Below, in pieces: positions 1 through 16,259 of a stretch of 16,259 nucleotides of DNA. Within the stretch, counting starts at the first letter, position 1, and every line of letters starts with the position of its first letter. Location of the stretch: IMG/VR virus record IMGVR_UViG_3300045988_115994, one strand, 5' to 3'. The translations under genes were made by a program, and so were the position numbers. The notes beneath the pieces were generated by a model. That model made no database searches. It worked only from the letters and a program-made list of their open reading frames with translations, and had not been told where the DNA came from. The stretch is from a virus.

Positions 1-299
1 AAGTCACATAGTCCGTGTAGGACGGACACCGTTTTCCCCAAAAAGACAAACACCTGTTCGATTTTCAGATATTAAATTTGCTATGGGAAACTTGATCAAA
101 TATAAGATGTCAATAGTAATATTGCACAAACATACATCAAAATTTTGTGCACTTTTACCATTGATTTTGTTGAAATCAGACAATACAACAATTTATCATA
201 ATTGTATATACAATTAAAACAAAAAGTGTCCGTTCACCGCGGACACAACCTGTCTTTGGTGGGCGAACACTATCGAACACTTGTTTGGTGTGGATAACT
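1..299. repeat. Left inverted terminal repeat (ITR), 299 bp
   Basis: Checked block by block: 1..299 is the exact reverse complement of 15961..16259, and identity ends at 300/15960. The repeat reaches both window ends. The 5' end starts AAGT, a 2-nt terminal reiteration. Confidence 0.97.
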
Positions 300-321
300 C
301 ACGCATGAACAAAAGTTCTGG

Positions 322-350
322 TTGACAAATTCACATAGTAGGCTTAAAAT
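322..350 (+). promoter_or_regulatory. sigA-type promoter (TTGACA-N17-TAAAAT) upstream of the endolysin gene
   Basis: TTGACA at 322-327, a 17-nt spacer, then TAAAAT at 345-350. It lies just inside the left ITR boundary and 45 nt upstream of the ATG at 395. Confidence 0.6.
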
Positions 351-394
351 AGACTATAGATAGGAATAATCTATCAGAAAGAGAGGAAATAAGA

Positions 395-1117
395 ATGATA
401 ATTAACGTGCACGCGGGGCATAATCCGCATGGAAAACTAGCTTGTGGCGCTGTAGGTTTAATTTCAGAATCACTGGAAAATAGACGCGTAAAAGATCTGG
501 TGGTCGATGAATTACGTCGCATGGGTCACACTGTTTATGACTGTACAGTTGAAGATGGAACATCACAAACAAACGTTTTGACTCGTATAATCAATAAGTG
601 CAATATGCACTCGGTCGATCTTGATGTGTCGATACACTTTAATTCCGCATCTAGCGTTGGTGCTAATGGAACAGAGGTATATATTTATGACGAGTCATCA
701 AAGGCAAGCACTTATGCACTCAATGTCCTAAATGCGATATGTTCGTTAGGCTTTAGAAACAGAGGTGTAAAAGTTAATAAAAAGTTAGGTTTTTTACGTC
801 GAACAAAAGCACCCGCAATCCTTATTGAATGTTGTTTTGTGAATTCACAGAGAGATATTGCGCTGTACAGTCCGCATGAAGTGGCGGCGGCTATTGTTTA
901 CGGCATTACGGGAACAAGGCGCATATGCGAACCGCGAGCAGAGGTGGAAGATAAGAATGATGAACTGGACGTGTCAAGCGAGAAGATTGACGAAACTAAG
1001 ATCTATCGTGTGTCTGTACTCGATCAAAAAGGTGCTTTTCACAATATCGAAAATGCGCACAATTTATTGGTAGCGCTTGAAAGCGCCGGATTTAAGGCTA
1101 TAATAACGGAGGGATAA
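395..1117 (+). CDS. N-acetylmuramoyl-L-alanine amidase (Amidase_3, CwlC-like) endolysin with a SPOR-like C-terminal domain
   Basis: The RBS AGAGAGGAAA lies 6 nt upstream of the ATG. The N-terminus (IINVHAGHNPHG..AVG..E, later SIHFNS, GTEVY, FLRRTKAPAILIECCFVNS) fits the Amidase_3 zinc amidase pattern. The C-terminal ~40 aa (YRVSVLDQKGAFHNIENAHNLLVALESAGFKAII) resembles a SPOR repeat. Confidence 0.85.
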   Translation: MIINVHAGHNPHGKLACGAVGLISESLENRRVKDLVVDELRRMGHTVYDCTVEDGTSQTNVLTRIINKCNMHSVDLDVSIHFNSASSVGANGTEVYIYDESSKASTYALNVLNAICSLGFRNRGVKVNKKLGFLRRTKAPAILIECCFVNSQRDIALYSPHEVAAAIVYGITGTRRICEPRAEVEDKNDELDVSSEKIDETKIYRVSVLDQKGAFHNIENAHNLLVALESAGFKAIITEG

Positions 1118-1118
1118 A

Positions 1119-1379
1119 ATGAACGGGTTACAAGAGTATCGAAAAAATTATGTACTGCAAAAAGTACGCGAAACATGGAGTAATGTATTATTAGACAGTA
1201 TCTGCCCTTATGATGACGGTGCAATAGCACTAGTGTTTGCGGTTTGTGTTAATTTTAATACAATTAAAATGGTAACATTAGTTATCGAGCGCAACGCGGA
1301 TTTAGATCAATCTGTCGGAATTATCAATGAGCGCATAGCGTGGGCGTTTGCATCCGAACATTTGCGTTATGTACAATAA
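1119..1379 (+). CDS. Hypothetical protein (86 aa)
   Basis: The RBS GGAGGG lies directly upstream (acggagggataaaATG). The ORF is tightly packed between the amidase and the next ORF. I recognise no motif. Confidence 0.6.
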   Translation: MNGLQEYRKNYVLQKVRETWSNVLLDSICPYDDGAIALVFAVCVNFNTIKMVTLVIERNADLDQSVGIINERIAWAFASEHLRYVQ

Positions 1380-1866
1380 GGACTACCTCTTAAGTTTGCG
1401 GGGAAAACAGCGGCGCGAGATGTACAAACAGCTTGTGCCGCTTGCAAACAAGCAGAAAGTACGAATTGAAAAGCAAGGCTTGGAGAAAGAAAGTGTGCTA
1501 AATGTACTACATAAGCGGACTAACTGGGATATAGATAAGTACAATTCACGCGCTTATCTTAAGTTGGTTCGATTTGTTACAGCGCGCTCTCATACTTTAA
1601 CTGGGATAAAGGAAATAAGGCAGGAACGTACGCAAGCATTACGCGATATGGGAATATCTGAAAATCTGTTAAATGAAGCAGATTTTTATACTTTTTTGCA
1701 TAGTCAAGAATACAAAAGTTTAAAAATGCGCAACCCATCGGAGGATATTATCGAAATTTATGATTTACTTTTTTCGCAGGGTAAGTCACATACAGAAATA
1801 CAACAAGAATTGCAAGAATATTCTAGCGCTACACATGTTTATGTAAAGGGGAGGGCTTTATGGTAA
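1369..1866 (+). CDS. Hypothetical basic helical protein (165 aa from ATG 1369; the ORF track starts at TTG 1348); candidate terminal protein by position only
   Basis: The ORF ends in ATGGTAA, overlapping the polymerase start, as the terminal-protein gene precedes the polymerase gene in phi29. The start overlaps the upstream stop (ATG 1369, TAA 1377-1379). No sequence similarity to phi29 TP was recognised and there is no strong RBS. Confidence 0.5.
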   Translation: MYNKDYLLSLRGKQRREMYKQLVPLANKQKVRIEKQGLEKESVLNVLHKRTNWDIDKYNSRAYLKLVRFVTARSHTLTGIKEIRQERTQALRDMGISENLLNEADFYTFLHSQEYKSLKMRNPSEDIIEIYDLLFSQGKSHTEIQQELQEYSSATHVYVKGRALW

Positions 1867-4043
1867 TATCTGTACAGCAGACTAAAAATGGAAAAGAAAC
1901 GATTGAAACTAAAGAAACAGTGTATTCTGTAGCGTCATACCCATATGACGCTACAGTTTTAGATTGTACTACAGTACGGAAAAAAGGGCGAAACGGACTT
2001 ACATATATAGCGTGTCCGGCAACGTTTGACATAGAAAGTACAACTATAGACGGCGAAAAACCAGAAGCATTTATGTATCATTGGCAGTTTTGCTTGAATG
2101 GTAAAGTCTGTTTTGGGCGAACTTGGGAAGAATGGATAAATTTTATGCATAAGCTAGGAACTACTTTGGAATTGGACGCTAAAAAAGTGTTAGTAATATA
2201 TGTCCATAATTTAGCTTATGAATTTATGTTTATAAAGGATTTTTTGCATATAGAATCACTTTTTGCGAGAGAAGCGCACAAGGTTATTAAAGTTTTAGTT
2301 TGCTTGGGTAATGATTACGGGAAAAGTATAAATAAAGTTGGGAATGTTTCACGTGAAACATTTCTTCTTCCCTTTTTTGAATTTAGGTGTAGTTATTTTT
2401 TATCAAATATGTCTTTATCTAAATTTTGCGAAAATAGCAAATTTTGCACACACTATAAATTAGTAGACACTTATGATTATAGAAAAATACGGACACCGTC
2501 GACGCCGATGACGGAGGAAGAATTAGCGTATTGTTATAACGATGTAAAAGGTTTAGAAGAGTGCATTTTGTCGAAATTAGATGACGAGTGTGACACGTTA
2601 GCTACCATACCTTTAACATCGACAGGATACGTGCGGCGAGAAATGCGTGCAGAGTGCCGAAAACATCCAGAATATCGCGAACTTTTTGAAATACTTATGC
2701 CTACTACACAAATTTATACGTTATTGCGTCAAGCGTTTCGTGGCGGCAATACTCATGCGTCAAGGTACTATGCAGATGCCGTCATAGAGGGAGTTTACAG
2801 CAAAGATAGAGTGTCTAGCTATCCGGCATGTATTGTATCTGATTTATACCCAATGACACCATTTATAGTGTACGAACCTAAGTCTTACGCACAACTTATA
2901 GCGGATTGTGGAAAAAAGAAAAATGCTATAATAATGCGTATAACTTTATTTGATTTAGATGTGCACGATGATGTGACCGTGCCATATATTGATTTTGCGC
3001 ACTGTATAGCCTACAGTAAAAATTATGTAAATGATAACGGACGAGTGTTATCAGCCGATTGGATAACATATGCTTGTACAGAGTTGGACTTTTTAATTAT
3101 AAATAATCAATATAGCTACGATACTATGCGCCTAGAATGGCTAGAGGGCTACAAGGCAGAGAAAGACTACTTGCCTAAACCCATAGTTGACACAGCTCTT
3201 TCTTATTATGACAAGAAAACACAATTAAAAGATGTGAGTGGAAAAGAATATGAGTATGCAAAAAGCAAAAATAAGGCTAATTCCGTTTTTGGTGTTATGG
3301 TTACAGATATATGTCAAGGCGAAATAGAATATATAGATGGCGTTTGGTCTAAGACTATGCCGGATAAGGAAAGTGCTATAGCGGCTTACGCCGCAAGCAA
3401 AAACTCTTTTTTGCTTTATCAATGGGGAGTTTACATTACAGCAAATGCGCGCTATGAACTGCAATGCATGATTGATGCTTGCGGCTATGATTTTGTGTAC
3501 GCAGACACGGATAGTGTAAAATTTATTGGTAAAAAACATTTAAAATCTTTTGACGACAGAAATAATTATTTATTATCCAAAAAACAAAAGTACAGAAATT
3601 ATAGTGATCGTTTAAACGATGATGGCACAACAACGCGATACACGCTCGGTGTATGGGATGATGATGGTTTTTATAAAAAGTTTAAAACATTGGGTGCGAA
3701 AAAGTATGCATATATTGCGGACGAGAAAAACAAAAAAACTGGAGAGATAGAAGAAGTTTTACATGTTACTGTTTCCGGCTTATCAAAAACAAAAGGCGCG
3801 GCAGAACTTGCGCGTGGAAATGGCTTAGCTGATTTTAAAATTGGCAAAATATTTACTGACTCGGGGCGCACAGTGTCATACTTTAATGAGAGCGATGTAC
3901 ATACTATAAAAGTAATAGATTACAATGGAAAAGAAAGTGAGTTTACCACAGCGTCAAACATAGCAATAGTTGATACTACTTATACTTTAGGTGTATCTGA
4001 CGAGTACGCCGCCGTCTTAGGCTCTTGTATAAATTTTGAATAA
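1860..4043 (+). CDS. Protein-primed family B DNA polymerase (phi29 gp2-like), 727 aa
   Basis: RBS GGGGAGGG upstream. Motifs seen: ExoI FDIESTT, ExoII HNLAYEF, ExoIII YCYNDV, motif A DRVSSYP, motif B KNKANSVFG, motif C YADTDS, and KxY as GAKKYAY followed by VTVSGLSK. Motif order and spacing are as in the phi29 polymerase. Confidence 0.95.
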   Translation: MVISVQQTKNGKETIETKETVYSVASYPYDATVLDCTTVRKKGRNGLTYIACPATFDIESTTIDGEKPEAFMYHWQFCLNGKVCFGRTWEEWINFMHKLGTTLELDAKKVLVIYVHNLAYEFMFIKDFLHIESLFAREAHKVIKVLVCLGNDYGKSINKVGNVSRETFLLPFFEFRCSYFLSNMSLSKFCENSKFCTHYKLVDTYDYRKIRTPSTPMTEEELAYCYNDVKGLEECILSKLDDECDTLATIPLTSTGYVRREMRAECRKHPEYRELFEILMPTTQIYTLLRQAFRGGNTHASRYYADAVIEGVYSKDRVSSYPACIVSDLYPMTPFIVYEPKSYAQLIADCGKKKNAIIMRITLFDLDVHDDVTVPYIDFAHCIAYSKNYVNDNGRVLSADWITYACTELDFLIINNQYSYDTMRLEWLEGYKAEKDYLPKPIVDTALSYYDKKTQLKDVSGKEYEYAKSKNKANSVFGVMVTDICQGEIEYIDGVWSKTMPDKESAIAAYAASKNSFLLYQWGVYITANARYELQCMIDACGYDFVYADTDSVKFIGKKHLKSFDDRNNYLLSKKQKYRNYSDRLNDDGTTTRYTLGVWDDDGFYKKFKTLGAKKYAYIADEKNKKTGEIEEVLHVTVSGLSKTKGAAELARGNGLADFKIGKIFTDSGRTVSYFNESDVHTIKVIDYNGKESEFTTASNIAIVDTTYTLGVSDEYAAVLGSCINFE
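2343..2362. repeat. Copy 1 of the 20-bp perfect palindrome AATGTTTCACGTGAAACATT, inside the polymerase CDS
   Basis: Exact 20-mer identical to copies at 5988, 7155 and 11070. It is read in frame as GNVSRETF, between ExoII and ExoIII. Confidence 0.95.
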
Positions 4044-4057
4044 TTGCAAAATAATAG

Positions 4058-4084
4058 TTGACAAAATAGAAAAGGGCTTATAAT
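4058..4084 (+). promoter_or_regulatory. Early promoter P-E1 (TTGACA ... TATAAT)
   Basis: TTGACA at 4058-4063 and TATAAT at 4079-4084 give only a 15-nt spacer; TAATAA at 4081-4086 would give 17. The -10 and the initial transcribed region (TATAATAAATAATGTAAGAGAACA) are paralogous to the promoter at 4701. Confidence 0.55.
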
Positions 4085-4135
4085 AAATAATGTAAGAGAA
4101 CAAATAAACAAGCATAAGAAAGAGAGGAAATAAAC

Positions 4136-4309
4136 TTGAGAAGAACATTTTATGAGAAAGTAAAGAAGTATGGCTCGGTTGACACCAGAAAGTATAGATA
4201 TGTGTTAGAGGACTACGGGAACGTAGCGCGCTTGCCACTTGAATATCTGGACACTACAAGAGCGGAAGATGGATGGAAAATTATCAAAATTCCGGTGGAG
4301 TGGAAATAA
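4136..4309 (+). CDS. Small hypothetical protein (57 aa, TTG start); below the length cutoff of the ORF track
   Basis: The leader AGAAAGAGAGGAAATAA is identical over 17 nt to the endolysin leader (375-391) and sits 3 nt before the TTG. I checked the open frame codon by codon. The stop TAA overlaps the next ATG (TAATG at 4307-4311). Confidence 0.5.
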   Translation: MRRTFYEKVKKYGSVDTRKYRYVLEDYGNVARLPLEYLDTTRAEDGWKIIKIPVEWK

Positions 4310-4503
4310 TGACTATAAAGTTAATAACTGATTGGCTTATATCTTGTTATGAGACAGGCTACCTGTCTTATAGCGAGATACGAAATGACAGAATTTTGTT
4401 TAAAATTCACAGATACTTTCCGCGAGCCAATCCAAAAGAAGCGGAAGAAGCAAGAGAACGAGCGCTTATGTATTTAGGGAGGTTATTGCATGAAAATAAA
4501 TAA
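4309..4503 (+). CDS. Small hypothetical protein (64 aa)
   Basis: ATG 4309 is preceded by GGTGGAGTGG and is coupled to the upstream ORF. The track start at 4273 lacks an RBS. Confidence 0.6.
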   Translation: MTIKLITDWLISCYETGYLSYSEIRNDRILFKIHRYFPRANPKEAEEARERALMYLGRLLHENK

Positions 4504-4529
4504 AAAGAAGCCGTGTATGCGGTGTTAAA

Positions 4530-4691
4530 ATGTTGGTTAATGATAAAATCAGTTTACGCATGATTTACGATGATTTATGGCTATACTATTTATTAGTAGG
4601 TCTTGGTTTATCAAAGCAGGAAATAGTAGACGCTGAACACGAGATAAAAGAAGCAATTCTAAATTGTTTAAAAGAAAATTTAAAAATTTAG
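4530..4691 (+). CDS. Possible small hypothetical protein (53 aa)
   Basis: An open frame fills the gap between 4503 and the -35 box at 4701. The only Shine-Dalgarno is weak (GGTG). It is not in the ORF track because it is under 60 aa. Confidence 0.3.
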   Translation: MLVNDKISLRMIYDDLWLYYLLVGLGLSKQEIVDAEHEIKEAILNCLKENLKI

Positions 4692-4700
4692 AAAAAGTTA

Positions 4701-4728
4701 TTGACATTTCCGGCAATAAGCGTATAAT
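4701..4728 (+). promoter_or_regulatory. Early promoter P-E2 (TTGACA-N16-TATAAT)
   Basis: TTGACA at 4701-4706 and TATAAT at 4723-4728, followed by AGATAATGTAAGGAACA, which is shared with P-E1. Confidence 0.6.
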
Positions 4729-4789
4729 AGATAATGTAAGGAACATACAAAACAACAAAGCAACCAAACAAGAAAGTGAGGAAAACAAA

Positions 4790-4978
4790 ATGACATTATT
4801 TGATTTATTCACAGCGAATGCAGAATGGAATACAAAAACAGAATTAACTATTAGCTACAATCATTTAGGTGATACTAAATGGGATTCTGGACAGGCGTTA
4901 GACATAATTTATAAATATGAAAAATTTGAGGTTTTAAGTTTTTATAAAAACTCATTATTTTTAAGAGAACAAGAATAG
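4790..4978 (+). CDS. Small hypothetical protein (62 aa), paralogue A
   Basis: ATG 4790 follows the RBS AAGAAAGTGAGGAAAA. The track start at 4664 lies upstream of the promoter. The protein aligns with the product of 5039..5236 (DSGQALDIIYKYEKFEV versus DSGSAIDMITKYHNFRV). Confidence 0.65.
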   Translation: MTLFDLFTANAEWNTKTELTISYNHLGDTKWDSGQALDIIYKYEKFEVLSFYKNSLFLREQE

Positions 4979-4983
4979 CCGAA

Positions 4984-4999
4984 ACGCCCTAATTGGCGT
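4984..4999 (+). other. Conserved post-stop hairpin A (ACGCC-N6-GGCGT) in the block GAAACGCC..GGCGTAACGTACAAGG
   Basis: Stem 4984-4988 pairs with 4995-4999. The same block recurs at 5228-5243. Confidence 0.6.
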
Positions 5000-5038
5000 A
5001 ACGTACAAGGTCTGCAAAGCAGGGAGGAAAAAACAAAA

Positions 5039-5236
5039 ATGAATTTTTATAATTTATACATGTTAAATAGCGGTTGGACACCATATTCAAATATAGATAT
5101 TGCGTATCTACATGATGGAAAAATAGTTCGCGATTCTGGTTCGGCAATAGACATGATTACTAAATACCATAATTTCAGAGTAGTCGCTTTTATAATGGAT
5201 AATGTAACCTTAGAAGAAGTAACTGAAACGCCATAA
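5039..5236 (+). CDS. Small hypothetical protein (65 aa), paralogue B
   Basis: RBS GGGAGGAAAAAA upstream. It is a tandem paralogue of 4790..4978. Confidence 0.7.
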   Translation: MNFYNLYMLNSGWTPYSNIDIAYLHDGKIVRDSGSAIDMITKYHNFRVVAFIMDNVTLEEVTETP

Positions 5237-5243
5237 CGGGCGT
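5228..5243 (+). other. Conserved hairpin B (ACGCC-N6-GGCGT), overlapping the stop codon of 5039..5236
   Basis: Stem 5228-5232 pairs with 5239-5243 and is followed by AACGTACAAGG as in copy A. A second stem, CAAGG/CCTTG, spans 5250-5266. Confidence 0.6.
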
Positions 5244-5315
5244 AACGTACAAGGCTTGCAACCTTGCGTCTAATAATGCTAAGTAACGCACAAACAAGAA
5301 AGTGAGGAAACAACA

Positions 5316-5564
5316 ATGGTAAGAATATCAGCAGAGACAAAATATAATTTAATGGGAGCGGTAGAGAGATGTAGTAACTATTATAAAAATACAACTCACA
5401 CGTATAACTTTAAAGAAATATACCGTGATACAGATAATACTTTTCTCTTTCACGTTACGAGAATTTCTAATAAAGATCTCGGGCGTCTCGTAGAACCGGA
5501 AACAGTTGGATACATTAAATTATATTTAGATGATAAAACAAAAAAGACTGAATTTTTCAGATAA
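5316..5564 (+). CDS. Small hypothetical protein (82 aa)
   Basis: The RBS AAGAAAGTGAGGAAAC is nearly identical to the one at 4770. I recognise no motif. Confidence 0.65.
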   Translation: MVRISAETKYNLMGAVERCSNYYKNTTHTYNFKEIYRDTDNTFLFHVTRISNKDLGRLVEPETVGYIKLYLDDKTKKTEFFR

Positions 5565-5571
5565 AGCCGAA

Positions 5572-5616
5572 ACGGGAGTCACATTCTCCCGTCACTGGAA
5601 GATAGCTACTTCCAGT
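5572..5616 (+). other. Two adjacent strong hairpins after the stop of 5316..5564 (ACGGGAG/CTCCCGT and ACTGGAAG/CTTCCAGT)
   Basis: Stems 5572-5578/5586-5592 (7 bp) and 5594-5601/5609-5616 (8 bp). They are preceded by the same GCCGAAACG lead-in as hairpin A. No T-tract follows. Confidence 0.6.
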
Positions 5617-5687
5617 CTGACGATGGCAGGCTAACAAGTCACGCAGTTTCACTAAATTATTCAAAAAAGAAAGAGAGGAACAACACA

Positions 5688-5984
5688 ATGAAAGCACCGT
5701 TCACAAGAACAGTAACCACATCGGTTGATTATGATGTGGTAACAGTATCTACCAAGGGAATTGAAGTTCTCGACCATCTGCATTTACCGGACGAACTCGA
5801 TACGGCTACTAAAAAGGCAATCGAGAAGAAGCACTCTGGCAAAAAGATTCAGTTCATCGAATCTGCCAGAACAGAGGAAAAGCGCTATATTTCCTATGAG
5901 GATTTCATGGCGCATTCCATGACAGAAAAGGACTGGAACGATCACAAGGCGGCAACAGCAGAGTCTGCACCGACTTCCAAGTAA
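5688..5984 (+). CDS. Hypothetical protein (98 aa)
   Basis: RBS AAGAAAGAGAGGAAC upstream. The gene is GC-richer than the upstream cassette. I recognise no motif. Confidence 0.7.
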   Translation: MKAPFTRTVTTSVDYDVVTVSTKGIEVLDHLHLPDELDTATKKAIEKKHSGKKIQFIESARTEEKRYISYEDFMAHSMTEKDWNDHKAATAESAPTSK

Positions 5985-5987
5985 GTA

Positions 5988-6007
5988 AATGTTTCACGTG
6001 AAACATT
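5988..6007. repeat. Copy 2 of the 20-bp palindrome, 3 nt after the stop of 5688..5984
   Basis: Exact AATGTTTCACGTGAAACATT. No T-tract follows it. Confidence 0.95.
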
Positions 6008-6043
6008 AACTAACATATCTTAAATACGAAAAGGAGATAAATA

Positions 6044-6472
6044 ATGTCAAGCAGAAAAATCAGAGGAATTGTAAGAAACATTTTTGTCAAAGATGACAAC
6101 GAAGTATCAATTTTAATCGAGATCGACGAGAAAACAGCGACAGAGCTCCGCGGCGTGTATGATGCAAAAATCGAGAATCCGTTAAAGGACGGTGAGGGCG
6201 ATCTTGAGGGCAAGGTGCTGTACAAGGCACACACAAAATATCCGGTGAACCTTTACATGCAGGGCGACCCTGTGGAAACAGAGGACGAGACGGAAAATAT
6301 CGAAGAAATCCGCAAAATCGGCAATGGTTCGGCTGTAACTATCAGAGTCCGCGAGCAGTTGTACGGTCGCTACAAGTCAAAGAAATTCCAGTCTGCTTAT
6401 CTCAAGGCAATCAATGTACGCGAGCTTGTAGAAGCAGAGCCGTATATGGATTTTGACGAAGATGACAACTAA
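6044..6472 (+). CDS. Candidate single-stranded DNA-binding protein (gp2.5/DUF2815-like), 142 aa
   Basis: RBS AAGGAGA upstream. Evidence for the call: an acidic C-terminal tail (PYMDFDEDDN), PLKDGEGD and IGNGSAVTIRV segments reminiscent of phage gp2.5-type SSBs, and a position in the replication module. The product call is an inference. Confidence 0.5.
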   Translation: MSSRKIRGIVRNIFVKDDNEVSILIEIDEKTATELRGVYDAKIENPLKDGEGDLEGKVLYKAHTKYPVNLYMQGDPVETEDETENIEEIRKIGNGSAVTIRVREQLYGRYKSKKFQSAYLKAINVRELVEAEPYMDFDEDDN

Positions 6473-6490
6473 ATAACGATCAGCCGCAGT

Positions 6491-6797
6491 TCTGCCATCC
6501 CACAGCATGAAACAACATACATGCAGTAGAATGTCATCGAATGGCATTGAACGGCATTGCACAGCATTAAATGTTGTGTGATGCCGATGGATGGCAGATA
6601 AGCGGGTGTATTGCATTACGGGTACTGGACAGTTATTTTGGTTTTCTCTCGTTTCCTCCGACTTGCCTAGTCGAAAATGTCCAGATTTTTATGTCAACCA
6701 GTACCCGTAATGGAGTATTACCCGCTATCCCGTTAAAAGCCCCGTACACCATGCGGAAAAACGCAGGGGTGCAGAGTGGTGTCTGCAAGGATAGCGG
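6491..6797 (+). ncRNA. Candidate structured non-coding RNA (pRNA-like or late-operon leader); not assigned to any known family
   Basis: Perfect long-range complementarities: 6491-6500/6589-6598 (10 bp), 6601-6607/6720-6726 (7 bp), 6615-6628/6698-6711 (14 bp) and 6722-6730/6789-6797 (9 bp). Local hairpins at 6659-6673, 6740-6769 and 6770-6787. The only ORF here has no RBS. Confidence 0.4.
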
Positions 6798-6832
6798 CGA
6801 ACCTCTAAATTAAATAAGGGAGAGTAAAGAAG

Positions 6833-7156
6833 ATGATTTATTTAATTACTTTTTTGTTTATGGTTCTGGATTTTATAAGCGGAATCGTAATGGCAGTGAA
6901 GAACAAGAATTTCAATTCTTCTATTATGCGTGAAGGGCTTTTCAACAAGTTCGGTTCTGTTTGCGTGATTGCTTGCGCGGTGCTGATTGACTGGGGGCAG
7001 ATTTATCTTGATATTGGTTTTACCGTTCCGGTAGCGTCTGCAATGTGCAGTTATATTATTCTTATGGAAATCGGTTCGATTTTGGAAAACGTAGGGAGAA
7101 TAAATAAGAACTTAGTACCCGAGAAAATCCGGTCGATATTAGAAAAGGTTTCATAA
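6833..7156 (+). CDS. Holin (phage holin family 4 / toxin-secretion holin-like), 107 aa
   Basis: RBS AAGGGAGAG upstream. Three hydrophobic segments, an N-terminal VLDFISGIVMAVKNKNFNSS..GLFNK pattern typical of this holin family, and a charged C-terminus. Confidence 0.75.
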   Translation: MIYLITFLFMVLDFISGIVMAVKNKNFNSSIMREGLFNKFGSVCVIACAVLIDWGQIYLDIGFTVPVASAMCSYIILMEIGSILENVGRINKNLVPEKIRSILEKVS

Positions 7157-7174
7157 TGTTTCACGTGAAACATT
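7155..7174. repeat. Copy 3 of the 20-bp palindrome (extends to 24 bp, 7153..7176); overlaps the holin stop codon and abuts the tRNA
   Basis: Exact 20-mer, with flanking AT/AT that extend the palindrome. The tRNA acceptor stem starts at 7177. Confidence 0.95.
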
Positions 7175-7176
7175 AT

Positions 7177-7247
7177 TGGCGCGTAGTTCAGAGGGAGAAC
7201 AGTAGATTCTGACTCTATAGTCGCGGGTTCGATTCCCGCCGCGCTAG
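7177..7247 (+). tRNA. tRNA-Gln, anticodon CUG (71 nt, CCA not encoded)
   Basis: Hand-folded cloverleaf:
- Acceptor TGGCGCG/CGCGCTA (U1-A72, G2-U71), discriminator G.
- D stem GTTC/GAAC with loop AGAGGGA.
- Anticodon stem GTAGA/TCTAT with loop TTCTGAC.
- Variable region AGTC.
- T stem GCGGG/CCCGC with loop TTCGATT.
U1-A72 plus G73 is typical of bacterial tRNA-Gln. Confidence 0.9.
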
Positions 7248-7266
7248 TTTTTGGAGGAAAAGAGAC

Positions 7267-8334
7267 GTGAAGTTTACAAAACCTTATTACAATTTAGATG
7301 AAATTAAAAGTGTAAAAGATTTAGACGGTTGCGAACCGATCTTGAGAATGATTATTGGAAACCGTAGCGCCGGAAAAACCACGGCTTTACTAATTGAAAG
7401 TTTGAATAAACATAAAGAGGATAGTTCGCAAGTTGTATTCTTATACAGAACACAAGACGAGATAGCAAGCAGTGGCAAAATGTATGAAGATGTTTTTGAC
7501 AATTACCCAGAAATGGGTAAAATGGTTACAAATAAAAGTGTAGTTAAAGGGCTTATTAGCGCTATGATTTTACATGACGCGGAGGAAAATCAAAGCGTTT
7601 TAGGCTATGCGGTTTATTTTAACAATCCCGATAAAATCAAAAAATATAGCCCTATGTTTAAAGATGTAAATTTGATTGTTTTTGATGAATTTGTACTTGA
7701 AAACAATGGTTATTTAAAAAATGAGATAACTAAGTTTGAAAGCGTTTTGCGTAGTATATGCCGTGGTAAAGGTAAGCAAGTGCGTGATGTTCCAGTTTAC
7801 ATGCTTGCGAATTATGTAGTTTTGCTAAACCCATATTATATATTTTTTGGTATGCACAAGCGATTGCGTGATAATACAAGGTTTTTACGCGGTCATGGTT
7901 GGGTAGCACAATTTACTATCAATAAAAGCGCTAAGAAAGCGCTTAATGAAAGTGGATTAAGTAAAGTTTTTAGTAATAGTGCTTATACGCTATCATCCGC
8001 TGATGGAATTTATCTATGTGATGCCACGGCTTTTGTTGAAAAAATCAGTGGAAACAGTAACTATATTTTTACTCTTGTATGTGGGAAAGATCGTTTTGCT
8101 GTAAGAGAGTATCCAGAAAAAGGTGTGGTTTATATTGACTACACAGCAGACCCCAACGCAAGACATATTTTTACGTTCGACCCGTCAAGCCACAATGCAG
8201 ATACGCTTATGTTATCGAGTAAGTCTTTTATTTATGATTATTTAAAGAGGGCTTATGATATGGGTCTATTGAGGTTTAAAGACCTTAAATGCAAAAATAT
8301 TGTGTTGGATATATTGAGTGTGAGGTTGATGTAA
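7267..8334 (+). CDS. DNA encapsidation (packaging) ATPase, phi29 gp16-like
   Basis: GTG start 9 nt after GGAGG. Walker A is IIGNRSAGKTT (compare phi29 VIGARGIGKS) and Walker B is NLIVFDEF. N-terminal similarity YYNLDEIKS versus FYNPQKMLS. Confidence 0.9.
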   Translation: MKFTKPYYNLDEIKSVKDLDGCEPILRMIIGNRSAGKTTALLIESLNKHKEDSSQVVFLYRTQDEIASSGKMYEDVFDNYPEMGKMVTNKSVVKGLISAMILHDAEENQSVLGYAVYFNNPDKIKKYSPMFKDVNLIVFDEFVLENNGYLKNEITKFESVLRSICRGKGKQVRDVPVYMLANYVVLLNPYYIFFGMHKRLRDNTRFLRGHGWVAQFTINKSAKKALNESGLSKVFSNSAYTLSSADGIYLCDATAFVEKISGNSNYIFTLVCGKDRFAVREYPEKGVVYIDYTADPNARHIFTFDPSSHNADTLMLSSKSFIYDYLKRAYDMGLLRFKDLKCKNIVLDILSVRLM

Positions 8335-9476
8335 TGGCATTGAGCGATTATAGAGATTATGGTTATAGCAAAGCGGTATGGGATAATTTAATGACATACA
8401 TAAATAACTCTATAGGCGTAGCGGCGTTGATGGGAAATTTATATGCAGAGAGTGGAATAATACCATATAGATGCCAAGGAGATTTTAGCTCCATCAACAA
8501 TTTTTTACCAAGTAAAAATTATACTAAAGACGTAGATAGCGGTGTAGTTAGTGAGTATGATTTTGTGGAACATGGATTATATGAGAATAAAGACGGGTAC
8601 GGGCTTGCGCAATGGACTTATTACACACGTAAACAAGGATATTATAATGCATGGAAAAGTGGCGGCTACTCAAGTATCGGTAGTTTGGAATTAGCTTTAT
8701 TTTATCTTAAATATGAGTTAGAAAATGATTACACTGATACTCTTAATGTGTTAAAAAATGCTAGTGATATTCGTACAGCTAGCACATATGTTCTTTTTAA
8801 TTTTGAAAACCCCGATAATAAAGGGGAAGCAGTACAGAATTTACGGTATAGCTATTCGAAAGATATTTACGATAGTTTTAATGGTTCTGCACCGATTGAA
8901 AGAAAAAGTTTGACTATAACACCAACTAGTACTAGTATTATAGACGGGGGAACTGTTACAATTAGTGTTGAAGCGACCGGAGAGTGGACGTACAACTTAG
9001 GGCACTATCTCTCACTTGTAGAAAAAACTGACGGCGTGCTTGTAATTAGCGGCAATGCAAACACCGCCCAGATTACAACCGCCGTAGCCTTTTGGCTTGT
9101 AGATGATGCAAGTGTGCAAGTCCAATGCCAGATAGGTATTAACCGACCCGCACCGCCCGCGCCGACTATCAGCGTTACGCCATATAGTCAGACCGCAAAT
9201 GTAAACACGATTGTTAGATTTATGGTAAGCGCTAACAGAGCATGGAGCGTTAAAGTACCTAGCGGTGCTAGTTTGTATCGTAAAGACGGTAACTCGGTTT
9301 ATATTTTAATAGGTAATACCGCTTTAACCAGAATTGTCTTAAGATTTTATATCAATGATGATGTGAATATCTATCAAGATGTACCAGTAAATATATTAGG
9401 TGTGTCGCCAATTCCGAGCGGCAGAAAAACGCCTTTAATATATTATTTAAAACCATTTTTAGGAAAAAGGAGGTAA
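8334..9476 (+). CDS. Tail-associated peptidoglycan hydrolase: phi29 gp13 N-terminal lysozyme-like domain plus two Ig-like C-terminal repeats
   Basis: The start ATG overlaps the ATPase stop (TAATG). MGNLYAESG and GYGLAQWT match gp13 MLGNMQSES and GFGLVQWT. The C-terminus has two ~90-aa beta-rich repeats separated by a PAPPAP linker. No LytM motif (HxxxD/HxH) was seen. Confidence 0.8.
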   Translation: MALSDYRDYGYSKAVWDNLMTYINNSIGVAALMGNLYAESGIIPYRCQGDFSSINNFLPSKNYTKDVDSGVVSEYDFVEHGLYENKDGYGLAQWTYYTRKQGYYNAWKSGGYSSIGSLELALFYLKYELENDYTDTLNVLKNASDIRTASTYVLFNFENPDNKGEAVQNLRYSYSKDIYDSFNGSAPIERKSLTITPTSTSIIDGGTVTISVEATGEWTYNLGHYLSLVEKTDGVLVISGNANTAQITTAVAFWLVDDASVQVQCQIGINRPAPPAPTISVTPYSQTANVNTIVRFMVSANRAWSVKVPSGASLYRKDGNSVYILIGNTALTRIVLRFYINDDVNIYQDVPVNILGVSPIPSGRKTPLIYYLKPFLGKRR

Positions 9477-9480
9477 AAAG

Positions 9481-9771
9481 ATGACAGCAGACGAAGCTTT
9501 GAAAGCGATCTTAGGAAAGATTGAAGCGCCGGAGGAATTAGACGAAGAAATCAACGTAATCACGGAGTCAATCAGAAGTGGCGCAAACGTAACCGACGAC
9601 GGCTACAAGGAACGCTATGAGGGATTGCGCGAAAAGTACATTGCGCGTTTTGGCGAGATGTTAGCCGGACAGGAAAATCCGAGAACGGACATTGAAGAAC
9701 CAAAAGCGGATGTTGAAGTGATTGAGGACGTAACGCCGGATATGCTCGATTTTGACGGCAGTACAGAGTAG
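9481..9771 (+). CDS. Scaffolding protein candidate (96 aa, acidic, helical)
   Basis: RBS AAGGAGG upstream. Size, charge and position immediately upstream of the capsid gene match phi29 gp7. There is no strong sequence identity. Confidence 0.55.
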   Translation: MTADEALKAILGKIEAPEELDEEINVITESIRSGANVTDDGYKERYEGLREKYIARFGEMLAGQENPRTDIEEPKADVEVIEDVTPDMLDFDGSTE

Positions 9772-9791
9772 AGAAAGAGAGGTAGAAGAAA

Positions 9792-11069
9792 TTGGCTAAT
9801 AAAGTAGCGGCAACAAATGTTGCCATATTAAACGCTGTGAGATCTATGCAAAGTCTTGAGTATCGTGACAGAATTCCCGAAGCAACGGCGGAAAATATCT
9901 CGTCTATTTACGAGAGTCTACTGAACATCGTACCGTTGCGTAACGCGTTTGCTAATGCTCTGGTTGAACAGATCATGGAACAGAGGATTGAGACGGTCTT
10001 TTTTGAAAATCCTCTGGGAGTCCTCAAAAGAGATCCTATGCGCTACGGCGGAACGGAAGAAGAAATTTTTGTGAACATGGCAAAGGGTAAGCAGTTTAAC
10101 CAGTTTGCTACAGTAGCAGAGTTATACGCTTACTACCAGACAAGCGTCATGGCGGCTTACCATAAGATCACACCGGCTATCCAGTACGCGGTTACAGTTA
10201 CTTTTGACAACTTGCGTACGGCGTTTAGATCGGAGTACGGCGTGCGCGATCTGATTAACGCAAAAGTGCAGTCACTTTTTGCGGCGGCGAACTGGGACGA
10301 ATATTTATGTATGAAACGTTTGATTGAGAGCGCGAGCGCGGCAGATCAGCTTTATGCAGTTAATGTTGCAGACCCGACAGCGAGTGCGGAGAACGCGAAG
10401 AAGCTGACGAAGCTTGTCAAGGCGTACATTGGGCAAATGAAGTTCCCGCACCCAGAATACAATATTGCCGGAGCAGATTCTTGTGCAAACGATCAAACAA
10501 TTTTTTATATTACAACGCCAGAGATTGATGCAGAGTTAGATGTTGAGGTACTTGCTACCGCGTTTAATATGGACAAGGTGGATATTAACGTCCGAAAGAT
10601 CATCATTGACAAGTTTGATGACCCGAACATTAAGCTTGCGTTATTTGATATGAGATTTTTCAATGTGCGCGAGAATTTCCGGACGCTGACGGATTCGAGA
10701 AATGGTGCGGCGCTGACGTGGAATTATTTTTATACGATGTCAGAGATGTTTTCCTATTCTCCGTTTTTTCCTTGTATCGTCTTTACCACAGACACCGTCG
10801 GGCTTACAACCGTGAGTATTACAGACACCGCCGGAAACGTGGGAACTGATGTGGGGATCACGGCGTTAGTAAGCGGAGACAGCCAGTACACGCCGCAAAT
10901 GCTTGACTATGACGTTGAAGGCGCTACAAGTCAGTATACGTCCTTTATCCCCGGTTCTAATATTTTGCATATTGCAAATGACGAAAAAGCGGCAACACTT
11001 ACGGTCAAAGCAACGTCAAGATATGATAGCACGATCAGCGGAACAGGTACTGTCACAGTCAACCAGTAA
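9792..11069 (+). CDS. Major capsid protein, phi29 gp8-like, with a C-terminal Ig-like (BIG2-type) domain
   Basis: TTG start after GAGAGG. By-eye matches to gp8: NPLGVLKRD versus NPLKKFKKG, DEYLCMKRL versus DEYEYMKLL, IDAELDVEVLATAFNM versus LEAELDVDVLAKAFNM, and LTWNYFY versus LYWNYYY. C-terminal TLTVKATS matches gp8 LTVKATV. Confidence 0.92.
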   Translation: MANKVAATNVAILNAVRSMQSLEYRDRIPEATAENISSIYESLLNIVPLRNAFANALVEQIMEQRIETVFFENPLGVLKRDPMRYGGTEEEIFVNMAKGKQFNQFATVAELYAYYQTSVMAAYHKITPAIQYAVTVTFDNLRTAFRSEYGVRDLINAKVQSLFAAANWDEYLCMKRLIESASAADQLYAVNVADPTASAENAKKLTKLVKAYIGQMKFPHPEYNIAGADSCANDQTIFYITTPEIDAELDVEVLATAFNMDKVDINVRKIIIDKFDDPNIKLALFDMRFFNVRENFRTLTDSRNGAALTWNYFYTMSEMFSYSPFFPCIVFTTDTVGLTTVSITDTAGNVGTDVGITALVSGDSQYTPQMLDYDVEGATSQYTSFIPGSNILHIANDEKAATLTVKATSRYDSTISGTGTVTVNQ

Positions 11070-11096
11070 AATGTTTCACGTGAAACATTGATTTTT
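11070..11096 (+). terminator. Copy 4 of the 20-bp palindrome (11070..11089) followed by a T5 run; likely a partial intrinsic terminator after the capsid gene
   Basis: The exact 20-mer starts 1 nt after the TAA, then GATTTTT. The RNA stem would be 8 bp and AT-rich with an ACGU loop, so it is weak. Confidence 0.55.
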
Positions 11097-11133
11097 GAGG
11101 GGAGTGCAATGCTCCCCTAGAAATGAGGGAAAC

Positions 11134-12819
11134 ATGGATAGCATGATACCTATGCCAACACAAAAAAACGTAGACGGGATAGCACCTGTCGCACAAGTAA
11201 GAATCTGCCGCGGGATTCCTTGGGATTCGTCATATAACCATGTAAGGCTTTTTAATAGTCGAGAAGAACTTTTTGCTTATGTTGATAGCAAAGCAATTTA
11301 TAGCACTGATAATGCCGCGCCAGTTAAGAGAGGTTACGCGGATTTTGCCGCACCCGTCAACGAGTTATACGCCGATAGCGCTAACTATATCGCATTTAAA
11401 AATGTTGGATATATGGATAATTGGATGTACGGCTTTATTACGAGCGTAGAACCGTTATCCGTGAACTCTTGCCGCGTGCATTTTATTATGGACGTATGGA
11501 CGAATTGCCAATTTGATATGGTACTAAATAAGTGCTATATCGAACGCCAGATTGTAAAAAAGAGTGAAGATGTGATAGGGCGGTATACTTTTCCAGAGGG
11601 ATTGGAAACCGGAGATTATATCGTAAAACAAGAGACAGAACAAAATTATGATGCGCCGGAACTAAGTGATCGAAACATTATGAGCGTTGTCGTTCCGAGC
11701 GCATTTGACGAGAACGGAAATTTTAACGGCGGCGAATTTAGAGATGGCGTGTATACTGCCATCACTTATAACGTTTTTGATAATGGAGACGGCGTAAACG
11801 ATTTTTTAATTTCTGCTAACGCAAATGGTACTATTGACGGAATTTTAAACGCGTTTATGATGCCAACCAGCTTTATTGCAGAGGAAACACAATTCAAGCA
11901 ACTTAATCTACCAAAAAAGTATGACAGTATTGACGGCTATGTGCCGAAAAATAAAAAACTGTTTTGCTATCCATATAACTTTTTATACGGAAACAACAAC
12001 AACGGCACAGGAATAGAGTATAAATATGAGTATTTTTCCAGTGACGCTTGTAGTTTTACTTATACAGTAGCTATGACACCTAACCCTCTGTTAGTGTCCT
12101 ACCCCATCCAGTATAGAGGATACGCCGTAGACTATACCGATATGCTTACATTTTCGGACTATCCAAAATGTGCTATCATGACAGACGCATACAAGGCATA
12201 TATTGCGCAAATGACAAGCACCGCGGGCGCGAGCGCTTTAATGAGCGCGGGAAACGCGGTTTCGCAAGGTGTTGACACTGCCGCCGGAGTTTTTAGCGGT
12301 GTTGGAAAAGCGTTATCTGGTGCGGGTTTTGGTTTTTTGGGTGCGGCGGCGAGTGGAACGGGAAACGCCATAGCAACAGGAAAGCAAGCCGCGAGTGACG
12401 CTTTTAAGTCTAGCCCATTAAGTACTCTTAGTAGCACTGATTGGTCTGATGTTATCGGAAACGGTATAAAAGCGGTAGTTAATCATTTTTTACAACCGAG
12501 TGGAAACGTCACAACTGCTAGCGGTAATTCTAGTAAGATCATCGGAAACGACCACATTAGTTATTATCCGATGCAAATTCGAGCAGAGTATGCGCGGAAG
12601 ATTGATGACTATTTTACCATGTTTGGGTACAAGATTGGAGAGATCGGACAACCCGCAATCAACAATAGAACGGCATGGGATTTTGTCAAAACACGTAATT
12701 GCACGATCAGCGGTAACATTGACCTTGATTACCTTGTTGTTTTACGATCAATATTTGACCGCGGTGTGACAATATGGCACACTAATGACATCGGTAATTA
12801 TGGGCTTACAAACAATTAA
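11134..12819 (+). CDS. Tail knob protein, phi29 gp9-like (561 aa from ATG 11134)
   Basis: RBS GAGGGAAAC upstream. N-terminal NWMYGFITSVE..VHFIMDVWTN matches gp9 NKWFYAFVTELE..VHFEIDVLQT. C-terminal FGYKI..NCTISGNID..IFDRGVTIWHTNDIGNY matches YGYKI..DCFISGDIN..IFDNGITLWHTDNIGNY. An internal Gly/Ala-rich hydrophobic loop is present. Confidence 0.93.
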   Translation: MDSMIPMPTQKNVDGIAPVAQVRICRGIPWDSSYNHVRLFNSREELFAYVDSKAIYSTDNAAPVKRGYADFAAPVNELYADSANYIAFKNVGYMDNWMYGFITSVEPLSVNSCRVHFIMDVWTNCQFDMVLNKCYIERQIVKKSEDVIGRYTFPEGLETGDYIVKQETEQNYDAPELSDRNIMSVVVPSAFDENGNFNGGEFRDGVYTAITYNVFDNGDGVNDFLISANANGTIDGILNAFMMPTSFIAEETQFKQLNLPKKYDSIDGYVPKNKKLFCYPYNFLYGNNNNGTGIEYKYEYFSSDACSFTYTVAMTPNPLLVSYPIQYRGYAVDYTDMLTFSDYPKCAIMTDAYKAYIAQMTSTAGASALMSAGNAVSQGVDTAAGVFSGVGKALSGAGFGFLGAAASGTGNAIATGKQAASDAFKSSPLSTLSSTDWSDVIGNGIKAVVNHFLQPSGNVTTASGNSSKIIGNDHISYYPMQIRAEYARKIDDYFTMFGYKIGEIGQPAINNRTAWDFVKTRNCTISGNIDLDYLVVLRSIFDRGVTIWHTNDIGNYGLTNN

Positions 12820-12835
12820 CGAAAAGAGGTAAAAA

Positions 12836-13726
12836 ATGAAAAATCAATCTAAAGACGCTGAATATTTTAGTGTACCACAGTATCGCAATTATTATGTGCG
12901 TTACTTTAATATGTTGCATGAAATGATCGTGAACCGATTTGAATGGTTGGGATTGCCGGATGAAATTCCACCGAGAGTATTAGAAGATTATCTTTTCTGG
13001 TGGGGGCAGGCTGTCTTTTTTAAAGATGATGTACTAGAAAAATACGCCGCTATGAAAACCAACCTTGGCGGTACTGTAGATATTTATGGCGTACCTAACA
13101 TGCGTTTCGCCCATGCACAACAGTATTTTAAAACGCTTGGAAAAAATAACAGTGTCATCATCTGGGACAGTAGCGTAGGTTATCCTAGCGTTGACTATGT
13201 GCAGATGTACGCGGAAAGTTTGGCAAATATGAGGATGACAAGAAATTTAAATATTTACGCGCAAAGAACGCCTGTTGTTATTGCGGGTAGCGAAAATCAG
13301 CGCTTAAGTATAAAAAACCTCTTTAAACAGTATAATGATTTTGTACCATTTATCAGCGTTAAAGACGGAATTAGTAACGTTGAGAACATGAAAGTACTAA
13401 ATCTAAACCCACCTAACGTATTCGGTGACCTTACAACGGCTATGAGACAAGAAATTGCAGACTTTTGCGTCCAATTCGGTATTAGTAATATTGACGGCAC
13501 AAAAAAAGAACGTTTAATTACGAGCGAAGTCGAACAAGATGCTGACCTCACGTTAATTAACCGGCAATCTTTTTTAAGTGTGCGAAAGCGCGCTTGTGAG
13601 CAGATTAACCGTCTGTTTGGACTTGAGGTTGATGTGCAATACATTGGTAACGGCTTAGGTCTGGAAAGAAAAGAAAAACTTGTAAATGGAGGTGACGAAA
13701 ATGTCGACCTATACGACGAAGATTAG
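12836..13726 (+). CDS. Portal (head-tail connector / upper collar), phi29 gp10-like
   Basis: [17 protein letters not shown] matches gp10 [42 protein letters not shown] matches [35 protein letters not shown] matches [23 protein letters not shown] matches ACEKINELYGLNV. Confidence 0.95.
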   Translation: [296 protein letters not shown]

Positions 13727-14480
13727 AGACTACATTGAGAGTTTTACAGACTGGAAAGATTTAAACGCAACTACTTATGACAAGATCGAAAAAGGTATGC
13801 CGAAGCTTTTCGACTTTACGTTTCCATGGTACAATGACGATGAGTCCAGTAAAACAGAGTTTGAACGTATGTTTATCATACACTTTTACATGTGTGAGAT
13901 CGGTTTTGAAACCATCGGCTTATTTAAGCTTAAGTTAAACGACACGCTTACGCGAAATATGCCGAAATATAAGGCTATGTATGACAGTAATTTAGCAGTG
14001 GCACAGATTTTGGAAAACGTCAACATGACGTTTGACGATACTGACACAAGCGACGGAAACAACACAAGCGAAGCAGACCACACAATGAGTGACACAAATA
14101 ACAGCAATTCCAATGATCAACGAATCAATAGCGACAACCCGCAAGTCAATTTTTCCGGTGCAGATTACGCAAGCGGTATGACTAGAGGACAGAGCACCGA
14201 AGAGGATAGACGCACGGTTAGCGAACAAAACACAGGCAAGAGTAATACATCCATTATAGATACTAGCCACCGGACGGAAAAAGGATGGCGAGGCAGTAAA
14301 ATGAATGAACTCATTATGTACCGTGAGCACATTGTTAATGTTAATAACACAATCATTGCAGATTGCGAAGAATTATTTATGTCTGTATATGCAGATTTTG
14401 CGGAGCATGGTAACGATTTTAATATGGCGACTTACGGAAATCGTGGAAACTTGGGCTTATCTATTGATTGGATGAGATAG
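13701..14480 (+). CDS. Lower collar protein (phi29 gp11 position), 259 aa
   Basis: RBS GGAGGTGA upstream. The start overlaps the portal gene by 26 nt. FERMFIIHFYMCEIGFETIGLFKLKLN..NMPKYKAMYDS fits the lower-collar family pattern known from small podophages. The middle of the protein is S/N/D-rich and low in complexity. Confidence 0.75.
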   Translation: MSTYTTKIRDYIESFTDWKDLNATTYDKIEKGMPKLFDFTFPWYNDDESSKTEFERMFIIHFYMCEIGFETIGLFKLKLNDTLTRNMPKYKAMYDSNLAVAQILENVNMTFDDTDTSDGNNTSEADHTMSDTNNSNSNDQRINSDNPQVNFSGADYASGMTRGQSTEEDRRTVSEQNTGKSNTSIIDTSHRTEKGWRGSKMNELIMYREHIVNVNNTIIADCEELFMSVYADFAEHGNDFNMATYGNRGNLGLSIDWMR

Positions 14481-14493
14481 AGAGGAGAATGAA

Positions 14494-15318
14494 ATGGCGA
14501 ACAAAATTAACCCATTTGAACCTAACGTTAATTCCGGTCTGTACAACGTACACTTTCCGGACTTTGCATTTTGGTTACAAAAAACTCAACCACTTGTTTA
14601 TGATGATGCGCTGTCGTATTACGAGGTATTATGCCGCACAAGTGCTATTCTTAATCAGCTTATTAAACAAGTAAACGATCTTACTGACGCACAAAAAAAA
14701 TTTATAGAAGATGCTACAAATCTTTTAAATCAAATTATTAACGAATGGAATAGTATTGTCGATCAGTGGAATAACATTGTAACAGAATGGAATAACATTG
14801 TAACAGAATGGAATTCCATGAAAACCACATGGTCGCAATGGTCGGCTACTTGGGTGCAGTGGGTGTCTACTTGGGCGCAGTGGGTGTCTACTTTTGCACA
14901 GTGGACAGAAACTTTTAACAATATGGTTCAAAATAACAACCAATTTCAGACGGATATTACAAATCAGTTCAACTCATACAAAAACGAAATTAACAATATT
15001 ATAACAAACTTTGAAAATGAAGTAAATGAAAAAATCAAAGATTTTGTAACGGTAGGAATTTTGGAACATGTTGTAACTTATGGCGGTATCTGGGAGCAGG
15101 TTGTAACGTTAGAGGCGGGAGCAAGTACAAGAATTTTACTACCGGAAAGTATGCAGAAAAATGGATTGTATTTTCTTGCAAATGCAAGCATAGATTGTGA
15201 GGGAATCATTGTTAATGTGGACAAATGGACGGTTGTAGCTTACAACGCAAGCACGCAAACGAGAAACCCAAACTTACAAGTATATGCGCTTGGAGAGTTT
15301 GGCGTATTAAGTCGATAG
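14494..15318 (+). CDS. Tail fibre or appendage-like protein with a Trp-rich heptad-repeat stalk (274 aa)
   Basis: RBS GAGAGGAG upstream. The N-terminal YDDALSYYEVLCR..LNQLIKQVN resembles the anchor motif of Firmicutes phage fibres. About 14 consecutive heptads follow, then a ~90-aa beta-rich C-terminal domain. The position corresponds to gp12. Confidence 0.55.
   Translation: MANKINPFEPNVNSGLYNVHFPDFAFWLQKTQPLVYDDALSYYEVLCRTSAILNQLIKQVNDLTDAQKKFIEDATNLLNQIINEWNSIVDQWNNIVTEWNNIVTEWNSMKTTWSQWSATWVQWVSTWAQWVSTFAQWTETFNNMVQNNNQFQTDITNQFNSYKNEINNIITNFENEVNEKIKDFVTVGILEHVVTYGGIWEQVVTLEAGASTRILLPESMQKNGLYFLANASIDCEGIIVNVDKWTVVAYNASTQTRNPNLQVYALGEFGVLSR
14743..14931 (+). repeat. In-frame 21-bp tandem repeat array (9 units)
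   Basis: GAATGGAATAACATTGTAACA occurs twice exactly (14785-14805 and, with CAG for GAA, 14764-14784). ACTTGGG(T/C)GCAGTGGGTGTCT occurs twice (14848-14889). Flanking units are degenerate. Each unit encodes one heptad. Confidence 0.9.
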
Positions 15319-15331
15319 GGAGGGATGTAAA

Positions 15332-15961
15332 ATGTATAAAAGAGATTATCACCCAGACGAAAATTTAATTTTTGAGACAGAACACTATAAGTTTCCGGTG
15401 TCCAAGAGTACCACGGAAGACCCCGATCTTGCAAGAACTGTAAAAATCGACGAAGCGCTATACGACGAAGCAAAAGTAAGGTTAAACGAAGATACAAAAC
15501 TAAACAAAAAAATTGATGATGAAACCAAAAACAGAGAAAACGCTGACCAGTCGTTGGAATCAGAAATCTATAAAATAACGCCAAGTATCAAATTTTTGCG
15601 TTTTGGTAAAGATGATTTTACCACGTTAAGCGGTTCTCCGGTAAATGTAGAAGTTTTTATAACAATGCTAAAGATAAATGATATTGTTATTATGTTTCAT
15701 AGAGTTGTATTCACCGGAAATGCTCCAAGTAATTTTATTTCTTACACTGCACAACTAGATCTGACAAAAGTAATACCGAGCGGCTACAAGGTAAGCAATT
15801 TTAGTATATGGCAATCTTTAATACGCAAAGACGATAACATTTTAGCTACTCGTAGCAATGATATACAAATTATAAACAGTAATAAATATCTGTACTACCA
15901 AACGAAAGAACCTACTGGATGCGTTTTTTGCGGTACTACAATTTGCATGTTATCGGAATAA
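15332..15961 (+). CDS. Second fibre or receptor-binding-like protein (209 aa)
   Basis: RBS GGGAGGG upstream. An N-terminal fibre-like motif (EHYKFPVSKSTTEDPDLARTVKIDEALYDE), a short charged coiled-coil segment, and a C-terminal beta-rich domain. The last base of the stop codon TAA (15959-15961) is the first base of the right ITR. Confidence 0.5.
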   Translation: MYKRDYHPDENLIFETEHYKFPVSKSTTEDPDLARTVKIDEALYDEAKVRLNEDTKLNKKIDDETKNRENADQSLESEIYKITPSIKFLRFGKDDFTTLSGSPVNVEVFITMLKINDIVIMFHRVVFTGNAPSNFISYTAQLDLTKVIPSGYKVSNFSIWQSLIRKDDNILATRSNDIQIINSNKYLYYQTKEPTGCVFCGTTICMLSE

Positions 15962-16259
15962 GTTATCCACACCAAACAAGTGTTCGATAGTGTTCGCCCA
16001 CCAAAGACAGGTTGTGTCCGCGGTGAACGGACACTTTTTGTTTTAATTGTATATACAATTATGATAAATTGTTGTATTGTCTGATTTCAACAAAATCAAT
16101 GGTAAAAGTGCACAAAATTTTGATGTATGTTTGTGCAATATTACTATTGACATCTTATATTTGATCAAGTTTCCCATAGCAAATTTAATATCTGAAAATC
16201 GAACAGGTGTTTGTCTTTTTGGGGAAAACGGTGTCCGTCCTACACGGACTATGTGACTT
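15961..16259. repeat. Right inverted terminal repeat (ITR), 299 bp
   Basis: Exact reverse complement of 1..299. Confidence 0.97.
16014..16044 (+). terminator. Intrinsic terminator inside the right ITR
   Basis: GTGTCCG (16014-16020), loop CGGTGAA, CGGACAC (16028-16034), then TTTTTGTTTT. The mirror copy at 216..246 faces outward on the minus strand. Confidence 0.7.

Follow-up and report, generated by a model that had tools for sequence, protein, structure and literature searches.

Palindromic partition sites are found in phage P1 and in the linear prophage N15, where the copies are dispersed among phage genes. Both are temperate phages with partition proteins of their own, ParA and ParB (SopA/SopB), which recognize sites of private specificity. 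Bacillota chromosomes are megabase replicons on which 1–20 parS sites form a cluster near oriC (PMC10197239). The consensus quoted for parS is tGTTNCACGTGAAACa (PMC10197239; PMC7022226), and ParABS together with consensus parS is also present in the gut Clostridia of the OMM12 set (PMC10197239). For the Bacillus phage phi29, passages of the literature describe five parS sites and a role of Spo0J in segregating the phage genome into the prespore (Meijer et al. 2005, as cited in PMC2731898 and PMC9437464).

Genome organization and palindrome copies

The window analyzed here, that is, the whole stretch of 16,259 nucleotides, is the complete 16.3-kb genome of a phi29-like podovirus. It is bounded by inverted terminal repeats of 299 bp, which indicate a complete linear genome that is replicated from its ends by protein priming. 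The gene content is phi29-like (Phi29_MCP, Gp16 ATPase, connector, and DNA_pol_B_2), and all genes are located on one strand. A scan of the whole window located four exact copies of the 20-bp palindrome AATGTTTCACGTGAAACATT and no further matches at up to three mismatches. The sequence-only reading had regarded this repetition as non-random, which agrees with a chance expectation of 0 and the absence of any match in 200 dinucleotide-preserving shuffles. The copies and the features adjoining them are as follows.

1–299, no strand assigned: left inverted terminal repeat of 299 bp; partner at 15961–16259, arms 100% complementary
1860–4043, plus strand: protein-primed DNA polymerase ORF of 727 aa (PF03175, phrog_1907; alignment to phi29 gp2)
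2343–2362 (core 2345–2360), no strand assigned: predicted parS-1, perfect consensus, in-frame within the DNA polymerase gene, encoding GNVSRETF
5988–6007, no strand assigned: predicted parS-2, perfect consensus, in the 59-nt gap between the 98-aa ORF and a 142-aa ORF
7155–7174, no strand assigned: predicted parS-3, perfect consensus, overlapping the holin stop codon, with tRNA-Gln 1 nt downstream
11070–11089, no strand assigned: predicted parS-4, perfect consensus, directly 3' of the major capsid protein stop, the least constrained copy
11098–11118, plus strand: GC-rich hairpin just downstream of parS-4 and separate from it, identified by folding and compensatory changes

The 16-bp core of the palindrome, TGTTTCACGTGAAACA, matches the parS consensus with 0 mismatches in all four copies. 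The earlier proposal that a dimeric DNA-binding protein, for instance a host factor, might recognize the dyad thereby gains a specific candidate, ParB/Spo0J. Judged from this match, the four palindromes can be predicted with good confidence to be parS, i.e., binding sites for the ParB/Spo0J of the host, in a phi29-like podovirus without a ParB of its own. Outside the textbook 16-bp site, A is preferred at positions −1 (94%) and −2 (80%) of the core. A half-site, GTTTCAC, had also been pointed out at 5646–5652; it is real, but as one isolated occurrence against 2.4 expected it does not exceed chance.

Three of the copies had been placed at or across stop codons, and the coordinates bear this out. 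Copy 2 begins 3 nt after the TAA stop of the 98-aa ORF (5982–5984), copy 3 overlaps the TAA stop of the holin gene (7154–7156), and copy 4 begins immediately after the TAA stop of the capsid gene (11067–11069). The genome is compact, and this nearness simply follows from the location of the sites in its very short intergenic gaps. Copy 1, unlike copies 2–4, does not adjoin a gene end; it lies inside the DNA polymerase ORF, with the Exo II and Exo III motifs on either side. The 98-aa ORF has a weak phi29 p6-like match. Several small ORFs lacking a functional annotation are located between 4136 and 6813, the least conserved region of the genome.

Conservation in close relatives

The 20-mer and its flanks were sought in 37 close relatives, as the sequence-only reading had recommended, and per-site counts refer to the genomes spanning the respective site. 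Sites 1–3 occupy orthologous positions in these relatives and are under purifying selection at the sequence level: the core is nearly invariant while the flanks vary, with majority-base frequencies of 0.99–1.00 in the cores versus 0.69–0.72 in the 30 + 30 flanking nucleotides. Of the 33 loci with site 1, 26 have a perfect copy and the other 7 a copy with one mismatch, mostly at synonymous third-codon positions; 3 of 16 core columns are variable compared to 53 of 60 flanking columns (p = 2e-7), and in all 33 relatives carrying it the site sits within an ORF of 587–740 codons. Site 2 is perfect in 36 of 36 genomes covering the position (the window and 35 relatives), with 0 of 16 variable core columns versus 56 of 60 in the flanks (p = 5e-13). 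The surrounding region (5693–6821) has no DNA homology in most relatives, so that the flanking genes have been replaced and site 2 has been kept. Site 3 is perfect in 34 of 37 genomes (variable columns: core 4/16, flanks 54/60; p = 8e-7).

Site 4 is perfect only in the window and in the relatives L001, L018, and L035. Elsewhere it carries one or two mismatches (8 relatives) or at least three (11 relatives), and in 6 of the remaining relatives, in which this stretch is divergent, it is absent along with approximately 30 bp. According to the alignments, most relatives have a decaying site 4, with point mutation as the main route. Sites 2 and 3 are strongly selected, site 1 is tolerated in the polymerase gene, and site 4 is dispensable in most relatives. 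The points at which homology among the relatives breaks off do not fall on the sites. When the site variants were compared, the central ACGT was as invariant as the arms, and no compensatory double changes were found among 15 variant site types. As far as these alignments tell, the constraint at sites 1–3 is on the base sequence, pointing to protein recognition, and not on pairing potential.

Distribution among phi29-like phages

A wider sample, consisting of 56 loci no shorter than 12 kb, was selected by an MCP profile rather than by the motif. At least one perfect parS was present in 32 of the 56 loci, and 26 had three or more sites at no more than one mismatch, whereas about a third (20/56), more distant gut relatives, lacked any copy. 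The exact 16-mer recurs at unrelated intergenic positions in phages whose proteins are only 25–45% identical. Clades differ in the intergenic positions of parS, some have tandem arrays at 26-bp spacing resembling plasmid centromeres, and long ORFs span only 23–44% of the parS sites versus 87% of random positions. Altogether, parS matches were found in four phage groups, the Salasmaviridae, the Guelinviridae, and two unclassified gut clades. Based on these matches, parS has a wide distribution that takes in distant phi29-like phages of the gut as well as Clostridium perfringens phages; phiCP7R and phiCPV4 have seven consensus or near-consensus sites each, which are intergenic and often follow right after a TAA.

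The sites recur in phages of spore-forming hosts. In a comparison of 13 cultured phi29-like phages, with parS counted at up to two mismatches, sites were present in seven of eight spore-former phages (phi29, B103, Goe4, phiCP7R, phiCPV4, CH17P1, and CS229P2) and in none of five phages of non-spore-formers (Cp-1, 44AHJD, asccphi28, Av-1, and Reje); these phages are not phylogenetically independent, and collapsing close relatives gives 5/6 versus 0/5. Among the hosts that do not sporulate, at least S. pneumoniae and S. aureus are described in the literature as using ParB/parS themselves. Bacillus phage GA-1 had no parS among the cultured phages compared. Since parS is missing from GA-1 and from the 20 gut relatives, this lifestyle does not depend on the trait.

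Partition genes and host

Pfam scans covered 20 of the 23 ORFs, among them all of at least 96 aa except the 574-aa tail protein, which was assigned by PHROGs. No ParA, ParB, or HTH family or domain was detected among these 20 ORFs or among the 10 ORFs analyzed with PHROGs. ORFs of a length compatible with ParB are all assigned to other functions, save three ORFs of 209–274 aa in the late region that gave no significant family match. The cognate ParB/ParA that a self-contained partition cassette (parA-parB-parS) has on its replicon was thus not found among the ORFs scanned.

The nearest genomic endolysins in the endolysin comparison all belong to Lachnospiraceae, and Hungatella and C. symbiosum are the hosts of the closest cultured phages. 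The host is therefore probably a member of this family from the anaerobic gut. A search with the phage MCP gave no match in 185,579 species genomes. As the host identity is deduced from these sequence comparisons, the specificity of its ParB and its ability to sporulate are deduced along with it.

Proposed role and alternative explanations

The phage probably hijacks host ParB for spore entrapment or inheritance. The following steps are modeled on the established ParABS pathway, from which we infer both ParB binding and the segregation outcome. After injection, dimers of host ParB would nucleate on the TGTTTCACGTGAAACA cores, bind CTP, close into clamps, and spread across the 16-kb linear genome. 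ParA/Soj, SMC, and the machinery for polar origin capture would then handle the phage DNA as they do chromosomal DNA close to the origin. The outcome would be entrapment in the spore; in more general terms, unintegrated phage genomes could be passed on faithfully when the cell divides.

The first element of phi29-type spore entrapment, a phi29-like genome with several host parS sites, is present. The second concerns Spo0A boxes, through which the lytic cycle is paused; phi29 has six, clustered at promoters. The box TGTCGAA occurs once in the window, within the polymerase ORF, versus 2.2 occurrences expected. The degenerate motif TGNCGAA is mildly enriched (13 versus 6.7; P = 0.03), with matches scattered mostly in coding regions, and a phi29-type enrichment at early or late promoters and genome ends was not found in the window. 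Since the Spo0A boxes are not phi29-like, the genome lacks this second part of the strategy seen in phi29.

The scarcity of Spo0A boxes would also fit a phage whose lytic cycle runs on without a pause, and the sites might accordingly serve as a sink or decoy that binds host ParB but titrates it off the chromosomal origin. Hundreds of genomes with four sites each would deregulate the control of ParA/Soj and DnaA, so that sporulation or division is blocked or delayed and the cell is kept as a productive vegetative factory, without the phage being carried into the spore. Null mutations of spo0J in B. subtilis cause a sporulation defect that acts through Soj. Site identity and conservation support a sink to the same degree as segregation, a link with spore-forming hosts is likewise predicted, and the high density of four sites per 16 kb (up to seven sites in C. 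perfringens phages) would suit titration. On the other hand, the phi29 literature reports a positive use of ParB, with Spo0J segregating the genome into the prespore, and at high copy number one site per genome would suffice, which leaves the strong selection on two specific sites less well explained. On balance, a sink appears unlikely, though it is the strongest competitor of the segregation reading.

Less probable still is the earlier suggestion of transcript punctuation, according to which the palindromes would act as RNA hairpins at module ends, i.e., as terminators, attenuators, or processing or stability elements. Like Rho-independent terminators, the palindromes are perfect dyads, three of which abut stop codons, and their hairpins fold better than shuffled sequences (−8.9 to −12.3 kcal/mol; z −2.7 to −3.5). 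Copy 4 is followed by GATTTTTG, the T-run that had been ascribed to this copy only; the ascription is roughly right, and a T-rich stretch also follows copy 1, which with its flanks is the only copy to pass a simple terminator-like scan. In contrast to such terminators, the stems are AT-rich (8 bp with 2 G–C pairs), in line with the earlier judgment that they make poor classical terminators, and most copies have no T-tract; the combination of a GC-rich stem and a U-tract at a transcript end was not found at the palindromes. One copy, copy 1, is located in the essential polymerase ORF in all relatives carrying it. Moreover, the four “loop” bases are conserved, and the compensatory substitutions across relatives that a terminator stem would show do not occur at the palindromes, although the neighboring GC-rich hairpin does have them. 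The region of that hairpin (11098–11118) folds at −23.6 kcal/mol, with compensatory double changes in three of eight pairs; going by folding and alignment, it is this separate element, and not parS, that is conserved in structure after the capsid gene. Terminators vary freely in sequence, yet the same 16-mer is found in phages with highly divergent proteins, and its match to a known protein-binding site counts further against a terminator.

The palindromes are equally improbable as operators of a phage-encoded regulator or as a miniature mobile palindrome. Several small ORFs (4136–6813) could encode such a regulator, the 20-mer has some unity through its preferred flanking AA/TT, clades differ in intergenic site positions, and site 4 shows presence or absence with an indel of about 30 bp in 6 relatives. 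However, with the exact host parS in four phage groups, many unrelated phage regulators would have to share one specificity, and the region of the small ORFs is the least conserved, yet the site there is invariant. Mobility, which the sequence-only reading had listed as an option, is contradicted by copies that have the palindrome alone in common, by the fixation of sites 1–3 at orthologous positions in the relatives that cover them, by the decay of site 4 mainly through point mutation, and by homology breakpoints that do not match the sites. A miniature inverted-repeat mobile element in particular was rejected, as no conserved body and no target-site duplication were found between the copies and insertion polymorphism is confined to site 4.

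Comparison with known systems

The use of the host's site distinguishes this genome from N15 and P1; it has no partition proteins among the ORFs scanned and no detectable lysogeny functions. Among the closest parallels is phi29, in which a scan performed as positive control found four TGTTTCACGTGGAACA sites and one weaker site. Both genomes are linear, replicate by protein priming, and have dispersed copies of host parS but no ParB gene; the density is similar (4–5 sites per 19.3 kb in phi29, 4 per 16.3 kb here), and copies are located both within genes and in short gaps. One phi29 site, at 17243, starts directly after the TAA stop of gene 16. The two phages differ in that all four sites here are perfect palindromic consensus sequences whereas phi29 has the B. 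subtilis variant TGTTTCACGTGGAACA, in the promoter-associated Spo0A boxes of phi29, in the terminal repeats (6 bp in phi29, 299 bp here), in the location of all genes on one strand here, and in the host (Bacillus versus a probable anaerobic gut Lachnospiraceae), with MCP identity being approximately 27%. No Rfam families other than tRNA, and so no packaging RNA, were found at threshold in the window.

The phages phiCP7R and phiCPV4 (Guelinviridae) are likewise phi29-like, infect spore-forming Clostridium, and have parS in intergenic gaps. They belong to another family with a different gene order, encode a SpoVG homologue, and have their sites mostly as pairs 25–26 bp apart, whereas only single sites occur here. 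A paper describing these two phages does not mention parS, and the tandem pairs were found in this analysis. With the chromosomal parS of the Bacillota (ParABS/Spo0J-Soj-SMC) the window shares the same 16-bp sequence, and the same reader protein would be expected; here, however, four such sites are located on a viral genome of 16 kb, which lacks an oriC and is replicated from its ends, and they would serve the virus and not the cell.

Identity and Placement of the Palindromes

The window contains four exact copies of the 20-bp palindrome AATGTTTCACGTGAAACATT and no further site with three or fewer mismatches to it, compared with none in 200 shuffles, which bears out the earlier view that the repetition lies beyond chance. 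Copies 2–4 abut or overlap TAA stop codons, as had also been noticed from the sequence, unlike copy 1, which lies in frame within the open reading frame (ORF) of the DNA polymerase. The half-site at 5646, which had been noted as well, is isolated and at chance level (one occurrence vs. 2.4 expected).

Table. The four palindromes and their conservation at orthologous positions in close relatives (sites classified by gene anchors; counts include the window).
parS-1; 2343; in frame within the 727-aa family-B DNA polymerase ORF (1860–4043), between the Exo II and Exo III motifs; perfect in 26 of 33, one mismatch in 7
parS-2; 5988; at the stop codon of a 98-aa ORF; perfect in all 36 genomes covering the position, none imperfect
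parS-3; 7155; at the stop codon of the holin gene (PF05105); perfect in 34 of 37, imperfect in 3
parS-4; 11070; at the stop codon of the major capsid gene (PF25622); perfect in 4, one or two mismatches in 8, three or more in 11, missing together with about 30 bp in 6

The central 16 bp of the palindrome, TGTTTCACGTGAAACA, are the consensus of parS, the centromere-like site that is bound by the chromosomal partitioning protein ParB (Spo0J). This 16-mer is given verbatim as parS consensus in many papers on ParB, and the parS sites of gut Clostridia, all of which possess ParABS, were mapped using the same consensus (PMC10197239).

Among 133 unique parS contexts from the window, its close relatives (L001–L038) and a sample of distant relatives (L176–L246), A occupies position −1 in 94% and position −2 in 80%. 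The bias holds on each half-site, giving a preferred form AA-parS-TT that exceeds the textbook 16-bp parS; the strong sites of phi29 likewise have A at −1 in four of four and also at −2 in three of four. The 20-bp unit described in the sequence-only reading thus mirrors a genuine flank preference, but its outer two positions vary among orthologues. The preference may stem from contacts of ParB or from an origin of the sites beside TAA stop codons.

Genome Type and Probable Host

The terminal 299 bases at both ends of the window (1–299 and 15961–16259) form perfect inverted repeats. All genes are on the + strand and include a protein-primed-type DNA polymerase, a Gp16 encapsidation ATPase, a phi29-type capsid protein, a connector, a tail protein, a holin, and two lysins. 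The perfect inverted terminal repeats (ITRs) and the gene set identify the window as a complete linear phi29-like podovirus genome of 16,259 bp. Each ITR also carries a promoter-like site (170–199 and 16061–16090) and a terminator-like hairpin (226–246 and 16014–16034; GTGTCCGCGGTGAACGGACAC followed by a T-run). An Rfam scan of the window found a tRNA alone above the gathering score and recognized no packaging RNA (pRNA) or other family, despite the Gp16-type packaging ATPase and the connector; a divergent pRNA may be located in some non-coding stretch.

Because none of 50,697 phage records matched the window in megablast, relatives were sought via the major capsid protein (MCP). The nearest cultured phages, with approximately 31–33% MCP identity, infect Hungatella and Clostridium symbiosum, which are gut Lachnospiraceae, and the nearest relatives of the endolysin in bacterial genomes were from Lachnospiraceae in every case. 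From these relationships we infer that the host probably is a member of the gut Lachnospiraceae. An MCP search of GTDB species genomes revealed no host or carrier-state contig. No ParB, ParA, or HTH protein was detectable in the window with Pfam or PHROGs; judged by this predicted protein complement, the reader of the parS sites must be a host protein.

Conservation in Close Relatives

The close relatives comprised 38 loci from IMG/VR, whose MCP is 95–100% identical in 37 of 38, with DNA only 70–96% identical. At least one parS with up to two mismatches was present in 37 of the 38 loci, the exception being a 4.6-kb fragment. Since a tRNA anchor or blastn of ±60 nt classified only 13–15 loci, gene anchors were used instead. 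At sites 1–3, the majority-base frequency was 0.99–1.00 in the 16-bp core vs. about 0.70 in the flanks (30 + 30 nt), and variable columns amounted to 3, 0, and 4 of 16 in the respective cores vs. 53–56 of 60 in the flanks (p = 2e-7 to 5e-13). Site 2 is retained despite the exchange of its surroundings: the segment 5693–6821, which holds the 98-aa p6-like ORF, parS-2, a 142-aa ORF, and an 80-aa ORF, is swapped for non-homologous DNA in most of L003–L035, and the site is nevertheless perfect at the corresponding position, where its 3′ flank is usually TG instead of TT.

Compensatory double changes were absent among 15 variant site types, and the central ACGT, which would be the free loop of a hairpin, was as invariant as the arms, unlike a GC-rich hairpin just downstream of site 4 (11098–11118), where 3 of 8 pairs show compensatory changes across relatives. 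This comparison argues that selection on the parS sites acts on their sequence, as for a protein-binding site, and not on RNA or DNA structure. The capsid and tail genes flank the hairpin at 11098–11118 (AGGGGAGT-GCAAT-GCTCCCCT); as no T-tract follows, its role may be in the stability or processing of RNA, or it may be a terminator of an unconventional kind.

Distribution in Distant Relatives and Cultured Phages

A further 72 loci with MCPs 31–54% identical to that of the window were picked by MCP profile, so that this sample is independent of the motif. Of the 56 loci with at least 12 kb, 32 had at least one perfect parS and 26 had three or more sites with up to one mismatch; 20 were devoid of any parS within two mismatches. 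A sister clade contains 3–6 parS per genome, some as arrays at 26-bp spacing, and the intergenic gaps holding parS differ from clade to clade. Tandem arrays with 25–26-bp start-to-start spacing were seen in the sister-clade gut phages L180 (5516–5583) and L181 (5695–5762) and in the Clostridium perfringens phages phiCP7R (L249; 5096/5122, 8130/8155, and 12108/12133) and phiCPV4 (L256). In the sister clade, one parS directly adjoins a TTGACA −35-like hexamer (L188 at 6015, L202 at 5912). The sites avoid long ORFs (23–44% are spanned by one vs. 87% of random positions), and in such compact genomes this avoidance automatically places them beside stop codons.

Table. parS sites with up to two mismatches in cultured phi29-like phages.
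phi29; 4, plus a fifth, weaker site at three mismatches
B103; 2
Goe4; 1
GA-1; none
phiCP7R and phiCPV4 (C. perfringens); 7 each, mostly in pairs 25–26 bp apart
CH17P1 (Hungatella); 1
CS229P2 (C. symbiosum); 1
Cp-1, 44AHJD, asccphi28, Av-1, and Reje (non-sporulating hosts); none

Sites thus occurred in seven of eight phages of spore-formers vs. none of five phages of non-spore-formers (Fisher p about 0.005, hand calculation; about 0.013 after collapsing close relatives). Of the non-sporulating hosts, at least Streptococcus pneumoniae and Staphylococcus aureus use ParB/parS themselves, and the distribution of parS in this small sample points to sporulation rather than ParB as such as the property with which it is associated.

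Proposed Function and Alternative Explanations

Considering their sequence and conservation, it is probable that the palindromes are parS sites that enable the phage to hijack host ParB. Host ParB would nucleate on the four sites and spread over the small linear genome, which would then behave like origin-proximal chromosomal DNA. The likeliest benefit would be a phi29-like capture in the forespore, and a more general one faithful inheritance in a carrier state; by analogy with phi29, we lean slightly toward entrapment in spores as the specific benefit. It is conceivable, albeit rather doubtful, that centromere hijack is general and has evolved repeatedly in tiny protein-primed podoviruses whose hosts are endospore-forming Bacillota, with abundant uncultured gut Lachnospiraceae and Clostridium phages among them, and that these supposedly strictly lytic phages persist and are transmitted in spores or as ParB-partitioned carrier-state episomes without the Spo0A boxes of phi29.

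Alternatively, the sites could be a ParB sink through which the phage manipulates sporulation or division of the host. This explanation fits the same comparative data as the hijack of ParB for the phage genome itself; we regard it as improbable. The proposal of a dyad recognized by a dimeric DNA-binding protein stands as far as a host factor is concerned, since the core is consensus parS, but not for a phage-encoded regulator: unrelated phages in at least four groups would need the exact specificity of the host protein, and no part of the genome is less conserved than the small-gene region. Transcript punctuation, which the sequence-only reading had put first, is made unlikely by the conservation of sequence instead of structure, by AT-rich stems (−9 to −12 kcal/mol) that show no covariation and mostly lack T-tracts, and by the location of copy 1 inside the essential polymerase ORF, which spans 587–740 codons, in all relatives. 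A mobile palindrome is likewise unlikely, as the copies have nothing in common beyond the palindrome and sites 1–3 are positionally fixed in relatives. Recombination junctions or module boundaries were dismissed because the homology breakpoints are at approximately 5690 and 6825–6857 and not at the sites, and a polymerase insertion carrying parS-1 because alignment with phi29 gp2 revealed no obvious extra segment, the site falling into the variable part that separates Exo II from Exo III.

Other Features of the Window

The gap between the holin and packaging ATPase genes harbors a tRNA-Gln gene (anticodon CTG; 7176–7248; ARAGORN and Rfam, 64 bits) that starts 1 nt after parS-3 and is unusual in a phage of 16 kb; a simple sequence anchor for its start matched in only about one third of the close relatives. 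The strongest terminator-like match of the genome, a perfect 13-bp stem with a 4-nt loop (CTGTAGCGTCATACCCATATGACGCTACAG; 1927–1956) followed by TTTTAG, lies approximately 70 nt into the DNA polymerase ORF and might serve as an attenuator or as a hairpin that regulates expression of the polymerase. The early small-gene region (4076–5322) consists of repeated units, with promoter-like GCtTATAATaaATAATGTAA at 4076, 4720, and 5190, a 42-nt repeat at 4976 and 5220, and a motif DSGxAxDxIxKYxxF common to two small ORFs (4664–4978 and 5039–5236). Repeats containing a ribosome binding site, AAGAAAG(A/T)GAGGAAA, are found at 373, 4114, 4768, and 5294. The repeated units suggest that early genes have been duplicated in tandem and that each has a promoter of its own.

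Implications and Comparison with Known Systems

If the sites work as in phi29, the phage represented by the window and many of its relatives would not be simply “virulent”: they could hide in the spores that gut Firmicutes form, or be partitioned together with the chromosome of the host. This would bear on phage persistence, on person-to-person transmission alongside spore-forming commensals, and on the reading of virome data. As a practical rule, when a CACGTG-centered 16-mer recurs in a Firmicute phage, it should be taken for parS before a terminator or operator is considered.

The phenomenon itself is already known from phi29. Its breadth appears to be undescribed in the literature searched, with perfect-consensus parS, often multiple or in tandem, both in C. 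perfringens phages and across uncultured phi29-like clades from the gut; the survey extends the distribution of parS in phages well past the Bacillus phages of the original description. The accessible literature that was searched, including the paper describing the C. perfringens phages, makes no mention of this distribution, and both parS and spores are absent from a 2024 review that covers more than 2000 phi29-like genomes.

For phi29, five parS sites have been reported, along with an involvement of Spo0J in the segregation of the phage DNA into the prespore (PMC2731898, PMC9437464). Our scan of phi29 as positive control recovered four copies of TGTTTCACGTGGAACA and one weaker site; the copy at 17243 begins right after the TAA stop codon of gene 16, the same placement as seen for copies in the window. 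The two genomes differ in their ITRs, which at 299 bp in the window are far longer than the 6 bp of phi29, and in their Spo0A boxes: phi29 has six at promoters, whereas the window contains only one, which is no enrichment (2.2 expected). One defining part of the phi29 strategy hence fails in the window, whose system is no full copy of that of phi29. The tandem parS of the sister clade and the C. perfringens phages, in turn, resemble plasmid centromere arrays.

Follow-up and report, generated by a model that had tools for sequence, protein, structure and literature searches.

The 16,259-nt DNA stretch considered here (IMG/VR record IMGVR_UViG_3300045988_115994), referred to below as the window, comes from a small human-gut phage and carries, between its replication and packaging genes, 360 nt of non-coding sequence (6473-6832). 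The question raised by this locus is whether it hosts an unusual gene, a set of DNA sites or a structured RNA and, in the latter case, whether the RNA could be a counterpart of the prohead RNA (pRNA) which takes part in DNA packaging in phi29. As noted in a preliminary description, it is the largest internal gap between plausible plus-strand genes, the other gaps in the ORF list reaching at most about 123 nt, and it is richer in GC (0.458) than the early region (0.30-0.41). The complementary segments reported at that stage are all present, and an inverted-repeat search recovered them as I1, I3, I8 and I12:

6491-6500, TCTGCCATCC, complementary to GGATGGCAGA at 6589-6598
6601-6607, AGCGGGT, complementary to ACCCGCT at 6720-6726
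6615-6628, ATTACGGGTACTGG, complementary to CCAGTACCCGTAAT at 6698-6711
6659-6673, 6740-6769 and 6770-6787, local hairpins found by sequence inspection

An ORF starting with ATG at 6571..6813 might code for an 80-aa protein. As previously stated it is not preceded by a Shine-Dalgarno sequence, and it matches no protein family; in addition, its frame is disrupted in close relatives by indels of 1, 23 and 26 nt, and the substitutions track the helices described below. We consider it almost certain that this ORF is not a gene. A separate 8-codon ORF, starting from the AUG at 6710, was dropped as not conserved, because the 79% clade has GUG GAG UAG at this place.

Folding of the 360 nt gave -139.8 kcal/mol on the plus strand, versus -95.3 +/- 5.1 for dinucleotide shuffles (z = -8.75, with none of 100 shuffles as good); the minus strand gave z = -5.6. 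Compensatory changes, which had been proposed as a check, were found in large number in homologues: the structure is kept by the relatives, also by means of G-U pairs, while the sequence evolves fast. A G-U pair turns into a C-A mismatch when read on the opposite strand, and such pairs are frequent; the structure is therefore assigned to the plus strand. The region is therefore confirmed as a structured plus-strand RNA, neither coding nor merely a feature of the DNA. It corresponds to a non-coding RNA of about 330 nt (approximately 6483-6815), made up of three domains:

6491..6598, plus strand, 5' domain, a four-way junction closed by the stem 6491-6500/6589-6598
6505-6509/6520-6524, 6530-6537/6541-6548 and 6552-6567/6571-6586, plus strand, hairpins of the 5' domain
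6601..6726, plus strand, long middle hairpin, with AGCGGGU/ACCCGCU at its base
6609-6615/6711-6717, plus strand, conserved internal motif UAUUGCA/UGGAGUA of the middle hairpin, with a G.G mismatch
6615-6628/6698-6711, plus strand, helix of the middle hairpin, showing covariation
6629-6697, plus strand, tip of the middle hairpin, variable and deletable
6722..6797, plus strand, 3' core, a three-way junction (alignment A3, pair counts, covariance-model matches)
6798..6817, plus strand, single-stranded conserved tail beginning CGAACCUCUAAA (alignment A3)
6483..6487/6794-6798, plus strand, possible closing helix GCCGC/GCGGC (MFE, RNAalifold)

The 5' domain, folded by itself, has z = -7.4. It holds about 3.4 tandem 10-nt repeats AAYGGCAUUG (6530-6569), whose GGCAU motif reappears in the 5' domains of other large-form clades. 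Covariation says little about this domain, because its sequence is nearly invariant within the clade. The middle hairpin does covary, with compensatory changes at 8 of 10 pairs (columns 160-169/246-255). Its internal motif is retained in the 79% clade, in L133, where it reads UGUCG/GGGCA with compensatory changes, and in L134; its tip has lost 23 nt in L005 and 26 nt in L004. The closing helix and the outer part of helix A are mutually alternative pairings; within the clade the bases of the former do not vary, except for one G-U, and it therefore draws no support from covariation. The CUCU of the tail could pair with GGAG at 6712-6715, as in the closing helix of the small forms; in A3, L133 and L134 each show a single compensatory change for this pairing, which conflicts with that of the middle hairpin.

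The 3' core is composed of the following elements, all on the plus strand:

6722-6730/6789-6797, helix A
6731-6738, junction strand
6739-6743/6766-6770, helix C
6744-6751, 8-nt bulge on the 5' side of helix C (GUACACCA)
6747..6751, CACCA, 3' end of the bulge, abutting hairpin E and complementary to the D loop
6752-6755/6762-6765, hairpin E, 4 bp, with the 6-nt loop GAAAAA at 6756-6761
6771-6775/6782-6786, hairpin D, with its loop at 6776-6781
6777..6781, UGGUG in the loop of hairpin D, partner of CACCA 6747-6751

In alignment A3, 97.5% of the cells are paired and 18 of the 27 pairs show changes on both sides, slid controls giving about 35%; when distant members are included (A4), 94.9% of the cells are paired and both-side changes affect 23 of 27 pairs. 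The MFE fold of the isolated core gives the same three-way junction. The 5-bp pairing between CACCA and UGGUG is kept in 100% (A3) and 97.8% (A4) of the cells, and two of its positions have changed on both sides (A-U to C-G; C-G to U-A). Other lineages pair bulge and D loop by AUCC/GGAU, AAUCA/UGAUU, GUAGUC/GACUAC, AGCCCG/UGGGCU, UGGCU/AGCCA or UACC/GGUA. Such a pairing could be either an intramolecular pseudoknot or a kissing contact between molecules. The junction strands differ freely between clades while the architecture stays, as is usual for scaffold RNAs, in contrast to metabolite aptamers.

These results bear on a reading at the DNA level, according to which the inverted repeats would be protein sites on double-stranded DNA, forming an operator set, a promoter region or an early/late switch. 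The position of the locus at the boundary between replication and late modules fits this idea, as do the 10-bp-phased repeats at 6530-6569, which would align the binding sites along one side of the double helix. The covariation largely refutes this reading as regards the middle hairpin and the core: what the compensatory changes maintain is the pairing and not the sequence, and G-U pairs are common. The promoter previously suggested at 6611-6639 (TTGCAT-N17-TATTTT) was rejected because it lies inside a helix covarying at the RNA level; its -10 part falls within the variable tip and is not conserved. No promoter-like site was found on the plus strand between 6300 and 6900, and an 18-bp palindrome located outside the region is a much better operator candidate. 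A role at the DNA level is accordingly considered very unlikely.

In the window, the RNA is followed, on the plus strand, by:

6818..6835, Shine-Dalgarno GGGAGAG and ATG of the holin gene, directly 3' of the RNA, with no terminator between
6833..7156, holin gene (PF05105)
7267..8334, gp16-type packaging ATPase (PF05894; PDB 7JQQ, 5HD9, 6V1W, 7CNB)

The presence of a phi29-type motor, assumed from the beginning, is borne out: the ATPase matches phi29 gp16 over its full length, C-terminal domain included (PDB 7JQQ, 6V1W, 7CNB), and the portal belongs to the gp10 family (PF05352). No conserved sigma-70 promoter was found 5' of the RNA in the window clade, nor any terminator-like site flanking it in the window.

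Comparison by blastn of the region with GenBank phages gave no match, a 14-mer scan of viral contigs returned chance matches only (loci L006-L125 were discarded), and hardly any match was obtained by blastn with relatives whose ATPases are 55-79% identical. For the last reason the family was traced by synteny and covariance models. In about nine further lineages of phi29-like phages of Clostridia and of the gut, a stand-alone core of 75-100 nt adjoins the gp16-type ATPase gene, which is the most constant genomic neighbour of the family. By covariance models, cores adjoining the ATPase gene were located in L138, L139, L160/204-208 and L225. In the 73.8 kb of sequence around ATPase genes, a descriptor based on architecture only had 10 matches with 26 bp or more, compared with one in the other 278 kb and with 0.4 per 335 kb of shuffled sequence; its matches outside the design set are L156-158, L231 and L163. 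The members in HM2, a Clostridium phage, and in CI461P3 were identified solely by reading folds and by the descriptor. L225 is counted only as a probable member, because the pairing between D hairpin and bulge is ambiguous in its MFE fold. In L231 and L163, which are the members resembling phi29 pRNA most, helix A reaches about 22 bp and helix C 9-10 bp, and the two contigs differ by compensatory changes. A near-consensus promoter lies immediately 5' of the RNA in L139, L225, L156, L158, L231, CI461P3 and HM2; in HM2 and L249, the RNA is followed by a covarying terminator and then by a second promoter. These sites hint at a transcription unit of its own.

At many related loci (CS229P3, L141-144, L209-224, Cp-1) no core was matched, and covariance models R1 and R2 gave nothing significant in the phi29 left end, HM2, CS229P3 and CH17P1. 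The 235-nt gap upstream of the ATPase gene of CH17P1 is an ambiguous case, with a more complex fold.

A search of the region with all 4227 Rfam families (E <= 10) returned noise-level miRNA matches only, and GOLLD, ROOL, OLE, raiA, 6S, tmRNA, ribozyme, tRNA-like and riboswitch families were not matched. When the window was analysed together with 18 related loci, only tRNAs and the phi29 control were detected. RF00044, the family of phi29 pRNA, through which the initial pRNA proposal was to be checked, has no match at E <= 10 in the window, nor in L231, L163, L156 and L158; at the gathering score none of 13 relatives match, while the phi29 positive control scores 145 bits. Since RF00044 and the new models fail in both directions, homology to phi29 pRNA is undemonstrated and the likeness is architectural only.

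The RNA might act in trans in some role other than packaging, for example as a scaffold or decoy for host takeover or anti-defence, or as a self-assembling ornate RNA, its proximity to the ATPase gene merely reflecting inherited gene order. This would agree with a conserved structure carried by a fast-evolving sequence, with the variable tip, with a clade-specific 5' domain whose repeated GGCAU motifs resemble multiple protein-binding sites, and with the RNA's own promoter and terminator in HM2; moreover, GOLLD and ROOL are examples of large phage RNAs whose function is unknown (PMC12286853). Against it, no Rfam family is matched, 6S and tRNA-like RNAs included, the tight link to the gp16 gene survives genome rearrangement, and the agreement with the pRNA layout would be a coincidence. 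On balance such a role is held to be improbable.

The transcriptional context brings in a further explanation, a cis-acting 5' leader of the late transcript, controlling translation or elongation of the first late gene (the holin here, the ATPase elsewhere); as possible variants, the leader could bind a phage protein, for example in autoregulation by the ATPase, or time lysis. In every case the coding strand carries the RNA, a Shine-Dalgarno sequence follows 10-60 nt further downstream and, in most lineages, no terminator intervenes; the RNA would be the start of the mRNA, because the promoters, where seen, are directly 5' of it. It immediately precedes a PF05105 holin in the window, L133, L134, L139, L156-158 and L204-208 (five or six lineages), and the ATPase gene in three lineages. 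Six candidate RNAs upstream of Podovirus_gp16 have also been interpreted as possibly cis-regulatory (PMC10690425). Several observations disagree with a leader. The downstream gene is inconstant, being a holin, the ATPase, a 135-aa ORF or, in HM2, an unrelated 80-aa gene, and in HM2 and L249 the conserved terminator and fresh promoter precede the next gene. No conserved pairing hides the Shine-Dalgarno sequence: its sequestration by the CUCU tail was dropped as a candidate, as at most 4 bp (CUCU/AGAG) are possible in the window and the pairing is not conserved. Junction nucleotides are unconserved, unlike those of riboswitch aptamers, and, as regards riboswitches in general, we found no conserved terminator/antiterminator, no hairpin masking the Shine-Dalgarno sequence and no Rfam riboswitch. 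Finally, 330 nt in three domains is large for a simple leader. A cis-acting leader, the main rival of the packaging reading considered next, is rated as rather unlikely, with an appreciable chance of being correct.

The explanation we tentatively prefer, at somewhat less than an even chance, is that the RNA is the counterpart, in phi29-like Clostridia and gut phages, of the prohead or packaging RNA, greatly expanded in this genome. The CACCA bulge and the UGGUG D loop would pair between neighbouring copies, so that a ring of several copies would sit on the portal vertex of the empty prohead. Lengthened by the middle hairpin and the 5' domain, helix A would project outward and provide the docking site for the gp16-type ATPase, through the C-terminal domain of this protein; in this way the RNA may assemble the packaging motor. 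Of the original pRNA-like proposal, the layout of the core and the adjacency to gp16 across lineages speak for it, while the missing match to RF00044 and the missing flanking promoter and terminator in the window speak against it; the related statement that the genome has no other pRNA candidate stands, the descriptor giving one background-level match elsewhere in the window.

The protein partners that a packaging RNA would need are present, namely a gp10-family portal and a gp16 with its C-terminal domain. On the other side, the holin Shine-Dalgarno sequence within 20 nt, and the location 5' of a holin in several lineages, give the RNA the look of a cis-regulatory leader, and helix C has 3-5 bp instead of about 9 bp; given arms of equal length, the pairing of bulge and loop could be a simple intramolecular pseudoknot. 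The N-terminus of the window portal (MKNQSKD) is only weakly basic, unlike the MARKRS of the phi29 portal, and this too counts against a packaging RNA. The same holds for the many related loci without a match, for the cis-regulatory interpretation of RNAs upstream of gp16 in a 2023 survey (PMC10690425) and for the location of the phi29 pRNA gene, which lies at a genome end and not beside gene 16.

The data suggest that packaging RNAs may occur in phages other than those of Bacillus. A broader proposal, about which we are somewhat more reserved, is that gp16-type motors generally include a fast-evolving prohead RNA, encoded beside the ATPase gene in the phi29-like phages found in Clostridia and in the human gut; the window would contain the largest version known, an "ornate" 330-nt RNA with three domains, possibly acting also as a lysis/packaging leader which couples late expression to motor assembly. 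pRNA is the only known RNA integral to a viral DNA-packaging motor and a workhorse of RNA nanotechnology, and its origin and generality are open, because the experimental knowledge comes from a single narrow group of Bacillus phages (PMC5066667, PMC11476376). Should the packaging role be correct, the ring-forming core could shrink to about 75 nt or grow to about 330 nt, many new natural three-way-junction and kissing-loop modules would become available, and the docking of small gp16 ATPases on the portal in non-Bacillus phi29-like phages would be explained. Should the RNA be a leader instead, it would define a new class of cis-regulators of lysis and packaging genes in abundant gut phages. The packaging question is directly testable, since the family occurs in the cultured Clostridium phages HM2 and CI461P3.

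Several known systems can be compared with this family. The T4 gene 32 leader pseudoknot is an autoregulatory 5' leader bound by the protein it encodes. Leaders of this type are likewise structured, pseudoknot-bearing RNAs immediately 5' of a phage gene and within the same transcript; each of them is small and belongs to a single gene, whereas the downstream gene varies in the window family and the HM2 RNA is split from the next gene by a terminator. GOLLD and ROOL are large multi-domain phage RNAs, often located near tRNA genes, which self-assemble into homo-oligomers (PMC12286853). Like the window RNA they are large, structured and organized in domains within a phage genome; they differ in size (about 600-800 nt), in their unrelated architecture and in lacking a link to gp16, and neither is matched here in Rfam.

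That pRNA is known only from Bacillus phages, as initially remarked, agrees with a 2024 review (PMC11476376), and is to be qualified in view of the 1996 proposal for Cp-1 and of a 2023 catalogue of candidates. A putative pRNA of Streptococcus phage Cp-1, a phi29-like phage of a non-Bacillus host, was proposed by Martin, Lopez and Garcia in 1996 (cited as ref. 61 in PMC6266182); the covariance model of Bacillus pRNAs could not reliably detect it (PMC6266182), and our architecture descriptor had only a background match in Cp-1. Fremin and Bhatt (2023) list six unnamed candidate RNAs "consistently upstream of Podovirus_gp16" (PMC10690425). These are similarly predicted structured RNAs from IMG/VR contigs, beside gp16-type ATPase genes, and they very probably overlap the small forms of the L225, L231 and CI461P3 type. 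They differ from the RNA described here in that they are given only as possibly cis-regulatory, with no connection made to pRNA, and in that the window RNA lies upstream of the holin, not within 25 nt of gp16.

The closest comparison is with phi29 pRNA, and was based on its sequence and on the Rfam consensus (RF00044, "3WJ core of Phi29 Bacteriophage pRNA"). The two RNAs have no detectable similarity by sequence or covariance model. Helix C has 3-5 bp here and about 9 bp in phi29; a U-rich strand joins A and C here, while in phi29 UUU lies between C and D. In phi29 the RNA is encoded at the genome end, while that of the window adjoins the holin and ATPase genes, is about 330 nt long with two extra domains, and has no flanking promoter or terminator. 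Helix A of phi29 pRNA extends for about 25 bp with bulges and carries both ends. That of the window has 9 bp, after which the RNA branches into a four-way junction; stacking of the middle hairpin on helix A is conceivable, and in L231 this helix has about 22 bp. The elements occur in the same order, A, C, E and D, the 3' strand of A then closing the junction. Helix C has a bulge, of 8 nt in the window RNA and 9 nt in phi29 pRNA, that is confined to its 5' strand, and the last 4-6 nt of the bulge abut a 4-bp hairpin E with a 6-nt loop. Hairpin D has 5-6 bp and a 5-7-nt loop, complementary to the bulge and covarying with it; in some clades of this family the pairing is AACC/GGUU, as in phi29. 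In both cases the sequence diverges quickly under a maintained structure, and the HM2 RNA, like phi29 pRNA, has its own promoter and terminator. The phages themselves share a protein-primed PolB, ITRs, a gp10-type portal and a gp16-type ATPase.

The window, of 16.3 kb, is a complete genome of a phi29-like podophage; its inverted terminal repeats show up as mirrored matches at 99-176 and 16084-16161, and all genes lie on the + strand.

Genes and features of the window
395-1117, + strand: endolysin
1860-4043, + strand: PolB, protein-primed type
after PolB, + strand: small early genes
6044-6472, + strand: 142-aa gene, unknown
6473-6832, + strand: gap (RNA region)
6833-7156, + strand: holin, PF05105
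7176-7248, + strand: tRNA-Gln(CUG)
7267-8334, + strand: gp16-type ATPase
after the ATPase, + strand: major capsid protein, tail knob, gp10-type portal

The phi29-type motor genes reported in the preliminary description are present: besides the gp10-type portal, there is an ATPase that matches phi29 gp16 from end to end, as well as its isolated C-terminal domain (PDB 7JQQ, 6V1W, 7CNB). Relatives of the window derive from human-gut metagenomes, and the nearest cultured phages grow on Clostridia, with HM2 first (42% ATPase identity), followed by CS229P3, CH17P1 and CI461P3. The tRNA-Gln (anticodon CUG) separates the holin gene from the ATPase gene; a tRNA stands in the equivalent place in the 79% clade (contig L131, 3912-3982), while contigs L133-L136 have none there. 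Among the small early genes lies the sole promoter of the genome matching the sigma-70 consensus at 12 of 12 positions (TTGACA-16-TATAAT, 4701-4728, +), a possible origin of a transcript running through the RNA. About 70 nt into the PolB ORF, the coding strand carries a perfect 13-bp hairpin, CTGTAGCGTCATA-CCCA-TATGACGCTACAG, followed by TTTT (1927-1956), a possible attenuator or regulatory hairpin of another kind. The inverted terminal repeats contain identical, inward-facing terminator-like hairpins (GTGTCCG...CGGACAC, then a T run) at 226-246 (-) and 16014-16034 (+).

A perfect 18-bp palindrome, ATGTTTCACGTGAAACAT, is present in four exact copies (2344-2361, 5989-6006, 7156-7173 and 11071-11088) versus 0.01 expected. 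Of the 249 loci fetched, 74 contain the identical 18-mer with zero mismatches, among them phi29-like gut phages with ATPases at 25-40% identity and the cultured CS229P3 and CH17P1. It is almost always located just past a stop codon, 10-40 nt ahead of the next Shine-Dalgarno, and sometimes in tandem. A conserved regulator could use it as its operator, or it could act in RNA, as a hairpin or a processing signal. The unit composed of the 142-aa gene, the RNA and the holin gene has one copy on either side.

The gap had been singled out for its size, base composition and self-complementarity. It is indeed the largest internal gap of the window, its GC content is 0.458 versus 0.30-0.41 in the early region, and all the complementarities first read from it are found in place. 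The folding energy of the 360 nt is -139.8 kcal/mol (z = -8.75), equalled by none of 100 shuffles; the minus strand gives z = -5.6, and the 5' domain folded alone z = -7.4. A coding reading is essentially excluded: the ORF at 6571..6813 lacks a Shine-Dalgarno, as already noticed, finds no match in a family search, and loses its frame in close relatives through indels of 1, 23 and 26 nt.

Features of the window RNA
6491-6598, + strand: 5' domain, four-way junction
6601-6726, + strand: middle hairpin
6722-6797, + strand: 3' core
6722-6730/6789-6797, + strand: helix A
CGUUAAAA, + strand: junction strand of the 3' core
6739-6743/6766-6770, + strand: helix C
GUACACCA, + strand: 8-nt bulge, 5' strand of helix C
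6752-6755/6762-6765, + strand: hairpin E, loop GAAAAA
6771-6775/6782-6786, + strand: hairpin D, loop GUGGUG

Within the core, the bulge sequence CACCA (6747-6751) has its complement, UGGUG (6777-6781), in the D loop. The 5' domain holds about 3.4 tandem repeats of 10 nt each, AAYGGCAUUG (6530-6569; compare L131, 3213-3262); the GGCAU motif is kept in the 5' domains of all four clades having window-like RNAs, with differing predicted folds, and the repeats may be multiple protein-binding sites. Inside the middle hairpin the motif UAUUGCA/UGGAGUA, which includes a G.G mismatch, is invariant; the tip of this hairpin is deletable. A conserved tail follows the core and precedes the holin Shine-Dalgarno. 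Between the core and the holin Shine-Dalgarno, most relatives have a strong, GC-rich hairpin that lacks a U tract, such as GCGGCGGUA...UACCGCCGC (L131-type, ~3505-3540; L133, ~3590-3625; L134, ~3585-3620; L204, 3944-3975); its sequence is clade-specific, and the window clade has none.

Covariation in homologous regions, proposed earlier as a check, was found in both the 3' core and the middle hairpin. Five IMG/VR contigs carry the region at 78-99% identity, and compensatory changes are already many among these. In contigs with 55-79% ATPase identity, the equivalent site upstream of the holin gene again holds a gap, of 330-400 nt; similarity by blastn is almost nil in these gaps, and each folds strongly (z = -4.8 to -8.6). 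The 3' 100 nt were aligned over four clades (alignment A3, 18 distinct sequences), and a structure of four helices plus the bulge/loop pairing was tested. Paired cells amount to 97.5%, with both-side changes in 18 of 27 pairs; none of 500 shuffles matched the observed values, save for the count of both-side-changed pairs (2/500), and shifting the 3' partners by 1-3 columns lowered pairing to ~35%. When distant members are added (A4), 94.9% of cells are paired and 23 of 27 pairs covary, with double changes at two positions of the bulge/loop pairing. In the window clade, the middle hairpin shows double changes in 8 of 10 pairs (columns 160-169/246-255). Within this clade the 5' domain hardly varies in sequence, so its fold draws its support from thermodynamics. 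G-U pairs are frequent in A3, for example U-G at columns 19/84 (10 sequences) and G-U at columns 65/76 (9 sequences); as these would be C-A mismatches on the opposite strand, the RNA is assigned to the + strand. With pairing kept by compensatory changes and G-U pairs common, an operator or promoter acting at the DNA level, one of the options initially considered, is essentially excluded. The gap encodes an RNA on the + strand.

The core is the unit that is conserved more widely. Its covariance model, R1, gave weaker hits in phi29-like contigs further removed, either directly 3' of the ATPase gene (L138, L139/L140) or ~340 nt past it, ahead of a holin gene (L160/L204-L208). These loci were confirmed by a second model, R2, which also picked up L206 and L225, the core of the latter (E = 0.02) being directly 5' of its ATPase gene. 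In the cultured CI461P3 and HM2 the layout was recognised by reading folds, without sequence similarity. In CI461P3 the PolB and ATPase genes flank the RNA, which has TGCTATAAT upstream; that of HM2 is directly 3' of the ATPase gene and has GUAGUC in the bulge as the complement of GACUAC in the D loop. Compensatory changes separate HM2 from a metagenomic relative, L249, in hairpin E, the outer helix and a downstream terminator hairpin. Judged from sequence, their RNA seems to form a separate transcription unit, because a promoter is found 5' of it, the covarying terminator follows, and a second promoter comes past the terminator.

A descriptor of architecture only (helix and loop sizes, bulge/D-loop complementarity, no sequence) was applied to the window and 57 related phi29-like loci (58 sequences), on the strand that carries the ATPase gene. 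With at least 26 paired bp, 10 matches fell in the 73.8 kb flanking the ATPase gene and 1 in the other 278 kb; with at least 28, the figures were 7 and 0. In shuffled sequence the 26-bp threshold let through 0.4 matches per 335 kb, and ten shuffles produced nothing at 28 bp or above. Five top matches (L156, L157, L158, L231, L163) are independent of the descriptor design. In L156-L158 the RNA is just 3' of the ATPase gene, directly downstream of a promoter (TTGACA-17-TATATT or TATAAT), with E loop GAGA and bulge/loop pairs AGCCCG/UGGGCU and UGGCU/AGCCA. In L231 and L163, which differ by compensatory changes, it is just 5' of the gene, with a TTGACT-17-TATAAT promoter upstream, a helix A of ~22 bp, a helix C of 9-10 bp, D = UUGA-GUGGUA-UCAA and the bulge/loop pair UACC/GGUA. 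The junction also comes out of plain MFE folds of L231, L158, L139, L138 and the window core.

Two further non-coding stretches were noted. The Hungatella phage CH17P1 has a 235-nt gap between the PolB and ATPase genes (L247, 13576-13810), whose complex fold (9-bp outer helix, GUGAAA hexaloop hairpin) could not be fitted to the three-way-junction layout. In L141 (39% ATPase identity; 5111-5410), a perfect TTGACA-17-TATAAT promoter directly 3' of the ATPase gene drives ~250 nt of structured, non-coding sequence, the end of which resembles a tRNA T-arm and acceptor (GGTTCGATTCCGTCC); the core covariance models give no match there.

Of the roles first suggested, pRNA-like RNA or late-operon leader, the former is tentatively preferred: the window RNA is given slightly less than an even chance of being a packaging-RNA (pRNA) counterpart. 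The core layout would favour this, as would the link to gp16 over at least 9 rearranged gene orders (directly adjacent in ~7 of 10 lineages), the free variation of junction sequences, the predicted stand-alone transcription unit in HM2 and the conserved gp16 C-terminal domain. On the other side, RF00044, the Rfam family of phi29 pRNA, was run as had been advised and detected neither the window RNA nor the relatives searched, and a site scan finds no promoter or terminator belonging to the window RNA. The latter point would suit a cis-acting leader of the downstream gene, a rather unlikely reading which stays as a rival. In every case the coding strand carries the RNA, a Shine-Dalgarno comes shortly after it, and a terminator seldom separates the two; the holin gene is directly downstream in five or six lineages; and RNAs upstream of gp16 are read likewise in an earlier catalogue (PMC10690425). 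The crux is whether the bulge/D-loop pairing acts in cis or in trans: it may be intramolecular or intermolecular, covariation reporting the pairing itself.

The restriction of pRNA to phi29 and related Bacillus phages, assumed in the preliminary description, agrees with a 2024 review (PMC11476376), but is qualified by a putative pRNA of Cp-1 dating from 1996, cited in PMC6266182. Six unnamed candidate RNAs upstream of Podovirus_gp16 are listed by Fremin and Bhatt 2023 (PMC10690425). The phi29 pRNA layout, read from its sequence and the Rfam consensus, runs in the order helix A, C (9 bp, with a bulge), CE loop, E, C 3' strand, UUU, D and A 3' strand. Its CE loop is of 9 nt, on the 5' strand, the last four bases, AACC, abutting a 4-bp E helix with a 6-nt loop; hairpin D has 6 bp and the loop UGGUU. 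To our knowledge, no earlier description exists of the pRNA-like layout, its covarying bulge/D-loop pairing or the expanded form, of 330 nt, that the window phage has. Because RF00044 and R2 fail to cross-detect, phi29 escaping the R2 model, the likeness of the core family to phi29 pRNA is one of architecture and context. The family differs in its shorter helix C, its junction strands and its genomic position; it shares with phi29 pRNA the order of elements, a one-sided bulge (5-9 nt in the core family) whose 3' end abuts E, the sizes of E, D and the D loop and, in three clades, the use of AACC/GGUU.

Follow-up and report, generated by a model that had tools for sequence, protein, structure and literature searches.

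The window, by which we mean the whole 16,259-nt stretch of phage DNA that was analysed, encodes a protein-primed PolB (PolB_2), a p6-like protein, a gp16 ATPase, a Phi29_MCP capsid protein, a gp9 tail knob and a gp10 connector. Its terminal inverted repeats (299 bp) indicate that the genome is complete, and the window is thus a 16.3-kb genome of a phi29-like phage. As would be expected of a carrier of prohead or packaging RNA (pRNA), the phage is a phi29-like podovirus with protein-primed replication and a gp16-type DNA encapsidation ATPase that has no nuclease domain. The ATPase gene occupies 7267-8334 on the + strand, with PF05894 (Podovirus_Gp16) covering residues 21-349 of 355. The sole large internal non-coding gap lies at 6473-6832, mid-genome in the leader of a holin gene (PF05105 and phrog_199) and on the same strand as all genes. 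The holin ribosome-binding site, AAGGGAGAG at 6816-6824, and the ATG at 6833 (together 6816-6835, + strand) lie outside both of the competing helices described below. The gap folds far better than its shuffles on the + strand (z = -8.5), and the - strand also folds well (z = -7.1). Phased GGCA boxes resembling DNA-binding sites are present just upstream of the structured region, at 6530-6599.

Searches with known families returned little from this region. At the gathering score Rfam matched only tRNA-Gln in the whole window, and in E-value mode 6400-6900 gave only chance miRNA-like matches and a partial Mahella-1; no Rfam riboswitch, aptamer or ribozyme matched the window. A blastn search of the phage collection with 6044-7260 found no match, and no promoter or terminator belonging to the RNA itself is visible in the window scan. 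An open reading frame at 6571-6813 (80 aa) was rejected as a protein: it has no Pfam match, and indels that are not multiples of three break the frame in relatives.

The first-pass annotation had pointed to a segment ahead of the holin gene, CCCGCTATCC at 6721-6730, with one partner upstream (GATAAGCGGGT, 6597-6607) and another downstream (GGATAGCGG, 6789-6797), and to a pyrimidine tract between them (CTCTCGTTTCCTCC, 6646-6659); these positions, and that of the ribosome-binding site, are as it gave them. Both pairings are confirmed, and CCGCTATCC (6722-6730) is able to pair with either partner. The downstream pairing is a perfect inverted repeat of 9 bp that ends 19 nt ahead of the holin ribosome-binding site, and the upstream one comprises 7 bp (6601-6607/6720-6726) and 3 bp more across a 1-nt bulge, which RNAfold lengthens to 6590-6612/6714-6734. 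The helices are rivals for 6722-6730, with similar predicted energies (within about 5 kcal/mol). The minimum free energy (MFE) fold of the RNA 6590-6812 (-81.8 kcal/mol) contains the upstream pairing, and forcing the downstream helix costs 5.4 kcal/mol; when the RNA is begun at 6608, P for the downstream helix is about 1. When 6473-6832 was shuffled 2000 times with dinucleotides preserved, a perfect 9-bp inverted repeat within 150 nt turned up in 10.9% of the shuffles, and one segment with both a 9-bp downstream and a 7-bp upstream partner in only 0.7%. Folding energies set against shuffles give z = -7.8 for the hairpin 6597-6730 and z = -3.15 for the core 6718-6800. Two features were absent from the earlier description: a long covarying hairpin (6609-6628/6698-6717) has the upstream partner as its base, and the 58 nt inside the downstream helix form a conserved two-hairpin junction.

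Folded alone, 6718-6800 gives as its MFE structure a three-way-junction core of 76 nt (6722-6797, + strand) made up of helix A, helix C, a CE bulge, helix E and hairpin D. Helix A is the downstream pairing, with CCGCUAUCC (6722-6730) as its 5' strand and GGAUAGCGG (6789-6797) as its 3' strand, and all nine of its pairs covary in alignment A4: the strands read AAAUGGUUU/AAACCAUUU in relative L010 and CGAUUCGGA/UCCGAAUUG in L011, and U6726-A6793 becomes C-G in L001 and L004. Compensatory changes are found in all five pairs of helix C (6739-6743/6766-6770) and in three of the four pairs of helix E (6752-6755/6762-6765), whose loop, GAAAAA at 6756-6761, belongs to a GRAAA(A) type common to all subfamilies. 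The stem of hairpin D (6771-6775/6782-6786) covaries at three of five pairs in A4, including an A-U to G-C change at 6773/6784 in three relatives. Over the whole of A4 pairing extends to 94.7% of cells, and both sides have changed in 21 of 27 pairs; the covariation score is 0.634, as against at most 0.144 when the partners are slid. Beyond helix A a single-stranded 3' tail, CGAACCUCUAAAU at 6798-6810 (consensus GCGAAMCUCUAAA), is kept in the window and in the L008, L010 and L011 clades. G.U pairs are seen on the + strand only, so the RNA belongs to that strand.

The core also contains complementary loops. The CE bulge, GUACACCA (6744-6751), is 8 nt long and lies on the 5' side only, and its CACCA (6747-6751) is complementary to the loop of hairpin D, GUGGUG (6776-6781). 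This complementarity covaries: the window has CACCA/UGGUG, and the pairs CACC/GGUG, AACC/GGUU and, in L014, AUCC/GGAU are found, with one loop-loop pair C-G in the window clade and A-U in the L008, L010 and L011 clades (A4 column 44-80: 15 AU, 6 CG). Helices C and D are equal in length (5 bp each), and a pseudoknot within a single molecule could thus take the place of loop pairing between molecules. When the whole window was scanned with a descriptor of this architecture, 6722-6797 was the only match on the + strand, and the - strand gave a single match, at 13088-13159. A model built from the core fold, R1, recovered all the relatives at 96-122 bits.

Immediately 5' of helix A, and separated from it by 0 to 4 nt, lies a second conserved element, hairpin H1 (6609-6717, + strand). 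In alignment A1 its stem (6609-6628/6698-6717) has 100% of cells paired and six of 19 pairs compensated, including G.U pairs possible on the + strand alone; it contains a conserved G.G mismatch (6613/6713) and a variable apex. Within this otherwise variable apex every clade that has H1 carries a UUCCUC or CUCCC motif, which in the window is the pyrimidine tract CUCUC...CCUCC (6646-6659, + strand). H1 is found in the L008, L010 and L011 clades and is absent from L014 and L015. Folding adds a 5' flap (6590-6608, + strand), which contains 6597-6607 and extends the base of H1 onto 6718-6734 as the rival of helix A. Of the flap cells in the near clade 95% are paired and three are not (in L001 an A.C at 6601/6726), and outside the window clade this extension is not kept. 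A sigma-70 promoter with GATAAG (6597-6602) as its -10 hexamer would take the flap out of the RNA and was rejected on three grounds: L004 and L005 have GGGTAG or GGGGGG in place of the hexamer, the promoter scan is blank at 6597-6602, and the base of H1 (6602-6608/6719-6725) is transcribed, because in the L008 clade it differs, reading GGUAC/GUACC, and still pairs.

RNAs of the same architecture occur elsewhere among phi29-like phages. An analogous RNA directly adjoins the gp16-type ATPase gene in at least 40 distant relatives, including the cultured Clostridium phages HM2 and CS229P1. In these two the RNA occupies about 6093-6195 of LT600745.1 and 10554-10664 of OP172772.1, respectively. In two phages whose ATPases are only 42-47% identical, L015 and L014, R1 matches the gap right behind the ATPase gene (E = 4e-5 and 1.4e-3, respectively); these RNAs have a helix A of 13-16 bp and new loop pairs. 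At 30 of 64 more distant loci the architecture is present next to the ATPase gene, against one of 64 reverse-complement controls and 12 of 192 shuffles. When complementarity of the loops was not made a requirement, it was found in 16 of 29 cases, compared with 14% for loops cross-matched between loci; an earlier loop test (26 of 26 complementary) was discarded as circular, since the descriptor itself demanded complementarity. When 32 such RNAs were aligned with MAFFT, pairing extended to 89% of cells, compensation was seen in 27 of 33 pairs and each of the four loop-loop pairs covaried; the relatives' loop pairs include AACC/GGUU, AUCC/GGAU, ACCA/UGGU and more than 15 others.

These RNAs share with that of the window the architecture, the covarying loops, the GRAAA loop of helix E and a neighbourhood of ATPase and lysis genes. 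The L014, L015, HM2, L040 and CS229P1 RNAs differ from it in a helix A of 13-18 bp with bulges that is built from the 5' and 3' ends, in the absence of H1 and in their position directly downstream of the ATPase gene, often with a terminator after them. A significant model score links only L014 and L015 to the window RNA: R1 had no match at E <= 1 in 65 distant loci, R2 (a model of the largest subfamily) did not match the window-type RNAs, and neither model matched HM2, whose RNA was recognized by eye and MFE fold. Since R2 misses the window type, the unity of the family rests on architecture, on position and on the L014/L015 bridge. The surroundings of the RNA vary. In the window, in L008-L011 and in L014 and L015 a holin or small lysis-type gene follows directly on the same strand; HM2 has an intrinsic terminator 3' of the RNA, so that a terminator and a new promoter precede the next gene, and the L040 type also has a terminator after the RNA; convergent genes follow it in L040 and CS229P1; and in L073 and L095 it is encoded on the other strand, antisense to the ATPase operon. 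The HM2 terminator, the convergent genes and the strand reversal indicate that the RNA acts as an independent element. Across the subfamilies the gp16 ATPase gene, and not the holin, is the constant neighbour.

The closest parallel is the pRNA of phi29 and other Bacillus Salasmaviridae (RF00044, Phage_pRNA). Both phages are protein-primed podoviruses that encode a gp16-type ATPase together with a capsid and connector of the phi29 type, and both RNAs are three-way junctions with elements in the same order and polarity (A, C, 5' CE bulge, E, C', D, A'). RF00044 has helix A, 1 nt, helix C, a 9-nt 5' bulge (GAUUAAACC), helix E (4 bp, 6-nt loop), C', UUU, hairpin D (6 bp, UGGUU) and A'; the window has helix A, 8 nt, helix C, the 8-nt 5' bulge GUACACCA, helix E (4 bp, 6-nt loop), C', 0 nt, hairpin D (5 bp, GUGGUG), AA and A'. 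In both, 4-5 nt of the CE bulge are complementary by Watson-Crick pairing to the D loop and the complementarity covaries, and the phi29 loop pair AACC/GGUU is itself used by the L008, L010 and L011 clades. In pRNA the two loops form Watson-Crick pairs between molecules (PMC5066667), and the gp16 ATPase is pRNA-dependent (PMC3362512, PMC11476376). The two RNAs also differ. Helix A has 9 bp in the window and falls short of the long bulged helix (>20 bp) of a typical pRNA, which has 22-24 bp in phi29; helix C has 5 bp as against 9 bp; the junction strands are 8/0/2 nt as against 1/3/0 nt; and only the window has a 110-nt hairpin, H1, joined 5' of helix A. The phi29 pRNA lies at an end of the genome and has a promoter (A1) and a terminator to itself, whereas the window RNA is found mid-genome in the holin leader. 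RF00044 did not match the window at the gathering score or at E <= 10, nor any of 10 relatives, while phi29 itself scored 145 bits, and R1 in turn did not match the phi29 pRNA.

Two other RNA classes share part of this design. The purine riboswitch and the hammerhead ribozyme likewise have two equal arms side by side with complementary loop nucleotides. Unlike them, the window RNA has no CUGAUGA or GAAA core, no purine-riboswitch junction and no Rfam match, and one of its loop partners is an internal bulge and not a hairpin loop. A hammerhead or other ribozyme core was considered for it and rejected, as no conserved junction motif or Rfam match was found.

We conclude that 6722-6797 is probably the core of a pRNA-like non-coding RNA of a phi29-like phage from outside Bacillus, with the downstream pairing as its helix A and the gp16-type ATPase as its presumed protein partner. 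By analogy with phi29, the CE and D loops would pair between RNA molecules and build a ring on the portal, and this ring would dock the gp16-type ATPase for DNA packaging. The upstream pairing is a clade-specific basal extension of the neighbouring hairpin H1. H1 may stack on the short 9-bp helix A and so supply the long “spoke” that in phi29 pRNA and the distant relatives is built from the 5' and 3' ends; H1 and helix A together would then amount to a naturally permuted helix A. Active circularly permuted pRNAs were reportedly engineered by the Guo laboratory in the 1990s. If H1 stacks on helix A, of which the 0-4-nt linker is the one sign, the window RNA would resemble these constructs in having a spoke closed distally by a loop and its ends at an internal nick, the window version being natural. 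The competition between the flap (6590-6608) and the 3' strand (6789-6797) would represent strand exchange at the nick of this composite helix. On such an arrangement the functional RNA would be expected to have its start or a processing site near 6602-6609; alternatively, tertiary or protein contacts could pay the roughly 5 kcal/mol.

What, then, of regulation of the holin? The first-pass annotation saw in the exclusive helices an attenuator or expression platform that times the holin and late operon, possibly aided by the anti-SD-like CCUCC in H1. The competition is real, with conformers close in energy, a CU-rich anti-SD-like motif recurs in the H1 apex of all clades that have this hairpin, and the element lies only 19 nt ahead of the ribosome-binding site. 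As in attenuators and riboswitch platforms, one segment has two mutually exclusive partners that are direct repeats. Those systems work by a terminator or by sequestration of the ribosome-binding site, and in 6473-6832 there is no terminator-like stem with a U tract, the downstream helix being followed by CGAACCUCUAAAUUAAAUAAGG. Gating through the ribosome-binding site fares no better: neither helix touches 6816-6824, and the predicted mean unpaired probability of this site is 0.29 when helix A is imposed on the fold and 0.26 when the upstream pairing is. Judged by whether relatives conserve both pairings, the regulatory model holds up for the near clade but not for the family at large, in which the downstream helix is kept and covaries in every relative compared. 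Among the five closest relatives pairing is retained in 95% of upstream cells and 100% of downstream cells, with one compensated position each; L001 compensates the downstream helix and not the upstream one. In the L008 clade the hairpin base GGUAC/GUACC has only 1 nt in common with the downstream helix, and the overlap falls to 0-2 nt in the L008-majority, L010 and L011 clades; L014 and L015 keep the downstream helix with no upstream hairpin at all. MFE folds of the L008 clade do show the upstream side capturing 1 to 8 of the 9 nt of helix A, but these counts were not taken as conservation because they vary and depend on weak A-U and G.U pairs. A sensor that would choose between the conformers was sought among Rfam aptamers and in the 80-aa frame, neither of which gave a match. 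A holin-timing role is also at odds with the relatives in which the RNA is followed by no holin, and it leaves the enclosed junction and its covarying loops without a role. The attenuator reading is not supported, and we regard it as improbable.

Other explanations keep the RNA and change its function. It could be a conserved structured RNA unconnected with packaging, in which the CE bulge and D loop form a pseudoknot in cis and the whole serves as a leader element for the lysis genes, for example a riboswitch-like sensor, a protein-binding site or a stability or processing element. The holin or lysis-type gene downstream in the window, L008-L011, L014 and L015, the equal lengths of helices C and D that would let the loops meet in cis, the lack of a visible promoter or terminator of its own in the window and the lack of a sequence-level match to RF00044 are all in keeping with this. 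However, a leader would not be expected to be separated from the next gene by a terminator and promoter (HM2), to precede convergent genes or to run antisense to the ATPase operon, nor to keep the ATPase gene and not the holin beside it; there is no Rfam riboswitch or ribozyme match, and loops that vary freely while staying complementary are typical of kissing contacts and not of ligand pockets. We consider this reading unlikely, if less so than the attenuator. H1 and the flap might instead be a processing hairpin of the RNase III type that parts early from late messages and makes the 5' end of the downstream RNA, the “switch” being then between precursor and processed forms. The stem of H1, which exceeds 20 bp, keeps its shape but not its sequence and includes the conserved internal G.G mismatch, would suit such a hairpin, and removal of the flap (start at 6608) gives helix A with P about 1; yet H1 is absent from subfamilies that still have the RNA, and its conserved CU-rich apex would go unexplained. 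As an account of the locus this seems very improbable, and such processing would be compatible with the pRNA-like reading. Scarcely credible, finally, is a DNA-level element (a cruciform or protein-binding inverted repeats) or a chance palindrome: the - strand folds well too and the phased GGCA boxes lie close by, but many conserved G.U pairs of the + strand would be A.C on the other, a DNA element gives no rationale for a three-way junction or loop-loop covariation, and the two-partner arrangement is rare in shuffles.

No other RNA is known to form an indispensable structural component of a motor that packages viral DNA, and RNA nanotechnology makes heavy use of pRNA. According to a 2024 review, pRNA occurs only in phi29 and related Bacillus phages (PMC11476376). 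Detection of a pRNA in archaeal ampullaviruses is mentioned in one paper, and our literature search found no report of pRNA in other bacterial phi29-like phages. Returning to the pRNA-like reading, we tentatively suggest, as a possibility short of a probable one, that pRNA is not peculiar to the Bacillus phi29-type phages and that phi29-like phages of gut and Clostridia hosts possess a large family of packaging RNAs, diverse in sequence, whose kissing loops covary freely. In the window clade the RNA would be naturally permuted, H1 replacing the distal ATPase-binding spoke, and the competition between flap and 3' strand would act as a maturation checkpoint at which only correctly started or processed RNA closes the junction. 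If this is true, RNA-dependent motors would be widespread among small podoviruses, dozens of natural kissing-loop pairs and three-way-junction variants would become available for structural and engineering work, and the evolutionary origin of pRNA would become testable. A rule for annotating thousands of phage genomes from metagenomes would also follow. For the window itself, a speculative holin switch gives way to a concrete, testable RNA. RNAs of this kind are unannotated even in the cultured isolates HM2 and CS229P1.

The sole large internal non-coding stretch of the window (6473-6832) is exceptionally structured, this 360-nt gap folding with z = -8.5 on the + strand and z = -7.1 on the - strand. 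The first-pass annotation had described within it two mutually exclusive pairings upstream of the holin gene, and all of its coordinates agree with the window sequence. CCGCTATCC (6722-6730) pairs downstream with GGATAGCGG (6789-6797) through 9 perfect bp (inverted repeat I8), and upstream with GATAAGCGGGT (6597-6607) through 7 bp and, beyond a 1-nt bulge, 3 more. The holin ribosome-binding site (RBS) AAGGGAGAG (6816-6824) lies 19 nt 3' of the downstream arm, ahead of the ATG at 6833. At least one perfect 9-bp inverted repeat (within 150 nt) turns up in 10.9% of 2000 dinucleotide-preserving shuffles of the gap; one segment able to pair over 9 bp downstream and over 7 bp upstream turns up in only 0.7% of them, so the two-partner arrangement is unlikely to be due to chance. 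That annotation missed a long hairpin (H1), of which the upstream partner is just the base, and two further hairpins formed by the 58 nt inside the downstream helix. Predicted energies for RNA 6590-6812 favour the extended H1 over the downstream helix by 5.4 kcal/mol; in an RNA starting at 6608 the downstream helix is predicted to form (P ~1).

Two competing helices are a bare fact, but do they constitute the proposed attenuator or expression platform? A scan of 6473-6832 found no terminator-like site, the RBS lies outside both helices, and forcing one helix or the other makes no difference to the predicted probability that the RBS is unpaired (0.29 vs 0.26). The attenuator interpretation is therefore not supported, and what the competition means can only be inferred.

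The downstream helix (hereafter helix A) closes a + strand RNA, 6722-6797, and in isolation this core has exactly the following fold as its minimum free energy structure (-33.8 kcal/mol). The 5' strand of the 9-bp helix A is followed by an 8-nt joining strand and helix C (6739-6743 with 6766-6770). Between the strands of helix C lie the 8-nt CE bulge GUACACCA (6744-6751), on the 5' side only, and helix E (4 bp, 6-nt loop GAAAAA), directly after which comes the 3' strand of helix C. Hairpin D (5 bp, loop GUGGUG, 6776-6781) and an AA linker lead to the 3' strand of helix A. CACCA of the CE bulge (6747-6751) is complementary to UGGUG of the D loop (6777-6781).

Relatives were found through the ATPase protein, an approach blind to the RNA, and comprise 5 IMG/VR contigs (87-99% ATPase identity), Logan and ENA contigs (39-89%) and 80 further IMG/VR loci (35-80%); among cultured phages, those closest in ATPase sequence are the Clostridium phages HM2 (42% identity) and CS229P1-3 (34%). 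Every relative with at least 55% identity retains a non-coding gap of 330-400 nt before the holin gene. In a MAFFT alignment of the 6 closest sequences the H1 stem (6/19 pairs compensated), the downstream helix (U6726-A6793 becoming C-G in two sequences) and the three inner helices (7/14 pairs compensated) are each 100% paired. A covariance model of 6707-6817 (R1) recovered the element, with scores of 96-122 bits, in every relative whose ATPase is at least 55% identical. Across 22 distinct sequences derived with R1, 94.7% of cells are paired vs 68% in shuffles, 21 of 27 pairs have changed on both sides, and the covariation score is 0.634 vs at most 0.144 with partners slid by 1-3 columns. Helix A is completely rewritten in other clades, as AAAUGGUUU/AAACCAUUU in L010 and CGAUUCGGA/UCCGAAUUG in L011. 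The complementarity of CE bulge and D loop also covaries, reading CACC/GGUG in the window clade, AACC/GGUU in the L008, L010 and L011 clades, AUCC/GGAU in L014 and ACCA/UGGU in L015; the loop-loop pair formed by alignment columns 44 and 80 is A-U 15 times and C-G 6 times. Since G.U pairs are frequent on the + strand only, this is an RNA structure of that strand. It is nearly certain that a conserved three-way-junction RNA exists here that covaries and has complementary loops.

Its layout agrees element by element with the consensus of Rfam RF00044 ('Phage_pRNA', the phi29 packaging RNA), which displayed on phi29 reads helix A, 1 nt, helix C, a 9-nt 5' bulge (GAUUAAACC), helix E (4 bp, 6-nt loop), the 3' strand of C, UUU, hairpin D (loop UGGUU) and the 3' strand of A. 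The AACC/GGUU loop pair of phi29 is also that of the window's sister clades (L008, L010, L011). In pRNA, Watson-Crick CE bulge-D loop pairs between molecules produce a ring on the prohead (PMC5066667). RF00044 detected neither the window RNA nor any relative, phi29 itself scoring 145 bits. We lean towards regarding the 6722-6797 RNA as pRNA-like, with the downstream helix as its helix A; it may also function in packaging and form rings. A 2024 review describes pRNA as exclusive to phi29 and its relatives among Bacillus phages (PMC11476376), one paper mentions its detection in archaeal ampullaviruses, and searches of open-access full text gave no account of pRNA for non-Bacillus phi29-like phages.

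By gene content the window is a phi29-like podovirus, and the genes listed are all on the + strand: a protein-primed family-B DNA polymerase (1860-4043), a p6-like protein, the holin (6833-7156), a tRNA-Gln with anticodon CUG (7176-7248), a gp16-type encapsidation ATPase (7267-8334), a gp13-like lysozyme, the Phi29 major capsid protein, the gp9 tail knob and the gp10 connector. The tRNA gene separates the holin gene from that of the ATPase. As listed, the ATPase ORF and the lysozyme-domain ORF that comes next (8289-9476) overlap by 46 nt (8289-8334), and the true start of the latter may lie further downstream than 8289. The ends (1-299 and 15961-16259) are a perfect 299-bp inverted terminal repeat, far longer than the 6 bp of phi29, and the window is thus the complete linear genome of a protein-primed phage. 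An Amidase_3 endolysin gene lies at the left end (395-1117), far from the holin at 6833, so the lysis genes are split between genome halves.

A serious rival to the pRNA-like reading was that the RNA is a leader element for lysis genes, as it lies 5' of a holin-type gene in the window, L008-L011, L014 and L015. The distant relatives decide against this. In L015 (28.9 bits, E = 4e-5) and L014 (22.8 bits, E = 1.4e-3), R1 matches the gap directly 3' of the ATPase gene, and both RNAs have a long bulged helix A and no H1. A structure descriptor written for the architecture, applied to the 300 nt that follow the ATPase gene at 64 loci (35-43% ATPase identity), found it in 30, compared with 1/64 reverse complements and 12/192 shuffles; over 15 distinct complementary loop pairs occur among its matches. 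When complementarity was not required it was still present in 16 of 29 distinct top-scoring junctions; the controls gave 14% with loops cross-matched between loci and 11% with D-loop letters shuffled. In a MAFFT alignment of 32 distant RNAs, helix A has 18 bp in three segments; over the alignment 89% of cells are paired, 27/33 pairs are compensated and 4/4 loop-loop pairs covary. The model built from it (R2) matches cultured CS229P1 at 64.7 bits (L102 3553-3663, OP172772.1 10554-10664; loops CUGUA/UACAG), in an unannotated gap 3' of the 'DNA packaging protein' gene and 5' of convergent genes. The HM2 RNA (L101 ~3544-3646, LT600745.1 ~6093-6195; loops GUAGU/ACUAC), also unannotated, is directly 3' of the packaging ATPase gene; an intrinsic terminator comes after it, ahead of the TTGATA-17-TATAAT promoter of the next gene. 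In L040 the RNA precedes a terminator hairpin and an ORF of 671 aa in convergent orientation. R2 matches in L073 (3597-3712) and L095 (3708-3816) are on the - strand, opposite to the ATPase, which implies a transcription unit of their own. These placements make the gp16 ATPase gene the constant neighbour across subfamilies, with the RNA behaving as an independent element.

The window, L008, L010 and L011 clades all conserve the H1 stem (6609-6628 with 6698-6717, inverted repeat I3), whereas L014, L015, HM2 and the L040 type have no H1. All H1-bearing clades keep a G.G mismatch (6613/6713), with a U.G two pairs below. The apex is variable, yet never lacks an anti-SD-like tract, UUCCUC or CUCCC (6646-6659 in the window); pairing of this CU-rich apex with purine-rich Shine-Dalgarno sequences is conceivable. 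Only in the window clade does the H1 base reach over helix A (GCGGGUG with UUACCCGC, GAUA with UAUC), the extension being 95% paired; it is compensated in L004 (A-U to G-C) and uncompensated in L001 (A.C), where helix A is nevertheless compensated. The H1 base of the L008 clade (GGUAC/GUACC) stops exactly at the start of helix A, with 1 nt in common, and in L010 and L011 the overlap is at most 2 nt. Helix A is 9 bp long in the window vs 13-24 bp elsewhere. Given so short a helix and a linker of 0-4 nt, H1 may stack on helix A and serve as a distal spoke, in which case the 5' flap (6590-6608) and the 3' strand would exchange at the nick.

Other features of the gap were noted. The sister clades have an extra G+C-rich hairpin without a U tract between the conserved 3' tail of the RNA and the holin RBS (L008 ~2505-2545, L011 ~2583-2615, L010 ~2600-2630), which is absent in the window clade. 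In the window, a perfect 10-bp A/U-only inverted repeat (I5, 6808-6817 and 6838-6847) surrounds the holin RBS and start codon, and the RBS is partly paired with early holin coding sequence in the predicted folds of both conformers. At 6530-6599 (also 6493 and 6504) there are ~7 phased 10-nt units in which GGCA, GTCA or AGCA, or TGCC as read on the opposite strand, recurs with a 10-nt period; the same phased (A)ATGGCAT boxes are also found in the L008-L011 gaps. These boxes 5' of the RNA and late genes look like a DNA-binding-site array or promoter-control region.
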